Assembly: GCA_026395965.1 (NCBI GenBank)
Contig: JAPLXS010000006.1
Span: forward strand, 10,851-74,850
Direction: 5' to 3'
Source: Candidatus Nomurabacteria bacterium
GTDB taxonomy: Bacteria; Patescibacteriota; Minisyncoccia; Phycocordibacterales; UBA9973
DNA: 64,000 bases
In this document: positions 1-64,000 of the stretch, in pieces
Layout of the letters: each line of letters begins with the position of its first letter
Numbering within the stretch: position 1 is the first letter of the stretch
Notes under the pieces: model-generated
What the model saw: the letters and a program-made list of their open reading frames with translations, nothing else
Database searches by the model: none
What the model was told of the DNA's origin: nothing
Translations under genes and position numbers: made by a program

Positions 1-27
1 CTAATACAAAAATAGGAATATTTTTAA

Positions 28-69
28 ATCTTAACTCGCTTTGCGCTATAGCGTAAAGCGAGTTAAGAT
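28..69. terminator. Long near-perfect hairpin (19-bp arms, one G/T mismatch) followed by a short T run on the plus strand. Possible intrinsic terminator of a gene upstream of the window.
   Basis: atcttaactcgctttgcgc / gcgtaaagcgagttaagat inverted repeat read directly. It is followed by ttttcc. Confidence 0.3.
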
Positions 70-172
70 TTTCCAAAGAATCAATAACTATAAAATATCG
101 GAATTGCCCACCAACACGTAAGGTTGAATAATCTTTTATATCTACATATTCTTGAATAATCATATATTGCAA

Positions 173-192
173 TTATATCATATGTGATATAA
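173..192. promoter_or_regulatory. Palindrome ttatatca-tatg-tgatataa about 40 bp upstream of the HTH-MurA start. Candidate operator overlapping the -10 region.
   Basis: 8-bp perfect inverted arms with a 4-bp spacer, seen in sequence. Its position next to an XRE-type HTH gene suggests autoregulation. Confidence 0.3.
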
Positions 193-229
193 AATATTAA
201 GTAGATTAATATTAATTATATATAAAAAA

Positions 230-1744
230 ATGCTCAAAAAGCAAACAGAACAGCAAAAGATTGGATATTTTATAAAAGAGCTCAGAGAGCGTCGTAATAT
301 GACACAAGATGCATTTGCGAAAGCACTAGAAACATCTCAGAGTGCTGTTGCTCGTATGGAAAAAGGTGAACAAAATTTTAGCACCGAAATACTAGGAAAA
401 ATAAGTGAGGTATTAAATCATCAAATTGTTTCTATAAATAATTCAATAGACTTTCAGATAAACGGTGGTAGAAAATTACACGGAAGCATAAACACGAATT
501 TCTCTAAAAATGGCTCGGTTGGTCTTCTTTGTGCTTCACTACTAAACAAAGGAAAGACTACTCTTCATGGTATTGCACGAATAGAAGAAGTTTATAGAGT
601 AATAGAATTGATTGAAAGCATCGGAGTTTCTGTAAAGTGGATCAATCATAATTCAGTATTAGTTACTCCTCCAGTTAAGTTTAATATGGATAAGATAAAC
701 GTAGAATCCGCCATAAGAACTCGCTCTGTTATCATGCTTATAGGCCCTCTAATACACCTATTGCCTATGTTCTCTATCCCCCATGCTTCAGGATGCAAAC
801 TAGGCAAAAGGACGATAAGTGCCCATACTTATGCGCTTGAAGATTTGGGAGTTAAAATAAAAACATTAAATACTGAATATAAAATTGAAAGCAAAAAATT
901 AAAACCTGCAGATATTGTAATGTATGAAGCTGGAGATACTGCATGTGAAAATATCTTGACTGCTGTATCAAAAATAAATGGCATCTCAACTATTCGATTT
1001 GCTAGTGCAAACTATATGGTTCAAGAAATATGTTTTTTCTTAGAAAAACTCGGTGTAAAAATAGATGGAATCGGAACATCAACTCTTGTAGTGCATGGAG
1101 TTAAAGATATAAATACTGATATAGAATATTACAATAGTGAAGACCCTATAGAATCTATGATGTTTATCTCTGCTGCTATTGCAACTGATTCAGAGCTCAA
1201 AATATTACGTTGCCCTATAGATTTTCTCTCTCTTGAAATAGAAAAACTAAAACGAATGAGATTAAAATACAAAATTCTTAAAAAGTATAAATCCTACAAC
1301 GAGAGAACAAATCTAGTTGATTTACAAATATTTCCATCTAAGCTCGTAGCACTTGAAGATAAAATCCACGCAAATCCTTACCCCGGTGTAAATATGGATA
1401 ACCTTCCATTCTTTGTACCTATCGCGATAAAAGCAAAAGGACAAACCATGATTCATGATTGGGTGTACGAAAATCGTGCTATATACTTTACAGAGCTCAA
1501 TAGACTAGGTGCTAGCGTCACCCTTGCTGACCCACATAGAGTATATATACAAGGAGGAACCCCTCTTAAAGAGGCTCAAGTAGTTTGCCCTCCTGCACTA
1601 CGTCCTGCCATGATAATACTCATAGGAATGCTGGGAGCACAAGGTACATCTATTTTGCGTAATGTATATATGATCAATCGTGGATACGAAGAGATAGCAG
1701 AAAGACTAAACTCCATAGGTGCTGATATAAAGATAATAAAATAA
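230..1744 (+). CDS. murA: UDP-N-acetylglucosamine 1-carboxyvinyltransferase (MurA/EPSP-synthase fold) with an N-terminal XRE-family helix-turn-helix extension of about 70 aa.
   Basis: Residues 10-65 (MTQDAFAKALETSQSAVARMEKGEQNFSTEILGKISEVL) are a typical XRE HTH. From INGGRKLHGSINTNFSKNGSVGLL onwards the protein aligns along the MurA family. The active-site Cys is retained (ASGCKLGKR, compare E. coli GGCTIGAR). ENRAIYFTELNRLGA and INRGYEEIAERLNSIGADI match conserved MurA C-terminal motifs. Confidence 0.75.
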   Translation: MLKKQTEQQKIGYFIKELRERRNMTQDAFAKALETSQSAVARMEKGEQNFSTEILGKISEVLNHQIVSINNSIDFQINGGRKLHGSINTNFSKNGSVGLLCASLLNKGKTTLHGIARIEEVYRVIELIESIGVSVKWINHNSVLVTPPVKFNMDKINVESAIRTRSVIMLIGPLIHLLPMFSIPHASGCKLGKRTISAHTYALEDLGVKIKTLNTEYKIESKKLKPADIVMYEAGDTACENILTAVSKINGISTIRFASANYMVQEICFFLEKLGVKIDGIGTSTLVVHGVKDINTDIEYYNSEDPIESMMFISAAIATDSELKILRCPIDFLSLEIEKLKRMRLKYKILKKYKSYNERTNLVDLQIFPSKLVALEDKIHANPYPGVNMDNLPFFVPIAIKAKGQTMIHDWVYENRAIYFTELNRLGASVTLADPHRVYIQGGTPLKEAQVVCPPALRPAMIILIGMLGAQGTSILRNVYMINRGYEEIAERLNSIGADIKIIK

Positions 1745-1751
1745 ATGAATC

Positions 1752-1790
1752 AAAAAAAGATGCAAGGCCTTACGGCTTTGCATCTTTTTT
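1752..1790. terminator. Bidirectional intrinsic terminator between convergent murA and eno.
   Basis: aagatgcaa...ttgcatctt stem flanked by an A-tract and a T-tract. Confidence 0.6.
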
Positions 1791-1802
1791 AATTAAAATA
1801 AA

Positions 1803-3122
1803 TTAAATTTTAAAAGCTTTTTTCCCTAGAAATATAGCTTTGCTCCCTAGTGATTCTTCTATTCTTAACAATTGATTGTATTTAGCAACTCTCTCACTAC
1901 GACAAAGTGATCCTGTTTTTATTTGACCAGTTCCAAGACCTACAACAAAATCTGCAATAGTTGTATCCTCAGTTTCTCCTGAACGATGAGAAACTACTGA
2001 GGTATAACCTGCTTTCTTTGCCATATTTATAGCATCGATTGTTTCAGATATAGTTCCTATTTGATTCAATTTAATCAAAATAGAATTAGCAGACTTTTCA
2101 GCTACACCACGAGAAAGTCTTGTGATATTTGTAACAAATAAATCGTCTCCTACTATTTGAATTTTCTTTCCTATCTTTTTTGTCATCAAAGACCATGCAC
2201 TCCAATCATCCTCAGCCAATCCGTCTTCTATAGAAACTATTGGATATTTGTTTACCCAATTTTCATAAAAGGCTATCATTTCGCTACTATCAAGCTTCTT
2301 CCCCTCTGTATCTAAATTATATTTACCATCTTTATATAGTTCACTTGCTGCTGCATCTATGGCAATACTTATATCTTTCCCTGATGTATAGCCAGCATTT
2401 TTAATAGCTTCAAGTATTATTTCAATAGCGGCTTCATTTGAAGGTAGTGAAGGAGCGTATCCGCCTTCATCCCCTACGGAAGTATTTAATTTCTTTGCTT
2501 TCAAAATCTTTTTCAACTCATGAAATACTTCAGATCCCCATTGTAGTGCTTGTTTAAATGATGCCGCTCCTATTGGCATAATCATAAATTCTTGAATATC
2601 CGTAGAATTTTCTGCATGACTGCCGCCATTTAATATATTCATCATCGGTACTGGAATATACACATCTTTTGTTTTTGATATATCTTTAAAATATTTCCAA
2701 AGTGGCTTATTTTCTGAAACTGATTTTGCTTTTGCAAATGCGATAGATACGCCCAATATTGCGTTAGCACCCAAATTACCTTTATTTTCAGTTCCATCAA
2801 GTTCAATCATAGCTAAATCTAAGGTCTTTTGATTCCAAATTTTACCTTTTATTTTTTTTGCTATAATGTCGTTTACATTTGAAACTGCTTTCAGAACTCC
2901 TTTGCCTCCGTATCTTTTTTTACCAGCTTTATTTTTCAAAGATTTGTCTTCATCTCTTAGCTCCACTGCTTCATGACTTCCAGTTGATGCACCAGATGGA
3001 ACTCCAGCTCTACCAAAAGATGCATCAGAAAGAGTAACTTCTACTTCAATAGTAGGATTACCTCTTGAATCAAGTATTTCACGTGCCCAAACTTTTGCTA
3101 TTTTAACTTCTTTTTTGTCCAT
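1803..3122 (-). CDS. eno: Enolase (phosphopyruvate hydratase).
   Basis: N-terminus [22 protein letters not shown] and [28 protein letters not shown] are canonical enolase signatures. Full length. Confidence 0.95.
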
Positions 3123-3146
3123 AATTTTATTTAATTAATTAATAAT

Positions 3147-4565
3147 TTATATAGTTTCAACTGTAATCATATTCGTAGAACCACTTCTTTTGTTGAAAGG
3201 CATTCCTCCCGTAATAACAATTATATCTCCTTTTTGTACAATTTTTGTTTTTAAACAATAATCCTTTATGTGCTTTGTAGTTTCTTTAAAAGAACCAAAA
3301 GATGGGATAAGCACAGGAACACACCCAAAAGAAATAGATATCTGATTTGCAGTAATTTGATTTGGTGTCAGAGTAAGTATTGTTTGCAATGGTTTATAGC
3401 GAGAAACCATTCTTGCAGTGTAGCCAGTTTCAGTTAAAGCTACTATAAATTTTGCGCCTAGGCTTGATGCTGTTTTGACAACTGCTTCAGTAATAGAATC
3501 AGTAATTTCTCTACTCTCATCTTCATTTTTATTTTCACTCAACTTTCTAACTGGATAATGATGCTCTATTTCAAAAGCCACTTTTGACATTATATTTACT
3601 GCTTCTAGTGGATATTCACCCAATGTTGTTTCTTCTGAAAGCATTATGGCGTCTGTACCATCCAAAATAGCATTTGCAATATCAGATACTTCAGCACGAG
3701 TTGGTACTGGAGATTTTATCATTGATTCAAGCATTTGAGTTGCAGTAATAACAATCTTGCCTGCGTCATTACATTTCTTTATTATCATCTTTTGGATCAA
3801 TGGTACTTTTTCTGCTGGTACTTCGATAGCGAGATCGCCACGAGCAACCATAAGACCATCGCATAGCTCAAGTATTGCATCAATATTTTTAACAGCTTGA
3901 GGTGTTTCTATTTTTGCAATTATTCTTGCTTTTGATTTTCTTTTATTTAAAATATTACGAAGTTCTGTGACATCACTAGGATTTCTTATAAATGAAAAAG
4001 CAAAGAAATCAACTTTATTTTTTAATCCAAATTCAATATCCTTAATATCTTTTTCAGTTAAACAACTCATTGAAATTTCGGAATCAGGCAAGTTAACTCC
4101 TCTGCGTCCTTTTGTGATACCACCTACTACTATTTTACATAGAACTTCTTTACCTTTTATACTTATAACTTCAAATCTCTTCTTTCCATCGTCTACCATT
4201 ATATTGTCACCTGCTTTTACTTCTTTTGGAAATAGTGGATAGTTTATAGAAACATTTTTTTCATCCCCAACAATCTTTTCTGTTGTTATAGTAATAGTAT
4301 TACCCTTTTTAAGCTCAACTGTCTCTTGATAAAACTCTCCTAGTCTTATTTTAGGACCTGAAAGATCTTGCATAATAGCGCCGATAATACCAGTTTTCTT
4401 CATAGCACTTCTGAAATTATCAACTTTTTCTTGATGTTCTTTAAAATCACCATGAGAAAAATTTAAACGCATAACATTTAAACCTGCTTTTAGAAGCTTT
4501 GTTAGCATTTCTTCAGAAGATGTGGCTGGACCTATAGTAGCTACGATTTTTGTTTTTTTAAACAT
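3147..4565 (-). CDS. pyk: Pyruvate kinase. The start is moved to the internal ATG (MFKKTKIVATIGP); the 22-aa upstream extension in the ORF track is unlikely to be real.
   Basis: MFKKTKIVATIGPATSS...MRLNFSHGDFKEH is a pyruvate kinase N-terminus. The cat at 4563-4565 gives the ATG on the minus strand. Confidence 0.9.
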   Translation of the reverse strand: MFKKTKIVATIGPATSSEEMLTKLLKAGLNVMRLNFSHGDFKEHQEKVDNFRSAMKKTGIIGAIMQDLSGPKIRLGEFYQETVELKKGNTITITTEKIVGDEKNVSINYPLFPKEVKAGDNIMVDDGKKRFEVISIKGKEVLCKIVVGGITKGRRGVNLPDSEISMSCLTEKDIKDIEFGLKNKVDFFAFSFIRNPSDVTELRNILNKRKSKARIIAKIETPQAVKNIDAILELCDGLMVARGDLAIEVPAEKVPLIQKMIIKKCNDAGKIVITATQMLESMIKSPVPTRAEVSDIANAILDGTDAIMLSEETTLGEYPLEAVNIMSKVAFEIEHHYPVRKLSENKNEDESREITDSITEAVVKTASSLGAKFIVALTETGYTARMVSRYKPLQTILTLTPNQITANQISISFGCVPVLIPSFGSFKETTKHIKDYCLKTKIVQKGDIIVITGGMPFNKRSGSTNMITVETI

Positions 4566-4693
4566 AAAATAAGATTGTCTATTTAATAATAAAAGATAAA
4601 GATACTTAAAAGTAAAATTACGCAAAAACATTATATCATAAACTAGATTTATATGAATAATTTATATTATATTTTAAAAACGATAGAAAATAA

Positions 4694-5461
4694 CTAAATT
4701 TTTCTAACTTCAATACACATAAACATGGGTATTTCTTTACGAGCTTTATCTTCTGCTAGTTGGCGAGGACCTGAGCCACTTTGTTTGTGGGATATCCATT
4801 CTTCAAGACGAGTTATAGCAAAATTATTTTTAGATAGTAATTTCATATAAAACTGGAGTGAACGATGAAAAGATATTGTATTTATTTTCTTCTTAATATT
4901 TTTTTCTCCCGGGGTCATATCTATAGACAATTTAGATTCGGAAAGGTATTTATGAATTATTCTTGATTGTATTCCATTTTCAAAATACCAGTCACTACCT
5001 TGAGGTACTCTGAAAGCTGGATGATTTAGAACCAAAACAATACGTCCATTTTTTTTAAGAATCCTATTGCACTCAGCAAAAACATCACCAACATTTTCGA
5101 TGTTTTGAATAGCTAAAACTACAACAACAGTATCAATAGTATTGTCTTTTAGAAACTGAGATCTATGTGCTGGAGATATATAAAATGATATTTTTTCTTT
5201 AGAATTCTTTTTGGCAGTTTCAATAAGTTTTTTGGATAAATCAGAAGCTACAACATTTGCTCCTTCATGGGCAAAAATATTAGCAAAATAACCCTGACCA
5301 CAAGCAAGGTCGAGTACTGTTTCTCCTTTATTTAAATTAAGAAATCTTAACAGATTTGGCAAAATAACTTTAGCTTGATAACTATCATCATTTTTCAATA
5401 ACTCGTCGTACCAATCAGCTACTTTGTTCCAAGATGTATCATTATTTTTGGATATTTTCAT
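4694..5461 (-). CDS. Class I SAM-dependent methyltransferase (UbiE/SmtA-like). Substrate unknown.
   Basis: Motif I VLDLACGQGYFANIF and overall length. Confidence 0.65.
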   Translation of the reverse strand: MKISKNNDTSWNKVADWYDELLKNDDSYQAKVILPNLLRFLNLNKGETVLDLACGQGYFANIFAHEGANVVASDLSKKLIETAKKNSKEKISFYISPAHRSQFLKDNTIDTVVVVLAIQNIENVGDVFAECNRILKKNGRIVLVLNHPAFRVPQGSDWYFENGIQSRIIHKYLSESKLSIDMTPGEKNIKKKINTISFHRSLQFYMKLLSKNNFAITRLEEWISHKQSGSGPRQLAEDKARKEIPMFMCIEVRKI

Positions 5462-5520
5462 ATTTTTGATTATAGCATTTATTTAAATTTTGGTCTTTAA
5501 AATAGATAAATAATTCAATT

Positions 5521-5540
5521 TTTAGACGTCCAACGTCTAA
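5521..5540. repeat. REP-like palindrome tttagacgtccaacgtctaa, copy 1.
   Basis: Read directly from the sequence. Confidence 0.5.
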
Positions 5541-5590
5541 TATATTTAAAAGGTAGTCGAAAAATATGCTTATAAAATAAGGTATATTTT

Positions 5591-5613
5591 TTTAGACGTT
5601 GGACGTCTAAAAA
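5591..5613. repeat. REP-like palindrome tttagacgttggacgtctaaaaa, the reverse complement of copy 1. Together they form an 89-bp inverted structure.
   Basis: The arms at 5522-5540 and 5592-5610 are exact reverse complements. Confidence 0.5.
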
Positions 5614-5621
5614 TCTAACGG

Positions 5622-7100
5622 TTATTCAACTATAGACATATCTTCAGGTCGAATTTCAGAACCTACATAATCAGCTTTATTGTCCTTTCTTTTTATCATT
5701 AAAAAAGCAGCTATACCCATACCAACAATTATAGTTAGGCCAATAAACGCATAAGTCCCATTTGAAACATCAACTCCAGATTGCGATGCATTTGCAGATA
5801 AGTCATTTAGATTTATTATTTGAGAATCTTTAGATTGAGAATTATTATTTATTTCATTTAAAATAGCAGGGTTATCATTTTTTTGATTATTAAATTGTGA
5901 ATTTTTCTGTACAGACTTTTTTGCAATAGTCGGATAAGAAGCTATAACTTCTTTTTTAATATTTGTTATTACAACTGAACCGATATCTTCTCCTGTAAAT
6001 CCAGTTATTTTAGGTGATAATTTTATTTTCTTTCCAGGCAAAAGTGTTGTGCCTTCTGGAATGATAAAATAATGAGTTCCAGCTGTCACTATCCAATTTG
6101 AAAGAGTGATGTCGTAATTGGATTTATTTTCAAGTTCAATAAAAGGATTTGTCTCATCTCCAACTGAACTTATATAAATTTCAGATGCTACAACTTTTAT
6201 AATAATTCTATTTGTAGCATCGGCTTGTTTATTGAAATTATTACTATAATAAGAAAGCGTCATTGAATATTCACCAGGATATTCATAAGTATATTCAAAT
6301 GGACCAGCTCCATTTACTTGATTAATCATCCCATTTCCAAAATTCCAAACCATTTTACCAAAAGCATAAGTATCTCCTTTGTTTGTAGTAGTTTGAGAGC
6401 TAAACAAAAAAGGAATTCCAGCTACGACAATTTTAGGTGATATTATTTTTGTTGTTACTTTTAAAACTCCTGAATCTTTATTGGAAACATTAGAGCTTGT
6501 GCTGATTGAATTTGAATTAGAATAAACAGTATCACTTGTGCTATTTGTACTCGTAACTGCATCCGTATTTGGATTTGTATTACTTTGGTTGGTTCTTCCT
6601 GGTGTTGGCATACCACTACCCCATTCTCCATTTATTTTAGACAATGAACTTTTTGACGCTTTACTTCCTCCGTTTGCAACATCATATGTCGTATAATCCA
6701 ATATTGTTTTATTGGCATCAGAAATAGCTATATAAGTGTTGTCTCCACTATCAGGCAATGAAAGTGCAGATGAGCTAAATATCATATCTGAAAAATTTAA
6801 CCAACTATAATCAGATAAGCTTTTTGCGATAACAGCATATTTTGAAGGCTGCAAAATAGAAGTACTACCACTCTTTAAAGAAATAGGGCTTGAATTTGTT
6901 TCTCCATGAAAAAATCTATATTTATTTAAATCAACAGGAGTAGAACCATTATTATATATTTCCACCCATTCATAATTCGAACCACCTTCTGGAGAATACA
7001 TAATCTCGCTAATTTCAATATTAGCATAAGCAAAATTTACCCAAGAAAAAAATATGGTAAATAAAATAATATTTTGTTTTGATGTTTTTGTTAAAAACAT
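5622..7100 (-). CDS. Secreted, membrane-anchored surface protein: signal peptide, lamin-tail domain (LTD), S/T/N-rich linker, PKD-like domain, second LTD, C-terminal TM helix.
   Basis: NIEISEIMYSPEGGSNYEWVEIYNNGSTPVDLNKYRFF and EIYISSVGDETNPFIELENKSNYDITLSNWIV match the LTD motif. WNFGNGMINQVNGAGPFEYTYEYPGEYSMTL is PKD-like. Hydrophobic N- and C-termini. Confidence 0.6.
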   Translation of the reverse strand: MFLTKTSKQNIILFTIFFSWVNFAYANIEISEIMYSPEGGSNYEWVEIYNNGSTPVDLNKYRFFHGETNSSPISLKSGSTSILQPSKYAVIAKSLSDYSWLNFSDMIFSSSALSLPDSGDNTYIAISDANKTILDYTTYDVANGGSKASKSSLSKINGEWGSGMPTPGRTNQSNTNPNTDAVTSTNSTSDTVYSNSNSISTSSNVSNKDSGVLKVTTKIISPKIVVAGIPFLFSSQTTTNKGDTYAFGKMVWNFGNGMINQVNGAGPFEYTYEYPGEYSMTLSYYSNNFNKQADATNRIIIKVVASEIYISSVGDETNPFIELENKSNYDITLSNWIVTAGTHYFIIPEGTTLLPGKKIKLSPKITGFTGEDIGSVVITNIKKEVIASYPTIAKKSVQKNSQFNNQKNDNPAILNEINNNSQSKDSQIINLNDLSANASQSGVDVSNGTYAFIGLTIIVGMGIAAFLMIKRKDNKADYVGSEIRPEDMSIVE

Positions 7101-7106
7101 GAATTA

Positions 7107-9296
7107 TTATTCTAATACCTTACGAAGAACATCTTCTGGGACTTCTCTTTTGGCTTTTGGCTTTTGCCAGGCTATATTTTTATCTTCATCTTGTTTTATT
7201 TCTTTTTCTTCTTTTGATGGCTCTTCTTTTTTTACAATATGAATTTTATTGGATTCTTTTATTTCATCTATCTCTTTTTCAATCTTGGGTATTATCACAG
7301 GTTCTGATTTTACTGAAACTTCTTCTTTTATTTTTTTATCATTTATATCTGTATCTATTTTTTGAGACATAGCAGCTCTTGCAAGAACATCTTTTAATGA
7401 TGTTTTGTTCTCTTCTGATGCTTCTTTGGACGGTAGTGTACTTGAATACTTATTATTTGTATCATGTTTTTTAAGAGAAGAAAGAGATATTGGAGCTATA
7501 TTTGGAGCTATAGTCCCCTCTGTTATAATCTTTTCTTTAGCCGATTCAGTCTTTGCTTCTTTTGCTATTTGTTCTAAAAGCCCTTTTAGCAAAGGAGATG
7601 GTCCTGTATGTTTCTTTTTGTCTGCAACAGGAGCAGAAACAGTAGATGCAACAATAGGTTTTTGCACAAAAACCTTTGGGTTGGGTTGTGTATCTTTTTT
7701 AAAATTATTAGGAAAATTATTTTTTGAAGGAATCGTTGCTTTTACCTCAACTGGTTTAAATTCTATACCCAAAGCAGCAAGTGGTGCAGTCGAAACTTTT
7801 TCTTCTTGATTGGCAGAGCGAGATGCCACAAATCCAGTCTCTGGTTTTAACTCACCACTCTTAATTTTGAACATACATTCTTTACAGTAAACAGGCCTTC
7901 CTTCTTTTGGTTCAAAAGGAACCATTGTAGATTTTTTACAATTTGAACAATCTGCTTTGTATTTAGCATCACCTTCTCCAACTTGCAACATACCACTCCA
8001 TCTTGATATTTCGTTTTCAACCTCCTCTCTTGGACGAGTAAATAAATTACGTGAAGATTCTATTATTTTTTCTTTAACACCTTTCGAGACATCTATTTTA
8101 ATAGGAGGAAGAGTTGTAGCAGAAAATGGACGACTAGTAATACCATCGATCATAAGTTTTAGATAAATATTGTAGTTAGGAAGATTTACTAGATCCTGAG
8201 CTACAAATTCTGGTTCAAATTCTTTTTCTAGGAAATCAGCGTCATCTGCACCAACACGAAATACAATCATGGTACCTACGTTACCAAAAACAGCATCACG
8301 GACTTTTGAACCATCTTTATTTTCTAGTTGAGCGGTATACTGGTGAGCAACTGTTAGGTTGAGTCTGTATTTACGAGCTTCAGATAGAATATTTGCAAAT
8401 GAATCTGTTGCAAAGTTTTGGAATTCGTCAACATAAAGATAGAAGTCTTTTCTATCTTCTTCTGGTATACGAACACGCTCCATAGCAGCAAGCTGAATCT
8501 TTGTAATAATCATACCTCCTAAAAGAGCAGAGTTATCTTCTCCAATACGCCCCTTTGAAACGTTTACAAGGAAAATCTTTCCTTCATTCATTATTTTGAA
8601 AATATCAATCGTGGATTTTGGCTGACCTAAAACATTTCGAATAATAGAAGTAGAAAGAAACTGCCCTACTTTGTTTTGAATAGGAGCTATCGCTTCATTA
8701 CGAAATTGATCACGCCATTGTTCGTATTCATGAACCCAAAAAGCCTTTACTACTGGGTCTTTTAAGTTGGCTATTATCATCTGGCGATAGTCTTTATCTA
8801 CGAGCAATCTTGGAATACCAAGAAGAGTAGTTCCAGGAGTATCGAGCAGGGCGAGAATAGAATTATTTAAAATATATTCCATACGAGAACTCCAAGCATT
8901 GGCCCAAATCTTTGTGAAAATACCCATAAGACCAGAAGCTACTAAGTGCTTGTACTTTGGGTCGTCTATCTGAAGAACATTGAACCCAATATGAAAGTCT
9001 GTATCTGCTGGGTTGAAATATATAACATCTTTAATTCTATTGTCTGGAATAAGATGCAATATTTCTTCTACAAGTTCACCGTGTGGATCCACAACACAAA
9101 CACCCTCACCGTTTTGAATATTTTGAGCTATAAGGTTAGATAGAAGTACAGATTTACCAGTACCTGATTTTCCAAGTATATACATATGTTGACGACGGTC
9201 TTTTCTTTTTACGCCGAAAACATTATTGCTACTACGAAAATTCGTCTTAGCAAAATAAGTTATATCTCTATTTTGTGGAATTTCATCTTTGTCCAT
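7107..9296 (-). CDS. VirD4/TraG/TraD-like (coupling-protein-like, DUF87/AAA_10-type) P-loop ATPase with a C-terminal C4 zinc ribbon and a K/E-rich low-complexity tail. The family assignment is tentative.
   Basis: Walker A ILGKSGTGKS, the VVDPHGELV motif and Walker B-like FYLYVDEF. CSNCKKSTMVPFEPKEGRPVYCKEC is a CxxC-x17-CxxC ribbon. The terminal 200 aa are Lys/Glu-rich. A paralogue lies at 11012..12367. Confidence 0.6.
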   Translation of the reverse strand: MDKDEIPQNRDITYFAKTNFRSSNNVFGVKRKDRRQHMYILGKSGTGKSVLLSNLIAQNIQNGEGVCVVDPHGELVEEILHLIPDNRIKDVIYFNPADTDFHIGFNVLQIDDPKYKHLVASGLMGIFTKIWANAWSSRMEYILNNSILALLDTPGTTLLGIPRLLVDKDYRQMIIANLKDPVVKAFWVHEYEQWRDQFRNEAIAPIQNKVGQFLSTSIIRNVLGQPKSTIDIFKIMNEGKIFLVNVSKGRIGEDNSALLGGMIITKIQLAAMERVRIPEEDRKDFYLYVDEFQNFATDSFANILSEARKYRLNLTVAHQYTAQLENKDGSKVRDAVFGNVGTMIVFRVGADDADFLEKEFEPEFVAQDLVNLPNYNIYLKLMIDGITSRPFSATTLPPIKIDVSKGVKEKIIESSRNLFTRPREEVENEISRWSGMLQVGEGDAKYKADCSNCKKSTMVPFEPKEGRPVYCKECMFKIKSGELKPETGFVASRSANQEEKVSTAPLAALGIEFKPVEVKATIPSKNNFPNNFKKDTQPNPKVFVQKPIVASTVSAPVADKKKHTGPSPLLKGLLEQIAKEAKTESAKEKIITEGTIAPNIAPISLSSLKKHDTNNKYSSTLPSKEASEENKTSLKDVLARAAMSQKIDTDINDKKIKEEVSVKSEPVIIPKIEKEIDEIKESNKIHIVKKEEPSKEEKEIKQDEDKNIAWQKPKAKREVPEDVLRKVLE

Positions 9297-9330
9297 ATAT
9301 TGTTTTTATTATACTCTATTTTTTGTAAAT

Positions 9331-9358
9331 AAAAAAACACCACACGAGGTATGTGGTG
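9331..9358 (-). terminator. Intrinsic terminator downstream of the formyltransferase-like gene, in minus orientation.
   Basis: Stem caccaca/tgtggtg with a T-tract on the minus strand. Confidence 0.5.
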
Positions 9359-9374
9359 CTTAAATTAATTAATT

Positions 9375-10202
9375 TTAAAGATAAGGTATTATCTTTAAAA
9401 CATAGTGCCTTAATCCAGCAATAAATATGGGTATTTTAGCTGATATATAATTTTTATACATCAAAATAATCCAATCTTCTTCTTGGTCAACTGGGGTATT
9501 ACATATATATGCAATAAACCTTCCGTCATCAAATTTTTCATTTACAAAATGTAATGTTGCTCCTGTGTAAACAGGACCTCCATTTTCTCTTGCAAACAAA
9601 ATTGCATCAAAATAAGGTGCTTTTCCTCTAAAACAAAAAGGTTTATTTATTAAAGTAGGACCTGGATGAATATTAATAACTCTATCGGGCATAAATTTAA
9701 ATAAATATTCAATTTTAGCCATGTACGAATCGAGTATCAATACATCTGCTTCAACCTCTTTTATTTTCTGAAATACAGAAAGTTCAAAATTATATTTTGC
9801 TTCCTTTCTTCCTTTAACATCATCTTTAGATAACTTTCTAAACAATGAAGGTATATTCCAAATACTATCTTCTGGCAATAACTTCGTTGGAAAAATCCAA
9901 GAATCATTGTCTGAAGGAAAGAGAGGAAACTCCCCCTTTAGATCTTCCAAGGTGTCATCATATATAACACCTTTAACCTCAATAAGTCCTTCCAAGATTC
10001 CACCAATAGCAGTTTCTTCTAAGGTACTCTCAATAACTCCCTTCACATAGCGATCAATTCCATTAATATTTAGAAATTGTCCATTGCGTTCTTCCAGAGC
10101 TATGTCTCGAAGTGATGTCATAAACACAATCTTTAAAGGTCTTTCAGGAGTTTTTTCTTTTATAAAATTTTCATCATAAAAGAGCAATGCACCTTCTTTC
10201 AT
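9375..10202 (-). CDS. Formyltransferase-family protein (PurN/Fmt-like catalytic domain) with a divergent N-terminal half.
   Basis: RVINIHPGP with the catalytic Asn and His, and GATLHFVNEKFDDG with the catalytic Asp, align with PurN LLNIHPSLLP and GTSVHFVTDELDGGP. The canonical GAR-binding N-terminal motif is absent. Confidence 0.5.
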   Translation of the reverse strand: MKEGALLFYDENFIKEKTPERPLKIVFMTSLRDIALEERNGQFLNINGIDRYVKGVIESTLEETAIGGILEGLIEVKGVIYDDTLEDLKGEFPLFPSDNDSWIFPTKLLPEDSIWNIPSLFRKLSKDDVKGRKEAKYNFELSVFQKIKEVEADVLILDSYMAKIEYLFKFMPDRVINIHPGPTLINKPFCFRGKAPYFDAILFARENGGPVYTGATLHFVNEKFDDGRFIAYICNTPVDQEEDWIILMYKNYISAKIPIFIAGLRHYVLKIIPYL

Positions 10203-10327
10203 TTTAACTATTTTTTTGTTAAAAAATACTGAATTAACAGTTTCTAGTCTATCTAGATTTTAAACTACTATACAACTAATATAAATAAATGTAAAGGTTT
10301 TATTAATGTTTATATATTTGTTAATAT

Positions 10328-10990
10328 TTGGGCATGATATTCCAAAATTTTCAAAATAAAACTTTCGGTTATTTAAATCTAGATACAGAATCCCTAGACT
10401 GGTATAAAGAAAAAAATATAAATATTGATGATAAAAATATACTCCTTGACCCATATATATGCCAAGAATTTATAGATTATTTACACAAAAAATATTCTCT
10501 TGATTTTTCATATGGAGGATGGATGGAAGATAGAACTCATTTTTTAAAAGATTCATACCTAGAAAATGGAGACAAGTTTATTCATCTAGGAATAGATATA
10601 AATGTTCCAACCAATACAGAAGTTGCTACTGATTTCAAAGCTGAGGTTGTAAAAGTTGGAGATGATTTTGAGGTAGATGCAGGATGGGGGCCACATGTTA
10701 TACTAAAACATCTATCACAACCTATTTATATTATTTACGGTCATTTAGATAGAAATATATTATGCAAAGTTGGTGACATATTAGACAAAGATATTATCTT
10801 TGCAAAAGTAGGATTCCCTCCCCAAAATGGCAATTGGTTCCCTCATGTTCACGTCCAATGTATTAGTTCTCTATATTACGAAGAAATAAAATCCGATATA
10901 GACAAACTTGATGGATATGGTTTTAAAAATGAAATGGAATTAAATGCAAAAAGGCATCCTGACCCTATGGAATTTATATCGTTAAAGTAA
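10328..10990 (+). CDS. M23-family (LytM-like) metallopeptidase.
   Basis: HLGIDINVP (HxxxD), the GWGPHVILKH core and PHVHVQ (HxH) motifs. Confidence 0.6.
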   Translation: MGMIFQNFQNKTFGYLNLDTESLDWYKEKNINIDDKNILLDPYICQEFIDYLHKKYSLDFSYGGWMEDRTHFLKDSYLENGDKFIHLGIDINVPTNTEVATDFKAEVVKVGDDFEVDAGWGPHVILKHLSQPIYIIYGHLDRNILCKVGDILDKDIIFAKVGFPPQNGNWFPHVHVQCISSLYYEEIKSDIDKLDGYGFKNEMELNAKRHPDPMEFISLK

Positions 10991-11011
10991 AAAATTTAAT
11001 AAAAAATTATT

Positions 11012-12367
11012 CTATTCTTTTATTAACTTAATCGCATCTTCCATTGGTATTGCATATTTACGTCGTGAAGCTTCTATTATTTCACTACGATAAGACACAT
11101 GAGTAGGTTCTAGCACTCTCAATGTTTCTGCTGAAAATGGATCATAACTCTCACCATCTATTGTCATTTTTATATAAAATTCTCCTACTCCTAAATTTAT
11201 CATATCTTTTACATCAAAGACTGGTGCAAATTCTGGTTTGAGTTTAGTAGCATCATCTCCTCCGACACGGAATGAGACAATAGTGCTTATATTTCCGAGT
11301 ACTGCTTGTTGTAACTTTGGTAAAAGCTGACCGATATATTGATGAGAAACTATTAGGTTTATGCCATATTTTCTTGCTTCTGATAAAAGATTTTCAAAAG
11401 TATCTGTGATAATGTTATGAAATTCATCTATATATAAATAAAAATCATTGGATTCTTTTGCTCCATGTATAACCCTTTCCATACCTGCTTGTTTTATTTT
11501 TGTTAAAAATATTGAACCAAACAAAGAAGAATTTTCCTCACCGATTTTTCCTTTTGAAAGATTTATTAAAAGAATTTTTTTATCATTCATTAATTGTTCA
11601 ATATTTATTTTATTTTTTTGCTGCCCGAAAATATTTCGAAGCATAGGGTCGGATAGAAATTGCCCTAGTTTATTTACTAGTGGAATAATAGTGTCTGTAT
11701 CAAATTTTAGGGCCCAGTGTTCAAATTCGACAGACCAGAATTTATGCACCATATCGTCTTTTATATTTTCTATAACCTTATCACGATAAGCACTATCAGT
11801 AAGCATTAAAATCATACCTTGCATTGTGGCTTCCTTATAATCCATAAGCGCAAGCAATGTAAAACGAAAAATATGCTCCAATCTTGGAGTCCAATTTGAT
11901 CCGAATTGTTTTCTCAAAACTTCTATAAAACCATGAGTAAGTTGATGTTTAAAAGTTGGATTAATATCTGCTAGTGGATTAAAAGATACTGGATATGCCA
12001 CATCATCTGGATCAACAATACAAACATCATCTACCCTTTCTTTGGGTATAAAGTCCAAAATATCATGAACAAGTTCTCCATGTGGGTCAATAATACAAAC
12101 ACCATGACCATAGGCTATATCCTGACGAATCATAAGTTCTTGTAGTTTAGATTTACCTACACCAGACTTTCCAATAATATACATGTGACGTCTTCGGTCA
12201 ACACGCTTTATTCCAAACACAAATTTCTTTTCTTCTAGGGCAGCTACATAATTGGTCCGTCCGATAAACACAACTTCACTTGGGTCTGCTTTTCCAAGGG
12301 TTGGTAGATCTGGAGGAGGAGGAGCATATTTGATTATTTGAATTTTATTTGGTTTATTTAAAGACAT
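11012..12367 (-). CDS. Second VirD4/TraG/TraD-like P-loop ATPase paralogue. The start is taken at the internal ATG (MSLNKPNK).
   Basis: YIIGKSGVGKS, IIDPHGELV and FYLYIDEF. It is collinear with the 7107..9296 protein but lacks the zinc ribbon and tail. Confidence 0.6.
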   Translation of the reverse strand: MSLNKPNKIQIIKYAPPPPDLPTLGKADPSEVVFIGRTNYVAALEEKKFVFGIKRVDRRRHMYIIGKSGVGKSKLQELMIRQDIAYGHGVCIIDPHGELVHDILDFIPKERVDDVCIVDPDDVAYPVSFNPLADINPTFKHQLTHGFIEVLRKQFGSNWTPRLEHIFRFTLLALMDYKEATMQGMILMLTDSAYRDKVIENIKDDMVHKFWSVEFEHWALKFDTDTIIPLVNKLGQFLSDPMLRNIFGQQKNKINIEQLMNDKKILLINLSKGKIGEENSSLFGSIFLTKIKQAGMERVIHGAKESNDFYLYIDEFHNIITDTFENLLSEARKYGINLIVSHQYIGQLLPKLQQAVLGNISTIVSFRVGGDDATKLKPEFAPVFDVKDMINLGVGEFYIKMTIDGESYDPFSAETLRVLEPTHVSYRSEIIEASRRKYAIPMEDAIKLIKE

Positions 12368-12416
12368 TATGTATAAATTGTAACAAATTAAAATAAAATA
12401 GTATAATATACTTATT

Positions 12417-13736
12417 ATGAATGAAAAAGAGTTACCTAAAATAAATTCGGAGGTATTAATAGAAAAAAAATTATCATTATTACAAAAAGGAGAATCATAT
12501 ATCAAAAAACTTGGACCTGGAATAATAACAGGTGCAGCCGATGATGATCCTTCTGGTATAGCTACATATTCACAGACAGGTGCTCAATACGGAACTGGTC
12601 TACTATGGCTCGCTGCCTGGACATTTCCGCTTATGGCTATGGTCCAAGAAATGTGTGCTCGTATATCACTAGTTACAGGTAGAGGTTTGGCTGCAAATAT
12701 TAAATATTCCTATTCAAAAAAAGTTCTTTATCTTTGCACCGCCTTACTTTTCGTAGCCAATACTTTAAATATAGGCGCTGATTTAGGTGCTATGGCAAAA
12801 GCCATTCAACTTATATCTCCTTCTATACCCTTTTCTTTCCTAGTTATATTTATTGGTATTACTGGTCTACTTATGGAAATATTCGTTCCGTATAAAAAAT
12901 ATGCCAAATATCTTAAATGGTTAGTTATCACACTATTCTCATATGTAATAACTGGATTAATGATAAATATGGATTGGTCTCTACTGCTTCATGATGGACT
13001 TATTCCTCAAATAACTTTTTCTAAAACACAGATACTTCTCATAACAGGTATTTTAGGAACAACAATATCTCCTTATCTTTTTTTCTGGCAAACATCTCAA
13101 GAAGTTGAAGAACAAATAGCAGAAGGTAAAACAACTGCTCACTCACGCAGAGGAACAAATATAGCTGAAATAAAATCAATGAGAATAGATGTATGGTCTG
13201 GAATGTTTCTATCTAACTTAGTAATGTTTTTTATAGTTGCAGTGTGTGCAAACACACTTTTCTTAAATGGTATTACTGATATAGGCACGGCCAGTGATGC
13301 AGCTGCAGCATTAAAACCATTTGCTGGACAATTCGCAACACTACTCTTCACTATCGGAATAATAGGAACTGGATTACTTGCAATACCTGTTTTAGCTGGG
13401 TCAACATCTTATGCCATCTCAGAAAGTTTTGGATGGAAAGAAGGTTTGTATCGTAAATTAAATGAAGCTCGTTCTTTTTATGCAGTCATAATAGTATCTA
13501 TTTTAATAGGAATTATTATAAATTTCTTAGGTATAAACCCCATCAAAGCTCTCATATACTCAGCTATCGCAAATGGTATAGTAGCTCCCGTAATAATAGT
13601 ATGTATAGTTCATATAAGTTCAAACCATAAAATTATGGGTCATTTCAAAAATTCAAAATTTACCAATATAGTAGGTTGGCTTATCGCTACAATAATGGGT
13701 ATTACAGCTATTGCTGCAATATATTCTCTTTTTTAA
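12417..13736 (+). CDS. mntH: NRAMP-family divalent metal (Mn2+/Fe2+) transporter.
   Basis: GPGIITGAADDDPSGIATYSQTGAQYGTGLLW and MAMVQEMCARISLVTGRGLA are NRAMP signatures. Polytopic. Confidence 0.85.
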   Translation: MNEKELPKINSEVLIEKKLSLLQKGESYIKKLGPGIITGAADDDPSGIATYSQTGAQYGTGLLWLAAWTFPLMAMVQEMCARISLVTGRGLAANIKYSYSKKVLYLCTALLFVANTLNIGADLGAMAKAIQLISPSIPFSFLVIFIGITGLLMEIFVPYKKYAKYLKWLVITLFSYVITGLMINMDWSLLLHDGLIPQITFSKTQILLITGILGTTISPYLFFWQTSQEVEEQIAEGKTTAHSRRGTNIAEIKSMRIDVWSGMFLSNLVMFFIVAVCANTLFLNGITDIGTASDAAAALKPFAGQFATLLFTIGIIGTGLLAIPVLAGSTSYAISESFGWKEGLYRKLNEARSFYAVIIVSILIGIIINFLGINPIKALIYSAIANGIVAPVIIVCIVHISSNHKIMGHFKNSKFTNIVGWLIATIMGITAIAAIYSLF

Positions 13737-13925
13737 AAAGAAAATATATCTAATGTTTATAGGATTAAGACCACAATATAAAATATATGTATTGTGGTCT
13801 TAATCCTTATATACCCATACCTGCAACAGGTTCCTCACTTTTGGGTCTTGCAAAAAATATAAAATACGGTAAGATAGAAGTATCTTAATTATTAAGTTGA
13901 TATTTTAATAATTAACGATGTTTTT

Positions 13926-13998
13926 GGGCCTTTAGCTCATCTGGTAGAGCGCCTCATTTGCAATGAGGAGGTAAGCGGTCCGAGTCCGCTAAGGTCCA
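13926..13998 (+). tRNA. tRNA-Ala (anticodon TGC). CCA is not encoded.
   Basis: Cloverleaf read by hand. Acceptor stem GGGCCTT/AAGGTCC with the G3:U70 Ala identity pair. Anticodon loop tttgcaa. T-arm agcgg-tccgagt-ccgct. Confidence 0.85.
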
Positions 13999-14004
13999 CA
14001 TATT

Positions 14005-14032
14005 AAAAAAGCTCCATAAATGGAGCTTTTTT
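14005..14032 (+). terminator. Intrinsic terminator immediately after tRNA-Ala. It is the core of a much longer palindrome (see findings).
   Basis: aaaaaagctccat-aa-atggagctttttt. Confidence 0.6.
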
Positions 14033-14351
14033 AATATGTGGACCTTAAGAAAGCAAACTGCTTTGCTTTCGTGCGGACTCGGACAGCGGAATCATATTTT
14101 TGAAGCATTAAAAATAGATGAGCTGGTGCCTAGACAAAACTTTTTGTAGAAAAAGTTTTAGTCGAGGGAGAGAAACGTACTCGTGGTCCGCTAATTCTAA
14201 CCAACCTTCTTTACTTGACACTTACAACAATAGTGCTACCATATATACCATAAAGTTCTTTAATATTATTTAGTAACGGTTTATTGGGTTTTCCCCGCTT
14301 CTTTATAGAAGTAGAGATAACTCAATAAATTAACAACTAAATACGATAAAC

Positions 14352-14801
14352 ATGGAAAAAACAATTAGATTACTTGTTGAAACTGCCCTTGCGGCAGTTC
14401 TAGGGATTATCCTAGGATTTATGCTGGTAGAAAATTTTTATTATTATATGTATGTTTTTATAATAATAAATTTAGCTCTTTTCGTAGAAACATTAATAAG
14501 CTTAAAAAAAGCGGCAGATTGTTTAGATTACGACGAAGATGTTCCACATTTTGTAAAATTTTTTATGGAATGTATGACTAATCCAATAGAAGGATTGATT
14601 CGGAAATTCAAATTAGATTCAATTTTATTTGCAAGTTTCTTTTTTTTCTTTTTAGGATCGATGGGATATTCTATAGCAATTAGCGTAATTCATATTAAAA
14701 ATATGATGTTCATAATATTTTACATAATATTATTAGCAATATATGCTCTATTTTATATTCGTGCATTGATAATTTATCAAAAAAAACACGCTTTTAGATA
14801 A
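14352..14801 (+). CDS. Hypothetical small polytopic membrane protein.
   Basis: Several hydrophobic segments. No recognisable motif. Confidence 0.35.
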   Translation: MEKTIRLLVETALAAVLGIILGFMLVENFYYYMYVFIIINLALFVETLISLKKAADCLDYDEDVPHFVKFFMECMTNPIEGLIRKFKLDSILFASFFFFFLGSMGYSIAISVIHIKNMMFIIFYIILLAIYALFYIRALIIYQKKHAFR

Positions 14802-14807
14802 AAAAAT

Positions 14808-14851
14808 CAAAATCCATTATCAACATATTGTTGATAATGGATTTTTTATTT
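14808..14851. terminator. Bidirectional terminator hairpin between convergent genes.
   Basis: aaaatccattatcaaca-tat-tgttgataatggatttt, an 18-bp stem flanked by A- and T-tracts. Confidence 0.6.
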
Positions 14852-14926
14852 TGTATATAATTATTTGCTCATAAAAAAAATCCCTTTAATTCAAAAGAAT
14901 AAAAGGGATTGATTGATAAAATAATA

Positions 14927-15565
14927 TTAAACTGTTCGATTTGGTACCACAATATGAATCAAATGGTCTTTTTCCCAAATACGATGATCATCAAAATGAT
15001 GCAATCGAAGAGTTAACCCTGTAGCATAAAAATATACATTTGCAACAAAGTATTTCTTTTCATTTTTAAAAAGAAAAAATGTAGCATTACCTTTATCACC
15101 TAAGTGATCAGGATACTTTTTGCAAAAGTTTTTAATCTGATGTTGAGTTAGACAAAGACAATCTAGGTCAGAATTCAATGAGCCGAACATTTGTGAATAA
15201 TTAGAGTTTCTAATTAATCCATAAATTTCAACAGTAGTTTCTGGTGTAGGTACAACTGATTTATTTTTATCTAAAATGTTGCAGCTATTCTTTGCAAACG
15301 AAGGAAAGACATGTTTTGAGTTTTCCAAAGTTAGAGTACCATCAACGGCATCAATTTTTAAAAAATCTGAACCAGGGATTAATCCTAATCTCATTTCTTT
15401 TTCAAGAGGTTTAATTAATAATTCCTCACGACATTCGTAAGAAAGATTACTAAACCATTTCATTTGACTCGGTGTAATTTTTCCTTTTTGCATATCTTGC
15501 AATATTTCTACTTGTATCGCAATTAATTCTTGAACCGATAATTGGTCGATTTTTCTTCTTTTCAT
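14927..15565 (-). CDS. Hypothetical protein.
   Basis: ORF with coherent composition. No recognised domain. Confidence 0.35.
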   Translation of the reverse strand: MKRRKIDQLSVQELIAIQVEILQDMQKGKITPSQMKWFSNLSYECREELLIKPLEKEMRLGLIPGSDFLKIDAVDGTLTLENSKHVFPSFAKNSCNILDKNKSVVPTPETTVEIYGLIRNSNYSQMFGSLNSDLDCLCLTQHQIKNFCKKYPDHLGDKGNATFFLFKNEKKYFVANVYFYATGLTLRLHHFDDHRIWEKDHLIHIVVPNRTV

Positions 15566-15713
15566 GATATTATTTTTATTTTTTAAAAGAAATTCCTCTA
15601 CTTAGTCAGTTTTAAAGCAGCGAGAGGTTTACTGTATTTAAACAGTATTATATCAGTATATTTTAAAAAGTCAATCACAAATACCCCATACTATATGGGG
15701 TTAATTTTGTTTT

Positions 15714-16796
15714 TTAAATTATTTTGTAAAAAAATTGTATTAAAAGATATAAGATATAATCATACCATCTCATTGGGTAAGTCTTTGTTTCAAATAGTAC
15801 TGTATCTTTTTTCCACTCATTTATGATAGCTGAAATTTTACCAACCGCTTGTTGATTATTAAAGAAAATTCCAACTTCTGAATTCATTTCAAATGATAAA
15901 TAATCCAGATTATTTGATCCTACTATTGCCTCTTTATCATCAATAGTCATTATTTTTGCATGATTCATGTGTTGCTCGAGATAAAAAATCACACCGAGAT
16001 ATGATAATTTATTCATAAAAAAATGATTAACCCTATCAACAAAATAGCTATCAGTATTTTGAGGTACCAATATCTCAACTCTAACTCCCCTTAAAATAGC
16101 TTGGTGTAACTCTGCTATGAGCCAGCTTTTGGGCATAAAATATGGAGTTACCAGAAAAACACTTTTTTGAGAATTTGATAAATGATTTTTATATATTTTT
16201 TTTAAATTATATTTATTCTTGACTGGAGAATGTTCAACAAGCCAATCATTTATAATATTTTTTAAAATTTTATTCTTAGCATGGATTAGTAATAGAGGGT
16301 CTTTACCTCCAGATTCTTTATAAGTTTTTGCAAATGATTTAACAATAAATGAGACTAGTTTTCCGTCTATTTGAACCATCAAATCATTCCAAAGTGACGC
16401 ACTTTGGTGAAAGTTTACCCCACCTACAAAGGCAATCTTTTCATCGACTATTAAAATCTTTCTATGAGTTCTATGTAAAAAATAACTCAAAAAAATTAAT
16501 TCAACTCCAGTATCACGGAGTTCTTGCGCTATCTTATTGCTTAAACTATAACTTCCAAAATAATCTAATATAATTCTAACTCGTAATCCATTATGTGCTT
16601 TTTCTTTTAATAATTTGATAAAATTAAAATCTATCATATCATCTTGAAAAATATACATCTCAAGATATATAGACTTTTCAGCAGAAAGCATAATATTATA
16701 CATCGCTTGCCATGATTTTTGTGAATTAGCAAAAAATTTATAATGCATATTAATATTATACACTAAATCTAAGCTTAAAATATGCAATAAAATCAA
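15714..16796 (-). CDS. Phospholipase D-family protein (cardiolipin-synthase-like, two HKD motifs).
   Basis: HRKILIVDEKIAFVGGVNF and HAKIMTIDDKEAIVGSNNLD are two HxKxxxxD motifs. The start may be an internal ATG. Confidence 0.7.
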   Translation of the reverse strand: MILLHILSLDLVYNINMHYKFFANSQKSWQAMYNIMLSAEKSIYLEMYIFQDDMIDFNFIKLLKEKAHNGLRVRIILDYFGSYSLSNKIAQELRDTGVELIFLSYFLHRTHRKILIVDEKIAFVGGVNFHQSASLWNDLMVQIDGKLVSFIVKSFAKTYKESGGKDPLLLIHAKNKILKNIINDWLVEHSPVKNKYNLKKIYKNHLSNSQKSVFLVTPYFMPKSWLIAELHQAILRGVRVEILVPQNTDSYFVDRVNHFFMNKLSYLGVIFYLEQHMNHAKIMTIDDKEAIVGSNNLDYLSFEMNSEVGIFFNNQQAVGKISAIINEWKKDTVLFETKTYPMRWYDYILYLLIQFFYKII

Positions 16797-16843
16797 ATAT
16801 ATACAACTACTTACCTTAAATAAAATATAGTATAATACATAAT

Positions 16844-17080
16844 ATGAATACAGAAGATGAAGAAATAATAATAGTAAAAGATGCTCATGGTAATACTCTT
16901 GAAAATGGAAACAGTGTGACTCTTATTAAAGATTTAAAAGTAAAAGGTACATCTATAACTCTCAAAAAAGGTACGAAGATTAAAAATATTCGCCTCACCG
17001 ACGATGAAGATCTAGTAGACTGCAATGCCGATGGAATCAAAGGCCTTGTACTAAGAACCGAATTTTTAAAGAAGGCATAG
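16844..17080 (+). CDS. PhnA/YjdC-like small protein (C-terminal domain only).
   Basis: GNSVTLIKDLKVKGTSITLKKGTKIKNIRLTDDED resembles the PhnA C-terminal domain. Recognition from memory, moderate. Confidence 0.45.
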   Translation: MNTEDEEIIIVKDAHGNTLENGNSVTLIKDLKVKGTSITLKKGTKIKNIRLTDDEDLVDCNADGIKGLVLRTEFLKKA

Positions 17081-17165
17081 ACAAAATAATTTATATTTTT
17101 AAAAACTTATATTGAATACTATAAAGTATTATTCAATATAATTAATATTATGATATAATCAGTCT

Positions 17166-17825
17166 ATGAAACAATCAAGATTAGACCAATTATCAGACGG
17201 TATTTTTGCTATAGTTATGACTATTTTAGTTTTTGAGATACGAGTACCTGAATTTATGGGTATAGTAAATGAAAAAACTCTTATACATTCTTTAATAATT
17301 TTATCTCCTCTTTTACTCAGCTATCTTCTTAGTTTTTCGCTTCTTTTTACGTATTGGAGATCTCACCATATAATAGCTTCTGTACTCGCAAAAAATATTG
17401 ATGTTCAATTTACAAATCTAAGTGGAATTTTCTTATTTTTAGTTGCTCTTGTTCCATTTTCATCTCACTTTCTTGGAAGTTATATATATTTAAAAACTGC
17501 AGTTATTTTGTTTGCTTTAAATATTATTTTAATAGGTATTTCTCTTTATGCAATGAGACAATATGCTATAAAATCAGAAACAATTGCAAATACTCCTTTT
17601 ACTAGAAAAGAAAATGAGCATGCAAATATGCACATACTATTCCCTCTTTTTGCTTCTATTTTAGCTATAGTTATTTCTTTTTATAGCACAAAGATCGCAA
17701 TTCTTTTATTTACTCTAGCTATTCTTTTTAATTTATCAAAAAATGGAACAAAATATATGTTTTATTTAGTTGATATATTTAGAAATAACACACCGGACAC
17801 TGAAATTATAAAAGAAAGTAATTAA
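17166..17825 (+). CDS. DUF1211/TMEM175-like membrane protein (putative K+ channel family).
   Basis: N-terminal RLDQLSDGIFAIVMTILVFEIRVPE motif typical of DUF1211. Polytopic. Confidence 0.5.
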   Translation: MKQSRLDQLSDGIFAIVMTILVFEIRVPEFMGIVNEKTLIHSLIILSPLLLSYLLSFSLLFTYWRSHHIIASVLAKNIDVQFTNLSGIFLFLVALVPFSSHFLGSYIYLKTAVILFALNIILIGISLYAMRQYAIKSETIANTPFTRKENEHANMHILFPLFASILAIVISFYSTKIAILLFTLAILFNLSKNGTKYMFYLVDIFRNNTPDTEIIKESN

Positions 17826-17835
17826 TACATAATAA

Positions 17836-17868
17836 AAATAAACCCCATACAATTGGGGTTTATTTTTA
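17836..17868. terminator. Bidirectional terminator between convergent genes.
   Basis: aaaccccatacaattggggttt followed by a T-tract. Confidence 0.6.
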
Positions 17869-17873
17869 TTATA

Positions 17874-18878
17874 TTATTTCTTATCGCTGGCAAGTTTTAT
17901 AATGTGTTCAACAAATTCTGACATACCAGACCCAACAGCTTCAAATGCTTTTGGCATAAGAGATTCATCGGTAAGTCCTGGTAAAGTATTTACTTCGAGT
18001 ATATATATACCTTTTTTGGGATGAACAATAAAATCACTTCTAGAATAATGATTTAGATTTAATCCAGTGTGAACAAGAGAAGCAAGATTTTCTAATTCTT
18101 TCTTTTCTTCTTCGGTAAAATTACCTGGGCAAATCTCTTGAGACATACCGTTATATTTTATATCTTTATTAAAAAATGTACTTGTTTTTGGGATTCGTAT
18201 TTCGATTGGTGGAAAAGTGTATACTTTCTTGCCGCGAAAATTATCCACTACTCCTACTGTTGCTTCTTTTCCTATTATAAATTCTTCTACAAGAACACTT
18301 ACTTTTTGATTTACCCCATCTAGAAATGCATTTACAAGAGATTCAAATGTTTTACAAACATGAATACCCATAGATGAACCTCCGTTTATAGGTTTTACAA
18401 TCCAAGGTGGAGAAATCTTTTCCCAAACTTCTTTAGCTTTTTTCTTTGCATATATATCTATTGATTCATCAAAATATTCTTTGTAGGCAGGAAAAACAAT
18501 ATGCTTAGGGGTTTTAATACCTAGTTTTATAAATTCATTTTTTGCTAAAGATTTATTGTAAGCTAGAGTAGAAGCAAGTGATCCAGACCCAGTATAAGGT
18601 ACACCTAACTGCTCTAAATGTTTTTGAACTTGACCATCTTCACCATAGTTTCCATGAAGAGCATTTATTATAATATCTACCTTCTCTGCTACCTTATCTA
18701 AGGTTATTGGAATACCATTTACATGCCAGACACCATCTCTATCTATAAAAATATCAATCGGGGTATATTTATCTTTCATTCTATCTTCACGCAAATGGAA
18801 AAGAACCTGGGACCCACTGGCCAAGGAAACTTCATATTCATCACTAGATCCTCCACGGATAACTCCAACCTTAATCAT
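17874..18878 (-). CDS. ddl: D-alanine--D-alanine ligase.
   Basis: MIKVGVIRGGSSDEYEVSLASG N-terminus and ATP-grasp core motifs. Confidence 0.85.
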   Translation of the reverse strand: MIKVGVIRGGSSDEYEVSLASGSQVLFHLREDRMKDKYTPIDIFIDRDGVWHVNGIPITLDKVAEKVDIIINALHGNYGEDGQVQKHLEQLGVPYTGSGSLASTLAYNKSLAKNEFIKLGIKTPKHIVFPAYKEYFDESIDIYAKKKAKEVWEKISPPWIVKPINGGSSMGIHVCKTFESLVNAFLDGVNQKVSVLVEEFIIGKEATVGVVDNFRGKKVYTFPPIEIRIPKTSTFFNKDIKYNGMSQEICPGNFTEEEKKELENLASLVHTGLNLNHYSRSDFIVHPKKGIYILEVNTLPGLTDESLMPKAFEAVGSGMSEFVEHIIKLASDKK

Positions 18879-18960
18879 TATTTTATTATAACAATAATAG
18901 TAAATAATAGAAATAAATTTAAGCTATATTTTTAAAGAGGAAATAATTTTAGGGGTTAAT

Positions 18961-18983
18961 TTTAGGGGTTGGACCCCTAAAAC
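18961..18983. terminator. Hairpin tttagggg-ttgga-cccctaaa downstream of uvrC. A partial copy lies inside tgt.
   Basis: 9-bp perfect stem, read directly. Confidence 0.45.
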
Positions 18984-20288
18984 TTACTTCAGGAAGTTTT
19001 TATTTCTTTTTAGTTTATGAAATGCTATAGCAAATCGATGTGCTTCGGTATTTATTAGTAGTATTTCTTTCTTGTATTTTTTAATTAATACTTCATCACC
19101 CATTATTGCTTTGGCTTTATGTTTGTCATCTTTTACTACTGATACAACTGGGATTTTAAATTGATACCTATCAAGTACAGCCTTGGCTACATTTACCTGA
19201 GCTACACTACCATCCATAACAATAAGGTTAGGAAGCCCCCATTCAATATGTCGGAGGCGCCGAGACAGAACTTCTTCTAAAGCACCAGTATCGTTTGATT
19301 TTGTTTGGGTTTTTATTATAAATTTCTTATATTCACCTTTTTCCAATTCCCCATTTTCAATAACAGTCATTACGCCTACCATACTAGACCCTCCCATGTG
19401 TGCTATGTCATAAGCCTCGATACGAAACTTTAGAGTATCATTATTTTCTGGAATATAATTACCAAACATTTCTTCCCTCAGAAGAGCAACATCATTTATA
19501 TGTTCAAGAGCAAAAATTCTTTTCTTTATTTCACCTGCTTTTTCGAATTCTTTCTTTTTTGCAGCAGCAACCATCTCTTTCTTAAAATTTATTATTACGC
19601 TTTTCTTTTTTCCTTCAAAAAATAATTTAAGATTTTTAATATTATTTTTATATTCTAAAGACGCAGCAGAAAATTTATTTTTAGTTGAATCATCCCAAGT
19701 TTTAGAGGTACAACCACCGGAGCCACATATGGTTGGACTTCTAAAACTTTGAGACTCAACAAAAGGAACTAGACCTAGCTGTTTATAAAATTCTTTATTA
19801 TTTTTTTTACTGGACTGCTCATCTATAAATGGAAATATTCTTCTTATTATTTTCATCGCATCTCTTAACTGTAATCCATTTGGAAAAGGCCCGTAGACTA
19901 CTTGGTAATTTTCTTTCTTTAAATATCTACCACGAATAACCAAAACCTTTGGTATTTGATCTTTTGTTATACAAACATAATTAAAACTCTTATTGTCCTT
20001 TTCTTTTGTATTATACTTGGGTTGATATTTCTTTATTAGATTGGCTTCCAATATTAAAGCCTCGAGAACACTATCTGTCTCTTTCCATTTTATAGAAGTT
20101 GCTATGGTTACCATATCAAGCAACATAGGACCACGAGTCACTATCAAATCCTTGCCAAAATAGCTCTTTACTCTATCTGCTAGTGAGGTGGCTTTACCTA
20201 TATAGAGTATATCTTTGCCTTTATAGAAAAAATAAACACCTGGGGCTTTAGGTAACTTAATATTTTTTAACTGTTGACTATTCATCAT
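18984..20288 (-). CDS. uvrC: Excinuclease ABC subunit C, short form with GIY-YIG and RNase H-like endonuclease domains. The C-terminal (HhH)2 domain appears to be absent.
   Basis: GVYFFYKGKDILYIGKATSLADRVKSYF is a GIY-YIG motif. IEAYDIAHMGGSSMVGVMTV...IVMDGSVAQV is the UvrC endonuclease domain. Only 434 aa. Confidence 0.7.
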   Translation of the reverse strand: MMNSQQLKNIKLPKAPGVYFFYKGKDILYIGKATSLADRVKSYFGKDLIVTRGPMLLDMVTIATSIKWKETDSVLEALILEANLIKKYQPKYNTKEKDNKSFNYVCITKDQIPKVLVIRGRYLKKENYQVVYGPFPNGLQLRDAMKIIRRIFPFIDEQSSKKNNKEFYKQLGLVPFVESQSFRSPTICGSGGCTSKTWDDSTKNKFSAASLEYKNNIKNLKLFFEGKKKSVIINFKKEMVAAAKKKEFEKAGEIKKRIFALEHINDVALLREEMFGNYIPENNDTLKFRIEAYDIAHMGGSSMVGVMTVIENGELEKGEYKKFIIKTQTKSNDTGALEEVLSRRLRHIEWGLPNLIVMDGSVAQVNVAKAVLDRYQFKIPVVSVVKDDKHKAKAIMGDEVLIKKYKKEILLINTEAHRFAIAFHKLKRNKNFLK

Positions 20289-20342
20289 ATTTATGATATA
20301 TTAAATATTAAATTTACACAATATTCTCAATAATTTAAATCA

Positions 20343-20651
20343 TTGATTATGATACAAGATGCAGAAGGGGTTTACACAAGAACTCAGGCTTTCAATTTTT
20401 TAAAAAATCTTTTAGGTATACCTAAAAGATCACTCATCAACGAGGAATTTTTTATGTTGTTCTTTATTGATTCTGGAAATTTTTATTTAATTAAAAAACC
20501 AGAAGACATAATTAAAGCACTGTTTACACAAGAAGGCATTGTTGAACTCAATAAAACATATTACCAGAAAAAACTGGAAAATAATAATATTGAAGCCGAT
20601 GAAATCTCAAAAAAAGTAATGGATCATTTTAGAGAATTACTCTGTAAATAA
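20343..20651 (+). CDS. Hypothetical protein.
   Basis: ORF only. Confidence 0.3.
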   Translation: MIMIQDAEGVYTRTQAFNFLKNLLGIPKRSLINEEFFMLFFIDSGNFYLIKKPEDIIKALFTQEGIVELNKTYYQKKLENNNIEADEISKKVMDHFRELLCK

Positions 20652-20672
20652 TTCATTATAAATTTATTCTTA

Positions 20673-20708
20673 AAGCTATCAGAAATTCTGATAGCTTTAT
20701 TTTTTTCT
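20673..20708. terminator. Bidirectional terminator.
   Basis: aaagctatcagaaattctgatagcttt followed by a T-tract. Confidence 0.6.
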
Positions 20709-23303
20709 TAAAACCTTTTTTAAATATTTACCTGTATGAGATGCTGGAGTATTTGCAACTTCCTCTGGAGTACCTTTTGCTACTATATTTCCACCACCAT
20801 TACCACCTTCAGGACCAATATCAATAATGTAATCTGAATTTTTAATAATATCCATACTGTGCTCAATAAGCACAACACTATTACCCTTGTTTACAAGCTT
20901 GTTTAAAACTTCTAAAAGCTTTGCAACATCATCATAATGAAGTCCGACAGTAGGTTCATCAAGTAAGTAAATAGTCTTCTCTAGGTGTGGACGATAAAGC
21001 TCAGAAGAAATTTTAACTCTTTGAGCTTCCCCACCAGACAGAGTTGTTGCTGATTGACCAAGTTTAACATAGCCAAGTCCTACATCATTTAAAGTTCTAA
21101 TCCTGTCGTAGACATTTGGAATATCTTCGAAAAATACCAATCCTTCTTCTACTGTCATCTGCAAAATATCATGAATATTTTTCTTTTTGTATTTTATAGT
21201 TAGAGTTTCTTTGTCAAATCTTTTACCATTACACACATCACAAGTAACATAGACAGTAGGCAAGAAATGCATCTCTACAGCTATCTCTCCGTTACCTTCA
21301 CATGCTTCACAACGTCCACCTTTTACATTGAAAGAGAATCTATTTGATTTCCAACCACGAAGTCTAGCTTCATCAGTACTTGCGAAAATATCTCTAATAA
21401 AAGTAAATGACCCCGTATATGTAGAAATATTTGAACGAGGAGTTCGTCCTATTGGAGACTGATCTATAAGGATAGCACGAGATAAATACTCTGTACCTGT
21501 AAATGATGCACAATTAAATATTGTAGCTGTTCTAAACTTTCGTTCATAACGAGCCTGAAGATTTTTATGTAAAATTTCATACATAAAAGAACTCTTACCT
21601 GAACCTGAAACTCCGGTTATAACAACCATTTTACCAAGAGGAACTTCTACATTCATATTTTTAATATTAAAAACTTTTCCACCAACTATTTTTAGAGAAC
21701 CTTTGTCAGCAGTTCTTCTCTTTTCTGGAATCTCTATTTTAAGTTCATTTCTAAGATACCCCAAAGTCCTTGATTTTGAAGGATTGGTAGATGCATCCAA
21801 TAATTTTTCTAAATAATCAGCAACGATAACCTCGCCTCCATGAACACCTGCCTTGGGCCCAATATCTATAATATAATCTGAAGCATATATAGTATCTTCG
21901 TCATGCTCAACAACAATGATAGTATTTCCTATATCTCGAAGATTTTCTAAGGTTTTTATCAAGCGATCATTATCGCGTTGGTGAAGTCCTATAGTAGGCT
22001 CATCAAGAACATAAAGTGCTCCTACAAGTCTTGAACCCAACTGACTTGCAAGTCTAATACGCTGAGCTTCTCCTCCTGAAAGAGTATTTGCTTTTCTATC
22101 TAAAGATAAATAATTTAATCCTACATTGAGTAAAAATTGAAGTCTTGCTTCTATTTCTTTTACTATCACTTTTGAAATTTCTTTTTCTTGTTCATTTAAA
22201 GTAAGTTCTATAAAAAAATCTGAAACATGATCAATAGATAAATGAGTAAGATCTACAATATTTAAACGTGTTTTAGTTTGACCTAAAAATACATTCAATG
22301 CTTCTGGTCTCAATCGAGAACCTTTACAATCATCACAAGGTTCTGTCCCTCCAAAGTATTTAGAACCCAAACCATTACATGTTGGACATGCTCCATAAGG
22401 AGAATTGAATGAGAAAAGTCTTGGTTCTATTTCAGGAAATGCAAAACCATCTCTAGGACAAGAAAATTTTGAAGATAATAAAAATTCATCATCTGCTATT
22501 TTTATAATAACTAAACCATCTGATTCTATGAGTGCGCGTTCTACAGATTCAGAAAGTCTCATACGAGCATCACTAGGATTGTCTTTGAATTCATGAATAA
22601 GAAAAGAATCAACTACAACTTCTATATCATGTTTTTTAGTTTTTGAAATATCTATCCTTTCTCTTAATTTTTTTATTTCTCCGTCCATTCTAACTTCAGA
22701 AAAACCTTTATTTAACAAGTCATAGAGCAGCTGATAATATTCGCCTTTTCTACCACGCACCACAGGAGACAATATAGATATAGGTGTTTCGTCCCATTCA
22801 ACTCCTAAAACTTTTTTCTTATTATTATTTTTTTTAACTAATTTTATTTTATCAAGAGCGAAATTTATAATTTCTTCATTTGAAAGTTTTTTAATTTCAT
22901 CTCCACATTCTGGACAATGAGGCTTGCCGATTCTTGCATACAAAACACGCAAATAATCATATATCTCTGTGATAGTAGCTACAGTAGAGCGAGGATTATT
23001 TGAACGGGATTTTTGATCAATAGAAATAGCAGGAGAAAGACCAGAAATCTCATCTACGTCTGGTTTTGGCATTTGGTTTAAAAACTGACGAGCATATGCA
23101 GAAAGAGATTCAACATAACGACGTTGTCCTTCAGCGAAAATAGTATCAAAGGCAAGAGATGACTTTCCAGAACCTGACATACCAGTAATAACCACCATTT
23201 TATTGCGTGGCATTTCTACACTAATGTTTTTAAGATTATGAGTACGAGCTCCTTTTATTATTATTTTTCCTTCTTCATTTTTTTTCATTTTATATTCATT
23301 CAA
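20697..23303 (-). CDS. uvrA: Excinuclease ABC subunit A.
   Basis: Two ABC ATPase modules with [14 protein letters not shown] and [17 protein letters not shown] signatures, and the zinc-finger cysteines CPTCNGLG and CEACEGNG. Confidence 0.95.
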
Positions 23304-23425
23304 TCGGTTTAAGATTATATATAACCTTAAACCAAGATATGCCCCACATTCATTCTATATGAGGGTATATCAATATTTAACTACTTGCATAATAACACAA
23401 ACAACTATATTTGACAAATAAACCT

Positions 23426-25540
23426 TTAATTTAAATCTTTAGGGAAAAGTTTATTATTTAATGCTACTATTTCATCTCTCAAGATTGCAGCTGTTTCAAA
23501 ATCTAATTCTTTGACAGCTTTATTCATTTCTTTTTCTTTTAGGTTTACAATCTTTTGGTAAATAATTTTATTTCTATCTTGATCTGAGAGCAACAAATTT
23601 TTGATAGATTCTCTCTCACCTTTTCCTTTATTACTTTTATCTTTTATAAATGCCTTCTTAAATAATTCTACGTCTAAATCAAGCTCTGCTCCGACTGCTT
23701 TTTCGTGTTTATTTTCTAATTCTTCTGTAATATCTTTTATCTTTTTTATAATTGTTTTCGGAGTTATACCATTTTTCTTATTATATGCTATCTGTATATT
23801 ACGACGACGAGTAGTTTCTGCTATTGAGTTAGTTAGTGCATCATTCATAATATCTGCATACAAGATAACCCGCCCTTCTACGTTGCGAGCAGCACGTCCT
23901 ATTGTTTGTATAAGAGACGTCTCAGAACGCAAGAAACCAGCCTTATCGGCGTCTAGGATGCCTATGAGAGCTAATTCTGGTAAATCCAAGCCTTCACGAA
24001 GCAAGTTCACTCCTACTAGTATATCCATATCACCCTTTCTGAAAGCGGTAAGAATTTGAATACGTTCTATAGTTTTAATCTCACTATGTAGGTATTCTGC
24101 TTTCATTCCTTTTTCTTTTAAATATATAGATAAATCTTCTGCCATTTTTTTGGTCAAAGTTGTAGCTATAACTCTAAATCCTTTCTTTATTGTTTTTTCT
24201 GCTTCAATAATAAAATCTTGAATTTGGCCAGGATAATTTTTATCATTTGTAGAAGCAGAAACAGGTTTTACTATTATCTGCGGATCAATGAGCCCGGTTG
24301 GACGAATTATTTGTTCTACTATTTGCTCACTTGTAGATTTCTCTTTTTCACTAGGTGTAGCTGATACATATATAACTTGTCCTGTTCTTTCTTCAAATTC
24401 AGCTATTTTAAGTGGGCGATTATCTTTTGCTGATGGCAATCGAAAACCAAACTCGACAAGAGTATTTTTACGAGAGGCATCTCCTGCATACATACCACCT
24501 ATCTGAGGAAGAGTTACGTGAGATTCATCTATAATAGTTAGAAAATCATCTTTAAAATACGACAACAAAGTTTCAGGTGCCTCACCTTCTTTCTTGCCCG
24601 ACATTTGTCTTGAATAATTTTCAATACCATTACAATAACCAACTTCTTTTATCATAGCCAGGTCATAGCTAGTTCTTCTTTTTATTCTTTCAGCCTCGAG
24701 AAGCTTCCCTTCTTTTTCAAATTTTTTTAACTGTATATCTAGTTCTGATTTTATATTTTTGGCTGCTTTTTTTAATTGGTCTTTATTTGTAATAAAATGT
24801 TTGGCAGGAAAAAGAAAAATATTATTTTCTTCTTTTATTATATGAGAAGAAACTGGATCTACTTTTGCTATTCTAGAGATAACTCCACCCTCAAATTCAA
24901 CTTGAAAAATAAATGTTTCAGAGATTGGCATTATCTCTACTTTTTGCCCGATAGATCTAAATCCTCCTGGAATAATATCTGCATTTGTACGTTCAAAATG
25001 AATTATTACTAATTTCTTCATCAGTTCGATACGTTCTATTTTCATTCCAACTTCGAGTTTTAGATTTACCTTTTCGTAATCATCTGGACTACCTAAGCCG
25101 TAAATACATGACACTGAAGCTACAATAATAACGTCGGGGCGAGTAAGTAAAGACTGAGTAGTCGCATGTCTCAAACGGTCTATTTCTTTATTTATTTGAG
25201 CATCTTTTTCTATGTATGTATCAGATGCTGGCATGTAAGCTTCTGGCTGATAGTAGTCATAGTAGGACACAAAATAATGAACTGCAGCATCAGGAAAAAA
25301 CTCCCTAAACTCTTGTGCAAGCTGAGCTGCAAGTGTCTTATTGTGAGCTATGATCAGAGTTGGTCTGTTCCATTCTGCTATAATATTTGCAACTGTAAAA
25401 GTTTTACCTGTACCGGTAGCTCCCAACAATGTCTGCTTTTTCATTCCATTTTTTAAGCCTTTTAGTAATTCGGAAATAGCCTTTGGCTGATCACCATCTG
25501 GTTTGAATTCACTCTTTAATTTAAAAACTTTATTTTGCAT
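23426..25540 (-). CDS. uvrB: Excinuclease ABC subunit B.
   Basis: GDQPKAI, LLGATGTGKTFT, DESHVT and helicase motifs, plus the C-terminal UvrB/UvrC-interaction motif. Confidence 0.95.
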   Translation of the reverse strand: MQNKVFKLKSEFKPDGDQPKAISELLKGLKNGMKKQTLLGATGTGKTFTVANIIAEWNRPTLIIAHNKTLAAQLAQEFREFFPDAAVHYFVSYYDYYQPEAYMPASDTYIEKDAQINKEIDRLRHATTQSLLTRPDVIIVASVSCIYGLGSPDDYEKVNLKLEVGMKIERIELMKKLVIIHFERTNADIIPGGFRSIGQKVEIMPISETFIFQVEFEGGVISRIAKVDPVSSHIIKEENNIFLFPAKHFITNKDQLKKAAKNIKSELDIQLKKFEKEGKLLEAERIKRRTSYDLAMIKEVGYCNGIENYSRQMSGKKEGEAPETLLSYFKDDFLTIIDESHVTLPQIGGMYAGDASRKNTLVEFGFRLPSAKDNRPLKIAEFEERTGQVIYVSATPSEKEKSTSEQIVEQIIRPTGLIDPQIIVKPVSASTNDKNYPGQIQDFIIEAEKTIKKGFRVIATTLTKKMAEDLSIYLKEKGMKAEYLHSEIKTIERIQILTAFRKGDMDILVGVNLLREGLDLPELALIGILDADKAGFLRSETSLIQTIGRAARNVEGRVILYADIMNDALTNSIAETTRRRNIQIAYNKKNGITPKTIIKKIKDITEELENKHEKAVGAELDLDVELFKKAFIKDKSNKGKGERESIKNLLLSDQDRNKIIYQKIVNLKEKEMNKAVKELDFETAAILRDEIVALNNKLFPKDLN

Positions 25541-25541
25541 T

Positions 25542-26933
25542 TTATTTTGAATACTTATTTAAAAATTCATTTTTAAAATCATGAAATGTATTATTTAAAA
25601 TTGAGTTACGCATGTCTGAAACTAGTTTAGTTATAAAATATATATTGTGTATTGAAGCAAGTGTAGCCCCCAACATTTCTTTTGCACGGAAAAGATGAGA
25701 CATATAACTTCTGGTGTAGTTCTTGCAAGTATAGCACTCACAGCCTTCATCTATAATATTAAAATCTTCAACAAATTTTGCATTTAGAATATTTATTTTA
25801 CCATTTTTTGTAAACATAGTTCCATTGCGAGCTATACGAGTAGGACCTACACAATCAAAAAGATCTACTCCATTTTCAACTCCCATAAATAAATCAATTG
25901 GTTCGCCTATTCCCAATAAATGGCGAGGTTTTTCTTCTGGAAGAATTTCATTTACCCACTTAACAGCAGTAGACATATCTTCCTTTGCAAATGAACCACC
26001 AATACCAAAACCATCAAAATCCATACTTCCAATAACCTCTGCGGATTTTTTACGAAGTATTTCTGAGCGTCCACCTTGAACGATACCGAAGAGTGCCTGA
26101 GGCAGAACCTGAAGATTTTGCTCAGGCGAATTGGTCTGGCCCCTCGTCCTTCCTCGTCCGAGGACCTGAGAATGAGCAAAATCTTCAGGTTCTGCCTTAA
26201 TCGAAGCAGGAATTTTTAGAGATACAACCTCAGATTTGTCGAAAGGTTGGACCCCTAAAACTTTCTGCGAAGCTTTATTTTCTTTAATATTTTCTAATTC
26301 TTTATGTTTAGTTAAACTCCTCTTTGCCCATGCGTGAGTACGGGAAAGAGCTTCTTCTTGATATTTGTCATTTTCAGTAGGAGAAGTACATTCATCAAAA
26401 GCAAAAATAATATCTGCTCCGAGATTGTGCTGAATCTCTATCGATTTTTCTGGAGTAATATAATGAAGTGAACCATCTATATGTGATCTAAAAGATACTC
26501 CATCATTACCAACAACTGCAAGTCTTGGAATACCATCATCAACACTTGAACGTTCTGCTATGAGCAAACTAGGGTCAGTAACTGCAATAACTTTTGATAT
26601 TTCTTTTCCATAAGCAACTCCTAAAGAAAAAACTTGAAAGCCACCTGAGTCAGTCATTAGAGGACCAGACCAATTCATAAATTTATGTAACCCACCCGCA
26701 TCACGAATAAGTTCATCTCCTGGTTGTAAATATAAATGGTAAGTATTGGCAAGTGTTACTTGAACTTTGTCTGAAATTAGTTGTTCTGTTGTAACACTTT
26801 TAACAGTTCCTTTCGTACCAACTACAACAAAAGATGGTGTAAGGATATCACCATGTGGAGTAGAAAGTACTCCTGCCCTTCCCAAAAAATTTGGGATTTT
26901 CTTTTCTATTTTAAAATTTAATGCTTTTTTCAT
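25542..26933 (-). CDS. tgt: Queuine tRNA-ribosyltransferase, carrying an in-frame insertion of about 55 aa before the ALFGIVQGG motif.
   Basis: GTKGTVKSVTTEQL, LANTYHLYLQPG, MTDSGGFQVFSLG and ALFGIVQGG match Tgt. The segment between WAKRS and ALFGIVQGG is about 73 aa against about 20 in E. coli Tgt. Confidence 0.85.
   Translation of the reverse strand: MKKALNFKIEKKIPNFLGRAGVLSTPHGDILTPSFVVVGTKGTVKSVTTEQLISDKVQVTLANTYHLYLQPGDELIRDAGGLHKFMNWSGPLMTDSGGFQVFSLGVAYGKEISKVIAVTDPSLLIAERSSVDDGIPRLAVVGNDGVSFRSHIDGSLHYITPEKSIEIQHNLGADIIFAFDECTSPTENDKYQEEALSRTHAWAKRSLTKHKELENIKENKASQKVLGVQPFDKSEVVSLKIPASIKAEPEDFAHSQVLGRGRTRGQTNSPEQNLQVLPQALFGIVQGGRSEILRKKSAEVIGSMDFDGFGIGGSFAKEDMSTAVKWVNEILPEEKPRHLLGIGEPIDLFMGVENGVDLFDCVGPTRIARNGTMFTKNGKINILNAKFVEDFNIIDEGCECYTCKNYTRSYMSHLFRAKEMLGATLASIHNIYFITKLVSDMRNSILNNTFHDFKNEFLNKYSK
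26101..26196. repeat. Palindromic element inside the tgt coding sequence: 24-bp perfect inverted arms flanking a 48-bp GC-rich core.
   Basis: Arms ggcagaacctgaagattttgctca (26101-26124) and tgagcaaaatcttcaggttctgcc (26173-26196). Core ggtctggcccctcgtccttcctcgtccgaggacc. Confidence 0.6.
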
Positions 26934-27038
26934 ATATTTTGTAATTGTGGATAACTATTGCATATACGATATATATATTGTATACTACAAATATCTTAGG
27001 GTTTTAGTCATAAAACTTTAAGGGTATTACATCCAAGG

Positions 27039-27070
27039 GTAGCCCTCCGCAAGGAGGGCTACTTTTATTT
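27039..27070 (+). terminator. GC-rich hairpin gtagccctcc-gcaa-ggagggctac plus T-tract, plus-oriented, overlapping the stop of the NYN gene.
   Basis: Read directly. It stands out against the AT-rich background. Confidence 0.4.
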
Positions 27071-27642
27071 TAAGACTTATCATCTTTATGTTTTAACTCT
27101 CTTCCCCAAATGTCTGCTTCTATCTTTAATACATCAAAGTATCCATCTCCCCCTGTTCTTAATTCTTGGGATATATTATTTTTTGAAGAAAAAGTAAAAA
27201 CTTTTTTTCCATCATTACGTAAATAATTTACTAATGCTAGAAAATCTGAATCGCCAGTAAATAAAATAGCTGTATCATATTTTTTACAAAAATGCATCGC
27301 ATCTATTGTCATTTCAACATCCATATTACCTTTTTCTTGTATTAAATCACCTAAATCACTATGCTCCACAATTCTTTTTAATTCCTTTTTTCTAACAGTA
27401 AAACCTAAACCCTTTTTAAGATAAGTATAAAATTTATGTTTTGAATCCTGGCTTTTTTCTCTAGTCCCTTCCTTAGGATAAGCAGTATAGTAAAATATTT
27501 GAATATCTGAGGCATTAAATTTTTCTTTCAAAAAAAACTTAAGTTTTTCAAAATCAAACATTCTTCCTTTTACCTTTTGAGCCTGCCAAAGATTTGATGC
27601 ATCTATAAATACATATATAATTTTTTTATTTTCATCAATCAT
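27070..27642 (-). CDS. NYN-domain (LabA-like, PIN-fold) ribonuclease.
   Basis: IYVFIDASNLW, DVEMTIDAM and ILFTGDSDFLALVNYLRNDGKKV match the NYN/LabA acidic-residue pattern. Confidence 0.6.
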   Translation of the reverse strand: MIDENKKIIYVFIDASNLWQAQKVKGRMFDFEKLKFFLKEKFNASDIQIFYYTAYPKEGTREKSQDSKHKFYTYLKKGLGFTVRKKELKRIVEHSDLGDLIQEKGNMDVEMTIDAMHFCKKYDTAILFTGDSDFLALVNYLRNDGKKVFTFSSKNNISQELRTGGDGYFDVLKIEADIWGRELKHKDDKS

Positions 27643-27671
27643 AATTAACTACCATAAGACTTAAAAAATAA

Positions 27672-28775
27672 TTATTTACCTGACTTAGTTCTATTATCCT
27701 CTTTACACAACATCTGACAATTATCAGCAATAGTTCTTCCTCCTTCATGCCATGGTTTTATATGATCAGCTTCCATATCTCCAATTGAAAATTCTTTTTT
27801 ACAAAAAGGACAAATACCATCTTGTCGTTCATATGACTCTCGTTTCATATTTGATGTAAATGCTCGAATAGAAAGATATCTCTCTTTTTTAGTAAGTACA
27901 TATGGATAAATACCAGATTTTTTTGTTACATCTTCATCTTGCATTAATTCTTTGATTTCGTTCTCAAGTTTTTTAGAATCAAGTTTTTTATCATTAAATG
28001 TATTATAAAGTTCACCCCAATTTACGCTAGACATTTCTTTTCTATAATTAGGAAAAACTTCTCGCACCCAATGAATTACATTTTGAAAATATTGCCATAG
28101 TTTATCCGCATTTTTATCGTGCTGATGTTTTGACATATAATCTTCTATCTCTTCATCATTTATCCATGATAATGCAGTTTCTAAATATTCTTGTCGAATT
28201 GGAGAACCAGTTATTAATTGCCCTCCGTCATTTGCAAGCAAATATGCAGCACAATTTGTTTTACTAAATTTTAGTTTTACATCAGAAAGCCACGGTCCTG
28301 TATATACGGCATTTCTAAGTTCTTGATTCGTTAATTCCATTCCCGCAATATTGATAATCTTAAACCAATCAAGCTTTTCTTTCTCTTCTCCTTCGCAATG
28401 ATAAATCATAAGTTCATAATTTAAAATCTGTTCTTGTTCTTCTTTGGTTAAATTATGAAACATTGCGGTTCGTCCATTGAAATCAATTGAAAAATCACCA
28501 TTTACATATTGAGCTATACTAATTGTTCTTTGTTGTCCATCAAGTACTTCAAAATTTCCGTCTTCCTTTTTTACCCAATACATAACATTAAGTGGAAAAT
28601 CCTTTTTAATTGTTTTGATTACCTCGTCACGATGTTTAACATCATATACAAATTCTCGCTGGTATTTTGGACGAATATCTAATTTACCACCAAAAGCAGA
28701 TACTCCTTCTTCGGCGCTATCTTTATAGTCTTTTACAACTTCTTCAATTTTAATTTTATGTAAATCTATTTTCAT
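27672..28775 (-). CDS. DUF262 (ParB/Srx-like NTP-binding domain)-HNH endonuclease fusion. Candidate restriction or defence nuclease.
   Basis: PKYQREFVYD and LDGQQRTISI are the DUF262 signatures. The C-terminal CPFCKKEF...DMEADHIKPWHEGGRTIADNCQMLCKEDNRTK is a canonical HNH motif. Confidence 0.65.
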   Translation of the reverse strand: MKIDLHKIKIEEVVKDYKDSAEEGVSAFGGKLDIRPKYQREFVYDVKHRDEVIKTIKKDFPLNVMYWVKKEDGNFEVLDGQQRTISIAQYVNGDFSIDFNGRTAMFHNLTKEEQEQILNYELMIYHCEGEEKEKLDWFKIINIAGMELTNQELRNAVYTGPWLSDVKLKFSKTNCAAYLLANDGGQLITGSPIRQEYLETALSWINDEEIEDYMSKHQHDKNADKLWQYFQNVIHWVREVFPNYRKEMSSVNWGELYNTFNDKKLDSKKLENEIKELMQDEDVTKKSGIYPYVLTKKERYLSIRAFTSNMKRESYERQDGICPFCKKEFSIGDMEADHIKPWHEGGRTIADNCQMLCKEDNRTKSGK

Positions 28776-28776
28776 A

Positions 28777-29871
28777 TTATTTTTTTACCTTTTTATTTCT
28801 TATAACTATTCGAACATAAGTAGGTTTACCATTTATTGCACCATCTTTATCTTTAATAAGTCCGTGATCTTTAAATGGCACTCTATCATTAGTTCTGATG
28901 TTATTTGAGCTTATTATTTCAAATTGCGCTGGGTTATATTTATCTAAAAATGTTATTGGCACCCCCATTGCTCCTTTATAATCCATTGGAATATCACTTA
29001 CTTTGTCAATATTTATAGCTTTATAATTGTCATATTCTAGAAATTCTTTTGGTGAATATTTTTTATATAAAGTCATTTCTTGGTGACGTTTTATAGTATC
29101 TAGGTTTGTAAACCACATAATACGCCCCATACTAAAAAATTTTATATTATTTTCAATTTTTATTCTCGTCTCTGTTTCTATATTATAATCATCAGGAACT
29201 TGGAACCATTTAGTTCCACCATTATCATAGCCAAGCCACAACTTATCTTCTTTAATCAATTTAAAAGTTTCTTTATATGTGATAGCATTTTGATCACCAA
29301 GAATCAAAAATTTTTTATTATATTCAACTAATTGTGCAACATATTCTCTAAATAATGAAAAAGGAGGGTTAGTTACTACAATATCCGCCTGTTTTAAAAG
29401 TTCAATACTTTCTAGACTTCGAAAATCTCCATCGCCATTCATAGGCAACCATTCGTTGTTTTTATTTGCTTTTAGTTGTTCTGCAATATCACGCAAATCA
29501 AAAGCACCGTCACCATCTAAATCATGAACTTCATTTATAATAAATTTATTAGCATTCACTTTTGGACGACCTTTTACCGAAACAAGTGTTTTATCATTAC
29601 CAAATAATGCCAACTGAGTATTGGCAATTGGTGAAGGTTTATAACTAGTAGCAATAAGCCTTTTTAAACCAAGAGCATTAAAGTTTGATGCAAAATATTT
29701 AAAAAAATTACTTTCAAAAGGATCATCACAGTTACAATATACTACTTTGTTACGAAATTGTTCCTTGTAGTGTTTTAACTCTTTTTCAATATCAATAAGC
29801 TGAGTATAAAACTCATCCTTTTTTGCTTTGTTTGCCTTATGTAAATTATTATTTAATGATTTAGTAACCAT
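28777..29871 (-). CDS. N6-adenine DNA methyltransferase of the EcoRI-methylase-like family.
   Basis: DEFYTQ near the N-terminus, VVYCNCDDPFESNFFKYF, and catalytic motif IV IVVTNPPFSLFREY (NPPF). The family assignment is from memory of M.EcoRI-like proteins. Confidence 0.6.
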   Translation of the reverse strand: MVTKSLNNNLHKANKAKKDEFYTQLIDIEKELKHYKEQFRNKVVYCNCDDPFESNFFKYFASNFNALGLKRLIATSYKPSPIANTQLALFGNDKTLVSVKGRPKVNANKFIINEVHDLDGDGAFDLRDIAEQLKANKNNEWLPMNGDGDFRSLESIELLKQADIVVTNPPFSLFREYVAQLVEYNKKFLILGDQNAITYKETFKLIKEDKLWLGYDNGGTKWFQVPDDYNIETETRIKIENNIKFFSMGRIMWFTNLDTIKRHQEMTLYKKYSPKEFLEYDNYKAINIDKVSDIPMDYKGAMGVPITFLDKYNPAQFEIISSNNIRTNDRVPFKDHGLIKDKDGAINGKPTYVRIVIRNKKVKK

Positions 29872-29889
29872 ATTCTATATTATACATTT

Positions 29890-30687
29890 TTAATCTTTTT
29901 TTACTTGTATCCACTTAATATTCTGAACATTTACAGGCGAACTAAGAATAACCTTTTTAAAAGGATCAGATGGTTTTGATAATACTTCATCTATAACAGC
30001 AACAACTAAAGATGAACTTCCGGGCAAGTAGACTAGTGTTCCTTTTGGAGCAGACAAATCAATAGGAATAATCATTTCAAAATTTCCTCCTCCTCTACCT
30101 GTTAATTCAACACTAGCATTTGTAATATCCATAAATCCTTCAGTTTTGAAACCAGGATTTGTATATAAAGAAACCAATGAGGTTTTGTCATAAACTTTAC
30201 TTATGGTGCCGATAGGTATATTGCCACTAGCATAAACTTGATCACCTTCTTTAATATTCAAAGAACTTCCTATATCGATTATAAGAGTATCATATGGTGA
30301 ATTATTTGGTTTAGAAAGAATATTTCCAAGTATAAAATTATGTGTAGCAGGAACACGTCCCAATAGTTCTTTAAGTTGATTATTTTCATTTTTTAAAATT
30401 TGATAATCAACCATAGACAATTTAGTCCATGAAATTTCTTCTATTAAATTATGATTCTCTTTTGAGATAGCAGATTTTGTACGAAAAAAATAGTTAACAT
30501 TATATATACCATCTGTTACAAATTTCTCTACTCCCCAGATAGGTCTACCAACAAAATTAAACATTCTTCCTGACCAAGAAAAAAATCCTAATACTGACAA
30601 AATAAAAAAAATACCAAAACCTATTGCGTTTCGAATAATTTTTTTTCTTTTTATTATTTGTTTTTTATCTTGGAACTGATATGTCAT
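29890..30687 (-). CDS. mreC: Rod shape-determining protein MreC.
   Basis: N-terminal TM segment, coiled-coil, then a beta-rich domain. It lies immediately downstream of mreB. Confidence 0.65.
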   Translation of the reverse strand: MTYQFQDKKQIIKRKKIIRNAIGFGIFFILSVLGFFSWSGRMFNFVGRPIWGVEKFVTDGIYNVNYFFRTKSAISKENHNLIEEISWTKLSMVDYQILKNENNQLKELLGRVPATHNFILGNILSKPNNSPYDTLIIDIGSSLNIKEGDQVYASGNIPIGTISKVYDKTSLVSLYTNPGFKTEGFMDITNASVELTGRGGGNFEMIIPIDLSAPKGTLVYLPGSSSLVVAVIDEVLSKPSDPFKKVILSSPVNVQNIKWIQVKKD

Positions 30688-31711
30688 CTGTATTCAATAA
30701 AACTTCTACATAAGAATCAAATTCATCAAGTATAACACCTGTACCACGAGCAACTGCAGTAAGAGGATCTTCGGCTACATATATTGGTATTTTAATTGCA
30801 TTTTGTATCATAACATCAAGACCACGTAGCAAAGCTCCTCCACCTGAGAGAACTAAACCTCGATGAATAATATCTGAAAGTAATTCTGGTGGTGTTGTTT
30901 CTAAAACTTCTTTGATTCCATCAACTAGACTCAAAATTGAAGGCATAATAGCTTCACGAATATCTGAATCTGTCACTATCACCTGACGTGGTAAACCTGT
31001 TACCAAATCTCTTCCTCTGACTTCAGCTTCCATAGGAGTACCTTCTATAACTCCACCTATAGCTATCTTTATGCTTTCAGCAGTTCTCTCTCCTATTAAA
31101 AGTTTGAACTCATCTTTCATGTAATTTACAATATTTGTATTGAGTAAATCTCCAGCAATTTTAATATTCTTTGAACGAACTACACCAGACAGAGCAATAA
31201 CTGCTACGTCAGTAGTTCCTCCACCTATATCTACTATCACAGAACCAACTGCGTCCATAACTGGTAATCTTATTCCAATAGCAGCAGACATAGGTTCTTC
31301 TATGATATAGACCTCTCTTGCTCCTGCAGATCGAGCTGCATCTTCTACTGCCCTTATTTCAACATTTGTAATACCTGTTGGCACTCCCACAATAACTCTA
31401 GGCCGAATAAATTTCTTTGATATTTTCTCAGTTTTATTTATAAGATAACTTAGCATTTCTTCTGTAACCTCAAAATCAGAAATAACACCATCTACAATGG
31501 GACGAACGGCGCGAATGTGTCCTGGAGTACGCCCAAGCATTTGTTTAGCTTCAGCTCCTACTGCCACTATCTGACCAGTTTTTTGATTCACGACAACCAC
31601 ACTTGGCTCATTTATTATGATTCCATGACCTTTCAAATAAACCAAAGTATTGGCTGTTCCTAAATCTATACCTATATCGTTCGAAAACATTTTGTAGAAT
31701 TTTTTAAACAT
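30665..31711 (-). CDS. mreB: Rod shape-determining actin-like protein MreB. The start is taken at the ATG at 31711.
   Basis: IGIDLGTANTLVY, GGGTTDVAVI and other actin-fold phosphate motifs. Confidence 0.9.
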   Translation of the reverse strand: MFKKFYKMFSNDIGIDLGTANTLVYLKGHGIIINEPSVVVVNQKTGQIVAVGAEAKQMLGRTPGHIRAVRPIVDGVISDFEVTEEMLSYLINKTEKISKKFIRPRVIVGVPTGITNVEIRAVEDAARSAGAREVYIIEEPMSAAIGIRLPVMDAVGSVIVDIGGGTTDVAVIALSGVVRSKNIKIAGDLLNTNIVNYMKDEFKLLIGERTAESIKIAIGGVIEGTPMEAEVRGRDLVTGLPRQVIVTDSDIREAIMPSILSLVDGIKEVLETTPPELLSDIIHRGLVLSGGGALLRGLDVMIQNAIKIPIYVAEDPLTAVARGTGVILDEFDSYVEVLLNTDDISVPR

Positions 31712-31715
31712 AATT

Positions 31716-33161
31716 TTAGTATGACTTCGCAAAGATAACTCTACCGTTTGAGGGTTTACCTGATTTAATACACACGCCAGATTCTTCAACTTGATCAAAA
31801 GGAATACAACGAACAGTTGCTCCTGTTTCTTTTTTTATTTCTTCTTCAACATCAGCACTACCAGAATAGTGTGCTCTTACAAATTTACCTGATTCAATAG
31901 CCTTAATAAAGTCTTCCCAACTATCTACTGATATTGTGTTTTCTACAAGACGATTATTGGCTTGCTCAAAAAGATTATTTTGAATTAATTCGAGAGTACT
32001 TACAACTGCTTCATTTAAATCTGGAAGTGATACAGTTTTCTTTTCTCCAGTATCTCTACGAACTATAACAACTGTATTACTAGCTAAATCCTTTGGTCCG
32101 ATTTCTATACGAAGAGGAATACCTTTTTTCTCCCATTCATAATATTTTTCACCTGGACGAATATTTCTATCGTCTAGTTTTGAACTAATACCCACCAACC
32201 TTAGATTAGAAAAAACAGTTTGTGATTCTTCCATAACCAATTGCTTGTCCCATTCTTTTGGAACAATAGGAACAATCACAACTTGAGTAGGAGCAATTTT
32301 AGGAGGTAATACCAATCCTTTATCGTCACTATGAGTCATAATAAGACCACCAATAACACGAGTAGATAGACCCCAACTAGTCTGCCATCCGTATTGCTTA
32401 GTACCTGATTCATCTAAAAAATTTACATCGAATGCTTTAGCAAAATTTTGTCCAAGATTGTGTGAAGTAGAAAATTGTAAAGCTTTTCCGTCTTGCATCA
32501 TTGCCTCTATAGTATAAGTATCTTTTGCTCCTGCAAACTTTTCTGATTCTGACTTTCTTCCTGGAATAACTGGGATAGCCATATAATTTTCTGCAAAATC
32601 TTTATAAATATTCAACATCATAAGTACACGATTTTGAGCTTCCTCTTCAGTACTATGAACAGTGTGCCCTTCTTGCCAAAGAAATTCTGTTGTACGAAGA
32701 AACAAGCGTGTTCGCATTTCCCATCTTATAACATTCGCCCATTGATTTATTAAAAGTGGTAGATCTCTATGTGAACGAATCCATTTTGAAAAAACTTCGT
32801 ACATAATAGTTTCTGAAGTCGGGCGAAGAATTAGGGGTTCTTCCAATTTTTTACCACCGGCATGAGTAACAACAGCAACTTCAGGAGCAAAACCTTCTAT
32901 ATGACTTTCTTCACGCTTAAGAAGCCTCTCTGGGATAAGCATAGGAAAGTAAGCATTCTCTACTCCAGTTGCTTTGAATTTTTCATCGAGTATTTTTTGA
33001 GTTTTTTCCCATAATGCATATCCACAAGGTTTAATAATCATGCATCCTTTTACAGGAGAATTTTCAGCTAATTGCGCTGCTTCTATAACATCCAAATACC
33101 ACTGACTGTAATCTACAGCCCTGCTAGTAATCTTTTTTTCATCATTTTTAGTTTGTTCCAT
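31716..33161 (-). CDS. proS: Prolyl-tRNA synthetase, short archaeal/eukaryote-like type without the editing insertion.
   Basis: Class II aaRS motifs, about 480 aa, YSQWYLDVIEAAQLAE N-terminus, and a C-terminal zinc-binding domain ending in Y. Confidence 0.9.
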   Translation of the reverse strand: MEQTKNDEKKITSRAVDYSQWYLDVIEAAQLAENSPVKGCMIIKPCGYALWEKTQKILDEKFKATGVENAYFPMLIPERLLKREESHIEGFAPEVAVVTHAGGKKLEEPLILRPTSETIMYEVFSKWIRSHRDLPLLINQWANVIRWEMRTRLFLRTTEFLWQEGHTVHSTEEEAQNRVLMMLNIYKDFAENYMAIPVIPGRKSESEKFAGAKDTYTIEAMMQDGKALQFSTSHNLGQNFAKAFDVNFLDESGTKQYGWQTSWGLSTRVIGGLIMTHSDDKGLVLPPKIAPTQVVIVPIVPKEWDKQLVMEESQTVFSNLRLVGISSKLDDRNIRPGEKYYEWEKKGIPLRIEIGPKDLASNTVVIVRRDTGEKKTVSLPDLNEAVVSTLELIQNNLFEQANNRLVENTISVDSWEDFIKAIESGKFVRAHYSGSADVEEEIKKETGATVRCIPFDQVEESGVCIKSGKPSNGRVIFAKSY

Positions 33162-33357
33162 ATATAATGCCCATATTACCCTAAAATCAGTCTCCCGTCA
33201 AAAATAAGAGTTTGCTAAATAATGGTTTTTCTGTTATTATATCTCTACGTTCCGTGAGGGATTTTTTAATTTAAAATTACCTTGTAGATGAGCTGGAATG
33301 CTTAAAAACGGAGCTTTTATAAATAAACCCCAATGGGGACTAATTAATCATAGATAT

Positions 33358-34053
33358 ATGAGTACACAAAACACAACAGAGGAAATGTTCAAAGCAGGAG
33401 TTCATTACGGTTATTCTAAAAGTCGCAGACACCCATCAACATTACAATATGTTTTCACTACAAAGAACGGAGTAGATATAATCAATATCGAAAAAACAGA
33501 AGAGCTTTTAAATAAAGCTTTAGAAAACATAACAAAATTAGCAGCAAGTGGAAAAACAATTTTATTTGTAGGTACAAAACCTGAAGCTCGTCAACAAATT
33601 GTTGAAACAGCTCTTTCTCTTAACATGCCATACGTTTCAGAACGTTGGGTAGGAGGTGCACTTACAAATTTTCCAGAAATAAAGAAAAGAATCACTAAAC
33701 TACTTTCTCTTCGTGATCAAAAAGAAAAAGGTGAACTTGAAAAATACACTAAAAAAGAAAGACTTCTAATAGACCGCGAAATGGCTGATATGACAAAAAA
33801 CTTTCAAGGATTAACAGGTATAACTCGTACTCCAGATGTTATGTTTGTTATTGACCCTAAAAAAGAATTAATTGCAGTAACAGAAGCTAAAAAAATGAAT
33901 CTTCCTGTTATCGGAATATTGAATACAGACTGTAATCTAAAACAAGTAGACTTCCCTATCGTGGCTAACGATGCATCAGTCTCAAGTATTTCTTTCTTCT
34001 TAGAAAAAGTAAAAGAAGCTTACAATAAAGGTGCGGCAGGTCTTACTAAATAA
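33358..34053 (+). CDS. rpsB: 30S ribosomal protein S2. The start is taken at the internal ATG.
   Basis: MFKAGVHYGYSKSRRHP, ILFVGTKPEA and RWVGGALTN. Confidence 0.9.
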   Translation: MSTQNTTEEMFKAGVHYGYSKSRRHPSTLQYVFTTKNGVDIINIEKTEELLNKALENITKLAASGKTILFVGTKPEARQQIVETALSLNMPYVSERWVGGALTNFPEIKKRITKLLSLRDQKEKGELEKYTKKERLLIDREMADMTKNFQGLTGITRTPDVMFVIDPKKELIAVTEAKKMNLPVIGILNTDCNLKQVDFPIVANDASVSSISFFLEKVKEAYNKGAAGLTK

Positions 34054-34081
34054 TTAACATGCCATCTGGCAGATTTAAAAT

Positions 34082-34864
34082 ATGTCTACAACAATAACAG
34101 CACAATTGGTAAAAGATTTAAGAGATAGAACTGGAGTTTCTGTAATGCAATGTAAAAATGCATTAGAAGAAGCAGAGGGTGATATGGAAAAAGCACTTAT
34201 TATACTCAAGAAAAAATCTAGTAGTATTGCTATGAAAAAGGCTGACCGTATAGCAAATGATGGAACAATAATAGTAAAAGAAGCTGATGGTAAAGCACTA
34301 TTACTTGTTCTTAACTCCGAAACAGATTTCGTAGCTAAAAACAACGACTTTACTGAACTAGCAAATAAATTGGCTGATCTAGCAATAACAGAAGGAATAG
34401 AAGCAATGAAAGCTAAATCAGTAGATATGATAAATCAAACTGTACAAAAAGTTGGAGAAAAAATTGAACTTGGAAAAGTTGAAGAAATAACAGGAGCAGT
34501 TGTTGCTAGTTATGTTCACAACAACAAAAGTGCAGTAGTAGTATCTCTATCTGCTGGTACAAAAGAGCTTGCTCGTGATATAGCTATGCATATCGCTGCT
34601 ATGAAGCCCGTATTTACAACAAGAGAAGAAATAACAGAAGATGACAAGAAAAAAGTTGTAGAAGTTTTTGAAAAAGAAGTTGCAGAATCAGATAAACCAG
34701 AAGAAATAAAAAAGAAAATGCTTGAAGGAAAGATTTCTACTTATTTCAAAGAACAAACTCTTATGGATCAACCTTACATAAAGAATTCTGAACTAACAGT
34801 AGAAGCTCTACTAAAAAATAACAACGCTGTTTTGTCTTCTTTCACATACGAATCCATTAATTAA
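34082..34864 (+). CDS. tsf: Elongation factor Ts.
   Basis: ITAQLVKDLRDRTGVSVMQCKNALEEAEGDMEKAL is the UBA-like N-terminus of EF-Ts. It follows rpsB. Confidence 0.9.
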   Translation: MSTTITAQLVKDLRDRTGVSVMQCKNALEEAEGDMEKALIILKKKSSSIAMKKADRIANDGTIIVKEADGKALLLVLNSETDFVAKNNDFTELANKLADLAITEGIEAMKAKSVDMINQTVQKVGEKIELGKVEEITGAVVASYVHNNKSAVVVSLSAGTKELARDIAMHIAAMKPVFTTREEITEDDKKKVVEVFEKEVAESDKPEEIKKKMLEGKISTYFKEQTLMDQPYIKNSELTVEALLKNNNAVLSSFTYESIN

Positions 34865-34867
34865 TAT

Positions 34868-35266
34868 ATGTTTCTAATTATTCTTATTTTTTTAATAGCA
34901 ATAATATCTTTATTTACAATGATGATGTTTCGAGCATGGGAAATCGAAACATCACGCATTGAAAGACCAGACTCTTCTAAACAGATTGTTCCGGAGCTAT
35001 CTTTTCGTTATATTGAAAAAATAATACTTTATTTAGTTAAACATATACTACAATCAATAGTATTGATGTTAGTAAAAACTTGGTTTATTGTTATTACAAA
35101 AACAAAAAAATGGACAAAAAAGAATTTACCTAAAATAGCAAAATTCTTTAAAAAGAAATCAAAAGATTTAGAGAAACAAAGAGATTCATTTGTAAGAAGA
35201 GCGATCATTGAATCAAAAACAAAAATTAAACGTATAAAGGAAAAGGTAAGAAAGGAACATGAATAA
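34868..35266 (+). CDS. Hypothetical small membrane-anchored, lysine-rich protein.
   Basis: ORF with an N-terminal hydrophobic segment. No motif. Confidence 0.3.
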   Translation: MFLIILIFLIAIISLFTMMMFRAWEIETSRIERPDSSKQIVPELSFRYIEKIILYLVKHILQSIVLMLVKTWFIVITKTKKWTKKNLPKIAKFFKKKSKDLEKQRDSFVRRAIIESKTKIKRIKEKVRKEHE

Positions 35267-35427
35267 TAAGGGTTTGGCAGAATAATCATAATATGATATA
35301 GTAGATTTAGTTTTAAGAAGGTTAAGTAAGTTTTAAATATAGGCATATATTATATGACGGCATAGCTGTCTTGGTGGACAAGACACAAAGTCTGGTAATA
35401 AAAAGTTATTTCAAGTTATATATAGTT

Positions 35428-35500
35428 TGCCGGCATAGCTCAGTTGGTAGAGCGCCACTTTTGTAAAGTGGATGTCCGGGGTTCGAATCCTCGTGCCGGC
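35428..35500 (+). tRNA. tRNA-Thr (anticodon TGT). Discriminator U.
   Basis: Acceptor GCCGGCA/TGCCGGC, D-arm agctcagttggtagagc, anticodon loop tttgtaa, T-arm ggggttcgaatcctc. Confidence 0.8.
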
Positions 35501-35507
35501 TCCCGAA

Positions 35508-35536
35508 GAAAAAACACCCTAAACGGGTGTTTTTTC
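35508..35536 (+). terminator. Intrinsic terminator after tRNA-Thr.
   Basis: aaaaaacaccc-ttaaac-gggtgtttttt. Confidence 0.6.
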
Positions 35537-35836
35537 TTGGCACGAGGATTCGAAAGACGGAGGCTGTCGAGCCGAGTCACCCAGTAGGTCAATCTACTGA
35601 TTGAGGATCGCGCAAAAATTCAGTAGAATTTTATGCGTGATGATTCCTCGTGTCTATCCCCTACAGACGATGTGCACGTAAGTCAATCTACTGATTTGAC
35701 CCATAGGGTGATTCTGTTGAATCAATGTCGCGAATTTTTTCAGTAGAAAATTATGAATCTCAATTACTCATACCTTTTTCCAAATAAAAAATCGCTAGTG
35801 AATAGAGATTTTCTATCCAACTAGCGATTATATTTT

Positions 35837-36250
35837 TTAGCAAGTTGTCATGTTTTTTTTAATGTGATCTTCAAAAAACATGGTATACATTTGGTGAACT
35901 TGTAGAACGTGTTGATTTTTATCATTTAGTATTCCTTTGAATGCTTCATCGGTTAGAACTAAATAACAATGAACACGATCTTCTTTAATAACATCAATAA
36001 TGAATACACAAAGAAGATCTCCCTCAGATTCATCCTTTACAGTAAATAATTGATCAAGCGGTTTCTCTCCGAACTCAAATCTATCTTCTCCGTAACCATA
36101 ATTTCTCTTAGATCTGTAAATCGTAAAGATTTTTTTTAAACCAAAACCAGATCCATAATTAGCTTGGTACTCTGCAATAGATAAAGACGGCTTGATTTCA
36201 AGTAGTCCGCTTGGATTTTCTACAATAATATTTTTAATACTTGCTTTCAT
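35837..36250 (-). CDS. Hypothetical protein.
   Basis: ORF only. Confidence 0.35.
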   Translation of the reverse strand: MKASIKNIIVENPSGLLEIKPSLSIAEYQANYGSGFGLKKIFTIYRSKRNYGYGEDRFEFGEKPLDQLFTVKDESEGDLLCVFIIDVIKEDRVHCYLVLTDEAFKGILNDKNQHVLQVHQMYTMFFEDHIKKNMTTC

Positions 36251-36495
36251 TTTTTTTGATTTTTAAATTGTTAGATTTTTTTATTAAGTTATTTCAATCT
36301 CCTTAAAGAAACTGAAATAACTTAATAAACAATAGCAATTAAATCAAAATATCAAAGAACTATACTTTTTATAGTATATCACATTAGTGTGTATTTGTCA
36401 ATACTAAATATCCCTATACAATAAGGATTAATTAATATTCTATTACCCTCCCCCCACTAAAAACTCCGCGCCCAATGGCTCGGAGTTTTTATATT

Positions 36496-37248
36496 TTATT
36501 GAGTTACTGTATTTGCTGTAGTTTCTACTGTTTTGATTATATTCTTTATTGCGTCGGTTGCACTAGTTTTTGGCTTTGGAACTATAGCCTTTGGTTTGAT
36601 ACTTTCTAGCTGTGGAAAAGTTTTTTCTATCTCTTCCACTGTCTTAAATCCGCTATATACTTTACCGTTTATAACAATAGCTGGTAGATTATCTGGAACT
36701 TTATATATAGATCTCATGGCGCGAATTGCAGATATATCTAAGTTGTAATCAAAAGAATAAACACGCAAATTCGGGTAATTTTCTCTTAGACTAGTAAGTA
36801 CATAACCTTGCTTTGTACAAGCATCACAGTTGTCATTTTTGTAGAAATATAAAATAAAAATTGGTTTTTGACCGCATCTTTCTGTTATCTTTTTCATTAA
36901 CAAATAATCTTTTATTTCAAGTAGAGAATAATATTTCTTTAGACTGATAACGTCTACATTTTCTGTTCCTATATTATTTTCACTATATGAAATCTTGTCT
37001 GCTAGTGAATTTAATTCAGAAGACAATACTGTAGTTGATACATCTTTGCATGAAAGCTCTTCAAGTAAAGAAAATTGGGTTTCAGATGACATAAGGTCTA
37101 AAGAAATAGAACTTTCAATAGATTTAAGTTGGTCGATTTTTTTATTACTGAAGTAATTTGAAAGCCACAAACCAGATATAAATATCGAGGATGTTATAAA
37201 TAAAACTATAGTATATTTTTTCCAATCGTTTGGTTCGTGTTTGTGCAT
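36496..37248 (-). CDS. Membrane-anchored thioredoxin-fold protein with a CxxC motif (CDAC). The start is taken at the ATG at 37248, because the longer ORF-track start is TTG.
   Basis: N-terminal TM helix. ILYFYKNDNCDACTKQG is a thioredoxin-like active site. Confidence 0.5.
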   Translation of the reverse strand: MHKHEPNDWKKYTIVLFITSSIFISGLWLSNYFSNKKIDQLKSIESSISLDLMSSETQFSLLEELSCKDVSTTVLSSELNSLADKISYSENNIGTENVDVISLKKYYSLLEIKDYLLMKKITERCGQKPIFILYFYKNDNCDACTKQGYVLTSLRENYPNLRVYSFDYNLDISAIRAMRSIYKVPDNLPAIVINGKVYSGFKTVEEIEKTFPQLESIKPKAIVPKPKTSATDAIKNIIKTVETTANTVTQ

Positions 37249-37258
37249 AATTATGTGT

Positions 37259-38527
37259 TTATTTGGTAACACGACGTTCAAATGTCCAACTGGACTCCTT
37301 GGATATAATTGCGTTATATATAGCTCTTATCATCCAAAACGGCGCTATCACACTGTAAATTATAATAAAGTATATGATTGAAAAAGAAAAACTGGACTTA
37401 CCTTCTGCCATCTTTCTGCCAATCATTACAGATACAATGACTAGTATATACAAAATTATTGATAAGAACAATACTGCTTTTGTACTAACAAAGAACCAGT
37501 CAAACTTGTAGTGAAAGCTTAAAGCATTATTAAATCCAATAGTTTGTATTTGTACTATTTTGTGATAGAAAAAACTAATCACATTTGCAATTATATTTGT
37601 AAATAAAAAAATAACACCTATGATAGAAACTAGACCAGACGGTAAAGTAAACAATGCAACCGTTCCGTACTCCTTTTTAAATAAAAGTCTTCTGTAATCT
37701 ATAAGATTCTTTATAAAGCCATATATCCATCGTAAACGCTGACGGTAAAGCTTTGCTACTGAGTCAGGTGTATTTGTATAAACATAAGCATCTGGGCAGT
37801 GGTCTATCTTGTATCCATGCTCTTGCATACGCAATGCTATCTCTTGATCTTCGGTATTGTGAGCCTTATGATAAGGTCCAAGCTCATCAAACACTCTTTT
37901 TCTAAAAATAGAAAAAGGTCCGGGAGTCACATGAATTCCGCCCATAAATCCAAGCATTTTCTTTGTATAAATAGACATATCATATTCTACATTTTGAGCA
38001 TATTGAAGAATATTTTTAGGATTATAAACAACGATAGAAGGAGCTACTGCCATAGTAGTTAGATCATTTTGGAAATAACTTATTATTCGAATTAGAGCTT
38101 GAGGATGTACGAGTGAATCAGAATCCAAACAACCAAAAAATTCAGATGTAGTATTTTCTAAAGCTAGATTGAGTGCTGTGTGTTTTCCTCCATTTTCTTT
38201 TTTATATGCAAAGATATTTGAACCGTTATCAAATGCTTTTATTATATTCCATGTATTATCACGACTACCATCATCTATTAAAAATATTTTTATTTTATCT
38301 TTTGGATAATCTAGAGAAAGTAAAGATTTAACAGTTTTATCTATAGTTGCTTCTTCATTGTAACAAGGTACAGCAATAGTAACAGTTGGATAATCAAGTA
38401 ACACTAAGTTATCTGGATGTTTAATAATATGACGTTTCTTTTCAAAATATGTCATTAAAAAAAACACCTGTACATATACAGAAATGAAAGAAAATACATA
38501 AAATATAACTGTAAAAACTGGTTCCAT
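37259..38527 (-). CDS. Processive family-2 glycosyltransferase (NodC/chitin- or cellulose-synthase-like).
   Basis: VTIAVPCYNEE, FLIDDGSRD (DxD), GGIHVTPGP and QRLRW (QxxRW), with flanking TM helices. Confidence 0.8.
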   Translation of the reverse strand: MEPVFTVIFYVFSFISVYVQVFFLMTYFEKKRHIIKHPDNLVLLDYPTVTIAVPCYNEEATIDKTVKSLLSLDYPKDKIKIFLIDDGSRDNTWNIIKAFDNGSNIFAYKKENGGKHTALNLALENTTSEFFGCLDSDSLVHPQALIRIISYFQNDLTTMAVAPSIVVYNPKNILQYAQNVEYDMSIYTKKMLGFMGGIHVTPGPFSIFRKRVFDELGPYHKAHNTEDQEIALRMQEHGYKIDHCPDAYVYTNTPDSVAKLYRQRLRWIYGFIKNLIDYRRLLFKKEYGTVALFTLPSGLVSIIGVIFLFTNIIANVISFFYHKIVQIQTIGFNNALSFHYKFDWFFVSTKAVLFLSIILYILVIVSVMIGRKMAEGKSSFSFSIIYFIIIYSVIAPFWMIRAIYNAIISKESSWTFERRVTK

Positions 38528-38612
38528 AATTACAAGTAGTATACCATATTATCTATATTTTTCAACATAATTTTATTGTTATAAAAAAAATGATTTATGA
38601 TATAATAATCTC

Positions 38613-38655
38613 ACATATTAAATGCTTATGGTTATATAATAAACATTTAATATGT
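38613..38655. promoter_or_regulatory. 12-bp perfect inverted repeat acatattaaatg...catttaatatgt in the divergent GT2/dsbA promoter region. Candidate operator.
   Basis: Read directly. Confidence 0.3.
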
Positions 38656-38718
38656 AAAAGTTATATTTTTATTATTTAATTTAAGTAAATCTTTTTAATA
38701 AGATTACTTTTTAACAAA

Positions 38719-39450
38719 ATGGAAAAAGAAAACAAAGATCAAGAAGAAAAAGACCAAGCACAATCAAAACTTTCAACACCAGTTGCTATCATTATAGCTG
38801 GTGCACTTATAATGGGTGGTATTTTATTGACAAATAGTGGAGCTAAAGTAGCATCAAAAGACAAAACATTATCAGAACAAGTTGGAGTAAATAAAGAAAA
38901 ATTTGCACAATGTGTAAAAGATACTGATCCACAAGCATTGAGAGAAATAACAAATACTAGTGCTGAAAGTGCAATGAAAGGAGTACCAGCAGATCAACGT
39001 GGTACACCATATATTGTTATTGTCGGAAGCAATGGATCTAAAGCTGAAGTTCGTGGAGCTCAACCAATAGAAGAAGTTAGAAAACTTATTGCTGAAGTTT
39101 CAGCTGGAAAAGTTACTACAAAATACACAGGAGAAATACCTGCTGTTACTGCAGATGACCATATAATAGGTAGTATTAGTGCACCAATAACAATAGTTGA
39201 ATACTCCGACTTAGAATGTCCTTTCTGTAAGAGATTTGGTGGAACTGCTAAGCAACTAGTTGCTGAATCAAATGGTAATGTAGCTTGGGTATATCGTCAT
39301 TGGGTTGTTCACCAAGGTGCCCTTCCAAAAGCTGTAGCTGCTGAATGTGTAGCTAAACTTAAAGGAAATGATGCATTCTGGAAATATGTTGATCTAGTAT
39401 TTGGATTAATGAAAACAGAAGAAGATACTTCTGCAGCAAGCAATCTATAA
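38719..39450 (+). CDS. DsbA-family thiol:disulfide oxidoreductase.
   Basis: N-terminal TM segment. ITIVEYSDLECPFCKRF is the CPxC thioredoxin-fold active site. Confidence 0.7.
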   Translation: MEKENKDQEEKDQAQSKLSTPVAIIIAGALIMGGILLTNSGAKVASKDKTLSEQVGVNKEKFAQCVKDTDPQALREITNTSAESAMKGVPADQRGTPYIVIVGSNGSKAEVRGAQPIEEVRKLIAEVSAGKVTTKYTGEIPAVTADDHIIGSISAPITIVEYSDLECPFCKRFGGTAKQLVAESNGNVAWVYRHWVVHQGALPKAVAAECVAKLKGNDAFWKYVDLVFGLMKTEEDTSAASNL

Positions 39451-39466
39451 AATAAATAGCAAAATT

Positions 39467-39495
39467 AAAACAGCCATGCATTGCATGGCTGTTTT
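39467..39495. terminator. Bidirectional terminator between dsbA-like gene and rpoD.
   Basis: aaaacagccatgca-ttgcatggctgtttt. Confidence 0.6.
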
Positions 39496-39510
39496 AATTT
39501 TGAAGTATAT

Positions 39511-39548
39511 CTTTACCGGTCTAAACCCATGGGTTTAGACCGGTAAAG
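39511..39548. repeat. Perfect 17-bp-arm palindrome ctttaccggtctaaacc-cat-gggtttagaccggtaaag.
   Basis: Read directly. Confidence 0.5.
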
Positions 39549-39570
39549 ATTATTATTAAATAAAAAAAAT

Positions 39571-39599
39571 GGTTGGATGTCTAAGGAAGACGTCCAACC
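39571..39599. repeat. Imperfect palindrome ggttggatgtctaaggaagacgtccaacc, a member of the GGTTGGACGTC repeat family.
   Basis: Read directly. It shares agacgtccaac with the 5521 copies. Confidence 0.45.
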
Positions 39600-39634
39600 A
39601 CTTTTAACCACTTTTTTATTTAAGGTATTATTAT

Positions 39635-40993
39635 TTAATCAAAGTAATTTTTAAGTCTTGCAATCTTTTCATTATTACGAAGCTTTTCATGTACCTTGGC
39701 TTCAATTTGACGAATACGTTCACGAGTAACACCAAATTCTTGCCCAACCTCTTCTAGTGTGTGTTGTATACCGTCGTTTAGACCATAACGAAGTTCTAAA
39801 ATCTTTCTTTCCTTTGGATTAAGAGTGTCAAGTACTTCTTTAATCTGGTCAGATAGAATTCTTCTTGAAGCATCCTGGTCTGGACGAAGTATCTTGTCAT
39901 CGGGAATAAATTCTCCACGAGTAGACTTTTCATCATCATCCCCTATTGGCTGTTCTAGAGAAACTGTATCTTGATTTATTTGTTCTATGATATGTATCTT
40001 TTCAACTTCTAGATTCATCTCTGTTGCTATCTCTTCTATAAGAGGTTCACGTCCAAGGTCTTGGGAAAGTCTTCGAACTACTTGCTTGTATTTAGAAATA
40101 GTCTCAACCATGTGAACTGGAATACGAATTGTTCTAGACTGGTCTGCAAGTGCACGAGTTATAGACTGACGTATCCACCATGTAGCATATGTTGAGAACT
40201 TATAACCTTTAGTCCAATCGAATTTCTCTACGGCTTTAAATAGCCCTAGGTTCCCTTCTTGAATCAAATCAAGCAGAGTAAGATCTGAACTACGGCCTAC
40301 GTATTTCTTGGCAATAGATACAACCAAACGAAGGTTTGCACGAGCAAGTAAGTTCTTTGCTTCCATGTCTCCTTTTTCAATACGATAAGCAAGATTCTTT
40401 TCTTCACTAGCAGGGATAAGTGGATACTGCCCAATCTCTTTCAAATACATTTGAATGGAGTCGTAAGTTTGAGAATCTTTACTGTATTTAAGAACTAGCT
40501 TGTCTGTACTGTTGTCAGTATCAAGTAGATTACCACCTTCTAGAACATCGACACCTGCAACAGACAATTTTTCATAAAGTTCATCTAGAAAAAGAATATT
40601 ATTTTCTATATCAGGGAATATTTTAATAATCTCATCATAAGTAATAAATCCTCTCTTTTTACCTTTTTCAATAATTTGGTTTGATTTGTCTTCAAGTTCA
40701 AATATTTTCTTCTCTACAGATGATGCTTTTGAAGATGTTGATGTACTAATTTTCTTTTTTGAAACAGTCTTTATAATAGGAGCTTTTACAACTTTTGATA
40801 CTTTATTAACTTTTTTTATAACTTTAACTGGAGCTTTTTTCTTTGCTACTACTTTTTTTATTGGTTTAACAACTTTCTTTTTAACCACCTTAGACATAGG
40901 TGTTTTAGACTTTTTAACAACTGGCTTTGCTTTAGTTTTTGTTTTAGTAACCTTTTTAATAATTTTCATTTTTTTTACCATTTTTTTTATCAT
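39635..40993 (-). CDS. rpoD: RNA polymerase sigma-70 (RpoD) with a lysine-rich, histone-H1-like N-terminal extension replacing region 1.1.
   Basis: Region 2 [19 protein letters not shown]...[13 protein letters not shown]. Region 4 [20 protein letters not shown]. The N-terminal 100 aa are KK/AKP repeats. Confidence 0.9.
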
Positions 40994-40998
40994 AGAAA

Positions 40999-42762
40999 TT
41001 ATTTTGATCTAAGTTTTTTAATGCCTTCTATTTTTTCGACTAATTTTTGATAAGCAATAATATCAGATTCAAGATTCTCTTTGTTATTATTTTGTTCTTT
41101 TTCATTGATTTTTAATAATAAATAAGAAGCTTGTTCCCGAAATATTTCTTCTTTTAAATTAAGTAATATTTCTTTAGTATCTTCTAAAAGAATATCTATT
41201 TTATCACCATACCACATCTCTGCCTCAAAAGATAAACTATCGGTAAACGGTTCGTAAAGAGAGAGCATTTTTTTGTAAGTATCTAATCCTATTTCTTCTT
41301 TAAATGAAGATTGTAATCCATTTATTGTATTTGAATGTTCTTCACTTGTACCTTTCCAAAAAATTATACCAAAGAATCTTTTTTCCAAACTATCACGACG
41401 AGAATTCAACCCTTGTTTACTTACCTCTTTATTTTGAATTACTATATTGGTTACCTTTTGTGTTTTTTCAAAATTCTTATAATCTTCAATAATAGCATTT
41501 TCAGAAATTCCTGTATTTCTATGTATCTCGTTTATATAAGCAGATTTTTCTATTGAACTATTTATCATTACCATAAATGGGAAAATAATTTCTCTAACTT
41601 TTTTCCCCCTTATCCTTATATCATTTGTTTCTTTACAAATCCTATCTAAATGAAAACTAATTATGTTGGTAGATTTTTTTATTATTTCACCCCATCTATT
41701 ATGATCTTCCAAGATTATATCGGCAGGGTCTTTTCCTTTTGGAAGTACTGCAACTTTGACTTGCATATCTAAAGATAGTGCAATAACAACAGAACGACTA
41801 ACAGCTCGAATGCCTGCATCGTCACCATCATAAGCAAATATAATATTTGATGAAAGTCGTCTTACTAAACCAAGGTTATTTATCTTTGATTCATTGTCTG
41901 TTGTTGTATCTGTAAAAGCTGTACCAGAAACGGCTACTGTATTTGTAAATCCCGCTTGATGAGAAAGTATCAAATCCATTTGTCCTTCAACGATGATACT
42001 GTAATCACGACTGCGGATAGAACCTTTTGCCTTATCTAAACCAAATAATATATTTGATTTATTAAATAGAGGTGTATCAGGACTATTGAGATACTTTGCT
42101 TCTTCTATGTTAGATGTGCTATCTATTTTTTTAAATATTCTTCCTGAGAAAGCTATTACTCTTCCACTTGAATCGCTTATTGGGAACATTATACGTCCAC
42201 GAAAACGATCATAATACCTATCGTCTTTTCTTTTTATAAGTCCAACTATTTCTATGTCTTCTTTTTTAAACCCCTTGCCAACAAGATGGTCATGTATATT
42301 ATTCCAAGATTCTGGTGCATAGCCGATTCTAAAATTTTTAATAGAAATATCATTTATACCTCTACTCAAAAGATAACTCCTAGCTTCTTTATTTGAATGA
42401 AATATTTTTTCAAAATAAGAAGTAGCTTCTTCCATTATTTCATAATAGATATCTGTTTTATCTTTTTCTTTACTTTTAAATGATGAGAGTTCTACTCCTG
42501 CACGTTCTGCAAGTATTTTCAATGATCCGAGAAAATCAGTTCCTTCAAAATGCTCAACAAAAGAAAATATATCCCCTTTAGCTCCGCACCCAAAACAATA
42601 ATATATTCCCCTATCAGGAGAGACAGAAAATGACGGGGTTTTTTCATTATGAAATGGGCATCGAGCTTTATAGTTCTTTCCTGCTTTTTCTATCGTTAAA
42701 TATGAAGAAACAACATCGACGATAGAAAGTCTCTCTTTAATTTTCAGAACTGATGAGTTCAT
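40999..42762 (-). CDS. dnaG: DNA primase.
   Basis: Zinc-binding [49 protein letters not shown]...DGDDAG. Confidence 0.9.
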
Positions 42763-42783
42763 TTATATTCTTTTTTGAGATTA

Positions 42784-45700
42784 TTATTGTACAGTTTCGG
42801 CCACTTCTTCATTTACCTCTACTTTTGCTTCAACTTTACGCTTTACACCAAATCCTGTTCCAGCTGGAATAAGATTACCAATGATAACGTTTTCTTTTAG
42901 ACCTCTTAGATTATCAATACCACCACGAACTGCATTGTTTATCAATACTCTGTTTGTATTTTGGAAAGATGCGGCTGACAACCAACTTTTTGTAGTCAAA
43001 GAAACTTCAGTAATACCCAAAACAATAGTTGTTGCTTCGGCTTTCTTGCCATTACCTTCATTTTCTACGCGGTTATTTTCTTCAATCAATTCTATAGTTT
43101 CAACAATTTCTCCTGGTGAGAAAGTAGTATCACCTGCATCTTTAATCTTTTTACGTGAGAACATTTGACGAATAATTATTTCAATATGCTTTCTTGAGAT
43201 TGATGCACTTTGCAAATCGTAAACTTTGTTTATTTCATCTACTATGTATTCTTCTGCTTTTTCTTTACTACCATATTTTACAATTTCATTTATATCAGCA
43301 GAACCATCAGTAATCAATTCACCTTTTTTGATTTGTGAACCAACTTTTATCAAAAGTTGACGACGTGAAGGAATTGTATATTCCATCTCATTACTACCCT
43401 TACCACTTACTGAAATTTTATTATCAGCCTTAAGGTCTGAAAGAACACGAACAATTTTTTCTTTTCCGTTATCAGCAATATCTACAACTTCTCCATCACT
43501 AATAGCGATGATAGCTGGATTCTTTGGAATACGTCTTTCAAAAATTTCTTCAACACGAGGAAGACCTGTAGTAATGTCGACTGTTGCGACTCCTCCAGCA
43601 TGGAAAGTACGAAGAGTAAGCTGTGTTCCTGGTTCACCAATAGCTTGAGCAGCAATAATTCCTACAGCTTGCCCTAGCTCTATCATATAGTTTCTTCCTA
43701 GGTCTAGTCCATAACAATTTCTACAAATTCCATGAACTGTCTCACAAGAAAGAGGTGTACGGGCAAATGCTTCTTTTACACCAGCTTTTTCTAATGAACG
43801 AGAATCTTCTTTTGTAACCATAGAACCTTTCTTTGCAAGAATTTTACCTTCACTGTCTTTAATATCAGCAAGTAAAACTCGTCCAATAATAAATTTTGCA
43901 AATACTCCATCAACGGCTACTATTTTTTTACCATTTTTTGTTCCACAATCTTCTTCTGTAACTACTACATCTTGTGCAACGTCAACTAAACGACGTGTTA
44001 GATATCCAGCCTTGGCAGTATTTAGAGCCGTGTCAGCAGCACCCTTACGAGAACCGTGAGTAGTGATGAAATATTCTAGTGGTGACAAACCTTCTATGTA
44101 TGATGGAATTATTGGGAAGTCTAGAGTTTCTCCTGATGTGTTTACAATCAAACCTTTCATTCCACACATCTGAACAAGAGAACCCATGTTTCCGCGAGCT
44201 CCTGAAGTTATAAGGTCAAAAGTAGAACCTTTTGGATCCAAAGTTTCTGGAATTATTTTTTCAATTTCTTTTTTAGCATGTTCCCATATTTCAATAACTT
44301 TCTGGTATTGTTCATTTTCAGAAAGAAGCCCATCGTTGAATTGTTCACGAACTAATGCTTCTTCTTTACGGTATTTTGCAACAATAACACCTTTTCCTTC
44401 TGGCACTCTAACATTGTCTATACCCCAAGTAACACCTGAGTAAGTAGCATAATGATATCCAAAATCTTTAATTTTATCCAAAACTTTTGGAGTTTGATCT
44501 ATACCATAATGAACTATAAGCTGGTCTACTAGCAAAGACATACGCTTGATAGTTATTTCTTCATTCATATAAGGGAAATCATCTGGGAAAATACTGTTGA
44601 AGAACAATCTTCCTACTGTTGTTTCAAATGGCTTTCCTCCAAATTGACTATAACGAACTTTTCCACTACCTAGAACTTTTATCTTTGCGCGGAAAGTAAT
44701 ACCACCTAAATCAAAAGCTGTGATTGCTTGGTTTGGACTTGAAAATGCCATACCTTCTCCTTTTTCACCATCAACTGATTTTGTCATCCAGTAACAACCA
44801 AGAATTATATCCATCTTAGGCATTACGATAGGAGAACCATCTTGCGGCTTAAGTAGGTTTTTATTTGAAGCCATGTATTCACGTGCTTCCATTTGAGCCA
44901 TTTCTCCAAGTGGTACGTAAACAGCCATCTGGTCACCATCGAAGTCAGCGTTGAATCCAGCACAGACTAATGGGTGTACTTGAATAGCATGACCTTCAAT
45001 AAGAATAGGATTGAATGCTTGAATACCAAGACGGTGAAGAGTAGGAGCACGGTTTAGAAGAACGTATTTACCGCGAATAACTTCTTCAAGTATTGCCCAA
45101 ACTTCAGGAATACCTTCTTCTATTAGACGATTTGCTCCACGAATATTGAAAGCAAGTTCTGTTTCTAATATTTTTGATATTACGAAAGGTTTAAATAGCT
45201 CAAGAGCCATGTGTTTTGGTAATCCACATTGATTAAGTTTTAGACCTGGACCAACAACGATAACAGAACGTCCTGAGTAGTCAACACGTTTACCAAGCAA
45301 GTTTTGACGGAACAAACCTTGTTTTGATTTTAGATTGTCTGAAAGAGATTTAAGTGCACGCTTTTGAGATTGAGACACAGCTTGTGAATCATTCTGTTTT
45401 GCGATTGAGTTATCTATAAGAGCATCTACTGCTTCTTGAAGAATACGCTTTTCGTTTCTCAAAATAACATCAGGAGCACCAATTTCCTTCAATTTCTTTA
45501 GACGATTATTTCTATTTATAACTCTACGATAAAGATCATTCAAATCTGAAGTCGCATGGCGTCCACCATCAAGAGCTACCATTGGACGTAGTGCTGGTGG
45601 TATTATTGGAATAACTGTCAAAAACATCCATTCTGGACGAATACCAGAGTGTATCATTGATCTTATAAGAGATAGTCTTTTTTGAAGTTTTTCCTTATCG

Positions 45701-46431
45701 ATACTTGATGCTTTTGGAAGCATATTTTCAGTTTCAATTTTTAGATTTTCCAAATTCATATTCTTGAAGAGTATGAATATTGCTTCAGCTCCAATACTTG
45801 CCTCAAAACAACTTCCGTATTTAAGACCAAAGTGATGATATGCTATTTCATTTAAAACCTTACCTGGTACTATTTCATTTATTTCTTTTTTAGTATTTGA
45901 TAAAAGTTCTTTGAATTTTTCCTTTTCTTCTTCATCAGTAATACTTTTTATTTTTGATTTGAATTCACTTTCAAGATTTTTTATTATTACATCTTTTTCT
46001 TCGTTATATACATTTGTGATTATATAACCAGCGAAATATATAACTTTTTCCAAATCACTTACTGGTATATTTAGAAGCACTGACATACGAGAAGGAACTC
46101 CGCGTAAAAACCAGATATGAGCAACAGGACTTGAAAGTTCTATATGTCCCATACGTTCACGACGAACTATAGAACGAGTTACTTCAACTCCACATTTTTC
46201 ACAGACAATATCCTTATATCTGATACGTCTGTATTTACCACAGTAACACTCGTAATCTTTTTCTGGTCCGAAAATTCTTTCATCAAAAAGACCACTTCTT
46301 TCTGAACGTCCTGTACGGTAGTTTATTGTTTCTGGTTTTGTAACCTCACCGTAAGACCATTCACGAATTGCTTCAGGAGATGCAAGTTTCAGAACTATTG
46401 AGTCAAAATTTGTTGTATCAATTGTTTTCAT
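42784..46431 (-). CDS. rpoC: DNA-directed RNA polymerase subunit beta'.
   Basis: NADFDGDQM catalytic motif, zinc-binding cysteines at the N-terminus, and length. Confidence 0.97.
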   Translation of the reverse strand: MKTIDTTNFDSIVLKLASPEAIREWSYGEVTKPETINYRTGRSERSGLFDERIFGPEKDYECYCGKYRRIRYKDIVCEKCGVEVTRSIVRRERMGHIELSSPVAHIWFLRGVPSRMSVLLNIPVSDLEKVIYFAGYIITNVYNEEKDVIIKNLESEFKSKIKSITDEEEKEKFKELLSNTKKEINEIVPGKVLNEIAYHHFGLKYGSCFEASIGAEAIFILFKNMNLENLKIETENMLPKASSIDKEKLQKRLSLIRSMIHSGIRPEWMFLTVIPIIPPALRPMVALDGGRHATSDLNDLYRRVINRNNRLKKLKEIGAPDVILRNEKRILQEAVDALIDNSIAKQNDSQAVSQSQKRALKSLSDNLKSKQGLFRQNLLGKRVDYSGRSVIVVGPGLKLNQCGLPKHMALELFKPFVISKILETELAFNIRGANRLIEEGIPEVWAILEEVIRGKYVLLNRAPTLHRLGIQAFNPILIEGHAIQVHPLVCAGFNADFDGDQMAVYVPLGEMAQMEAREYMASNKNLLKPQDGSPIVMPKMDIILGCYWMTKSVDGEKGEGMAFSSPNQAITAFDLGGITFRAKIKVLGSGKVRYSQFGGKPFETTVGRLFFNSIFPDDFPYMNEEITIKRMSLLVDQLIVHYGIDQTPKVLDKIKDFGYHYATYSGVTWGIDNVRVPEGKGVIVAKYRKEEALVREQFNDGLLSENEQYQKVIEIWEHAKKEIEKIIPETLDPKGSTFDLITSGARGNMGSLVQMCGMKGLIVNTSGETLDFPIIPSYIEGLSPLEYFITTHGSRKGAADTALNTAKAGYLTRRLVDVAQDVVVTEEDCGTKNGKKIVAVDGVFAKFIIGRVLLADIKDSEGKILAKKGSMVTKEDSRSLEKAGVKEAFARTPLSCETVHGICRNCYGLDLGRNYMIELGQAVGIIAAQAIGEPGTQLTLRTFHAGGVATVDITTGLPRVEEIFERRIPKNPAIIAISDGEVVDIADNGKEKIVRVLSDLKADNKISVSGKGSNEMEYTIPSRRQLLIKVGSQIKKGELITDGSADINEIVKYGSKEKAEEYIVDEINKVYDLQSASISRKHIEIIIRQMFSRKKIKDAGDTTFSPGEIVETIELIEENNRVENEGNGKKAEATTIVLGITEVSLTTKSWLSAASFQNTNRVLINNAVRGGIDNLRGLKENVIIGNLIPAGTGFGVKRKVEAKVEVNEEVAETVQ

Positions 46432-46450
46432 AATTTAGATATTTAAGCTA

Positions 46451-49400
46451 TTAATCGTTCCCTAACTTTTTAAGATCAACATCCAATGCGAGACCTCGGA
46501 GATAATTCAGTAATACATTAAATGAAGCTGGAACGTTTGGTTCACCGATTGGGTGACCCTTAATAATGGCATCAAATGTCTGTGAACGACCAACAATATC
46601 ATCAGACTTAATTGTTAACATTTCACGAAGTGTATAAGCAGCACCATGTCCTTCAAGTGCCCATACTTCCATTTCTCCAAAACGCTGTCCTCCACCTTGA
46701 GCTTTACCTCCTAGTGGTTGCTGTGTGATAAGTGAGTAAGGTCCAATAGAACGCATGTGCAATTTATCTTCAACCATGTGGTGAAGTTTCAACATATACA
46801 TGTAACCAATAGCTACATCTTGATCAAAAGCATCTCCTGTGCGTCCATCATAAAGAGTAACTTTTCCACTTTCTGGTAATCCAGCTTTTACTAATTCAGC
46901 TTTAATTTCTGGAACTGTAGCAGATGAGAAAGAAGGAACTATAGCTTGATAACCAAGTGTATTTGCAGCATAACCTAAATGCATTTCAAGTATCTGTCCT
47001 AGGTTCATACGAGATGGAACTCCAAGTGGAGTAAGAATGATATCTATAGGTGTACCATCTGCCATAAATGGCATTTCTTCTTCTGGAAGAATAACAGAGA
47101 TAACTCCTTTGTTTCCGTGACGTCCTGAAAGTTTATCTCCAACAGAAATGTTTCTGATTTGAGCTATTTCAACAACGATTCTCTTTATAATACCTGACTC
47201 AAGATTGTGTCCTTGATCACGTGAGAATATTTTAACTCCAACAATTCTACCCTGTTTACCGTGTTCTAAGCGTAGTGATGTATCTTTTACATCACGAGCT
47301 TTTTCTGTAAAGATAGAACGAAGTAATCTCTCTTCTGGTGTAAGTTCTGTTTCTCCTTTTGGAGTTATTTTACCTACCAAGATATCATTTTCTTTTACTT
47401 CAGCACCTACAACAATGATTCCATCTTCGTCTAAGTCTTTAAGTTTGTTTTCACCTACGTTTGGAATATCACGAGTAGTTATTTCAGGTCCAAGTTTTGT
47501 ATCACGAACATTACATACAAATTCTGTAACATAAATACTTGTAAACTTACTTTGTTTAACTAATTTTTCGGATAGGATTATAGCATCTTCGTAGTTTGCA
47601 CCACCCCATGACATAAATCCAACAAGAACATTTTGTCCTAGAGCTATTTGTCCGCGATCTGTAGTACTTGTATCTGCAAGAACGTCACCTTTCTTTACTT
47701 TGTCACCTAGTGACACACTTGGACGTTGGTGAAATACTGAGAAATTGTTTGTACGAGAAAAATTGATAAGTGTATAAGTATGGTCTTTATCTTTTTCGTC
47801 TTTAACTGTTATTTTCTTTCCATCAACATGTGTGATAACACCATTTACTTCAGAAATAACTAAACGCCCAGAATCACGACTTGCTAATTCTTCCATTCCA
47901 GTAGCAACCAAAGGAGCTTCAGGCACGATACATGGAAGTGCTTGTTTCTGCATGTTTGATCCCATGAGTGTTCTGTGAGCATCATCGTGTTCTAAGAAAG
48001 GAATCATACTTGTCGCAACAGAGAAAGCTTGGTTTGTAGCTACATCGATAAAGTCTATCTCTTCTTTTGCAATTATTCCTGGCTTTGTTTTAAGACGAGC
48101 TTCAACTCTGTCTTCTATGATATTACCCTTTTCATCATAATCGATACCTGAATGAGCAATGTTGAATTTTTCTTCTTCAAGCGCATTCAAATAAACTACT
48201 TCTGAAGTAATTTTACCATTTTTAACTTTTACATATGGAGTTTCTATTATTCCAAATTCATTGATTTTTGCATATGTAGATAAGTGAAGAATAAGACCAA
48301 TGTTTGGACCTTCTGGGGTATGGATAGGACATACGCGGCCATAGTGAGATGTGTGTACGTCACGAACTTCAAGACCAGCACGTTCACGTGTAAGACCTCC
48401 AGGTCCAAGTGCTGAAAGAGTACGTAAATGTTCTACTTCAGCCATAACATTTTCCTGGTTCATAAACTGTGAAAGTTGGTTTGCTGTAAAGAACTCTTTT
48501 ATACGAGCTTGAAGTGGACGTTGATTTATTATTTGTATTGGAAGAGTAGTTCCTACATCTATAGTAGACATACGATCTTGAATGTTTCTCTTTATTTGAG
48601 ACATACCCATACGGAATTTTTGCTGAATCATTTCTCCAACATAACGAACACGACGTTGACCTAAGTGATCTATGTCATCTGCTTTTGAATGCAAATCGTT
48701 ATTTAAAAGAATTATGTTGTTTATGATAGTAACAACGTCATCTGCAGAGATAGTACGGCGCTCCATTTCTTTTTCGTCCATACTTTTTTCGAAACGCTTG
48801 TTGAAACGAAAACGTCCAACAGGAGAAAGATCGTATCTTTCAGCAGAAAATAGTGTAGTTATAAATTCGCGGGCATTGTCTGCAGTTGCTAAATCTCCAT
48901 CGCGAAGACGCTTGTATATTTCTATAAAAGATTCAGAAGGAGTCTTTGCTGGGTCTTTTTCTAGAGAAATAGTGATAGATTTCAAAGCTTCTTCATTATC
49001 AGCAAAAGCTTTTAGGATAGCTTCATCTTTATCAAGACCAAGTACACGTAGTAGTGAAGTAACAGAGAACTTTCTTTTCTTGTCTACACGTACATATATA
49101 GCTCCATCTGTATCTGATTCTATTTCTATCCATACACCACGAGCTGGGATTATCTTTGCACCAAAAAATCTCTTGGCTTTTAGTTCTTGTTCTGTAAAAA
49201 ATACACCAAAACTTCTTGTAAGCTGTGGAACGATAACACGCTCAACTCCATTGATTATGAATGTTCCATGTTTGGTCATTAGAGGAACATCTGCCATAAA
49301 GATTTCTTGTTCTTTTGAAGTTCCAATACTTTTATTCAAAAGTTTAACGCGAGCTTTAAGACCACCTTCATAAGTTAGTTTGTTTATCTTTGTATATTCT

Positions 49401-49624
49401 TCATCAAATTTTGATTCTCCTAGAGAAAAAGAAGTGAAGTCTAATTGAAATTTCTTTTCTGAATAATCGTTGATAGGAGAAAATTCTTTGAAGACTTCCT
49501 TCAAACCACTTTCTATCAACCAGTTGAAAGATACTAACTGATTTTCTATTAAATTTGGAAACGGAACCAATGGCTTCTTGTAACGCGCAAAATACTTTTT
49601 CTCTCGAGCAGTTGTTTTTTTCAT
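46451..49624 (-). CDS. rpoB: DNA-directed RNA polymerase subunit beta.
   Basis: Conserved beta-subunit blocks such as GRHGNKGV and the full length. Confidence 0.97.
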   Translation of the reverse strand: MKKTTAREKKYFARYKKPLVPFPNLIENQLVSFNWLIESGLKEVFKEFSPINDYSEKKFQLDFTSFSLGESKFDEEYTKINKLTYEGGLKARVKLLNKSIGTSKEQEIFMADVPLMTKHGTFIINGVERVIVPQLTRSFGVFFTEQELKAKRFFGAKIIPARGVWIEIESDTDGAIYVRVDKKRKFSVTSLLRVLGLDKDEAILKAFADNEEALKSITISLEKDPAKTPSESFIEIYKRLRDGDLATADNAREFITTLFSAERYDLSPVGRFRFNKRFEKSMDEKEMERRTISADDVVTIINNIILLNNDLHSKADDIDHLGQRRVRYVGEMIQQKFRMGMSQIKRNIQDRMSTIDVGTTLPIQIINQRPLQARIKEFFTANQLSQFMNQENVMAEVEHLRTLSALGPGGLTRERAGLEVRDVHTSHYGRVCPIHTPEGPNIGLILHLSTYAKINEFGIIETPYVKVKNGKITSEVVYLNALEEEKFNIAHSGIDYDEKGNIIEDRVEARLKTKPGIIAKEEIDFIDVATNQAFSVATSMIPFLEHDDAHRTLMGSNMQKQALPCIVPEAPLVATGMEELASRDSGRLVISEVNGVITHVDGKKITVKDEKDKDHTYTLINFSRTNNFSVFHQRPSVSLGDKVKKGDVLADTSTTDRGQIALGQNVLVGFMSWGGANYEDAIILSEKLVKQSKFTSIYVTEFVCNVRDTKLGPEITTRDIPNVGENKLKDLDEDGIIVVGAEVKENDILVGKITPKGETELTPEERLLRSIFTEKARDVKDTSLRLEHGKQGRIVGVKIFSRDQGHNLESGIIKRIVVEIAQIRNISVGDKLSGRHGNKGVISVILPEEEMPFMADGTPIDIILTPLGVPSRMNLGQILEMHLGYAANTLGYQAIVPSFSSATVPEIKAELVKAGLPESGKVTLYDGRTGDAFDQDVAIGYMYMLKLHHMVEDKLHMRSIGPYSLITQQPLGGKAQGGGQRFGEMEVWALEGHGAAYTLREMLTIKSDDIVGRSQTFDAIIKGHPIGEPNVPASFNVLLNYLRGLALDVDLKKLGND

Positions 49625-50014
49625 GATTTAAAAAATTATTATAACCAATAAAATCATTCTAGATATAAAGACATAATACCTCATTGTCATTTTGTAGTTC
49701 ATATACAAAAATATAAATAAGAGGAATTGATAGCACTATATATAGGAGTATTTTATTGATTATAAAATGAAAAGACACTAAGGCGACCAAACCTTACTGT
49801 TGATTTTTATTTATAATTACTGGCAGTGATTTTTTTTAACACAATGATGCTAAAAGCTTATAAAACTAGTGATTGATTTGCCATGACTCAATCTGTTCAA
49901 TCTGTATATTACACTATATTATTTAAGGATATTTGTCAACAGTTAGCCCAATATAGGAATTATATCCTCAATATCTATCTGAAAATATATAGTAAATGGT
50001 ACATAAAAATGGTT

Positions 50015-50518
50015 TTAATAGGGATTCTCTCTTAATTTTAGCTTAAATGCTAGAAAGCATGCAATAGGATGCAGAATATATGTCACTAATAAGGCTAAAA
50101 AGGCAAAAAGAAAAGAAATATAATTCAATATTACAAATACAATCCCTGTAAGAATCATATAATCTCCATGGTCTACAAAAAGCATAAATTCCCCTCCCTT
50201 TTTATGTATTCTTCTTTTTACGAAACTACCAAATAAATGACCAAAATAAACTAATATAGGAATACTCATCCATACTAGATTGTGGATAATACTATAAACA
50301 AAAAGGCTAGCTAAGATACTGATCAGAAGCCCTAAAACAGTCGTTGACTCCCCTAGCAAACGCTCTCCATTAAATTCAATATCTCCATCGAGAGGAATAT
50401 CTAATTTTTTAACAGATGGAACGTATCTTTTTATTACATATAAAAAATTCAAACAAATATTTGTACCCCATGCAATTGAAAAATATATAAGAAAATTATT
50501 AATTGTTAGTGGTATCAT
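50015..50518 (-). CDS. Small polytopic membrane protein. Weak resemblance to CTP-dependent cytidylyltransferase (CdsA/CarS-like) C-terminal motifs.
   Basis: SFVKRRIHKKGGEFMLFVDHGD loosely resembles the CdsA SxxKR...KD.G...PGHGG block. Low confidence. Confidence 0.3.
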   Translation of the reverse strand: MIPLTINNFLIYFSIAWGTNICLNFLYVIKRYVPSVKKLDIPLDGDIEFNGERLLGESTTVLGLLISILASLFVYSIIHNLVWMSIPILVYFGHLFGSFVKRRIHKKGGEFMLFVDHGDYMILTGIVFVILNYISFLFAFLALLVTYILHPIACFLAFKLKLRENPY

Positions 50519-51824
50519 AAGATGTTGGATTCACTATCATATAAGTATTTATATTCTTTTTTTGCAATTCACCATCTACAACAGAGAGTAACTCAGGGGT
50601 ACACGGATTTATCCATGCATTAAAATCTGTTCGCCAATTACTTTTAACAAAAATCGACTCATTATTTTTGAATTCTAAAAATCTAGATGGTGTCAAAATA
50701 TTTTTCGAAATTGGGTAGTAAGTAACAAGTGTAAAAGATATATTGCTAGGTTTCGAATTTTTCATACAATTAAGACCCGGGGAAGAGATAGGTGTATATG
50801 TTATATTTTTATTTAATTGCTTTGACAGTTGAGCAATTGATTCTGTATGATCTACTTTCAGTAATTCAATTTCTTTTTTGTTTTCATTATAAAAATAAAC
50901 TTCTTGTCCACTTTGTATCAAAATACTAGAGTAATCGTGTATATCACGATCACGAGGACTTGCTTGCCACCAGCTCAACATAAAAAGCATTAGGATTGAA
51001 AATAAAAATTGTAAACGGATTTTTGACTCACTTGCATACAAAACAAAAGTATAAAGTAAAAATAATGATACAGTAGAGGCCAATCCTAAAGATAGCTTGT
51101 TGTATATAGTTGTATCTAGATATAAACTAACAAATAATAATATTATTCCAATCAGTGAAGCAATATAATAATAATTTGTAGATAATTTACCTTTTTCTCT
51201 TAAAATAAAAAGGTAAACAAAAATAATCCCAAGAATAAAACTAGGATTAAATAATCCCCCGTCTATAGATGTTTTAATCAGAGAAAATGAAACTAGAGAG
51301 TAACCTATTATAAGGAATATTTTTTGTCTATTATTTTTATGGTCTAATATTTTTTTATAAGATGACCCAAAATAGTATATTGATTGGATTATAAGAATGA
51401 TTAAAAGCAGAGAGCCAAATAAAAATAAATAATTGGGGAATATTCCTATATAGGCACTTCCTGCATCTGTAGTATGGAATTGGTTTTTACCAAACAATGA
51501 AAAAATCTGCCCAATAAATGCTTTAGCAATATGAGTATGAGAAAACACAGAACTGGAAATTTCTCCATTATTTCCAGTAATAACAAAATCAGTTATATTA
51601 AGATTATTGTTTACTATGTAATATATATGCAAAATAAAACCATATATATACATAGCCACAAGCGACAACCCAAAATATATCCATTTTATATTTTTAATTG
51701 AGTTTTTTTTAAAAATATAATAGATAGAAATTATAAGTAGTAAATACAAAAAAAACAATAAAGTTTTGATCTCACTCCTTCCTCCAGCAAATATATTTAC
51801 AAATGAGTGAGCTATGTCTAACAT
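50499..51824 (-). CDS. Hypothetical polytopic membrane protein with a C-terminal extracytoplasmic domain, downstream of the pilin genes.
   Basis: Ten or more hydrophobic helices and a roughly 140-aa soluble tail. Confidence 0.4.
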   Translation of the reverse strand: MLDIAHSFVNIFAGGRSEIKTLLFFLYLLLIISIYYIFKKNSIKNIKWIYFGLSLVAMYIYGFILHIYYIVNNNLNITDFVITGNNGEISSSVFSHTHIAKAFIGQIFSLFGKNQFHTTDAGSAYIGIFPNYLFLFGSLLLIILIIQSIYYFGSSYKKILDHKNNRQKIFLIIGYSLVSFSLIKTSIDGGLFNPSFILGIIFVYLFILREKGKLSTNYYYIASLIGIILLFVSLYLDTTIYNKLSLGLASTVSLFLLYTFVLYASESKIRLQFLFSILMLFMLSWWQASPRDRDIHDYSSILIQSGQEVYFYNENKKEIELLKVDHTESIAQLSKQLNKNITYTPISSPGLNCMKNSKPSNISFTLVTYYPISKNILTPSRFLEFKNNESIFVKSNWRTDFNAWINPCTPELLSVVDGELQKKNINTYMIVNPTSYDTTNN

Positions 51825-51830
51825 AACTTC

Positions 51831-52397
51831 TTAGAAAGAAATCCCAATAGAATAACCTGGATACTGATTTGATGTTTCAAGAGCACCTGCTGTGAGTAAA
51901 TAATCCATAGGTGTGTGCTCAATATGTCCACTCCAACCTCCTGGGGCAGTATATTCATAGTCAAAGAAATATCTTCTATTTGTTCCATTTTGATCTGTCT
52001 TTGTGGTAAAACATGCTAAACCACATGGATCTACGGGTAGCTTTTTCATGTATGGTTTTAGGTCCAATTCTAATTCTGACCATTTATGGCCAACACCACC
52101 ATCCCAATCATTGGCCTGGCATTCTCTTCCTCTACCGGCACTTGGGTTTGAACAACCTGTGTCTCCATTAAAATCCGGTGCATGACCTTTTGCAGATACA
52201 TAAAGCGAAATAGCATTATTGATTTCATTGATATCTCTCATTCTTCTTGCGTCACGGGCTTTAGCACGAGCAGAGTTGAGAGCTGCTAGTATAACGGAGG
52301 ATAGTATACCAATGATGGCTATGACCACTAGGAGTTCGATGAGGGTGAGGGTGAAGCCTGATTGTCGGGTATGTATATTTTTATATTTTGTATTCAT
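51831..52397 (-). CDS. Type IV pilin / pseudopilin-like protein with a prepilin N-terminal cleavage/methylation motif. The start is taken at MNTKYKNIHTRQSG|FTLTLIELLVV.
   Basis: A short basic leader ending in G, then FTLTLIELLVVIAIIGIL, is the class III signal peptide. Confidence 0.7.
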   Translation of the reverse strand: MNTKYKNIHTRQSGFTLTLIELLVVIAIIGILSSVILAALNSARAKARDARRMRDINEINNAISLYVSAKGHAPDFNGDTGCSNPSAGRGRECQANDWDGGVGHKWSELELDLKPYMKKLPVDPCGLACFTTKTDQNGTNRRYFFDYEYTAPGGWSGHIEHTPMDYLLTAGALETSNQYPGYSIGISF

Positions 52398-52463
52398 ATC
52401 TATATATTTTAACATTTAATTTTTAATACAACAACTCAAATTGTTATAAGTATTATTATAATA

Positions 52464-52910
52464 CTAAAAAGATGATCCCATCTTAAAAGGACCAGAGGTG
52501 GATTCTAAATTTTCTGCATAAAGATAATAGTCTGAAGAAATATGAGGACCTGCTGTTATATAATTATATACAAACCATTTTGAAGATGATGCACCACTAC
52601 ACCCTGCCCCACATGGATCTTTTGGTAAAGATGAAATATAAGGTTTAAGTTCGGACTCTAATATTGACCAAGAACCGTCTGCATCATTTGCGACCATTGA
52701 TCCCCCAACAGTAGGAGAAGAACGATTGTTGGTAATATACTGCTCGATAGCCATACTAATTTTTGAAATATCTACTTTCCTTTGTGAGTCTCTAGATTTC
52801 ATTCTTGCCTTATCGAGCTGTATCATAATAACAGCAGAAAGTAACCCTATAATAGCAACAACAATTAAAAGCTCTATCAATGTAAAGCCACGATATTTTT
52901 TGTTCTTCAT
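52464..52910 (-). CDS. Type IV pilin / pseudopilin-like protein.
   Basis: MKNKKYRG|FTLIELLIVVAIIGLLSAV. Confidence 0.7.
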   Translation of the reverse strand: MKNKKYRGFTLIELLIVVAIIGLLSAVIMIQLDKARMKSRDSQRKVDISKISMAIEQYITNNRSSPTVGGSMVANDADGSWSILESELKPYISSLPKDPCGAGCSGASSSKWFVYNYITAGPHISSDYYLYAENLESTSGPFKMGSSF

Positions 52911-52981
52911 ATATTATATTTTAACATTTAATTTTTATGTAAACAATAAAACAGTCGTTTATAACAATATTTGATTTTTAT

Positions 52982-53488
52982 TTAAAATGAAATACCCACA
53001 GAGTAACCAGATGGATACTGGTTTGATGTTTCAAATGCTTCAGCTTCTAATAAATAGTCCATAGGTGTATGCCCAGCAGTTCCAGACCAACCTCCAGGGG
53101 CAGTATATATATAGCTAAAGAAAAATCTTCTTACATCACCATTTTGATCTGCCTTTGTTGTAAAACATGATAAACCACATGGATCTACTGGTAGATTTTT
53201 CATATAGGGTTTAAGTTCTTTTTCTAAGTCTTTCCAAGAATATTTACGACCAAGAAGATCATTGTCTATAACATTACAAATAGTAGGATCTCCGCCACTT
53301 CCTCCAGGATTTGAACAAGTTGTGTCTCCAAAATCTGGAGCATGATTATTTGCAGATACATAAAGTGAAATAGCATTATTGATTTCATTGATATCTCTCA
53401 TTCTTCTTGCGTCACGGGCTTTAGCACGAGCAGAGTTGAGAGCTGCTAGTATAACGGAGGATAGTATACCAATGATGGCTATGACCAC
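52982..53488 (-). CDS. Type IV pilin-like paralogue with a disrupted 5' end, possibly a pseudogene. It has a GTG start inside the hydrophobic helix, and the leader and cleavage site are lost through a 25-nt deletion.
   Basis: Its first 150 nt are identical to the 51831..52397 gene. Upstream, the MNTKYKNI leader codons are present but out of frame, which I checked by hand translation. Confidence 0.5.
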   Translation of the reverse strand: MVIAIIGILSSVILAALNSARAKARDARRMRDINEINNAISLYVSANNHAPDFGDTTCSNPGGSGGDPTICNVIDNDLLGRKYSWKDLEKELKPYMKNLPVDPCGLSCFTTKADQNGDVRRFFFSYIYTAPGGWSGTAGHTPMDYLLEAEAFETSNQYPSGYSVGISF

Positions 53489-53553
53489 TAGGAGTTCGAT
53501 GAGGGTGGTATATTTTTATATTTTGTATTCATATTATTTTAATAATACCATAC

Positions 53554-54294
53554 TTATTTAATTTTATTTTTCCAATCTTCAATATTTTTTTGGTGGCCAG
53601 ACAAAAGAACAGGTGGAACTTTATATTTCTTTTTATTATGAATCAAAATTTCTGGACGAGTATATATCTCGCTCGAAGAAACTCTTTCTTCTTCACGAGA
53701 ATTAAAATTACCCAATACACCTTCTATTTGACGAGATATAGAATCCACCAAAATCATAGCGGGTATTTCTCCTCCTGTGAGAACGTAATCCCCTATCGAC
53801 AACTTCTTTGTTTTCAAAATTTTATCTACTCGGGCATCTATACCTTCATACCTACCACAAATCATAATTATATCTGTATATTTTTGTGAAAAATTCTTTG
53901 CAATTTTAGTATCAAATTTTTCAGCAGATGGAACGAAATTCACCGTTAGTATTTTTTTAGAGGTCCAACCTCTAGCTGGCTTCGGAGGTTGTACCTCTAA
54001 AAAAATACTAGATTTTGGGTGTTTTTTTATAATTGAAGCTCTAGTAAATTCAACTGCTTTAATTATTGGCTCTGCTCTCATAACCATACCAGGTCCTCCT
54101 CCATAAGGTCTGTCATCTACTTGGAGAGATATATTACCGTCTGGCCAGACTTTTTTATACTTACCTGTAACAAATTTTCTTGGATTTACAAATGTAACTT
54201 TTATTTTCTTATTTTTTATTGCCTTGCCTAAAATAGACTCATTCAAATATGAGTCAAACATATCTGGAAATAAAGTAATTATATGAAAATGCAT
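53554..54294 (-). CDS. trmD: tRNA (guanine37-N1)-methyltransferase.
   Basis: MHFHIITLFPDMF, DDRPYGGGPGMVM and the SPOUT-fold C-terminus. Confidence 0.9.
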   Translation of the reverse strand: MHFHIITLFPDMFDSYLNESILGKAIKNKKIKVTFVNPRKFVTGKYKKVWPDGNISLQVDDRPYGGGPGMVMRAEPIIKAVEFTRASIIKKHPKSSIFLEVQPPKPARGWTSKKILTVNFVPSAEKFDTKIAKNFSQKYTDIIMICGRYEGIDARVDKILKTKKLSIGDYVLTGGEIPAMILVDSISRQIEGVLGNFNSREEERVSSSEIYTRPEILIHNKKKYKVPPVLLSGHQKNIEDWKNKIK

Positions 54295-54314
54295 ATACGC
54301 ATATTAACACAAGA

Positions 54315-54345
54315 AAAGCCCTCCGGCTATGCCGATGGGCTTTTT
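54315..54345 (-). terminator. Intrinsic terminator between the KH gene and trmD, preceded by two direct repeats ttcgtaattattt.
   Basis: aaaagccc-tccggctatgccga-tgggctttt. Confidence 0.55.
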
Positions 54346-54381
54346 GATTCGTAATTATTTATTCTTAATTCGTAATTATTT

Positions 54382-54750
54382 TTATATACCCTTAAGATCT
54401 TCCAATACATCATCTACTGATTTTTGAACATCATGACTAACTTCAGCTGAAGTTTGAGTTGAAGTTGGAGCTACTGTTTGAGCTCCAAATGACTCTACTT
54501 TTCCACCTTCTGGTTCATTGATCTTTAGATTAACACGAGCATTGTTTTTCATACCAATAACTCGAAGTAGTGTTCTAATAGCTTTTGCTGTATTTCCTTG
54601 ACGACCAATAATCTTGCCCATATCGGCACCATTAACTGTCATAGTTATAAGAACTCCCATTTCGTCTACTGTACGGTCGATTTTCACATCATCTGGATTA
54701 TCAACTAAAGCTTTTACAATGTATTCTAAAAACGCTTTATCATCTGCCAT
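54382..54750 (-). CDS. KH-domain RNA-binding protein (YlqC/UPF0109-like), typically found between rpsP and rimM/trmD.
   Basis: GKIIGRQGNTAKAIRTLLRVIG is a KH GxxG motif. The gene context is conserved. Confidence 0.7.
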   Translation of the reverse strand: MADDKAFLEYIVKALVDNPDDVKIDRTVDEMGVLITMTVNGADMGKIIGRQGNTAKAIRTLLRVIGMKNNARVNLKINEPEGGKVESFGAQTVAPTSTQTSAEVSHDVQKSVDDVLEDLKGI

Positions 54751-54850
54751 ATATCTTTTATAGTATTATTCTTAAATTCTTTAGCAGTGTATCGACTACA
54801 AACTGCTCTATTTTATATCATATCATATTATTATTTTTCTATGCAATAAT

Positions 54851-54882
54851 AAAAACCCTCGGGCTTCCGCCTGAGGGTTTTT
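54851..54882. terminator. Terminator hairpin downstream of rpsP.
   Basis: aaaaaccctc-gggcttccgcc-tgagggttttt. Confidence 0.55.
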
Positions 54883-54889
54883 ATGATTT

Positions 54890-55195
54890 TTATGCTTTCT
54901 TAAGTTCTTTACGAGTTTTAGTTGGAGTTTTCTTTGATAAAACGTTTTTCTTTTTACCAGGAATCAACTTTTGATGAACTAGGAAGTTATGAACTGTATC
55001 AGAAACTTGTGCACCTTGTCCTATCCAATAAGATACACGATCTTGCTTGAATAATACTTCACCTTTTTTTAAATTGTATGAACCAAGAATTTCTATAAAT
55101 TTACCACTCTTGGCAGAATTTTTGGAATCTGTCAAAAGGACCCGAAATGCTGGATCATTCTTGCGCCCTATTCTTTGTAGTCTTATCTTTAACAT
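54890..55195 (-). CDS. rpsP: 30S ribosomal protein S16.
   Basis: MLKIRLQRIGRKNDPAFRV. Confidence 0.9.
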   Translation of the reverse strand: MLKIRLQRIGRKNDPAFRVLLTDSKNSAKSGKFIEILGSYNLKKGEVLFKQDRVSYWIGQGAQVSDTVHNFLVHQKLIPGKKKNVLSKKTPTKTRKELKKA

Positions 55196-55258
55196 ATCGT
55201 CATACTAACATAAAGATATTAATGAATCAACCCCCTTATTGTATGCTATAATCTATAT

Positions 55259-57193
55259 ATGAAGGAATCAATAAAAAACAAGAGTTTTGAACGACATATT
55301 GAAGGTATAATAAATATTTCAACAAGAGGTACAGGTACTGTACGAATAAACGGAGGCGAAGAAATTATTGAAATAGAACATAGCTTTCTAAAAACAGCTT
55401 GTAATGGAGACACTGTTCATATACTACTACATCCTAAAAAGAAGGACGGTATACAAAATGGTGAAGTTATAGAAATACTAAATCGATCAAAGAAAGGATA
55501 CGCGGGTGTACTTGAAAAAGAAAATGAAATGTATTTTCTAATACCTTCAGATCTAAAAATGTATTCTGATATAATAATTCCCGAAAACAAATTAAATGGA
55601 GCAAAAGTAGGTCAAAAAGTTTTTGTAATCATTACAGAATGGAAAGATGCAAAAAAGGCTCCCGTTGGTCAGATTGAAAAGATACTTGGAATGCCAATGG
55701 AACACAATGCAGAGATGGAGGCTATAGCTCTCGAAAAAGGATTTAATGCAACATTCCCTCCTGAAATATTAAAGGAGGCTCAAAGAATTTCTCTTTCTGG
55801 TATTACAGACAATGATATAAAAAATAGACGTGACATGAGAGATACAACTACTTTTACAATTGATCCGATTGATGCAAAAGATTTTGATGATGCATTGTCT
55901 TTCAAAAACCTACCAAATGGAAACTATGAAATAGGAATCCATATTGCCGATGTATCTCATTATGTAAGACTCGGTACTCAATTAGACGAAGAAGCCAATC
56001 ACAGAGGAACTTCTGTATACTTGGTAGATAGAACTATTCCTATGCTCCCAGAAGAACTTTCAAACGGTATTTGTAGTTTAAATGAGCATGTAGACAGACT
56101 CACCTTTTCAGCAATATTTGAGCTTGATAAAACAGGAACTATTTTAAGTGAATGGTTTGGTAGAACAGTCATACATTCCGATAAAAGATTTAGTTATGAA
56201 GAAGCTCAAAAAGTTTTAGATGATAAAAAGGGAATATTTTTTGATGAGCTTAATATTCTAAATAAAATAGCAAAAGAATTATTAAAAAAACGATTCAGAG
56301 AAGGTGCTATTTCCCTTGAACAAGATGAAGTTAAATTTGAACTAACAAAAGAAGGTGTCCCAATATCCGTCTATACTAAAGTTCGTGGTGACACAAACAA
56401 ACTTATTGAAGAATTTATGCTTCTTGCCAACCGTCGTGTTGCCGAATATATGTCTGTAAAAAAACCCGGAGTGGGAGGAGTATTTGTTTACAGAATCCAT
56501 GACTTACCAAACAAAGACAAGATTCGTGACTTAGTCGCATTTCTAAAAAGATTGGGATTTAAAGTTCTACTAAAAAATGGAATAATACCATCAGAAGAAA
56601 TGAATGAATTAATCGGCAAGATAGAACACAGCCCAATGCGCAACACTATAAATACTGCGATTATTCGAACTATGGCAAAAGCTATTTATTCTACCAAAAA
56701 TATTGGTCACTATGGACTTGGATTTAAATACTATACTCATTTTACATCCCCTATTCGTAGATATCCTGATGTTATAGTTCATCGTCTTCTTTCTGATTTC
56801 TTAGAAAATAAACCAATTCCAAAAGAAAAATGGTTTGAATATGAACAGATAAGCAGAGATGCTTCACTTCGAGAAAAAGAAGCTTCTGATGCTGAACGCG
56901 CTTCTATTAAATACAAACAGGTTGAATACATGTCTAGTCGTATTGGTGAAAAATATGAAGGTATAATAACAGGAGTTACTGAATGGGGTCTATACATAGA
57001 AGATAAAAAGACTAAGTGTGAAGGTATGATTCGCATGAGGGATTTAAAAGATGATTATTATACTTTTGACAAAGAAGGTATGAGTATACGTGGAAGAAAA
57101 ACTCATAAAAAATATACATTTGGAGATACTATTAAATTTGTAGTCAAAAATGCTGATATGAATAAAAAGACTATAGATTACGAAATAAAGTAA
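55259..57193 (+). CDS. rnr: RNase R / RNase II-family 3'-5' exoribonuclease (cold-shock domains, RNB, S1).
   Basis: RRDMRDTTTFTIDPIDAKDFDDALS (RNB), HYGLGFKYYTHFTSPIRRYPD and a C-terminal S1-like GIITGVTEWGLYIE. Confidence 0.85.
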   Translation: MKESIKNKSFERHIEGIINISTRGTGTVRINGGEEIIEIEHSFLKTACNGDTVHILLHPKKKDGIQNGEVIEILNRSKKGYAGVLEKENEMYFLIPSDLKMYSDIIIPENKLNGAKVGQKVFVIITEWKDAKKAPVGQIEKILGMPMEHNAEMEAIALEKGFNATFPPEILKEAQRISLSGITDNDIKNRRDMRDTTTFTIDPIDAKDFDDALSFKNLPNGNYEIGIHIADVSHYVRLGTQLDEEANHRGTSVYLVDRTIPMLPEELSNGICSLNEHVDRLTFSAIFELDKTGTILSEWFGRTVIHSDKRFSYEEAQKVLDDKKGIFFDELNILNKIAKELLKKRFREGAISLEQDEVKFELTKEGVPISVYTKVRGDTNKLIEEFMLLANRRVAEYMSVKKPGVGGVFVYRIHDLPNKDKIRDLVAFLKRLGFKVLLKNGIIPSEEMNELIGKIEHSPMRNTINTAIIRTMAKAIYSTKNIGHYGLGFKYYTHFTSPIRRYPDVIVHRLLSDFLENKPIPKEKWFEYEQISRDASLREKEASDAERASIKYKQVEYMSSRIGEKYEGIITGVTEWGLYIEDKKTKCEGMIRMRDLKDDYYTFDKEGMSIRGRKTHKKYTFGDTIKFVVKNADMNKKTIDYEIK

Positions 57194-57199
57194 TTTTAT

Positions 57200-58060
57200 A
57201 TGAAAAATTTAAAAATTATATTTCTATCATTATTTACTTCTGTAATATTTTTTACTGCTGTTATTTTTATAATAAATAAATTAAACAACACAAAAGAAAT
57301 AGCTCAAGAACCATTAGACATAGGAGTACTTGAAAATAAAAATATTGAAATATATGAGGTCAAAAATAGTATTCCCGATGAAGACAAAGATATTTCACCC
57401 AAAATAACCATTGATAATAATTCTTTAATTACAAAAACAAAAGACAATATCAAAAAAATAAAATCACCATTTGTTTGTTCAAAATCAAATACAATATTTG
57501 AAGATATGTCATATTTAAATATAGGACAAATAAAAATGCTACCAGACGCATCTTATATACCAGAAGATTTAATAAATTTAGATTCAGAATCAAGTACTAC
57601 AAATGAAATCTGTTTAACCCAAGAAACAAAAAACTCATTTGAATCTTTAATAAAAAAAGCTAAAGAAGATGGATACATGATAAAAGCAAGTTCAGGATAT
57701 AGAAGTTATGAGACTCAAAAAAATTTATTTAATACTATGCTAAACAGCGGGCAATCAGATGCACTTGTTTCAGTAGCTAAACCTGGATACTCAGAACACC
57801 AATTAGGCACCACTGTGGACCTCACTGGATCATCAATAGATTACAAATCGGCTGCAAGTAATTTTAGTGGAACACCAGAAGACAATTGGCTCAAAAAAAA
57901 TGCTTACTTATACGGATTTATTCAAAGCTACCCCAAGGGCAAAGAAGAAATAACAGGATACAAATACGAACCTTGGCACTACCGATATATTGGAATTGAA
58001 AAAGCAAATGAACTAGTAAAAAATAATCAAACTATTACAGAATACTTTACAAATAAATAA
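57200..58060 (+). CDS. Peptidase M15-family D-Ala-D-Ala carboxypeptidase (VanY-like), membrane anchored.
   Basis: SGYRSYETQ, GYSEHQLGTTVDL and EPWHYRY match the M15B zinc-binding motifs. Confidence 0.7.
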   Translation: MKNLKIIFLSLFTSVIFFTAVIFIINKLNNTKEIAQEPLDIGVLENKNIEIYEVKNSIPDEDKDISPKITIDNNSLITKTKDNIKKIKSPFVCSKSNTIFEDMSYLNIGQIKMLPDASYIPEDLINLDSESSTTNEICLTQETKNSFESLIKKAKEDGYMIKASSGYRSYETQKNLFNTMLNSGQSDALVSVAKPGYSEHQLGTTVDLTGSSIDYKSAASNFSGTPEDNWLKKNAYLYGFIQSYPKGKEEITGYKYEPWHYRYIGIEKANELVKNNQTITEYFTNK

Positions 58061-58061
58061 T

Positions 58062-58093
58062 AAAAAGACCATCGTGCACACGATGGTCTTTTT
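58062..58093. terminator. Bidirectional terminator.
   Basis: aaaaagaccatcgtg-caca-cgatggtcttttt. Confidence 0.6.
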
Positions 58094-58098
58094 ATTAT

Positions 58099-60378
58099 TT
58101 ATTTTGCGTATGCAGTTGCATCTTCCATATGGATAGATAGCAGCTTTGAAGCACCTTCAGAACTCATAGTGACTCCATAGAGTACCTGAGCTCGTGACAT
58201 GGTCTCACGGTTGTGAGTAACCACAATAAGCTGTGAATACTTTGATAGGTTTTCCAACATATTTCCGTATTTACGAGAGTTTGCTTCATCAAGAGCTGCA
58301 TCTGTCTCATCTAAAACAAGGAATGGTGGTGGGTTTACCTGAGAAATCGCAAACAAAAGTGCTATAGAAGTTAAAGATCTTTCACCTCCTGATAGCATGT
58401 GTAGATCTTTAACTTTTTTGTGTGGAAGATTTATATTTATCTCTATACCTCTTTCAAAACCAATTTCATTTTCATCTTCATCTGTATCTATTTCTTCCCC
58501 TTCTGCTACAGATTCATCATTTTTCTTTGGCTTTTTGTGTTCCATAGTTATAGAAAGAAAAGCTCCTCCCCCACCAAACATAAGTGCAAAAAATTCTTGG
58601 AATTGTTTGTTTATTTTTTCTACGCCTCCTTTGAATTCTGCATCCAATTTTTCTTTTAATTCCTGAATCAAGATATTGCAATCCTTTATACTTTTATTTA
58701 AATCTTCGATTTCTTTTGCCAAAAATGCATCACGCTCGGTGGTCTCTTCATATTCTTTTATTATATCTCCTCCACCACCACTACCTGCATCTTCAATCTT
58801 TATCTTTATGCGTTCTATCTTACGACGAAGTTCTTCTTGGGATGAACGAACGATATCTAATGTTGATTCCATTTGTGCAAAAGATATTATTTCTCTTCCT
58901 ATTAGAACTCCAGCTTCAGCAAGCTCCATCTCAAATGCATTTTTAATCATTGAAAGTTTTTCTTCTTCAAATGAAAGTGAATGGGCACTAGAAGTAACTT
59001 CGTTTTTCTCATGCAATAAACCATACAATACACGCTCTCCATCACGGTATGAAGCTTGGTTTTCTTGTTCTTTTTGTTTAAATCCTGAGATAATATTTAA
59101 TATTTCTCTTTCTTCTATCTGTATTTTTTCTATTTCTTTTACAATCTTATCTTTTGTCTTTAATACTTCTTTATATTCAACATTATCATCAAGTGATAGA
59201 TTTTCTTCTTCATTTGAATCTTTGTTGTCGAAAAACCCACTCAAGCGTGATTTGATATTATTAAGAGTATTTACTATGCTCTCTAGATTTTCTACTTTTA
59301 TAGCATCATCTATCATTCCTGATATATCTGCAATAAAAATTCTCCATTCTGACTCTCCTATTACTTTATTTTTGACTTCTTTAACACGAGAATACTGGCG
59401 TTCTATACCTTCAATGATTCCCTCTATGCGTCCTTGCTTACGAAGTAATTCATTTTTAGTACTTCGAATAACTGAAATTTTATTTTCATTTTCTTCTATT
59501 TTTTTTGAATAAATATTTTGTACTTGATTTTCGCTATTTTGTTTTTTAAGTTCTTCAATACGAAGATCAAGTGAAGCTCCTTTTTCAGTCAACAAACTAC
59601 GAACTTCAGATAGCCTATTTTTCTCTTTATTTATGTATGTACCTTCATTCGAAAGATAAGTTTTATACAGATTACGAAGTTCCTCGCGCATCTCTCTTGC
59701 ACGCTCTACTACTTGTACCTGCTTTTTTAAGAAAGCAAGATGCGGAGCTATCTCACGTCTTAAAGCTCCTACTTCTTTTATATTCAAAAGTGTCTTGTCT
59801 AATTTTCGTGTTGATTCTTTTATTCTAAATTGATACACCTTCAAACCTAGTGCATCTTCTATCATACCTCTACGTTCTTTATTTGATGCATTTAAAACTC
59901 TATCCGCTTCACCTTGAGAAATAATATGATGTCCTGAACTTCCTATATTTACAGAAGCGAGCAAATCCACAATATCTTTGAGACGTACTTCTGTATGATT
60001 GATAGAATATTTATTTGCACCATCTGCATAAACTTCTCTACCTATTACTATCTCATCATAGTCTAGAGATACCCCTAGTCCACTATTTGTAAAAGAAAAT
60101 ATTTTATTTGTATTATCAAAAGTCATTAACACCTGTGCACGATTTGAAGAAGAGAGACCCTTTGAACCCTTAAAGATAAGGTCAATACCCCCTTTTCCAC
60201 GAAGAGATTTCATAGATTGTTCACCAAGTACAAAACGTATAGCTTCTACTATATTGGACTTACCAGACCCATTTGGCCCTACGATAGAAGTTATGGGCGT
60301 TGTAAATGACACAACGCTTTTTTTACCAAATGATTTAAATCCTGTTAACTCAATAGATTTTAGAGTCATTTTAATCAA
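58099..60378 (-). CDS. smc: SMC-family ATPase, short (759 aa) with no recognisable hinge domain.
   Basis: N-terminal Walker A IVGPNGSGKSNIVEAIRFVLG. C-terminal signature LSGGERSLTSIALLFAI with Walker B LVLDETDAALD. Long heptad-rich middle. Confidence 0.7.
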   Translation of the reverse strand: MIKMTLKSIELTGFKSFGKKSVVSFTTPITSIVGPNGSGKSNIVEAIRFVLGEQSMKSLRGKGGIDLIFKGSKGLSSSNRAQVLMTFDNTNKIFSFTNSGLGVSLDYDEIVIGREVYADGANKYSINHTEVRLKDIVDLLASVNIGSSGHHIISQGEADRVLNASNKERRGMIEDALGLKVYQFRIKESTRKLDKTLLNIKEVGALRREIAPHLAFLKKQVQVVERAREMREELRNLYKTYLSNEGTYINKEKNRLSEVRSLLTEKGASLDLRIEELKKQNSENQVQNIYSKKIEENENKISVIRSTKNELLRKQGRIEGIIEGIERQYSRVKEVKNKVIGESEWRIFIADISGMIDDAIKVENLESIVNTLNNIKSRLSGFFDNKDSNEEENLSLDDNVEYKEVLKTKDKIVKEIEKIQIEEREILNIISGFKQKEQENQASYRDGERVLYGLLHEKNEVTSSAHSLSFEEEKLSMIKNAFEMELAEAGVLIGREIISFAQMESTLDIVRSSQEELRRKIERIKIKIEDAGSGGGGDIIKEYEETTERDAFLAKEIEDLNKSIKDCNILIQELKEKLDAEFKGGVEKINKQFQEFFALMFGGGGAFLSITMEHKKPKKNDESVAEGEEIDTDEDENEIGFERGIEININLPHKKVKDLHMLSGGERSLTSIALLFAISQVNPPPFLVLDETDAALDEANSRKYGNMLENLSKYSQLIVVTHNRETMSRAQVLYGVTMSSEGASKLLSIHMEDATAYAK

Positions 60379-61066
60379 GCCAATCTTTAATTTCTAATGC
60401 GCCGCGTGCAGCAGCTTGTTCTGCTTCTTGTTTGGATTTTCCTTTTCCTTCAGCAATTAAATTATCTGCGAAAAATATCCCTATTGTAAAATGTTTGTCA
60501 TGATCAGGTCCTGCTTCATGCATTACTTTGTAGGCTGGAGTTACATTTAAATATTCTTGAGATTTTTCTTGAACCAAACTCTTTGGGTCACGCCACAACT
60601 TTTTTGCAACAATCAAATCTATCTTATTAAAAAGGGTTTTAGCAATAAAATCTTTTGCTACATCATACCCTCTATCAAGATACACAGCTCCAACATAAGC
60701 TTCATAAGTATTTGCTAGTATATACCCGCGGGCTTTGCCTATATCTTTTGCTTCTCCTTTTGAAAGAAGTAAGTATTCATTCATACCTAAACTAAGAGCA
60801 ACTTCGCCCACTATCACAGCATTTACAAGAGATGAGCGGTAAGCAGTCAAATCACCTTCATCTCTGTCTGGATATTTATTGTATAAATAGTCAGTAATAA
60901 TAAGCTCTAGTACAGCATCACCCAAAAATTCCAAACGTTCATTGTGTGAGAGCTTGGAACCTGTATTTTCATTGATATATGAACGATGAATAAAAGCCTG
61001 TTCTAATAATTTTTTATTATTAAAAACAATATTTGTTTTTTTTTCAAACTGTGAGAAGTCAATCAT
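60371..61066 (-). CDS. rnc: Ribonuclease III.
   Basis: ERLEFLGDAVLEL signature, plus a C-terminal dsRBD. Confidence 0.9.
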   Translation of the reverse strand: MIDFSQFEKKTNIVFNNKKLLEQAFIHRSYINENTGSKLSHNERLEFLGDAVLELIITDYLYNKYPDRDEGDLTAYRSSLVNAVIVGEVALSLGMNEYLLLSKGEAKDIGKARGYILANTYEAYVGAVYLDRGYDVAKDFIAKTLFNKIDLIVAKKLWRDPKSLVQEKSQEYLNVTPAYKVMHEAGPDHDKHFTIGIFFADNLIAEGKGKSKQEAEQAAARGALEIKDWLD

Positions 61067-61092
61067 TGTAATTAGTTTCTAACAGCTAGATG

Positions 61093-62007
61093 CTAAGCAC
61101 TAGCTTGTTTTGTTGTTAAAATTTCTATCGCTTTAGTCAAAAGAGGAATCATGTTGTCGTACATCCTAAGACCAGGAACTTCACTTAATGAAAACCAACG
61201 AGCATCATCGAGACCGCCTGTACCTTTTTCAAGAGTTATTTCAGAGCATTCTGATTCTCCCAAAAAGAAGACTACTTGTTTTCTGATTTTTCCTTTTTCT
61301 GGATGATTTGCAATATATTCGTTACGTCCAAGCAATTCTTTTATCTTTATGTCTAGATTCATTTCTTCTTTTATTTCACGAATAGCTCCTTCTTCTTCAT
61401 TTTCTCCTTCTTCTATACTTCCTTTTGACAGAGTCCAGTAGCCAAAAATATCATGAACAAATGCAAAATATATTTCGTCATCTTTTTTAGAATAAACAAC
61501 AGATCCTGCCTTTTTTTCTATTGGAAATTTTGCTGGGTCTGTTTCAAAAACTTTATTCTTTTTCTTTCCAACTTCATCTTTTCCTGGTTCACCTATTTCT
61601 TTGTAGACACCTCCAAGAACTCCGTTTATGAACTTACTTGAATTCTCTCCACCAAAACTTTTAGCAAGTTCAATGGATTCATTGATAGCAACTTTTGGAG
61701 GAACCTGAGTTCTATCACCAAAAAGAAGCTCGTATAAACCTATGCGGATTATATTACGGTCAACAATAGATATTTTGTCGATAGGCCAATCAGGAGCTGC
61801 TTTTTCTATTATCTCATCTATTATAGATTTCTTCTTTACAACACCAAGAAAAAGCTCAGTCATAAATTCTGAATCATCTAAGCCAGGACCAAACTCTTCT
61901 ATATTTCGGACAAGCATGTCCTCGGGGGTTATGTCTTTAGTAACAGCAAAATCCCACTCAAAGAGTGTTTGTAAAACAATTGAACGTGAAAGGTGCCTGT
62001 TTGCCAT
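61093..62007 (-). CDS. nusB: Transcription antitermination factor NusB fused to a C-terminal NUDIX hydrolase domain.
   Basis: N-terminal 140 aa NusB-like (HLSRSIVLQTLFEWDF, NESIELAKSFGGE). C-terminal GSIEEGENEEEGAIREIKEEMNL fits the NUDIX box Gx5Ex7REUxEExGU. Confidence 0.7.
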   Translation of the reverse strand: MANRHLSRSIVLQTLFEWDFAVTKDITPEDMLVRNIEEFGPGLDDSEFMTELFLGVVKKKSIIDEIIEKAAPDWPIDKISIVDRNIIRIGLYELLFGDRTQVPPKVAINESIELAKSFGGENSSKFINGVLGGVYKEIGEPGKDEVGKKKNKVFETDPAKFPIEKKAGSVVYSKKDDEIYFAFVHDIFGYWTLSKGSIEEGENEEEGAIREIKEEMNLDIKIKELLGRNEYIANHPEKGKIRKQVVFFLGESECSEITLEKGTGGLDDARWFSLSEVPGLRMYDNMIPLLTKAIEILTTKQASA

Positions 62008-62079
62008 AATATTATGTAGTACGAAGTATGTAGTATGTAGAAAGTAGTAAGATTTATAAACCTTACTACCTATTACTTA

Positions 62080-62292
62080 CTACTTACTACTTTTTTTAGC
62101 TTGTTTTTTTTCAACTTTTTTAACCACATCTAGAACTTTGCGTCCACGGTAAAAACCACAATGAGTACAAACAATGTGAGTTTCCTTTTTCTGCTCACAA
62201 TTTGTACATGTAGTAAAAACAGGCGCTTTTAGCGCATGATGTGATCTTCTGTTCCCTGTATGGGAACGTGTGTGTCTCATTCGTATAACCAT
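62080..62292 (-). CDS. rpmF: 50S ribosomal protein L32.
   Basis: RRSHHALKAP...CTNC...HIVCTHCGFYRGRKV matches the L32 zinc-ribbon pattern. Confidence 0.75.
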   Translation of the reverse strand: MVIRMRHTRSHTGNRRSHHALKAPVFTTCTNCEQKKETHIVCTHCGFYRGRKVLDVVKKVEKKQAKKSSK

Positions 62293-62376
62293 ATAGATAG
62301 TATACTGATTTTCAATAAAAAGGCAAATAAAAACACGAACCCATTAAGATTCGTGCTTTAAATGATTACCATACTA

Positions 62377-63162
62377 CTAATTTGCAGGTTTAAGAAAATC
62401 TTTTGCCTGAAGAAGAACAACCTCTGCCATATTATCAGTTCTTTCACTAATTTGAAAAAAAAGATTTATTGCATTTGAAAGGAACACCTTATGTGGTAAA
62501 TAGATATTTCCATTAATAAGATTTGTTAATGACTCGAAATAAGATGATTCAATATCTTCATCAGCTGACCCCGAATATTCATCAGGAGCATTTGAATTCA
62601 ACACAAGAAATGGATATTGAAAATGTTCTCCGCGCTTAACAAATCCACATTGTGCAGGAGATTCAAATTCAGTAATATTGCATTCATATTGAAGCTCTCT
62701 TCTTAATGTTGCTTCTTTAATGGAATCTTCAATGATCGTAATTTTACGTTCGTCAATTCCAGGAAAGTTCACAATAGCTTCTTCTATTTCAATTAAAGAT
62801 GATACAAACATATCTCTAATAGCAATTTTTTCCGAATTTGTTTTGTTCGACATCTTAGAAGTTTTTGAATCAAAAGATTCTGAAACTCCATTTATTAAAT
62901 CAAATAAATAATCCACTGAATCAGCTCTTAGTCCGATTCGATTTTGGACATTTTTTATGCCAATAATAATGTCTTGGAACTGAATAGTCCCACCCGGAAT
63001 TCTAATTTCAATGTTCTTTTTATGATCTGAGTTGTTAATATATCTAACAACTTGAATCATAATAGAATCATTAATTATCTTTACACAAATACCTGCGCAA
63101 AAGAAATTTAAATTAATCTTTTTCATTTTTAATTTTTTTAAGGTTTTTTTTAATATTAACAT
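62377..63162 (-). CDS. Hypothetical protein. Its position upstream of rpmF is where YceD/DUF177 usually sits, but no motif was confirmed.
   Basis: ORF and context only. Confidence 0.3.
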   Translation of the reverse strand: MLILKKTLKKLKMKKINLNFFCAGICVKIINDSIMIQVVRYINNSDHKKNIEIRIPGGTIQFQDIIIGIKNVQNRIGLRADSVDYLFDLINGVSESFDSKTSKMSNKTNSEKIAIRDMFVSSLIEIEEAIVNFPGIDERKITIIEDSIKEATLRRELQYECNITEFESPAQCGFVKRGEHFQYPFLVLNSNAPDEYSGSADEDIESSYFESLTNLINGNIYLPHKVFLSNAINLFFQISERTDNMAEVVLLQAKDFLKPAN

Positions 63163-63254
63163 AATAAGTCAACAAAGTCAATACCTTTAATATAAGGTAT
63201 TGACTTTAAATACATAAAGTCTTGTTTTTTATACCTATTAATTGTATTATATAA

Positions 63255-63400
63255 ATATATAGAGATTGTCATGGCTACCAACCATAATCCTTGTAAATAG
63301 GAAAATATCAATCCCTAGAAAAGAACAAAGTTGGGTGGAACCGCGACAAGACTCGCCCCGACAAAAAATGATGATTCATTTTTTGTCGGGGCCTTTTTTA
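63255..63400 (+). promoter_or_regulatory. Probable short T-box riboswitch leader of thrS: stem with an ACC-A specifier loop, a T-box sequence and a terminator.
   Basis: uuGGGUGGAACCGCG at 63332-63346 matches the T-box consensus AGGGUGGNACCGCG. It is immediately followed by terminator gccccgacaaaaaatga-tgat-tcattttttgtcggggc plus a T-tract (63355-63400). Candidate specifier loop cuACCAa at 63275-63281. The N=A pairs with the U discriminator of the tRNA-Thr in this window. Confidence 0.5.
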
Positions 63401-63431
63401 TTTATTAATTTAAAACGACGTAATTAAATAT

Positions 63432-63490
63432 AAAATTTTTTAATGGTCTGACACCTCGTCCTCCATCGTCCGAGGACCTTAAAAAATTTT
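63432..63490. repeat. Second copy of the GC-rich core tggtctgacacctcgtcctccatcgtccgaggacc, flanked by 12-bp perfect AT inverted repeats, in the thrS leader.
   Basis: Arms aaaattttttaa / ttaaaaaatttt. The core is about 88% identical to the core inside tgt. Confidence 0.55.
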
Positions 63491-63517
63491 GATATTTAAT
63501 GAAGTCATTAAAAACCC

Positions 63518-64000
63518 ATGGAAAACGACGAACACTTAGCTCATATAAGACATACACTCGCTCATTTGCTTGCGCAAGCAGCTCATATACACTACCCAAA
63601 TTCCCTATTAACTCTCGGACCATCTGTAGACAATGGTTTTTATTATGATATTGATTTTGGAAAAGATAAAATAAGCGATGAAGATTTAGTTGAATTAGAA
63701 AAAACTATGAAGAAAAATCTTTCTACATGGATAGAATTTACACACAAAGAAGTATCAGGAGATGAAGCAAAAGATATTTTTAAAGGTAATCTTTACAAAC
63801 TAGAATTAATAGAAGAGATCATCGCTCGCGGAGAAAAAATAACTCTCTACACTTGTGGTGGTTTTACAGATCTTTGTCGTGGTGGACATGCAGAAAATCC
63901 ATCCAAAGAAATACCTATTGATTCATTTAAGCTAGAACGAATTGCTGGGGCCTACTGGCGTGGAAATGAAAAGAATAAAATGCTTACTCGTATTTACGGT
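63518..64000 (+). CDS. thrS: Threonyl-tRNA synthetase, 5' part; it runs off the window. It seems to begin at the editing/second-additional-domain region without an N-terminal TGS domain.
   Basis: HIRHTLAHLLAQA (HxxxH), TLYTCGGFTDLCRGGH and AGAYWRGNEKNKMLTRIYG are ThrRS N2-domain signatures. It is absent from the ORF track because no stop codon lies within the window. Confidence 0.8.
   Translation, partial: MENDEHLAHIRHTLAHLLAQAAHIHYPNSLLTLGPSVDNGFYYDIDFGKDKISDEDLVELEKTMKKNLSTWIEFTHKEVSGDEAKDIFKGNLYKLELIEEIIARGEKITLYTCGGFTDLCRGGHAENPSKEIPIDSFKLERIAGAYWRGNEKNKMLTRIYG

What the first reader, a model, noticed from the sequence alone, without database searches (positions are those of the whole stretch)
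173..1744. MurA carrying an N-terminal XRE-type helix-turn-helix domain, with a palindrome over its own promoter
The first 70 residues form a typical XRE HTH. The remainder is a complete MurA, with the catalytic Cys and C-terminal motifs conserved. The first committed enzyme of peptidoglycan synthesis fused to a DNA-binding domain is unusual. An 8-4-8 palindrome (ttatatca tatg tgatataa) sits over the likely -10 region upstream. That suggests the fusion protein represses its own transcription, possibly coupling cell-wall precursor flux to gene expression.
Basis: partly seen in the sequence, partly recalled or inferred. Interest (0 to 1): 0.55.

Follow-up and report, generated by a model that had tools for sequence, protein, structure and literature searches.

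The report
Self-regulating MurA with fused DNA-binding domain
The only MurA (first committed enzyme of cell-wall synthesis) of this tiny Patescibacteria genome carries a repressor-type DNA-binding head, and its matching palindromic site lies on its own promoter and that of the neighbouring murB, so the enzyme very probably shuts off its own pathway genes.

Summary
Observation confirmed; interpretation supported and extended. Window 230..1744 (+) is one 504-aa ORF: Pfam HTH_3 (res 15-63) joined by a ~10-residue linker to a complete MurA of a divergent subfamily. It is the only EPSP-synthase-fold gene in a 0.7-Mb, 97%-complete genome that has Mur ligases, MraY and PBPs.

The 8-4-8 palindrome at 173-192 is exact and unique in the genome. 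It fills the spacer and extended -10 of the fusion's promoter. Its left arm is also the extended -10 of the divergent murB.

Across 43 fusion loci, 38 have the palindrome (2 mismatches or fewer) within 150 nt upstream. Only 1 of 11 HTH-less loci of the same MurA subfamily does. The two fusion loci with a different recognition helix lack it.

The same fusion (50% identity) occurs as a second MurA in cultured Streptomyces and Nonomuraea. In those 70%-GC genomes an ATCTCA-N4-TGAGAT palindrome lies 28-30 nt before the start codon.

A symmetric homodimer through the MurA body is predicted. The best reading is a bifunctional enzyme and autorepressor, like BirA; control by ligand is untested. I found no paper describing it. 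This scan has noted the same fusion before in at least 22 other genomes.

The parts
1..163 (-). 5' part of murB (UDP-N-acetylenolpyruvoylglucosamine reductase), transcribed divergently. ATG at 163-161. The full gene, about 348-351 aa, runs off the window.
   Evidence: L001 157..1212, 351 aa. tblastn shows murB as the divergent neighbour in 22 related loci.
167..172 (+). TTGCAA, a -35-like hexamer of the HTH-murA promoter that abuts the operator.
   Evidence: The same layout, TTGACA or TTGCAA followed by 1-4 nt and then the palindrome, occurs in loci of other families.
173..192 (.). Operator candidate: 8-4-8 palindrome TTATATCA-TATG-TGATATAA. The conserved 18-bp core TATATCA-N4-TGATATA is at 174-191.
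   Evidence: Unique in the genome. Conserved upstream of 38 of 43 fusion genes and 1 of 11 HTH-less genes.
172..180 (-). Extended -10 (TGATATAAT on the minus strand) for murB, formed by the left arm. It lies 8 nt before the murB ATG, so murB mRNA is probably leaderless or nearly so.
   Evidence: Read from the sequence. Promoter scan: minus-strand site 200..172 with TG. The transcription start is inferred.
185..193 (+). Extended -10 (TG-A-TATAAA) for HTH-murA, formed by the right arm. TAAAAT at 190-195 is an alternative -10.
   Evidence: Inferred from consensus only.
230..1744 (+). HTH-MurA fusion gene, 504 aa plus stop.
272..418 (+). XRE-type HTH_3 domain (res 15-63). In the model the four helices are res 7-21, 26-32, 37-44 and 52-61.
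332..361 (+). Recognition helix region TSQSAVARME (res 35-44).
   Evidence: Alignment of 43 HTH domains. The region is conserved wherever the palindrome is present and replaced in L038 and L047, which lack the palindrome.
419..451 (+). Short linker (res 64-74). pLDDT is below 50 at res 67-70.
452..1738 (+). MurA (UDP-GlcNAc enolpyruvyl transferase) body, res 75-503. The predicted dimer interface lies here.
794..796 (+). Codon of Cys189, the equivalent of catalytic Cys115 of E. coli MurA, in the flexible loop (res 189-192, pLDDT below 50).
1753..1790 (.). 17-bp hairpin flanked by an A-run and a T-run: a bidirectional terminator between the convergent HTH-murA and eno genes.
   Evidence: -24.3 kcal/mol, z = -8.7.

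Best explanation
The gene encodes a bifunctional protein. Its body is an active MurA, the only one in the cell. Its N-terminal XRE-type HTH binds, as a dimer held together by the MurA bodies, to a single 18-bp palindromic operator. That operator fills the spacer and extended -10 of the gene's own promoter. In this family its other arm is the extended -10 of the divergent murB. An occupied operator blocks RNA polymerase at both promoters, so MurA (and MurB) levels limit their own synthesis by negative autoregulation.

Shown here by sequence and comparison: the fusion, the conserved catalytic residues, the uniqueness of the site, and the co-occurrence of the site with the HTH across two phyla.

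Inferred: DNA binding itself, repression rather than activation, the dimer, and the promoter elements.

Speculative: that the open, closed or 'dormant' ligand state of the MurA body changes DNA binding.
For: (1) One ORF holds HTH_3 plus MurA. All 120 closest database homologues (83-96% identity) have both domains.

(2) It is the only PF00275 gene in a 97%-complete genome that also has 4 Mur ligases, MraY and 3 PBPs. Catalytic residues are conserved.

(3) The palindrome is unique in the genome, with 0.04 expected.

(4) 38 of 43 fusion loci have the palindrome at 2 mismatches or fewer within 150 nt upstream, and 20 are exact. Only 1 of 11 HTH-less loci of the same subfamily does. The background is 4 hits in 223,710 nt of the same loci.

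(5) Outside this family the upstream gene is often co-directional, sometimes with a terminator, yet the left arm is kept between -35 and -10, where a promoter alone imposes no sequence.

(6) L038 and L047 are the two loci where the fusion carries a different recognition helix, and both lack the palindrome. L025 and L026 carry a symmetric change in both arms.

(7) The same fusion, 50% identical over 500 aa, is found in Nonomuraea, Streptomyces and Actinacidiphila. About 72 of 80 such loci have ATCTCA-N4-TGAGAT at -28 to -30 from the start codon, in DNA of about 70% GC.

(8) Homodimer prediction (2 x res 1-500): score 0.68, best of 3 controls 0.01. That mark was reached by 20 of 30 proteins solved as pairs of one chain and by 1 of 23 solved as single chains. 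The runs agree in at least 90% of contacts and the partner's pLDDT is 87. The interface is symmetric and lies in the MurA body. This may partly reflect memory of MurA crystal packings, and my own alignment was used.

(9) The AF2 monomer has pLDDT 91.6, with the HTH on a short low-confidence linker.
Against: There is no experimental evidence of DNA binding or of enzyme activity. Each arm of the palindrome also reads as an extended -10 element, so part of its conservation is promoter conservation. Related genomes are not independent samples. The HTH has been lost at least about 7 times on the MurA tree, so the regulation is dispensable. Five of 43 fusion loci lack a recognisable site; one of these is cut by a contig end, and two have a changed recognition helix. 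I found no simple rule linking half-site variants (ATATCA or ATCTCA) to residues of the recognition helix. MurA scores fall just below the NCBIfam cut-offs.
Confidence: 0.75

Rival explanations
1. The HTH binds the palindrome, but it activates or dually regulates transcription of murA and murB rather than repressing it.
For: Binding-site conservation says nothing about the sign of regulation. Some regulators that bind the -35/-10 spacer are activators (MerR type; from established knowledge).
Against: The site overlaps the -10 elements of both divergent promoters and abuts the -35. That is the classical position of XRE/Cro-type repressors. The HTH_3 family is not known for activation from the spacer. 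HTH-less relatives keep a TTGACA promoter and the gene without the site (L052), so expression does not need the protein.
Confidence: 0.08
2. The palindrome is only two back-to-back extended -10 promoter elements, or the site of another regulator. The fused HTH then has a different target or role.
For: Both arms read TGnTATAAT-like. In this family murB is divergent, so two promoters are needed there.
Against: The left arm and the exact 4-bp spacing are kept where no divergent gene exists. The HTH-less loci L010 and L014 have the same divergent murB but no palindrome. The palindrome is absent where the recognition helix differs. An equivalent AT-rich palindrome sits at a fixed distance before the fusion gene in 70%-GC Actinomycetes. 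It is the only such site in this genome.
Confidence: 0.05
3. The MurA body is no longer an enzyme. It would be only a ligand-sensing or dimerisation domain of a transcription factor, as the shikimate-kinase-like domain is in BzdR.
For: Scores fall below the NCBIfam MurA cut-offs. The subfamily is separated from canonical MurA by a very long branch. In Actinomycetes the fusion is a second copy beside canonical MurA, so it could be non-essential there.
Against: In this genome it is the only MurA-like gene, while the rest of the pathway is present and murB is its neighbour. K93, N94, R165, C189, R194, D390 and R458 are conserved. HTH-less members of the same subfamily are the only MurA candidates that the query found in their genomes.
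Confidence: 0.05
4. The fusion is an artefact: a frameshift or assembly error, or the upstream ATG is not used and MurA starts near residue 75.
For: No Shine-Dalgarno sequence is visible before the ATG at 230.
Against: The same in-frame architecture occurs in hundreds of independent assemblies, including complete genomes of cultured strains. The HTH is conserved at the protein level. There is no Met between residues 43 and 152.
Confidence: 0.01

Closest known systems
BirA of Escherichia coli (biotin protein ligase and repressor of the bio operon); more broadly the 'trigger enzymes' such as PutA and NadR (concept recalled from established knowledge; BirA, PutA and trigger enzymes are discussed together in PMC8449670 and PMC5397151, found)
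   Same: An active metabolic enzyme carries an N-terminal DNA-binding domain, binds as a dimer to one palindromic operator that overlaps divergent promoters, and represses genes of its own pathway.
   Different: BirA has a winged HTH and a different enzyme fold, and it dimerises on DNA only with its reaction intermediate biotinyl-AMP. Here the domain is an XRE-type HTH_3 on an EPSP-synthase-fold enzyme, the target pathway is peptidoglycan synthesis, and any co-repressor is unknown.
BzdR of Azoarcus sp. CIB (NCBIfam NF006015, 'anaerobic benzoate catabolism transcriptional regulator')
   Same: An N-terminal HTH_3 domain is joined by a linker to an enzyme-derived C-terminal domain. The HTH of this protein matches that model (res 8-69, E 2.1e-7).
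   Different: The C-terminal domain of BzdR is shikimate-kinase-like and acts as a sensor, not an enzyme (established knowledge). Here the body is a full MurA with intact catalytic residues and is the only MurA of the cell.
RbkR, the archaeal riboflavin kinase and transcriptional regulator (PMC5397151)
   Same: A bifunctional enzyme-regulator identified by comparative genomics, with conserved operators upstream of pathway genes.
   Different: It differs in domain of life, DNA-binding domain, enzyme and pathway.
Canonical MurA (E. coli and Enterobacter cloacae, PDB 1UAE, 1NAW, 1EJC; best sequence match here 5UJS, E 8.9e-46)
   Same: Same fold and the same catalytic residues over the full length.
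   Different: Identity is only about 28-36% and scores fall below the NCBIfam equivalog cut-off. This protein adds an N-terminal HTH and has an insertion of about 11 residues near res 351-361. Canonical MurA is not known to bind DNA.
Known control of MurA in Firmicutes: PASTA-kinase signalling, direct inhibition and proteolysis (PMC12077105). Also feedback through the MurA-UDP-MurNAc 'dormant complex' (described in PMC9975281).
   Same: Control acts on the first committed step of peptidoglycan synthesis.
   Different: Those mechanisms are post-translational and need separate partner proteins or a metabolite. Here the proposed control is transcriptional and built into the enzyme.

Membership tests
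XRE-type HTH (Pfam HTH_3, PF01381) | Profile match above the curated cut-off | tested here: met
   49.1 bits against a cut-off of 23, E 5.8e-13, res 15-63.
XRE-type HTH (Pfam HTH_3, PF01381) | Compact helical bundle with helix-turn-helix (helices 2 and 3) | tested here: met
   The AF2 model has helices at res 7-21, 26-32, 37-44 and 52-61, with pLDDT about 82-89. No fold search was run.
XRE-type HTH (Pfam HTH_3, PF01381) | Sequence-specific binding to a palindromic operator as a dimer | not testable with these tools
   Only indirect support: operator-HTH co-occurrence and a predicted homodimer.
MurA (UDP-N-acetylglucosamine 1-carboxyvinyltransferase) | EPSP-synthase fold over the full length | tested here: met
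   PF00275 at res 78-493 covers profile positions 2-417 of 417, E 2.5e-35. 32 PDB MurA sequences match at E 1e-31 to 1e-45.
MurA (UDP-N-acetylglucosamine 1-carboxyvinyltransferase) | Score above the curated NCBIfam MurA cut-offs | tested here: not met
   TIGR01072 282 against 392.7; NF006873 293.6 against 297; NF009470 194.9 against 552. This is a divergent subfamily. It scores far above AroA (41 bits) and matches PDB MurA chains far better than NikO (E 9e-13).
MurA (UDP-N-acetylglucosamine 1-carboxyvinyltransferase) | Catalytic and substrate-binding residues (E. coli K22, N23, R91, C115, R120, D305, R397) | tested here: met
   K93, N94, R165, R194, D390 and R458 are invariant and C189 is at least 90% conserved in 54 sequences. 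The residue correspondence was read from the alignments to PDB MurA chains.
MurA (UDP-N-acetylglucosamine 1-carboxyvinyltransferase) | Genomic role: the only candidate for this step in a genome with the rest of the pathway | tested here: met
   One PF00275 hit in the genome. Four Mur ligases, MraY and 3 PBPs are present, and murB is adjacent.
MurA (UDP-N-acetylglucosamine 1-carboxyvinyltransferase) | Enolpyruvyl transfer from PEP to UDP-GlcNAc | not testable with these tools
   Needs an enzyme assay or complementation.
Bifunctional enzyme-repressors ('trigger enzymes', BirA type) | Enzyme and DNA-binding domain in one polypeptide | tested here: met
Bifunctional enzyme-repressors ('trigger enzymes', BirA type) | Operator at promoters of the enzyme's own pathway genes | tested here: met
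   By comparative genomics only.
Bifunctional enzyme-repressors ('trigger enzymes', BirA type) | DNA binding modulated by the enzyme's substrate, product or intermediate | not testable with these tools
   No data. This is the open question.

The most novel reading that the evidence does not exclude
The MurA body acts as the sensor of its own repressor. The large open-to-closed movement of MurA, or its 'dormant' state with UDP-MurNAc (the product of the co-regulated MurB) and a Cys-PEP adduct, would change the geometry of the two short-tethered HTH heads. Operator occupancy, and so murA and murB transcription, would then report cell-wall precursor supply directly. That would be a one-protein feedback loop on the committed step of peptidoglycan synthesis, shared by Patescibacteria and Streptomyces.
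Probability: 0.35. Interest if true: 0.8.

Novelty: new variant of a known kind. Interest (0 to 1): 0.65.

Why it matters
MurA is the committed step of peptidoglycan synthesis and the target of fosfomycin. Its known regulation is post-translational and best studied in Firmicutes. A MurA that carries its own operator-binding domain would be a new, minimal way to keep cell-wall precursor synthesis in balance. That fits genomes of 0.7 Mb with few regulators.

The same module occurs as a second MurA in cultured Streptomyces and Nonomuraea. The idea can therefore be tested at the bench now, without cultivating Patescibacteria.

The 50% identity between phyla also raises the question of gene transfer between Actinomycetes and Patescibacteria. 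Some Patescibacteria live on Actinomycetes (recalled knowledge, not tested here).

Tried and rejected
(1) Frameshift or artefact: rejected.

(2) A split HTH gene next to HTH-less relatives: a permissive tblastn found none. The one exception is a weak, separate XRE ORF about 600 nt upstream in L043 (E 0.006, 25% identity), which is probably unrelated.

(3) A simple code linking the recognition helix to the half-site: not found. Helices of the AVARME and AVNRIE types both occur with ATATCA, and TGAGATA half-sites occur with both.

(4) Regulon search: there is no second exact site in the genome. The four 1-mismatch sites were not examined for position.

(5) The second AT-only palindrome at 193-213 (AATATTAA-N5-TTAATATT) is not conserved in relatives and is treated as chance in AT-rich DNA.

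(6) Literature: searches combining MurA with helix-turn-helix, XRE, Patescibacteria, CPR or fusion, and Streptomyces with murA2, returned no description of the fusion. S. venezuelae murA2 is a BldM-WhiI target (PMC4125116, PMC11005364). I could not determine whether that gene is the HTH form.

(7) A search of the genome behind L060 failed because the record is not held. I used the genomes behind L063, L091 and L086 instead.

(8) The careful tree search did not finish. The loss counts come from the quick IQ-TREE tree.

Full report
WHAT IS THERE

Window 230..1744 (+) is a single open frame of 504 codons.
- Pfam places an XRE-type HTH_3 domain at residues 15-63 (E 5.8e-13, above the cut-off) and a full-length EPSP-synthase-fold domain at residues 78-493.
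- NCBIfam MurA models cover residues 75-503. They score just below (NF006873, 293.6 against 297) or well below (TIGR01072, 282 against 392.7) their curated cut-offs.
- The best solved relatives are all MurA (5UJS, E 8.9e-46). NikO is far behind (E 9e-13).
- In an alignment of 54 relatives the equivalents of E. coli K22, N23, R91, R120, D305 and R397 are invariant, and the catalytic Cys (C189) is at least 90% conserved.
- The AlphaFold model is confident (pLDDT 91.6). It shows a four-helix HTH head, a short low-confidence linker (res 62-73), and a two-domain MurA body with the usual flexible Cys loop.

GENOME CONTEXT

The window lies in a 698,616-bp, 12-contig genome that is 97% complete. Database names of the closest homologues are Candidatus Nomurabacteria and Paceibacteria, within Patescibacteria.
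- The fusion is the only PF00275 gene in this genome.
- Four Mur ligases, MraY and three penicillin-binding proteins are present.
- murB is the divergent upstream neighbour. Its ATG is at 163-161, 66 bp from the fusion's ATG at 230.
- Downstream, a strong bidirectional terminator hairpin (1753-1790) separates the gene from the convergent eno and pyk genes.

THE PALINDROME

TTATATCA-TATG-TGATATAA is exactly at 173-192. Its 18-bp core occurs once in the genome, against 0.04 expected from composition.

It directly follows TTGCAA (167-172), the -35-like hexamer. Its right arm reads TG-A-TATAAA, an extended -10 for the fusion gene. On the other strand its left arm reads TGATATAAT, an extended -10 that lies 8 nt before the murB ATG. 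A protein bound here would block both promoters. These promoter assignments rest on consensus only.

IS THE PALINDROME MORE THAN TWO PROMOTERS?

I compared 54 loci of the same MurA subfamily, taken from 60 genomes of the family and 400 of the phylum.
- Of 43 loci with the HTH, 38 have the palindrome at 2 mismatches or fewer within 150 nt upstream, and 20 are exact.
- Of 11 loci without the HTH, one does (L052). That locus keeps a TTGACA promoter and a decayed site.
- The rest of these loci give 4 such hits in 223,710 nt.
- L010 and L014 have the same divergent murB but no HTH and no palindrome.
- In other families the upstream gene is often co-directional, sometimes ending in a terminator. Even so, the layout '-35, then 1-4 nt, then the palindrome' is kept. 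The left arm then lies in a promoter spacer, where promoter function alone imposes no sequence.
- The recognition helix TSQSAVARME is conserved wherever the site is present. L038 and L047 have a different helix, and both lack the site.
- L025 and L026 carry the same base change in both arms.

Related genomes are not independent, so I give these as counts and not as a test.

AN INDEPENDENT REPLICATE IN ANOTHER PHYLUM

A query spanning the junction (res 1-130) hits 185 clusters (50%-identity clusters) at E of 1e-10 or better. One full-length hit belongs to Nonomuraea.
- That protein is 50% identical to this one over 500 residues.
- Close relatives (86-99% identity to it) fill the 80-locus list returned from species genomes of Nonomuraea, Streptomyces (including S. 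rimosus and S. avidinii) and Actinacidiphila. In total, 595 matching stretches were found.
- These genomes are about 70% GC. In about 72 of the 80 loci the AT-rich palindrome ATCTCA-N4-TGAGAT sits 28-30 nt before the start codon.
- In three complete genomes the fusion is a second copy beside one or two canonical MurA genes.

So the HTH-operator pair travels together across two phyla.

DISTRIBUTION AND HISTORY

- In the phylum sample, 67 of 400 genomes have this MurA subfamily: 43 with the HTH and 24 without. Most others have a canonical MurA at about 30-36% identity.
- In the family sample, 22 genomes have the fusion, 3 have the HTH-less form and 2 have a canonical MurA. In 33, this query found no MurA-like match.
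- On a quick maximum-likelihood tree, HTH-less members are nested among fused ones. At least 7 changes are needed, which is most simply explained by repeated loss.

DIMER

A palindromic operator calls for a dimer. Two copies of residues 1-500 gave a score of 0.68, with a best of 3 controls of 0.01.
- That mark was reached by 20 of 30 proteins solved as pairs of one chain and by 1 of 23 solved as single chains.
- The runs agree in at least 90% of contacts, and the partner's pLDDT is 87.
- The interface is symmetric and lies in the MurA body, at res 197-201, 230-234, 256-257, 283-285, 334-342, 376-386, 409-411 and 434-436.

This supports a dimer but does not show one. It may partly reflect MurA crystal packings the model has seen, and my own alignment was used.

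MECHANISM

Most likely (0.75), this is an active MurA that binds, as a dimer, the single operator on its own promoter and on the murB promoter, and represses both.
- Shown: the fusion, the catalytic residues, the unique site, and the co-occurrence of site and HTH.
- Inferred: DNA binding, the sign of regulation, the dimer, and the promoter elements.
- Speculative: control by ligand. MurA closes on UDP-GlcNAc and forms a 'dormant complex' with UDP-MurNAc and a Cys-PEP adduct (described in PMC9975281). UDP-MurNAc is the product of the co-regulated MurB, which makes it an attractive co-repressor. Nothing here tests that.

COMPARISON WITH KNOWN SYSTEMS

It works like BirA and other enzyme-repressors (PutA, NadR, RbkR; PMC5397151, PMC8449670). 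It shares its HTH_3-plus-enzyme-fold layout with BzdR (NF006015 match), whose enzyme-like domain is only a sensor. It is not a member of those families.

It is an XRE-type HTH by Pfam. It is a MurA by fold, catalytic residues and genomic role, although its score is below the NCBIfam cut-offs.

I found no paper describing the fusion. Public annotations call it either MurA or 'helix-turn-helix domain-containing protein'. Earlier AI notes of this scan describe the same fusion in at least 22 other genomes. I treated them as leads and re-derived the evidence here.

VERDICT

This is a new variant of a known kind (enzyme-repressor), undescribed as far as I could search, and testable in cultured Actinomycetes.

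Noticed in passing
window 26-71 (inside murB, minus-strand gene): A 46-bp near-perfect palindrome (23-nt arms, 96% complementary, no loop) lies inside the murB coding region. Neither arm recurs elsewhere in the genome, and the relatives examined have no comparable hairpin.
   Followed up: partly
window 1803-3122 (-) and 3147-4631 (-): Enolase, which makes PEP, and pyruvate kinase, which consumes PEP, lie directly downstream of the PEP-using MurA and converge on it. Together they form a small cluster of PEP-related genes.
   Followed up: no
window 161-180: The murB ATG lies only 8 nt after the extended -10 TGATATAAT on its strand, so murB mRNA is probably leaderless. HTH-less relatives (L010, L014) show the same layout, TG-n-TATGAT followed by about 9 nt and then ATG.
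   Followed up: partly
family sample, (e.g. G004, G013, G014, G016, G048): In 33 of 60 genomes of the same family, many of them 96-100% complete and consistently by genus, this query found no MurA-like match. These may be lineages without the committed step of peptidoglycan synthesis, or with a very different enzyme.
   Followed up: no
L060 and L062 (Nonomuraea), 2281-6657: In Nonomuraea the fusion gene starts 15 nt after a 567-aa gene with formyltransferase and enoyl-CoA hydratase domains, and a tyrosine recombinase ('phage integrase') gene follows it. This may be a mobile or island context.
   Followed up: no
window 193-213: A second, AT-only palindrome AATATTAA-N5-TTAATATT lies between the operator and the start codon. 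It is not conserved in relatives.
   Followed up: partly
P0136: A 1002-aa protein in the representative library contains nine consecutive HTH_3-like stretches that match this HTH.
   Followed up: no
L032 (G343), about 60-140 nt upstream of its HTH-less murA: In the closest HTH-less relative, the upstream region looks by eye like a tRNA gene in place of murB and the operator. This suggests a rearrangement at the time the HTH was lost. No tRNA scan was run.
   Followed up: no

Follow-up and report, generated by a model that had tools for sequence, protein, structure and literature searches.

Much of bacterial diversity belongs to the Patescibacteria, whose exchange of material with their hosts is poorly understood. 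The closest described relatives of the ATPases considered here are the type IV coupling proteins, with TrwB of R388, VirD4, TraD, DotL and Cag-beta as the best sequence or fold matches among solved structures. VirD4-type genes of Patescibacteria have also been surveyed. That survey counts 5,713 homologues in 2,918 of 3,035 genomes, about two per genome, and 148 of the 5,713 lie near virB4 (Quinonero-Coronel et al. 2025, PMC12102498). It also describes coupling-protein genes as often distant from virB4 in ordinary conjugative systems, and reports that in Southlakia epibionticum the VirD4-type homologue is dispensable and the type IV secretion system (T4SS) essential (PMC12102498).

Two coupling-protein-type ATPases in a housekeeping region

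The window, meaning the whole 64-kb stretch of DNA that was analysed, comes from a Candidatus Nomurabacteria (Patescibacteria) genome and covers a housekeeping region. Apart from a small restriction-modification islet elsewhere in the window, its genes are of housekeeping type. A sequence-only reading, whose open reading frames were all found in place, had drawn attention to two ATPase genes, here called ATP1 and ATP2, and to the genes around them. As that reading held, none of the approximately 35 annotated genes of the window is of VirB type, and there is no mating-pair-formation or relaxase gene among them. GC content is flat across the ATPase region, and no integrase was seen near it. A Logan contig extends one end of the window by approximately 10 kb, which hold only UvrD, PheST, GyrB and ThrRS; at the other end the contig adds only approximately 1 kb (MurB). 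The locus was compared with 80 related loci (79 for counts of position and clade, with 66 downstream genes scanned). The features discussed are as follows.

5622..7100, minus strand: LTD gene, encoding a surface protein with the order signal peptide, LTD, PKD, LTD, transmembrane (TM) segment
7107..9296, minus strand: ATP1, a 729-aa coupling-protein-type (VirD4/T4CP) ATPase without a TM helix
7977..9296, minus strand: ATPase core of ATP1, aa 1-440, supported by invariant alignment columns, secondary structure and 33-39% identity to plasmid coupling proteins
7866..7961, minus strand: CxxC-x17-CxxC zinc ribbon of ATP1, aa 446-477, with C450, C453, C471 and C474
7110..7865, minus strand: tail of ATP1, aa 478-729, mixed-charge, K/E-rich and of low complexity
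9375..10202, minus strand: formyltransferase-like gene between the paralogues (Formyl_trans_N, 36 bits)
10328..10990, plus strand, opposite to the ATPases: M23-domain protein (Peptidase_M23, 38.8 bits; cut-off 28.7)
11012..12367, minus strand: ATP2, a 451-aa paralogue of ATP1 without ribbon or tail

ATP1 and ATP2 share 44% identity over 419 aa (E 7e-127), and both carry coupling-protein Pfam domains above cut-off, which bears out their description as VirD4/TraG-like paralogues. ATP1 exceeds the gathering score of TrwB_AAD_bind (54.8 bits; cut-off 20.5), TraG-D_C, T4SS-DNA_transf and DUF87, and ATP2 that of TrwB_AAD_bind (34.6 bits), T4SS-DNA_transf and TraG-D_C. Sequence matches in the PDB are to TrwB only. 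A Foldseek search of the PDB with the ATP1 model returned TrwB (E 1e-7), DotL and Cag-beta, followed by HerA and VirB4; the model is of low confidence (pLDDT 64) and the TM-scores are only 0.3-0.4, so this search carries supporting weight only. Against plasmids, tblastn found an 812-aa coupling protein of Embleya (33.5% identity, E 9e-65), whose gene has PrgI-family, ATP-binding, replication-relaxation and NlpC/P60 genes as neighbours.

The other clades considered, FtsK, HerA and VirB4, match less well. There is no Pfam match to FtsK_SpoIIIE, and VirB4 models match the P-loop only (E 4e-4 or weaker, far under cut-off; AAA_10 reaches 16.6 against 27.5 bits). DUF87, the central domain of HerA, scores 34.5 bits against a cut-off of 23.2, which is weaker than the coupling-protein model. 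HerA has a HAS-barrel and a nuclease partner; no NurA-type nuclease family appeared in the neighbour census of related loci. Judged by Pfam, fold search and homology to proteins of plasmid conjugation clusters, ATP1 and ATP2 are predicted members of the VirD4/TraG coupling-protein lineage and not of FtsK, HerA or VirB4. The NCBIfam equivalog models (TraD, CD1115; VirD4-like) score far under their cut-offs (51.6 against 366, for example), and by these profiles the two proteins are members of the superfamily and not of a named subfamily. That these ATPases replace an absent FtsK was considered and dropped; transcriptome papers on Saccharibacteria (TM7x) reportedly mention FtsK.

By sequence, ATP1 is the orthologue of a zinc-ribbon ATPase found across the Patescibacteria. 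Homologues at 70-82% identity number in the thousands, with at least 595 species-level genome matches; identity within the family is 53-73% between classes, and the ATPase core is more than 90% identical among close relatives. The core has a Walker A motif (GKSGTGKS, aa 42-49), a Walker B motif (DE, aa 290-291) and a helical insertion at about aa 113-237, and the motifs GKSG(T/V)GKS and (V/I)DEF are invariant across ATP1, ATP2 and 14 homologues. The ribbon and K/E-rich tail already noted from the sequence are both present. The ribbon matches zf_Tbcl_2 (PF23477, E 4.9e-13) and TIGR04272 'CxxC-x17-CxxC' (E 9.9e-14), its exact x17 spacing is kept in 65 of 82 ATP1-type proteins, and a ribbon domain of this type binds zinc in small proteins of Methanosarcina (PMC12704099). 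Past the ribbon the tail is disordered over 251 aa (29% K+E, net charge +6). It ends in WQKxKAKxEVPEDVLRKVLE (7110..7172), which is conserved in close homologues, the rest of the tail being variable; tails in other clades have conserved terminal motifs of their own. Ribbon and disordered tail were not seen in the coupling-protein matches obtained here.

The true start of ATP2 is the ATG at 12367, as supported by 16 orthologues, whose alignment also gives a conserved N-terminal motif, KIQIIKYAPPPPDLP. Starting from the TTG at 12505 would give a longer frame, whose extra hydrophobic stretch might have been a hidden TM helix; the extension is not conserved in the 16 orthologues and was rejected. 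No hydrophobic segment that could span the membrane was found in ATP1 or ATP2, in agreement with the earlier statement that both lack N-terminal TM helices. The ATP2 clade occurs in 16 of 79 loci, every time within five genes of ATP1, and ATP2 would have originated by duplication within a subgroup of the Paceibacteria.

A membrane anchor, split or fused

Gene order around the ATPase is kept across relatives: SecD, SecF, a gene with Sigma70_r4 or HARE-HTH domains, a membrane anchor, the ATPase and then housekeeping genes, usually PGK, EF-P, MnmA, AlaRS and similar. Among the neighbours of the 80 loci, the census brought out no conspicuous mating-pair-formation or relaxase gene. The anchor protein (PF26449, approximately 450 aa, unannotated) is present in 60 of the 80. 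In 50 of 79 loci it lies immediately upstream of the ATPase gene on the same strand, the two genes being a median of 8.5 bp apart. This split pair of genes is found across the Patescibacteria classes, in most of them.

The predicted structure of the anchor (pLDDT 80, pTM 0.77) has the TrwK/VirB4 protein of R388 as all 13 of its best PDB fold matches (E 5e-5 to 1e-3), and its sequence profile has no PDB match at E of 10 or below. A degenerate copy of the ATPase was considered as its source and rejected, as hhalign of the anchor and ATPase profiles revealed no similarity.

Anchor and ATPase also occur as a single chain. One related locus (L080) encodes a fused protein of 831 aa. Its family counts at least 120 proteins of approximately 830-850 aa (62-91% identity), all with PF26449 and PF10412, and this fused form is a second widespread paralogue in the Patescibacteria. 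With the anchor HMM, matches fall in the N-terminal half of the protein from the actinobacterial Embleya plasmid (E 3e-12) and in that of a Bacillus plasmid protein (E 2e-25); the C-terminal halves of these two proteins match the ATPase HMM. A tree of the ATPases resolves into three clean clades, namely ATP1-type, ATP2-type and fused. The possibility that ATP2 is a split-off half of the fused paralogue was rejected on this separation and on the anchors, since those adjoining ATP2 in three loci (L013, L014 and L020) group with those adjoining ATP1-type genes.

The lack of TM helices in the window ATPases has a simple explanation in the family, whose membrane part most Patescibacteria encode as a gene of its own just upstream and others carry in the same chain. 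No anchor gene was found in the 64-kb window or in the approximately 10 kb past its one end, and in the 11 nearest species none was found up to 8 kb from ATP1. The window likewise has no Sigma70_r4/HARE-HTH gene, no SecDF and no member of the multi-ribbon 'c3Zn' family. The ATPases of the window clade may be truly soluble, or may be served by another anchor.

Candidate roles of a probable split coupling protein

The probable role of ATP1 and ATP2 is that of the motor half, on the cytoplasmic side, in a type IV coupling protein that is split in two and has become a chromosomal, vertically inherited gene in the Patescibacteria. Going by sequence similarity, this split protein appears to descend from the VirD4/T4CP lineage of monoderm and archaeal conjugation systems. 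The 53-73% identity across classes, the kept gene order and the housekeeping-only window support its vertical, core character. By analogy with TrwB, TraD and VirD4, the ATPases would assemble as hexameric rings on the cytoplasmic side of the membrane, where ATP hydrolysis would pass a substrate, either a DNA-protein complex or a protein, into a membrane channel. In F-plasmid TraD, recruitment of TraM is the task of the C-terminal extension, and the zinc ribbon and the disordered tail, which ends in a putative docking peptide, could similarly recruit a partner or the substrate. The likeliest channel would be the Patescibacteria T4SS, encoded elsewhere in the genome. The lack of an anchor gene and of T4SS genes around the window ATPases speaks against this reading. 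Dispensability of the Southlakia homologue beside an essential T4SS argues against an obligatory role in that system (PMC12102498), an argument that redundancy between the two paralogues could weaken.

It is also possible, if rather unlikely, that the split coupling protein has become a housekeeping translocase that no longer serves the T4SS and works, alone or with another channel, in some core process of these reduced cells. The candidates are taking up DNA as a source of nucleotides, handling the chromosome during division, and exporting or inserting a specific protein; positive evidence favours none of them in particular. Such exaptation would fit a degree of conservation that is unusual for a coupling protein, both across classes and in the core among close relatives, as well as the conserved housekeeping gene order and a ribbon and tail with clade-specific terminal motifs that were not seen in the coupling-protein matches. 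It would also fit the finding that only 148 of 5,713 homologues lie near virB4 and that the Southlakia homologue is not needed for the essential T4SS function; the survey authors themselves leave room for exaptation (PMC12102498). The distance from virB4 loses force given that coupling-protein genes are often far from it in ordinary conjugative systems. Prevalence does not decide the matter: coupling-protein homologues are reported in 96% of genomes and VirB4 in 80% (PMC12102498), figures that fit a two-copy and a one-copy gene at approximately 80% completeness, and the gap was therefore set aside as proof of independence from the T4SS.

A more elaborate version is doubtful as a joint claim. 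It makes the domesticated coupling protein a phylum-wide two-gene motor for a core epibiotic function, consisting of the PF26449 anchor with its VirB4-like predicted fold and a zinc-ribbon ATPase with a docking tail. The motor would, for example, move DNA or nucleoprotein independently of classical conjugation. It would have been remodelled in the window clade, through duplication of the ATPase to give ATP2, loss or relocation of the anchor, and the arrival in the operon of an LTD protein that binds DNA or surfaces.

For the split coupling protein as such, approximately two copies in nearly every genome and conservation like that of ribosomal proteins suggest that this coupling-type ATPase is a candidate for a central transport step. 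The split protein with its unannotated membrane half, the fused paralogue and the clade-specific docking motifs offer experimental handles for the few cultivable strains.

Neighbouring genes and comparison with known systems

The sequence-only reading had combined the ATPases, the LTD-PKD-LTD protein and the M23 peptidase into an undescribed minimal apparatus for moving nucleic acid across the envelope, which is now very improbable. The gene junction on which it drew is real. Only 6 bp (TAATTC) and no terminator separate the stop codon of ATP1 from the ATG of the LTD gene, and on the basis of this gap the two genes are probably co-transcribed. The product is also as described, with a signal-like N-terminal sequence to AYA, a C-terminal TM segment at aa 448-471 and a predicted cytoplasmic tail of 20 aa. 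Pfam finds two LTD matches (72.4 bits in total; cut-off 34.3), and the PKD match, at 20.8 bits against a cut-off of 23.5, is significant in orthologues (4.6e-10).

The difficulty is that the arrangement does not travel with the ATPase. An LTD orthologue lies directly 3' of it only in the three nearest relatives (L001-L003, gaps of 3-11 bp), and LTD genes account for only 4 of the 66 downstream genes scanned. LTD and ATPase genes are thus not co-conserved, an outcome that the sequence-only reading had itself named as counting against it. The fourth case, a gene of similar architecture (signal peptide, LTD, PKD, TM) 3' of the ATPase in a Niyogibacteria locus (L049), would favour a functional link as a recurrence in a second lineage; it is not significant, as by a rough estimate approximately 0.5 chance events are expected over approximately 76 loci. 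By these comparisons the pairing of ATP1 with the LTD gene is a feature of the clade rather than of the system, whose conserved partner for the ATPase is a different gene, PF26449.

The M23 protein does not fit the part of an envelope-opening peptidase. It has no signal peptide and no TM segment, its open reading frame leaves no room for upstream extension, and no homologue was found in the 80 related loci. For want of an export signal it is probably cytoplasmic. The formyltransferase-like gene, which had been described as divergent, shares its strand with both ATPases. A terminator-like hairpin (9335..9361) comes after it, and it has a homologue in only one of the 80 loci (L023). Both genes sit between the paralogues only in the lineage of the window. 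In the nearest relatives (L001-L003) ATP2 and ATP1 are adjacent or two small open reading frames apart, and in L003 they adjoin with neither gene between them, so the M23 and formyltransferase-like genes appear to be insertions. They are judged to be unrelated to the ATPases. For this window the outcome is mostly a correction: the ATPase, LTD and M23 set is a local gene order and not a conserved system.

That the ATPase genes are decaying or selfish remnants of an integrated conjugative element, without host function, is scarcely credible: homologues on conjugative-type plasmids and the restriction-modification islet would suit it, but catalytic motifs are intact and sequence highly conserved in a single locus that is syntenic across classes, flat in GC and without integrase, relaxase or mating-pair-formation genes nearby, in a family that is near-universal in the phylum (PMC12102498).

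The family itself is not new, having been annotated by NCBI and covered by the survey (PMC12102498). The window genes are very probably among those surveyed; NCBI lists the window protein under the same name, 'type IV secretion system DNA-binding domain-containing protein'. The passages of the survey that were searched make no mention of the zinc ribbon, the upstream anchor, the fused and split forms, the tail motifs or the ATP2-type duplicate (PMC12102498).

Among plasmid systems, homologous ATPase domains are found in Embleya (NZ_CP108778, 812 aa), Bacillus subtilis (CP120602, a 913-aa 'DUF87' protein) and Sulfolobus (pARN3, 1006 aa). These proteins are 25-34% identical to the core of the window proteins over 88-97% of its length and match the ATPase HMM with E values of 5e-90, 2e-51 and 7e-46, respectively. 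The Embleya and Bacillus proteins, from conjugation clusters, carry the N-terminal domain that Patescibacteria encode separately, whereas the window proteins correspond to the ATPase half only, without that domain or a TM helix. Unlike the plasmid genes, those of the window are chromosomal, duplicated and in a housekeeping context, with no mating-pair-formation or relaxase genes nearby, and ATP1 has the extra zinc ribbon and disordered tail of approximately 250 aa.

The classical coupling proteins share with ATP1 and ATP2 a Walker A/B domain with a helical insert and a TraG-D_C region, at only approximately 15-19% identity. Their two N-terminal TM helices belong to the chain of the ATPase itself; in the Patescibacteria the anchor is a protein apart, of approximately 450 aa and with a VirB4-like predicted fold. 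The likeness to VirB4 (TrwK of R388) lies in that fold and in the length of the fused form, which at approximately 830 aa is about that of VirB4. VirB4 differs in having no sequence-level match to the anchor, and the ATPase half is nearer to the coupling proteins.

The ATPases and their family

The window encodes two paralogous P-loop ATPases, the 729-aa ATP1 and the 451-aa ATP2, which share 44% identity over 419 aa. Both fall in the coupling-protein lineage of monoderm-type conjugation machinery.

7107..9296, minus strand: ATP1, coupling-protein Pfam models above threshold
11012..12367, minus strand: ATP2, coupling-protein Pfam models above threshold

The sequence-only reading had placed both proteins in the VirD4/TraG (coupling-protein) family, and this was right, as Pfam, a fold search and plasmid homologues all indicate. 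ATP1 is 100% identical to an NCBI protein of Candidatus Nomurabacteria named 'type IV secretion system DNA-binding domain-containing protein', which places the window in a Patescibacteria (CPR) genome. Both ATPases retain Walker A, Walker B and further core residues, and no hydrophobic segment was found in either. ATP1 also carries a CxxC-x17-CxxC ribbon (PF23477, TIGR04272), a domain for which zinc binding was demonstrated in small proteins of Methanosarcina (PMC12704099). C-terminal of the ribbon is a mixed-charge tail of 251 aa (29% K+E) that is variable in sequence and closed by a conserved motif (...EVPEDVLRKVLE). The original description of two paralogues lacking TM helices, with a zinc ribbon and a K/E-rich tail in ATP1, was correct almost throughout.

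Across ATP1-type proteins (L001-L080, the related loci fetched from other genomes; 7110-7172 in the window), short motifs that differ from clade to clade close the disordered tails: EVPEDVLRK[VI]LE, [VI]xKPG[EQ]x[VI]KF or xDLxELRxxLxExL. These tail ends look like docking peptides for some partner.

Full-length homologues of ATP1 number in the thousands, at 70-82% identity. A scan using one genome per GTDB species found a relative encoded in at least 595 species-level genomes. The lineages named among the matches listed are all Patescibacteria, including Paceibacteria, Doudna-, Moran-, Uhr-, Kerfeld-, Falkow-, Nealson- and Wolfebacteria; other names occur in the titles of some automated TPA records. 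Identity across the ATPase core is 53-73% among the matches listed, which points to a vertically inherited core gene rather than one carried by mobile elements.

The anchor and the origin of ATP2

Open reading frames were called and neighbours clustered in 80 related loci. The conserved neighbour of the ATPase is an upstream protein of 430-530 aa with an N-terminal TM helix, referred to here as the anchor. In 50 of 79 loci it is the gene immediately before the ATPase on the same strand (position -1; median gap 8.5 bp), and in 7 more it falls within three genes of the ATPase. The anchor is often preceded by a Sigma70_r4/HARE-HTH protein, with SecD and SecF further out. This protein of ~360 aa, in which Sigma-70 region 4 is combined with HARE-HTH domains, is encoded two genes before the ATPase (e.g., L032:5505-6593), and 42 loci keep it next to the anchor–ATPase pair on its upstream side; the window lacks it, RpoD being the sole match there.

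The anchor family had no match in local Pfam and NCBIfam. Entries in a large protein collection assign PF26449 to it and label nearly all members 'hypothetical protein'. AlphaFold models it with reasonable confidence (pLDDT 80, pTM 0.77), and in a Foldseek search of the PDB the 13 top places all go to TrwK/VirB4 from plasmid R388 (E 4.6e-5 to 1.2e-3), followed with much weaker scores by ferredoxin-like folds. At the sequence level the anchor matched no solved structure, and a profile comparison with the ATPase gave no similarity.

A fused form also exists. Locus L080 additionally encodes an 831-aa protein in which the anchor domain is joined to the ATPase, and at least 120 proteins of ~830-850 aa (62-91% identity) combine PF26449 with PF10412. 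ATP1 and ATP2 probably lack TM helices because the N-terminal membrane-anchored domain has been split into its own gene in Patescibacteria. The window ATPases are a duplicated, split variant of the coupling protein, and the family is already catalogued. An anchor gene was not found in the window or in ~10 kb past one window end, nor did the 11 closest species, whose loci have ATP2, show one at up to 8 kb from ATP1; in these genomes the anchor may have been lost, moved or replaced.

ATP2 is present in 16 of 79 loci and never more than five genes away from ATP1. Neighbour-joining trees resolve three clean ATPase clades, namely ATP1-type (mostly with the ribbon), ATP2-type and fused, and the anchors adjoining ATP2 in L013, L014 and L020 group with ordinary split-type anchors. 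The separate clade and the split-type anchors beside it lead us to regard ATP2 as a copy of the ATPase gene that arose by duplication in one clade. The N-terminal KYAPPPPDLP of ATP2 resembles both the anchor C-terminal KKxxPPxxLP and the linker of the fused form, a likeness suggesting that the duplication may have taken in the 3' end of the anchor gene.

Several CxxC...CxxC ribbons per protein also mark a separate family (560-590 aa, no Pfam match), which was seen in L002, L004-L011, L018, L020, L022 and L024. Its 33 copies are spread over 12 Paceibacteria loci and often border the ATP1-type gene (e.g., L004:2490-4220); the window has no member.

Neighbouring genes in the window

The sequence-only reading had joined the ATPases to two of their neighbours, a surface protein and an M23 peptidase, as a possible new apparatus for moving nucleic acid.

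5622..7100, minus strand: LTD gene, LTD-PKD-LTD surface protein
9335-9361, minus strand: terminator-like hairpin, 11-bp stem and T-run
9375..10202, minus strand: formyltransferase-like gene
10328..10990, plus strand: M23 gene

The local observations were confirmed: 6 bp separate the ATP1 stop codon from the ATG of the LTD gene, whose 492-aa product combines LTD-PKD-LTD domains with a signal-like sequence at the N-terminus and, as membrane anchor, a C-terminal TM helix. Co-transcription of the two genes is very probable in the window's clade; their adjacency is the one thing that speaks for a possible local functional link, e.g., a surface adhesin co-expressed with the motor. Co-conservation did not follow. 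The gene downstream of the ATPase is not conserved across the 66 loci scanned (PGK 8, EF-P 6, MnmA 5, LTD 4, AlaRS 3, thioredoxin 3), and an LTD orthologue lies 3' of ATP1 only in the three nearest species (L001-L003). In Niyogibacteria, a 365-aa protein with signal peptide, LTD, PKD and TM segments sits directly downstream of the ATPase (L049:9858-10955) and is 23% identical to the window protein. By a rough estimate ~0.5 such adjacencies are expected by chance, and this one could be chance or the remnant of an older linkage.

The M23 peptidase drops out of the apparatus, with no homologue in any of the 80 related loci and no export signal found in the protein. The formyltransferase-like gene has a homologue in one related locus, L023, a 95%-identical relative. 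Described earlier as divergent, it actually runs in the same direction as both ATPases and is followed by the hairpin. Only ~38 nt separate the hairpin from the start of ATP1, whose promoter must therefore overlap the terminator or lie upstream of it. ATP2 and ATP1 are directly adjacent in L003 and separated by two small ORFs in L001 and L002; the M23 and formyltransferase-like genes therefore look like insertions in the window's lineage. The ATPase–LTD–M23 apparatus as a whole is not supported.

The GC content is ~32% across the whole window, and all other annotated genes are housekeeping or common accessory: enolase, pyruvate kinase, a MurA-like protein, a class I methyltransferase, Nramp, a phospholipase-D-fold protein, Ddl, UvrA, UvrB, UvrC, TGT, MreB, MreC, ProRS, DnaG, RpoD, RpoB, RpoC, RNase R, SMC and a NusB-NUDIX fusion. 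The reported absence of VirB-type genes holds among the annotated genes, where none was seen. Four features of the window outside the ATPase region were also noted.

230-1744, plus strand: MurA/EPSP-synthase-fold enzyme with an HTH_3 (XRE-type) DNA-binding domain fused N-terminally
17166-17825, plus strand: TMEM175-type potassium channel homologue, in a reduced genome
27672-29871, minus strand: GmrSD_N+HNH endonuclease adjoining an EcoRI-type adenine methyltransferase, a pair lying between TGT and MreC that forms a small restriction-modification or defence islet
61093-62007, minus strand: single 304-aa ORF joining NusB and a NUDIX hydrolase domain

Proposed role and relatives in conjugation systems

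By analogy with TrwB, TraD and VirD4, the ATPase would be a hexamer docked at the membrane. The C-terminal extension of F-plasmid TraD binds TraM, and the ribbon and the terminal peptide of the tail may similarly recruit a partner or substrate. From there the ATPase would pass its substrate into a channel, of which the Patescibacteria T4SS, encoded at another site, is the likeliest candidate.

In the chief rival explanation, the ATPases were exapted for a T4SS-independent role. The authors of the one published Patescibacteria survey keep exaptation as a possibility (PMC12102498). The survey counts 5,713 VirD4-type homologues in 2,918 of 3,035 genomes, ~2 per genome, with only 148 near virB4, and VirB4 in 2,417 genomes; it also describes the VirD4-type homologue of Southlakia epibionticum as dispensable and the T4SS as essential (PMC12102498). 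The prevalence gap (96% versus 80%) would arise at ~80% genome completeness if one gene had two copies and the other a single one, and it therefore does not separate the ATPases from the T4SS. The coupling-protein reading fits what the survey reports. A phylum-wide split coupling protein is a somewhat more interesting outcome of the analysis than the window itself.

The ATP1 core matched 642 plasmid records by tblastn. The closest relative outside Patescibacteria (39% identity) is on the alphaproteobacterial Sulfitobacter plasmid NZ_CP081110 (7986-9173), a stand-alone 395-aa ATPase without a TM helix, flanked by recombinase and transposase genes and with no anchor or conjugation genes nearby. 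Sulfolobus pARN3 encodes a 1006-aa relative. Among solved structures, TrwB is the only sequence match, and a fold search with a weak ATP1 model (pLDDT 64) ranks TrwB, DotL and Cag-beta above HerA and VirB4. An 812-aa protein of an Embleya plasmid has the homologue as its C-terminal half (33.5% identity, E 9e-65), and the N-terminal half gives a colinear anchor HMM match (E 3e-12) that includes the ...ELAxxxHxP motif. Its gene neighbours encode a PrgI-family (VirB3-like) protein, an ATP-binding protein, a replication-relaxation protein and an NlpC/P60 hydrolase, indicating that the gene sits in a conjugation cluster. The same two-part architecture is found in a 913-aa protein encoded on a 65-kb plasmid of Bacillus subtilis, upstream of TcpD/TcpE-family transfer genes; it scores E 2e-25 with the anchor HMM and E 2e-51 with the ATPase HMM.

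Follow-up and report, generated by a model that had tools for sequence, protein, structure and literature searches.

Rickettsia palindromic elements (RPEs) were reportedly described by Ogata et al. in 2000 and 2002. The ten families, RPE-1 to RPE-10, lie in frame in unrelated housekeeping genes and measure approximately 100–150 bp, with each family encoding one conserved peptide (PMC10969869). Intragenic REPs, documented by Di Nocera et al. 2013 in eight phyla that do not include the CPR, are GTAG/CGTC-tagged palindromes found inside uvrA/B/C, polA (DNA polymerase I), DNA ligase and tRNA pseudouridine synthase genes (PMC3733652). A REP is an imperfect palindrome of 20–40 bp with an unpaired GTAG or CGTC tag; most copies are extragenic, and GTAG REPs are tied to RAYT transposases (PMC3733652). 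Bacterial MITEs can also fuse to ORFs, as seen for QMITE1 of Coxiella (PMC5896051); ERIC and BOX have been reviewed, and MITEs sometimes hold promoters or sRNAs (PMC10969869). Finally, mitochondrial genes of Nematomorpha contain coding palindromes in which both arms encode conserved parts of the protein (PMC6649704).

Here we analysed a 64,000-nucleotide stretch of DNA from a Candidatus Nomurabacteria bacterium (the window), in which the tgt gene carries a composite in-frame insert made of two adjoining palindromic elements, A and B (Table 1). The Tgt protein is 100% identical to a Tgt-named protein from a Candidatus Nomurabacteria MAG, matches PF01702 and aligns to the Zymomonas mobilis TGT structures with an E value of ~1e-87. 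The limits of the insert were set by the Tgt alignment together with DNA comparison with L002 and L004. Elements A and B jointly contribute 56 additional codons, and the Tgt linker exceeds that of the shortest homologues by 62 aa and the usual 15–18-aa linker by ~56 aa. This agrees with an earlier reading of the same DNA, made from the letters alone (the sequence-only reading), which had proposed about 55 extra residues and an uninterrupted reading frame; the latter is likewise seen in the ORF.

Table 1. Element copies, flanks and host gene in the window (positions count from the first nucleotide of the window).
Feature	Positions	Strand	Details
tgt (queuine tRNA-ribosyltransferase)	25542–26933	minus	host gene, ORF; 463 aa
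Composite in-frame insert	26106–26273	minus	168 bp; codons 221–276 (ASQKV...NLQV); missing from shortest homologues
Element A	26100–26197	minus	perfect inverted repeat; 25-nt arms 26100–26124 and 26173–26197; 48-nt centre 26125–26172
Invariant core of A	26133–26166	minus	34 nt; GGTCCTCGGACGAGGAAGGACGAGGGGCCAGACC on the gene's sense strand; core matches elsewhere
Element B hairpin	26206–26268		inside tgt; arms 26206–26229 and 26245–26268 (strict arms 26213–26229 and 26245–26261); loop 26230–26244
3′ flank of B	26201–26205	minus	TTCGA on the gene's sense strand (tcgaa on the plus strand)
5′ flank of B	26269–26273	minus	GCTTC on the gene's sense strand (gaagc on the plus strand)
In-frame B copy, UvrC-like gene	19697–19749		gene 18984–20288 (434 aa); peptide FRSPTICGSGGCTSKT
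In-frame B copy, trmD	53947–54010		gene 53554–54294; peptide FLEVQPPKPARGWTSKK
Single small B-type hairpin	18961–18984		intergenic; TTTTAGGGGT TGG ACCCCTAAAA
Two B-like single hairpins	5518–5614		intergenic, inverted orientation; TTAGACGTCCAACGTCTAA
Second element A copy	63409–63514	minus	core 63445–63478 (purine-rich strand is minus); AT-rich arms; R1 73 bits

In the alignment with Z. mobilis TGT, the insert falls between residues about 186 and 194. Judged from this alignment and TIM-barrel topology, the loop would sit in the helix-to-strand connection before the ALFGIVQGG strand, on the barrel face opposite the catalytic strand ends. The insert peptide has a mean hydropathy of −0.59, and in an AlphaFold2 model of Tgt, which is poor overall (pLDDT 47.5; alignment of 25 sequences), it has no predicted secondary structure. 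The 56 residues probably form a hydrophilic, disordered loop. That the insert is translated is suggested by its open frame; AHSQVLGRGRTRGQTNSPEQ is an example of the peptides predicted to span element junctions or interiors, as expected for Tgt, UvrB and TrmD.

Element A is ~85–100 bp in size and has no ORF of its own. Its arms in tgt are 100% complementary, with a chance expectation of none (0 matches in 100 shuffles). The perfect pairing of the arms and their spacing around a 48-nt core, both pointed out in the sequence-only reading, are borne out, although the arms measure 25 rather than 24 nt; the centre is indeed GC-rich, its 52% GC being the GC peak of the region compared to a window mean of 32%. 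The 186-nt hairpin region of tgt folds at −83.7 kcal/mol (z = −7.9), and the covariance model R1 scores the tgt copy at 68.6 bits (E = 9e-15). The second copy in the window follows a T-box-like terminator and precedes the start codon of thrS, to which it is antisense. Its positions 63454–63478 match the tgt core with 2 mismatches in 25, where none would be expected by chance, and it contains the full 34-nt core, in line with the recurrence noted earlier near 63444–63478. The arms, however, turned out not to be the conserved part of the element, since those of the second copy are AT-rich and unrelated; the same arm subfamily is also present in L024, L026 and L059.

Across copies the core of A is almost invariant, and the arms vary freely yet remain Watson-Crick complementary. 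Arm positions are 84.7% paired, as compared to 58.6% in shuffled and 40–51% in slid controls, and 401 cells are altered on both sides, versus 111 in shuffles. Most arm columns display all four Watson-Crick pair types, and the outermost bases differ among copies. Between the window and L001, the 25 arm pairs show three double Watson-Crick changes and one G·T: the amino acids encoded by the arms change and base pairing is retained. The A centre, identical at 46 of 48 positions in this comparison versus 68% at third codon positions, is more conserved than the host gene (84%). Mismatched arm pairs comprise 14 G·T, 30 A·C and 114 others, and hence there is no wobble enrichment. Compensatory changes in the absence of a G·U excess point to constraint at the DNA level. 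Nor does the element look like a curated structured RNA, as it has no Rfam match and its covarying arms contain fewer G·T than A·C pairs. Scanning the window and both loci against Rfam returned only tRNAs above threshold; the hairpins gave just sub-threshold miRNA-like matches, which we take as generic hairpin similarity. A link of the core to SRP, tmRNA or RNase P RNA, or to a repeat adjacent to tRNA-Thr, was considered and dropped; all that emerged was another repeat family, the third, which in L003 is joined to a truncated core.

Element B is generally ~50–63 bp long and is built as an inverted pair of small TAGAGGT-NNN-ACCTCTA hairpins. The half-sites are palindromes of 17–24 bp that start with (T/G/A/C)TAG, the TAG being paired with CTA; two inverted half-sites, 15–16 nt apart, make up 18 of the 22 copies, and single units occur too. 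The inner arms, which are conserved, each form half of a small palindrome by themselves (TTTAGAGRTNCAACC in tgt), and B has a constant C·T mismatch. ggttggacccctaaaac, previously regarded as a partial hairpin copy, is instead the second arm of this complete hairpin. The hairpin reported downstream of uvrC at 18961 does exist, but that UvrC-like gene also holds an in-frame B (hairpin at 19699–19747), which the L004 UvrC orthologue lacks. Half of the B copies (11/22) are inside long ORFs. The two elements can occupy equivalent places: L085 TrmD has element A at the position of the window's B, and in other Tgt genes the outer B arms (GCAGRAA...TTYCTGC) enclose an A core. Most A and B copies have conserved direct flanks (left, GCTTC; right, TTCG(C)), which correspond to the unpaired 3x3 columns (a TTC/TTC internal loop) of the A alignment. 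These flanks could represent a 3-nt TTC duplication at GCTTCGC or else belong to the element itself.

The Tgt insert point is a length-hypervariable hot spot. Among 114 homologues that are elsewhere 60–89% identical, the linker ranges from 11 to 85 aa, with ~100 of these close homologues having some additional sequence at this point. Some homologues at 60–70% identity have no insert (linker 11–16 aa), others contain the A core in another frame, the core in opposite orientation, or B alone, and still others carry unrelated palindromic cassettes, of several families; at this one site all three sense frames of A are used, as well as the antisense orientation. The A+B composite itself is common to the window and a relative whose Tgt is 89% identical. 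The orthologue alignment proposed in the sequence-only reading therefore rules out an ancestral domain, given the insert-free homologues, but does not favour a recent strain-specific insertion either, as composite inserts accumulate at a hot spot that many relatives share. A clean filled/empty pair with an unambiguous target duplication was not recovered at UvrB, UvrC or Tgt because the sites are too diverged and nested, and so it is the dispersal of the copies that suggests mobility.

Core copies were located by Hamming scans and with R1. Scanning 185,579 species genomes for the exact core matched 92 stretches in 42 assemblies, and the core pattern had 0 matches in viral contigs. All informatively named matching records are of the Paceibacteria/Nomurabacteria type, with up to ~10 copies per genome. 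Further copies, which the sequence-only reading had called for, are therefore found both in the relatives and in the window, where A recurs at 63445 and B in uvrC and trmD. Of the 101 unique exact A-core copies, 38 are in sense and 14 in antisense orientation within ORFs of 450 nt or more, and 49 lie between genes. Sense genic copies are distributed over the reading frames as 18/9/11. None of the 52 genic copies shifts the frame or introduces a stop codon, as compared to just 19% of frames being open in the intergenic ones, and copies that split a gene were not encountered. With hosts assigned by Pfam, A is read as protein in ~18 unrelated housekeeping gene families, including Tgt, UvrA/B/C, LigA, PolA, LeuRS, TsaD, TruB and RNase HII, as well as Dus, TrmD, peptidase M1, Nramp and others. 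The core peptides are SSDEGGRGAR, VLGRGRTRGQT or GPRTREDEGPD, with SGSSSSLIRG and others in antisense. Most indels of at least 6 aa between syntenic orthologues hold recognisable A- or B-encoded peptides, and at UvrB site 435 three genomes have three different inserts. Much of the length variation among housekeeping proteins that are otherwise 75–95% identical (UvrABC, Tgt, TrmD and others) is explained by the elements.

The intergenic copies are arranged in a characteristic manner. In 43 of 49 an ATG-ORF lies downstream in the purine-strand orientation, with the reverse arrangement seen twice; the start codon is typically located 40–47 nt past the core, and the upstream gene stops 30–60 nt before it. 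Regardless of class, 79 A copies are on the locally dominant gene strand and 22 on the other.

How do A and B compare with the described systems? Like RPEs, they are short multi-copy palindromes of a host-dependent bacterium whose genome is small and AT-rich, a substantial proportion is in frame in unrelated housekeeping genes (52/101 for A, 11/22 for B), presumably as translated and tolerated loops, and a transposase is known for neither. The RPE-like in-frame behaviour that had been proposed holds across the ~18 gene families; sequence kinship to RPEs does not hold as far as the exact-core pattern can tell, with no Rickettsia-named record among the 92 exact-core stretches from the 185,579 species genomes. 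Unlike RPEs, A has no single conserved peptide, being read in three sense frames and antisense; it is conserved at its centre alone, with compensatory changes in the arms; and approximately half of its copies constitute an oriented class just 5′ of start codons. REPs resemble element B in forming inverted dimers of small hairpins that fold into a larger hairpin, and the host genes of intragenic REPs are the same as here (uvrABC, polA, ligase, pseudouridine synthase). The differences are that some 50% of A as well as B copies are genic, that no RAYT was seen in 806 kb of genome fragments, and that the (T/G)TAG of B is paired instead of serving as an unpaired tag; the pyrimidine strand of the A core carries two CGTC motifs, though these lack the REP form. 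With MITEs (<300 bp) the elements share small size (50–100 bp), a non-autonomous nature, inverted ends, multiple copies and occasional overlap with ORFs. However, MITEs have conserved terminal inverted repeats for a cognate transposase and variable target duplications, whereas in A it is the short direct flanks (GCTTC/TTCGC) that are conserved, and not the arm termini. A parent IS is not known for A or B, and none was seen in the 806 kb with an IS608 TnpA query, a weak negative.

More distant parallels exist as well. The optional GC clusters of yeast mitochondria are GC-rich palindromic islands that can be in frame in var1. These clusters and the Nematomorpha palindromes are similar to A and B as in-frame hairpin repeats in functional genes of AT-rich, reduced genomes, but they are organellar and without sequence kinship to A or B, and the Nematomorpha arms are not dispensable loops. 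Integron attC sites and the hairpins of IS200/IS605 and REPs are recognised as folded single-stranded DNA. The analogy to these lies in a conserved structure with free stem sequence, orientation bias, Watson-Crick-only pairing as expected for DNA, and conserved unpaired bases in the stem (the TTC/TTC internal loop and the constant C·T mismatch in B); in contrast to A, the attC loop is not conserved and attC is not read as protein. The combination of an invariant core, arms that covary by Watson-Crick pairs only, a conserved internal loop and a strong orientation bias is unusual.

Taken together, these results are best explained, with a probability of roughly 0.7, by A and B being members of a lineage-specific superfamily of selfish palindromes that has spread through a clade of Paceibacteria/Nomurabacteria, akin to RPEs and intragenic REPs and tolerated as translated loops. 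This explanation builds on features that were observed directly, namely the anatomy, the copy distribution, the in-frame state, the covariation and the hot spot, from which we infer the mobility mechanism, translation, loop location and neutrality. Spread would most likely involve DNA folded into hairpins or cruciforms, with GCTTCGC-like sites or existing palindromes as targets. Copies would survive only where they are harmless, that is in short intergenic spacers or permissive protein loops, in the latter case when they happen to be in frame and stop-free, and would then just be translated. Arm complementarity could be kept either by templated correction in quasi-palindromes or because foldable copies alone are maintained or moved, and recombination between the arms may invert the core. 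Serial insertion, nesting and partial deletion at a single permissive point would produce the Tgt hot spot. As to the enzyme, the 806 kb of genome fragments yielded no transposase, RAYT, integrase, HUH or Y1 enzyme, and a phmmer search of them with the IS608 TnpA query also found no IS608-TnpA-like ORF.

Neutral selfish DNA does not obviously predict the conservation of the core beyond that of the host gene, the orientation bias (43:2 for intergenic and 38:14 for genic copies) or the fixed distance of intergenic copies from the ATG. An alternative that overlaps with the selfish-palindrome explanation, and which we consider unlikely, is that the element is chiefly a functional, strand-specific nucleic-acid module, located between cistrons or in 5′ leaders and acting in mRNA stability, processing, termination or translation start or as a binding site for a host protein; genic copies would be by-products, or would act at the mRNA or DNA level too. 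The near-invariant core flanked by variable arms, the 43-to-2 orientation bias toward downstream genes and the fixed spacing, with the start codon typically 40–47 nt past the core, all argue for such a function. So do the GGAGG-rich sequence of the core, set beside an SD-like 4-mer upstream of 0 of 45 window genes, and the copies that in several genomes lie between the T-box-like terminator and the thrS start, and are therefore transcribed within the leader. Against this, G·U pairs are not enriched in the arms when read on the mRNA-sense strand (14 G·T versus 30 A·C), which speaks against an RNA role because a selected RNA stem should tolerate wobble pairs, and no Rfam family matches. Moreover, the core is too distant from the ATG for a normal Shine-Dalgarno interaction, the intergenic copy in the window runs antisense to thrS, the downstream genes are functionally unrelated, and the orientation could equally track whichever gene strand dominates locally. 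The idea that the core stands in for a Shine-Dalgarno sequence was likewise not adopted, given its distance of about 45–65 nt from the ATG.

It is very improbable that the hairpins are removed after transcription or translation, in an intron-, BHB- or intein-like manner or by translational bypass, leaving mature Tgt without the insert. Although the mRNA hairpin is very stable and the element ends (GCTTC...TTCGC) are conserved, as would suit excision, the uniformly open frames of the 52 genic copies count against it because excised elements need no open frame, and there are no split genes. Intein or self-splicing intron features are also lacking in the tgt insert: at 56 aa it is far below intein size, its first residue is Ala and the residues after it are Leu-Pro-Gln, and neither a group I/II fold nor any other intron or ribozyme family was matched in Rfam. 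An ancestral, lineage-specific Tgt linker or domain of Paceibacteria, shaped by slippage and point mutation and palindromic by accident, is highly improbable. It would fit the prevalence of additional sequence at this point and the composite shared by two genomes, but it is refuted because identical DNA is dispersed beyond tgt, both between genes and in ~17 other gene families; the use of three frames and both strands at the one Tgt site, the 60–70% identical homologues fully without the insert, and amino acid changes that keep the pairing also speak against it. Lastly, the window comes from a metagenome-assembled genome, and the palindrome could in principle have arisen artificially during assembly or binning, for instance as a chimeric fold-back. 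This is scarcely credible, since the same architecture recurs in 42 independent assemblies from many studies, mid-contig on long contigs, with intact ORFs and with orthologous copies that have their own substitutions.

A more elaborate reading, to which we give only tentative weight, is that A and B are modular DNA-hairpin cassettes moved by a putative single-stranded-DNA enzyme, with the core recruited as an oriented signal and protein loops remodelled in the process. The outer arms and a TTC/TTC recognition loop would be common to A and B, with interchangeable centres, and the putative enzyme would act on folded single-stranded DNA, at GCTTCGC sites or hairpin tips. In these tiny genomes, which lack Shine-Dalgarno sequences, the invariant purine-rich core may then have taken on the role of an oriented signal between cistrons or in leaders, and the same machinery would keep reshaping the surface loops of essential enzymes.

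A full-text search of the literature on palindromic elements, MITEs, hairpins and in-frame insertion in CPR, Patescibacteria, Parcubacteria or Paceibacteria found no relevant report, which supports the earlier view that such elements had gone unreported for this kind of genome. Elements A and B, present at high density in Paceibacteria, extend the range of protein-coding palindromic repeats to the CPR from Rickettsia, where they were first described, and a few other phyla with sporadic intragenic REPs. Paceibacteria resemble Rickettsia in having very small genomes and a dependent lifestyle. Length variation driven by the elements bears on the annotation of CPR genomes, on alignment-based phylogenomics and on structure prediction, and the modular cassettes, if the tentative reading is true, would be a built-in source of loop diversity in essential CPR enzymes. 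Finally, the unusual architecture of A offers a concrete starting point in the search for whatever enzyme or process maintains elements of this type, RPEs included.

The tgt gene in the window, whose product is 100% identical to one in a Candidatus Nomurabacteria MAG, carries at codons 221-276 (26106-26273) a hydrophilic insert (mean hydropathy -0.59) formed jointly by two palindromic elements, A and B. The sequence-only reading, which had placed here an in-frame palindrome resembling the Rickettsia palindromic elements (RPEs), was essentially right, and the observation is real. The inverted repeat of A is perfect and surrounds a 48-nt centre as described, with arms of 25 nt rather than the 24 bp claimed; no inverted repeat of such arm quality was found in shuffled sequence. 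The centre is indeed GC-rich, a local peak of 52% G+C in a window of 32% G+C, and the reported 25-nt core string recurs at 63454-63478 with two mismatches, where none would be expected by chance. The 17-mer interpreted in that reading as an incomplete copy of the 18961 hairpin is in fact an arm of a complete second hairpin, B, whose other arm lies at 26213-26229. The finding is larger than first described: two adjacent palindromic elements forming a composite at a recurrent insertion hot spot.

Palindromic elements and host gene located in the window
Feature	Position	Strand	Context
tgt	25542-26933	minus	463-codon ORF
Element A	26100-26197		inside tgt
Perfect inverted repeat of A	26100-26124 and 26173-26197		arms of 25 nt each, 48 nt between
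Element B	26206-26268		inside tgt, adjoins A
B copy	19699-19747		in frame, UvrC-like gene
B copy	53954-54003		in frame, trmD
Single B-type hairpins	18961; 5518; 5592		intergenic
Second A copy	63409-63514		between T-box-like leader/terminator and thrS start; one of two reverse cases

Comparison with orthologues, which the sequence-only reading had called for, showed the insert to be variable or absent: the linker ranges from 11 to 85 aa in 114 Tgt homologues, and the 25 close ones (72-89% identical) align almost without gaps except between HKKRExxK and PQALFGIVQGG, where 0 to ~70 unrelated extra residues are found. These alignments indicate that the insert is not native Tgt sequence. Some homologues have the A core in another reading frame (SDEGGRGARP or SGPRMREDEGPD, versus VLGRGRTRGQT) or in antisense (WSGSSSSLIRGPENE), and some have B alone (LEVQP...GCTSK) or other palindromic cassettes. 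One such cassette, encoding KQEYxNSSRFTLKGSDATQNSHIxAS, occupies the same site in ~30 homologues (P0009, P0016, P0037, P0055 and others, and locus L055 from a relative), its arms in L055 being GCAGGAATATGC...GCATATTCCTGC, with TTCGC after them. The site also holds a minimum of four additional cassette families. The core is inverted in L055 at the Tgt site, with the arm subfamily of the window's A, an arrangement that recombination between inverted arms could explain.

When aligned with Z. mobilis TGT, the insert falls between residues ~186 and 194, the helix-to-strand connection before the ALFGI strand. In a TIM barrel the helix-to-strand loops and the catalytic strand ends are on opposite faces, and the insert would be expected on the face away from those ends. 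An AlphaFold model of poor quality has no secondary structure in residues 226-275. Elsewhere in the protein, all these Paceibacteria Tgt sequences have a conserved segment of ~30 aa (residues ~106-141, window ~26511-26618) that has no counterpart in Z. mobilis TGT, where it would fall between residues 111 and 117, and a few of the homologues examined (P0010, P0092, P0108) carry additional small inserts at two separate positions (RPTESSGRA; KIEDGIDPVTGEARFTG).

Stacking 54 A copies on the core alone, which keeps the alignment independent of the arms, gave a near-invariant block of ~34 nt, GGTCCTCGGAYGAGGGAGGACGAGGRGCCAGACC. In most arm columns each of the four Watson-Crick pair types is represented; 84.7% of arm cells are paired, versus 58.6% in shuffles and 40-51% when the partner is slid, and 401 cells are altered on both sides, versus 111 in shuffles. 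Near the stem base three columns per side are unpaired, with the consensus TTC on both strands, and outside these lie two more covarying pairs, so that the ends in linear form read GCTTC-arm...arm'-TTCGC. The B element of tgt shares these flanks, and in other Tgt genes its outer arms (GCAGAAAG...) enclose an A core; A and B are thus built on a common frame with different centres.

The A+B composite is common by descent to the window and L001, a syntenic locus from a relative. Between the two, the gene outside the insert is 84% identical (third codon positions 68%), and the A centre is identical at 46 of 48 positions. Among 25 arm pairs, three double changes restore Watson-Crick pairing, one single change produces G·T and one terminal pair is lost; the arms behave in the same way in other orthologous sets (L018/L052, L009/L068, L038/L063/L088). 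Over all copies, 1569 arm pairs are Watson-Crick, the mismatches being 14 G·T, 30 A·C and 114 other, and wobble pairs are not enriched on the mRNA-sense strand of the arms (p = 0.02, in the opposite direction). Because compensatory Watson-Crick changes come without a wobble excess, we read the arm constraint as one of DNA complementarity and not of an RNA stem. Neither is the constraint on the protein, since the arm-encoded residues vary freely (KAEPEDFAH to TEESEDVAH). Complementarity could be kept by templated correction in quasi-palindromes, which is known from replication; alternatively, the process that maintains or moves the elements could need a DNA hairpin able to fold.

The sequence-only reading had also proposed a search for further copies, and these proved numerous. 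B recurs in the UvrC-like gene and trmD in differing reading frames; it numbers 22 copies in the 806 kb examined, and 11 of these lie within ORFs. Scanning one genome per species (185,579 species) with a degenerate exact A-core pattern gave matches in 92 stretches from 42 assemblies, with up to ~10 copies per genome; the viral collection had no match. All informatively named records are Paceibacteria, Paceibacterota or Nomurabacteria, or bear a 'Saccharibacteria' label on binned CPR MAGs; the taxonomic restriction refers to these records, some others being titled only 'uncultured bacterium'.

The 101 unique A copies comprise 49 intergenic ones and 52 inside ORFs of at least 450 nt, the latter being 38 sense and 14 antisense (p = 0.001); one 'sense' copy, in L050, is probably a leader copy scored as genic. 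Sense copies use all three frames (18/9/11). Besides Tgt, Pfam hosts of A are UvrA, UvrB, UvrC, peptidase M1, RNase HII, TsaD, NAD-ligase, LeuRS, TruB, Nramp, Dus, DNA polymerase I, TrmD, SAM methyltransferase, class-V aminotransferase and a VirD4-like ATPase. In four syntenic loci of relatives, most indels of at least 6 aa in UvrA, UvrB, UvrC and Tgt contain peptides recognisably encoded by A or B, and UvrB position 435 has three different inserts in three genomes. Just 19% of frames across intergenic A copies are stop-free, and no gene was split by an element among the copies examined; the genic copies are thus a selected subset.

A downstream ATG-ORF lies along the purine-rich strand in 43/49 intergenic A copies, versus 2/49 in reverse (p = 6e-11). 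The start codon is typically 40-47 nt past the core, and 30-60 nt separate the core from the end of the upstream gene; the downstream genes (dnaK, recA, atpD, rplL, thrS, ileS, gap and others) are unrelated in function. The orientation may be tracking transcription, or else the locally dominant (leading) strand, and the 79:22 ratio of copies relative to the strand of neighbouring genes fits both readings alike. L027 and L062 have a forward A copy at the same place upstream of thrS as the window's second copy. An element here must tolerate read-through, since it sits between the leader terminator and the thrS start. The T-box-like leader itself (63191-63398) carries GGGTGGAACCGCG as well as, at 63355-63392, a terminator hairpin with a T run after it; the leader's Rfam T-box match (23 bits, E = 0.003) is far under the gathering score, and the leader, if real, would be a divergent CPR T-box. 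No SD-like 4-mer (GGAG, GAGG, AGGA) lies at -22 to -4 in any of the 45 window genes (ATG-ORFs of at least 150 codons), and many of these genes have a TATAAT-like box merely ~5-12 nt before the ATG, which together suggest that leaderless or very-short-leader mRNAs may be widespread in this organism.

Other repeats were seen in the window. An inverted copy of the 3' part of tRNA-Thr lies 41 nt downstream of the gene (35475-35561, 35575-35760), followed by a third hairpin repeat family (CAGTAGGTCAATCTACTGA), which is fused to a truncated A core in L003 (11808-11870) and L044 and nested within B-element loops in L031 and L044. Long perfect palindromes at gene ends (13990-14047, 58051-58104 and 39509-39550; arms of 28, 26 and 21 nt, loops of 0-2 nt) share no sequence relationship with A and B and look like bidirectional terminators; one directly overlaps the 3' end of tRNA-Ala. 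Three genes between tgt and mreC (27070-29871), missing in the syntenic loci L002-L004, may be a small variable or defence island: a NYN-domain protein also in L001, a 367-aa protein with a putative HNH-like C-terminal motif (by eye) and a 364-aa ORF. Both the window (31716-33161) and L001 encode a ProRS of 481 aa that includes a ProRS-C_1 domain, versus ~420 aa without this domain at the same syntenic position in L002-L004.

In their behaviour A and B resemble RPEs (PMC10969869). The resemblance is closer still to the intragenic REPs and REP dimers that Di Nocera et al. reported from bacteria including Opitutus, Rickettsia and Thauera, with which they have in common the host genes uvrA/B, polA, ligase and pseudouridine synthase (PMC3733652). 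Coxiella MITEs overlapping ORFs (PMC5896051) and the coding palindromes of Nematomorpha mitochondria (PMC6649704) are related cases. The A/B family belongs by sequence to none of these; unlike MITEs it lacks conserved terminal repeats, and unlike REPs it is half genic. Neither a RAYT, the Y1 transposase linked to REPs, nor another transposase was found in the genome fragments searched, and full-text searches, whose coverage excludes most subscription-journal papers, returned no description of coding palindromes in CPR bacteria. In contrast to typical MITE or RPE families, the A/B family has an invariant core, covarying arms with Watson-Crick pairs only, a conserved internal loop, interchangeable centres and a strong orientation bias. 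A and B are members of an abundant, clade-restricted superfamily of coding palindromes.

What the first reader, a model, noticed from the sequence alone, without database searches (positions are those of the whole stretch)
27070..29871. Tightly coupled MTase / DUF262-HNH nuclease / NYN RNase islet between tgt and mreC: a candidate uncharacterised restriction or defence system
Three minus-strand genes are packed end to end.
- The EcoRI-methylase-like N6A MTase ends with TAA one nucleotide before the ATG of the nuclease.
- The nuclease combines a DUF262 domain (ParB/sulfiredoxin-like, YQRE and DGQQR motifs) with a C-terminal HNH motif.
- A NYN/LabA-like RNase follows after a 29-nt gap.

DUF262 fused to a His-Me-finger nuclease is the architecture of GmrSD/SspE/BrxU-type modification-dependent enzymes. 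Here the nuclease module is a classical HNH, and it is paired with a methyltransferase, which is what a classical type II-like restriction-modification pair looks like. The extra NYN RNase in the same operon is not part of any described restriction-modification layout. It hints at a composite DNA-plus-RNA-targeting defence module. The trio interrupts an otherwise housekeeping stretch (tgt ... mreCB proS), the typical position of a defence islet.
Basis: partly seen in the sequence, partly recalled or inferred. Interest (0 to 1): 0.8.

Follow-up and report, generated by a model that had tools for sequence, protein, structure and literature searches.

The report
Mobile restriction-modification pair beside resident RNase
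Two of the three genes are an ordinary, horizontally spreading restriction-modification pair inserted between housekeeping genes, while the third (the NYN RNase) is a resident gene whose constant partner is an undescribed small RNA, not the restriction system.

Summary
In detail: three minus-strand ORFs with the stated junctions and domains (PF13651; PF03235+PF01844; PF01936).

The methyltransferase and the DUF262-HNH nuclease are a genuine two-gene unit. They are adjacent in 77 of 77 testable loci from other species. Nucleotide similarity stops exactly at the pair's ends. The pair also occurs on plasmids, in a phage and as a fused protein.

It is not an unknown layout. PADLOC's Type II models match both proteins over their full length. 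The Bifidobacterium BanLI system (EcoRI-like methylase plus a "DUF262" nuclease, site RTCAGG) is a probable characterised relative.

NYN is not part of the unit. It is adjacent in 0 of 80 cassette loci. A relative has mreC-NYN-tgt with no RM genes, and another has a different RM enzyme in the same slot. NYN's synonymous sites are as saturated as its neighbours', so it is resident.

The recognition site could not be inferred.

Unexpectedly, a roughly 78-nt structured RNA gene with no Rfam family lies convergent to NYN in 14 of 14 contexts. It occurs once beside a MazF-like RNase instead.

The parts
28777..29871 (-). N6-adenine DNA methyltransferase, M.EcoRI family (M of the cassette)
   Evidence: PF13651 E=5e-139, full length. 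PADLOC MTase_II PDLC03297 E=3e-125. NPPF at aa 168, DPF at aa 50. Directly upstream of R in 77 of 77 testable loci.
27672..28775 (-). DUF262 (ParB/Srx-like) + classical HNH nuclease (R of the cassette)
   Evidence: PF03235 at residues 34-158 and PF01844 at 322-365. PADLOC REase_II PDLC03418, residues 1-367, E=7.5e-135. DGQQR, YQR, D337-H338, N352, N361 and four Cys are invariant across clades. HNH matches 4h9d, McrA and Cas9 HNH; DUF262 matches BrxU 7p9k only weakly.
28773..28779 (-). Translational-coupling junction TAA-N-ATG between M and R
   Evidence: Read. The same AAATAAT-ATG context precedes R in nearly all 80 loci, whether the upstream gene is M or an unrelated cargo gene.
29872..29889 (-). 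18-nt leader between the mreC stop and the M start; left edge of the inserted unit
   Evidence: Nucleotide similarity to the 80 other cassettes ends at about 29885 (95th percentile 29884). No controller (HTH) gene here, unlike at least 8 other loci.
27070..27642 (-). NYN/LabA-like (COG1432) predicted RNase: a resident neighbour, not part of the cassette
   Evidence: PF01936 E=1e-24. Matches 2qip with the acidic motifs DV..D and GDxDF aligned. Adjacent in 0 of 80 cassette loci. Empty site in L097. Synonymous sites saturated like its neighbours.
26993..27071 (+). Candidate small structured RNA gene (about 78 nt), convergent with NYN: 5' hairpin, invariant unpaired GGGUAUUACAUCC (27022-27034), terminator hairpin 27039-27062 plus U-run
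   Evidence: Present once in 14 of 14 NYN contexts. Nine pairs kept through compensatory changes; 97% of cells paired vs 88% in shuffles (0/500). No Rfam family at gathering score.
26946..26986 (+). Inferred promoter of the small RNA: TGTGGATAA box (26946-26954), -35 TTGCAT (26958-26963), 17-nt spacer, -10 TATACT (26981-26986)
   Evidence: The -10 is nearly invariant and the -35 TTGAC(T) is conserved in the 15-sequence alignment. The TGTGGATAA box is present in 7 sequences and inverted in 2. The box is not a general motif of this genome (2 copies in 64 kb, about 1 expected).
29890..30687 (-). mreC, left flank of the insertion site
   Evidence: PF04085. Syntenic in L081 and L097.
25542..26933 (-). 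tgt, right flank of the resident NYN-RNA module
   Evidence: PF01702 E=3e-131. Syntenic in L081 and L097.

Best explanation
A 2.2-kb horizontally mobile Type II-like restriction-modification cassette has inserted between mreC and a resident NYN gene in a Candidatus Nomurabacteria chromosome. Its M is an M.EcoRI-family m6A methyltransferase and its R is a DUF262-HNH nuclease.

Shown:
- M and R are co-inherited.
- Both are catalytically intact.
- They are translationally coupled through a TAA-N-ATG junction that is a family trait.
- They are found in many phyla, on plasmids, in a phage, and fused into one protein.

Inferred:
- M methylates adenine in a short specific sequence, possibly an asymmetric one modified on a single strand as in BanLI.
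- R cuts DNA that lacks that mark using its HNH site.
- The ParB/Srx-like DUF262 domain acts as a nucleotide-binding regulatory or DNA-clamping module.
- Coupling R's translation to the upstream gene ensures that R is never made without M.

NYN is not a component of the system. It is a strongly constrained resident RNase gene with its own conserved convergent small RNA, and the RM cassette merely landed in the slot upstream of it.
For: Identity of the pair:
- Domains and motifs.
- Full-length matches to PADLOC Type II R and M models.
- BanLI precedent (EcoRI-like M, 41.7 kDa, followed by a 43.5-kDa R annotated as a DUF262 protein; RTC(m6A)GG; EOP about 0.1): PMC3990576 and PMC13091528.

Co-inheritance and mobility:
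- M lies directly upstream of R in 77 of 80 species-level loci; the other 3 are cut by contig ends.
- Nucleotide similarity is confined to 27672 to about 29885.
- The flanks differ in nearly every locus.
- The pair is on plasmids of four phyla and in Flavobacterium phage laban6-1.
- A 688-aa M-R fusion is seen in two distinct sequences.
- An HTH_3 gene in the controller position lies upstream of M in at least 8 loci.
- R keeps 0.52-0.61 identity at four-fold sites with loci whose flanks are unrelated (chance 0.38).

NYN is resident:
- Empty site mreC-NYN-tgt in L097, and a Type IIG/ISP enzyme in the same slot in L081.
- NYN's synonymous sites are as saturated as those of mreB, tgt and uvrB.
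Against: - No recognition sequence could be inferred. No k-mer, palindromic or not, is depleted specifically in carriers.
- Restriction activity and protection by methylation are untested.
- The link to BanLI rests on published descriptions, not on a sequence comparison made here (one search returned no organism names).
- Structure models were poor (pLDDT 48 and 58), so the role of DUF262 is inferred only from family knowledge.
- In BanLI, restriction was weak and only one strand was methylated. This leaves open that the family does not behave as a textbook Type II enzyme.
Confidence: 0.8

Rival explanations
1. One reading: M, R and NYN form one three-gene composite system that attacks both DNA and RNA.
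For: All three genes are on the same strand with a 29-nt R-NYN gap and no terminator between them, so they are probably co-transcribed here. RNase genes do occur in other members of this RM family: the HEPN family Hypoth_Ymh lies upstream of M in 3 loci.
Against: NYN is adjacent in 0 of 80 cassette loci. Similarity to other cassettes ends at R's stop codon. NYN is present at the same site without RM genes. NYN is vertically inherited. NYN sits in purely housekeeping contexts in 5 of 14 cases.
Confidence: 0.04
2. NYN plus its convergent small RNA is a defence-related RNase/RNA module (toxin-antitoxin-like or abortive-infection-like). It associates with restriction systems in general, so the window holds two neighbouring defence modules that may cooperate.
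For: - RM genes lie within about 2 kb upstream of NYN on the same strand in 5 of 14 independent contexts. One of these has NYN embedded in hsdM-hsdS-NYN-hsdR.
- 4 further contexts contain mobile or defence-like genes such as SLFN helicase, NERD, Bro-N, RhuM and PycTM.
- The same RNA sits beside a PemK/MazF toxin gene that has no protein antitoxin.
- NYN has weak PADLOC matches to NYN and HEC-09 models.
Against: - NYN is conserved more strongly than MreB and is vertically inherited, which is unusual for toxin-antitoxin or abortive-infection genes.
- 5 of 14 contexts are purely housekeeping.
- The background frequency of RM genes was not measured.
- The RNA's invariant stretch has no predicted pairing with NYN mRNA beyond shuffled controls.
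- An insertion hotspot next to a highly conserved gene would explain the association equally well.
Confidence: 0.15
3. R is a modification-dependent (Type IV, GmrSD/BrxU-like) nuclease, and the adjacent methyltransferase has another role, for example self-marking or anti-restriction.
For: The DUF262 domain with DGQQR is shared with GmrSD, BrxU and SspE (PMC4619093, PMC12707154). In BanLI, restriction was weak and methylation was on one strand only.
Against: - The nuclease module is PF01844 HNH, not DUF1524.
- Strict M-to-R adjacency, translational coupling and M-R fusions are the signature of a methylation-protected enzyme.
- Type IV enzymes need no cognate methyltransferase.
- The full-length match is to a Type II REase model.
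Confidence: 0.06

Closest known systems
BanLI restriction-modification system of Bifidobacterium animalis subsp. lactis (PMC3990576; REBASE Type II, R annotated 'DUF262 domain-containing protein' in PMC13091528)
   Same: An M.EcoRI-like N6-adenine methyltransferase (41.7 kDa) is followed on the same strand by a nuclease of about 43.5 kDa annotated as a DUF262 protein. The order and sizes match the window's 364-aa M and 367-aa R. The locus has atypical GC content and looks horizontally acquired.
   Different: Homology was not verified by sequence here. BanLI lies next to a phage-type integrase; the window copy does not. BanLI's site RTCAGG is not depleted in CPR carriers, and the CPR methyltransferases vary in their C-terminal third, so the specificity probably differs.
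Generic Type II RM as modelled in PADLOC/DefenseFinder (MTase_II PDLC03297 + REase_II PDLC03418)
   Same: Both proteins match over their full length with very low E-values. The two genes are adjacent. Some family members have a small HTH gene in the controller position.
   Different: R carries a ParB/Srx-like DUF262 domain that is unusual for Type II enzymes. About 30 of 77 loci carry unrelated cargo genes inserted between M and R, a pattern better known from Type I operons.
GmrSD / BrxU / SspE Type IV enzymes (DUF262 + DUF1524)
   Same: An N-terminal DUF262 with QR and DGQQR motifs and a weak profile match to BrxU 7p9k. A His-Me-finger nuclease at the C-terminus.
   Different: The nuclease here is a zinc-finger PF01844 HNH rather than DUF1524. 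It has an obligate methyltransferase partner. There is no evidence that it depends on DNA modification.
Menshen NsnA (PADLOC PDLC03877)
   Same: The DUF262 domain is similar (E=2.5e-27 over residues 30-167).
   Different: No NsnB or NsnC partner genes are present. Only the DUF262 domain matches.
LabA-like NYN proteins, COG1432 (e.g. VPA0982, PDB 2qip)
   Same: The NYN gene matches PF01936 and 2qip with the acidic catalytic motifs aligned. The published neighbourhood link of this group to tRNA/rRNA processing genes (PMC5499597) fits its position next to tgt.
   Different: No partner small RNA has been described for this group in the papers I could search.
Type III toxin-antitoxin systems such as ToxIN (comparison from my own knowledge, not tested here)
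   Same: An endoribonuclease gene sits beside a small structured RNA that has its own promoter and terminator. The same RNA also sits beside a MazF/PemK-fold RNase gene in L078.
   Different: The RNA is single-copy and convergent, not a tandem repeat array upstream of the toxin. NYN is vertically inherited and highly conserved. Toxicity is unknown.

Membership tests
Type II restriction-modification system | DNA methyltransferase with an AdoMet-dependent amino-methyltransferase catalytic motif | tested here: met
   PF13651, full length, E=5e-139; NPPF at residue 168.
Type II restriction-modification system | Separate endonuclease with intact catalytic residues | tested here: met
   PF01844 HNH. 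D337-H338, N352, N361 and four Cys are invariant across clades about 40% identical.
Type II restriction-modification system | M and R genes adjacent and co-inherited | tested here: met
   77 of 77 testable loci; plasmids and a phage; M-R fusion protein.
Type II restriction-modification system | Match to curated or derived Type II R and M profiles | tested here: met
   PADLOC REase_II PDLC03418 E=7.5e-135 and MTase_II PDLC03297 E=3e-125, both full length.
Type II restriction-modification system | Defined recognition sequence; cleavage blocked by the cognate methylation | not testable with these tools
   K-mer avoidance was uninformative. Methylome data and enzyme assays are needed.
GmrSD family (Type IV) | N-terminal DUF262 with a DGQQR motif | tested here: met
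   PF03235 E=5e-19; DGQQR invariant.
GmrSD family (Type IV) | C-terminal DUF1524 nuclease domain | tested here: not met
   Pfam reports PF01844/PF14279 and no DUF1524. PDB profile hits are to Gme HNH, McrA and Cas9 HNH.
GmrSD family (Type IV) | Stand-alone enzyme without a cognate methyltransferase | tested here: not met
   An obligate upstream methyltransferase is present.
   0 of 80 loci; similarity ends at R's stop codon; empty site in L097.
Menshen (NsnABC) | NsnA accompanied by NsnB and NsnC partner genes | tested here: not met
   The neighbours are M, mreC and NYN by Pfam. Only the DUF262 domain matches NsnA.
Any Rfam family (for the small RNA next to NYN) | Score at or above the family's gathering threshold | tested here: not met
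   The best hits (BTnc231 33.5 vs 80.4 bits; DUF3800-I 29.9 vs 44.2 bits) are driven by the terminator. There is no match at that position in 13 other loci.
Type III toxin-antitoxin (ToxIN-like), for NYN plus the RNA | RNA antitoxin encoded as tandem repeats next to an endoribonuclease toxin | tested here: not met
   The covariance model finds a single copy per locus, and it is convergent with the RNase gene. Toxicity cannot be tested here.

The most novel reading that the evidence does not exclude
The NYN RNase and the convergent 78-nt structured RNA form a previously undescribed, deeply conserved RNase-RNA two-part module of Patescibacteria. The RNA would regulate, neutralise or be processed by the RNase; the same RNA also partners a MazF-like RNase. 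The module's upstream flank would be a preferred landing site for restriction systems, so in this window an RM cassette and an RNA-controlled RNase may act as neighbouring layers of defence.

Separately, the DUF262-HNH enzymes may be nucleotide-regulated restriction enzymes that protect the host by single-strand methylation of asymmetric sites. That mechanism has not been worked out for any Type II family.
Probability: 0.25. Interest if true: 0.7.

Novelty: new member of a known kind. Interest (0 to 1): 0.4.

Why it matters
For the finding as posed, the result is mainly a correction. An automated pipeline would already label the pair as RM type II, and the attractive "DNA plus RNA" trio is an accident of insertion.

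Three things still have value:
1. This RM family is very large: about 479 clusters at 50% identity and many thousands at 90%. It is dominant in CPR bacteria and, apart from BanLI, mechanistically unstudied. Its ParB-like domain and the apparent single-strand methylation in BanLI are unexplained.
2. The slot between M and R is a hotspot for diverse toxin-like cargo genes. That makes the family a convenient bait for finding new defence genes.
3. The NYN-linked small RNA is a new, well-supported structured RNA in a phylum where almost no regulatory RNAs are known. It gives a concrete handle on the function of bacterial LabA-like NYN proteins, which has been an open question since the domain was defined.

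Tried and rejected
1. **Recognition site from k-mer avoidance.** I tested palindromic 4- and 6-mers, then all strand-collapsed 5- and 6-mers, in 895 kb of carrier DNA against 93-127 kb of non-carrier CPR DNA. Nothing is specific to carriers. GAATTC has O/E 0.76-0.78 in carriers and 0.73 in non-carriers. AATT is 1.00 in both. RTCAGG is about 0.9-1.07. GTAC (median 0.79 vs 0.98) is only a hint.
2. **Structure of R.** Two AlphaFold runs gave pLDDT 48 and 58 because the alignments were shallow. Foldseek against the PDB gave no hit at E<=1e-3; the weak top hits were ParB/Srx-fold proteins. I did not use these results for any claim.
4. **Confirming BanLI membership through cluster names.** No organism names were on record.
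5. **IMG/VR scan for the RNA's invariant 16-mer.** Six hits, but they do not fit the covariance model, so they are chance matches.
6. **Pairing between the RNA's invariant stretch and NYN mRNA.** No better than shuffled controls.
7. **Consensus promoter and terminator scan of the operon.** Not above the shuffled expectation.
8. **Rfam hits BTnc231, DUF3800-I, RsaA and Phe_leader.** Rejected as terminator-driven.
9. **Recent horizontal transfer of NYN**, considered because of its 74-92% identity across lineages. Rejected by synonymous-site saturation.
Full report
**1. What is in the sequence**

The three minus-strand ORFs are real:
- 28777-29871, 364 aa;
- 27672-28775, 367 aa;
- 27070-27642, 190 aa.

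The first gene's TAA stop is followed by one nucleotide and then the ATG of the second. A 29-nt gap separates the second and third genes.

The flanking genes are tgt and mreC. An identical nuclease protein is on record from a Candidatus Nomurabacteria (Patescibacteria/CPR) contig of 333 kb.

**2. The methyltransferase and the nuclease are one unit**

I fetched 80 loci from 80 species-level genomes that encode a relative of the nuclease (74-90% identity).
- The methyltransferase lies immediately upstream on the same strand in 77 of them. The remaining three are cut by a contig end.
- Nucleotide-level similarity between the window and all 80 loci runs from exactly the nuclease's stop codon (27672) to about 15 nt upstream of the methyltransferase's ATG. 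It never enters NYN or mreC.
- The genes flanking the pair are different in almost every locus.
- The nuclease keeps 0.52-0.61 identity at four-fold degenerate sites with cassettes whose flanks are unrelated (chance 0.38), which is consistent with horizontal spread.
- Outside CPR, the same pair occurs on plasmids of Firmicutes, Proteobacteria, Actinobacteria and Bacteroidetes at 47-60% identity. It is annotated [quoted passage not shown]. It also occurs in Flavobacterium phage laban6-1.
- The family holds about 479 clusters at 50% identity with E<=1e-30.
- One representative is a 688-aa fusion of EcoRI_methylase, DUF262 and HNH, seen as two distinct sequences from different sources.
- At least eight loci carry a 68-aa HTH_3 protein 2-5 nt upstream of M, the position of a Type II controller protein. 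The window's copy has none.

**3. It is a known kind of system**

PADLOC's "REase_II" model PDLC03418 matches residues 1-367 of the nuclease (E=7.5e-135). "MTase_II" model PDLC03297 matches the methyltransferase (E=3e-125). A standard defence annotation would therefore call this RM type II.

The literature I could search holds no paper on a DUF262 + PF01844 nuclease as such. It does describe BanLI of Bifidobacterium animalis subsp. lactis:
- M.BanLI (41.7 kDa) is aligned with M.EcoRI and methylates one strand of 5'-RTC(m6A)GG-3'.
- The gene downstream encodes a 43.5-kDa nuclease.
- The cloned pair lowered P1vir plaquing about ten-fold (PMC3990576).
- A 2026 paper states that this REBASE Type II nuclease gene is annotated "DUF262 domain-containing protein" (PMC13091528).

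Gene order, sizes and annotations match the window's pair. I could not confirm homology by sequence, so I rate the link probable, not shown.

**4. How it probably works**

Shown:
- The methyltransferase has the NPPF catalytic motif.
- In the nuclease, YQR (38-40), DGQQR (79-83), the zinc cysteines C322/C325/C353/C357 and the HNH residues D337-H338, N352 and N361 are invariant between clades only about 40% identical.
- A profile of 52 diverse members matches classical HNH nucleases: Gme HNH 4h9d at E=4e-7, plus McrA and Cas9 HNH. It reaches the DUF262 protein BrxU (7p9k) only weakly, through the QR-motif region. The nuclease module is therefore not the DUF1524 module of GmrSD, BrxU and SspE.
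- The context AAATAAT-ATG (a stop codon, one nucleotide, then the start) precedes the nuclease gene in nearly all loci, whatever gene lies upstream.

Inferred:
- The nuclease's translation is coupled to the upstream gene, so it is not made without the methyltransferase.
- It cuts DNA that lacks the adenine mark.
- The ParB/Srx-like domain is a nucleotide-binding regulatory or clamping module, by analogy with published work on GmrSD and BrxU (PMC4619093, PMC12707154).

Not resolved: the recognition sequence. No palindromic or asymmetric k-mer is depleted specifically in carrier genomes. Both structure models were too poor to use.

**5. NYN is not part of the system**

- None of the 80 cassette loci has NYN next to the pair.
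- NYN homologues are 74-92% identical across many CPR lineages.
- In L097/L098 the order is rpsB-tsf | proS-mreB-mreC-NYN-tgt with no RM genes. This is the empty site.
- In L081 the same slot between mreC and NYN holds a 1025-aa Type IIG/ISP enzyme instead.

Identity to the window's orthologs:

| Locus | mreB | mreC | NYN | tgt | uvrB |
|---|---|---|---|---|---|
| L081 | 87% | 46% | 83% | 70% | 76% |
| L097 | 69% | 38% | 80% | 62% | not in locus |

NYN's four-fold sites are as saturated as its neighbours': 0.45 against 0.35-0.42 in L081, and 0.17 against 0.10-0.22 in L097, with chance at 0.38. NYN is therefore ancient at this site and under very strong protein-level constraint. The RM cassette is the newcomer.

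**6. NYN and restriction systems in general**

- Five have RM genes within about 2 kb upstream on the same strand: the window, L081, hsdM-x-hsdS-NYN-hsdR in L085, ISP...HNH-NYN in L086, and OLD / Sau3AI-like MutH / Dcm / DUF1801-NYN in L095.
- Five are purely housekeeping: mreC/tgt, glycerate kinase/enolase, map/recJ, ROK, and pyrG/dnaG-rpoD.
- Four contain mobile or defence-like genes.

I did not measure a background rate. Two explanations remain open: an insertion hotspot next to a highly conserved gene, or a functional link.

**7. An unexpected RNA**

The roughly 130 nt downstream of NYN are almost identical in the window, L081 and L097 despite the saturated synonymous sites. The element is present once in all 14 NYN contexts, whatever gene follows it.

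Read on the strand opposite NYN (window plus strand), it has these parts:

| Part | Window coordinates |
|---|---|
| TGTGGATAA box | 26946-26954 |
| -35 (TTGCAT here, TTGACT in most loci) | 26958-26963 |
| -10, nearly invariant TATACT | 26981-26986 |
| 5' hairpin | within the transcript, upstream of the invariant stretch |
| Invariant unpaired stretch GGGUAUUACAUCC | 27022-27034 |
| GC-rich hairpin | 27039-27062 |
| U-run reaching NYN's stop codon | from 27063 |

Structure evidence:
- The consensus fold has 9 pairs kept through changes on both sides.
- 97% of cells pair, against 88% in shuffles (0/500 reach it).
- The covariation score is 0.318 against 0.169 (0/500).
- Sliding the partners drops pairing to 41-67%.

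A covariance model finds one copy per NYN locus (83-99 bits) and no other copy in the window or in 79 of the 80 RM loci. The exception is L078. There the RNA (67 bits) lies convergent to a PemK/MazF-family RNase gene that has no protein antitoxin beside it.

No Rfam family reaches its gathering score. I found no paper describing such a pairing. The invariant stretch shows no predicted pairing with NYN mRNA beyond shuffled controls. The RNA's function is unknown.

**8. Family-level observation**

About 30 of 77 loci carry one or two extra same-strand genes between M and R, from about 20 unrelated families:
- Fic/DOC
- RhuM
- Bro-N
- T5orf172
- DUF2130
- an AAA_15/AAA_21 ATPase
- many with no Pfam match

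Three loci have a HEPN (Hypoth_Ymh) gene upstream of M. Toxin-like genes embedded in RM operons have been described for other RM systems (PMC3710099). So "RM plus accessory toxin" does occur in this family, but NYN is not one of the accessories.

**9. Verdict**

The pair is a new member of a known kind: Type II RM with a DUF262-HNH nuclease, probably BanLI-like. The three-gene composite is not supported. Interest is modest for the RM pair itself. It is raised by the NYN-linked RNA and by the cargo slot, both of which deserve follow-up.

Noticed in passing
window 26946-27071 (+ strand); also L081, L083, L085, L086, L088, L089, L092, L095, L097, L101, L103, L104, L105 just downstream of NYN: An undescribed structured small-RNA gene of about 78 nt, convergent with NYN, present in 14 of 14 NYN contexts. 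It has its own conserved promoter, an invariant unpaired GGGUAUUACAUCC, and a terminator that abuts NYN's stop codon. Covariation supports both hairpins. No Rfam family matches.
   Followed up: yes
L078 3719-4307: The same RNA element (67 bits) lies convergent to a PemK/MazF-family toxin gene that has no protein antitoxin gene beside it (murF ends 49 nt upstream). The RNA therefore partners two unrelated RNase families.
   Followed up: partly
window 26946-26954 and the equivalent position in L086, L089, L095, L097, L104, L105 (inverted in L088, L092): A perfect DnaA-box-like nonamer (TTATCCACA/TGTGGATAA) sits just upstream of the small RNA's -35. It is not a general motif of this genome (2 copies in 64 kb, about 1 expected by chance). 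Its meaning is unknown.
   Followed up: partly
L001-L080, between the M and R genes (e.g. L001 4836-5999, L022 4980-5999, L042 4527-5999, L055 4771-5982): About 30 of 77 cassettes carry diverse cargo genes inserted between M and R, each again ending one nucleotide before R's ATG. They include Fic/DOC, RhuM, Bro-N, T5orf172, DUF2130, an AAA_15/21 ATPase and many unknowns. The slot could serve as a bait for finding new defence or toxin genes.
   Followed up: partly
L035 197-946, L053 523-1272, L059 4294-5043: A 249-aa Hypoth_Ymh (PF09509, HEPN family) gene lies directly upstream of M in three cassettes. This is an RNase genuinely attached to this RM family, unlike NYN.
   Followed up: partly
L085 1780-8084: The NYN gene (77% identical to the window's), with its RNA, sits inside a Type I operon between hsdS and hsdR. 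This is hard to explain by a simple insertion hotspot upstream of NYN.
   Followed up: no
window 25542-26933 (tgt): The tgt product (463 aa) matches PF01702 in two stretches and is 16-42 aa longer than the syntenic orthologs (421-447 aa). This suggests an insertion of some tens of residues in the middle of the enzyme.
   Followed up: no
window about 33200: Gene orientation flips (minus strand before, plus strand after) and GC skew changes sign near 33.2 kb, between proS and rpsB. This is possibly the replication origin region, about 6 kb from the cassette.
   Followed up: no
L105-L108 6064-9024: The dnaG gene downstream of NYN in a Magasanikbacteria-type genome encodes a 986-aa product with Hint and LAGLIDADG hits, i.e. 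an intein-containing primase.
   Followed up: no
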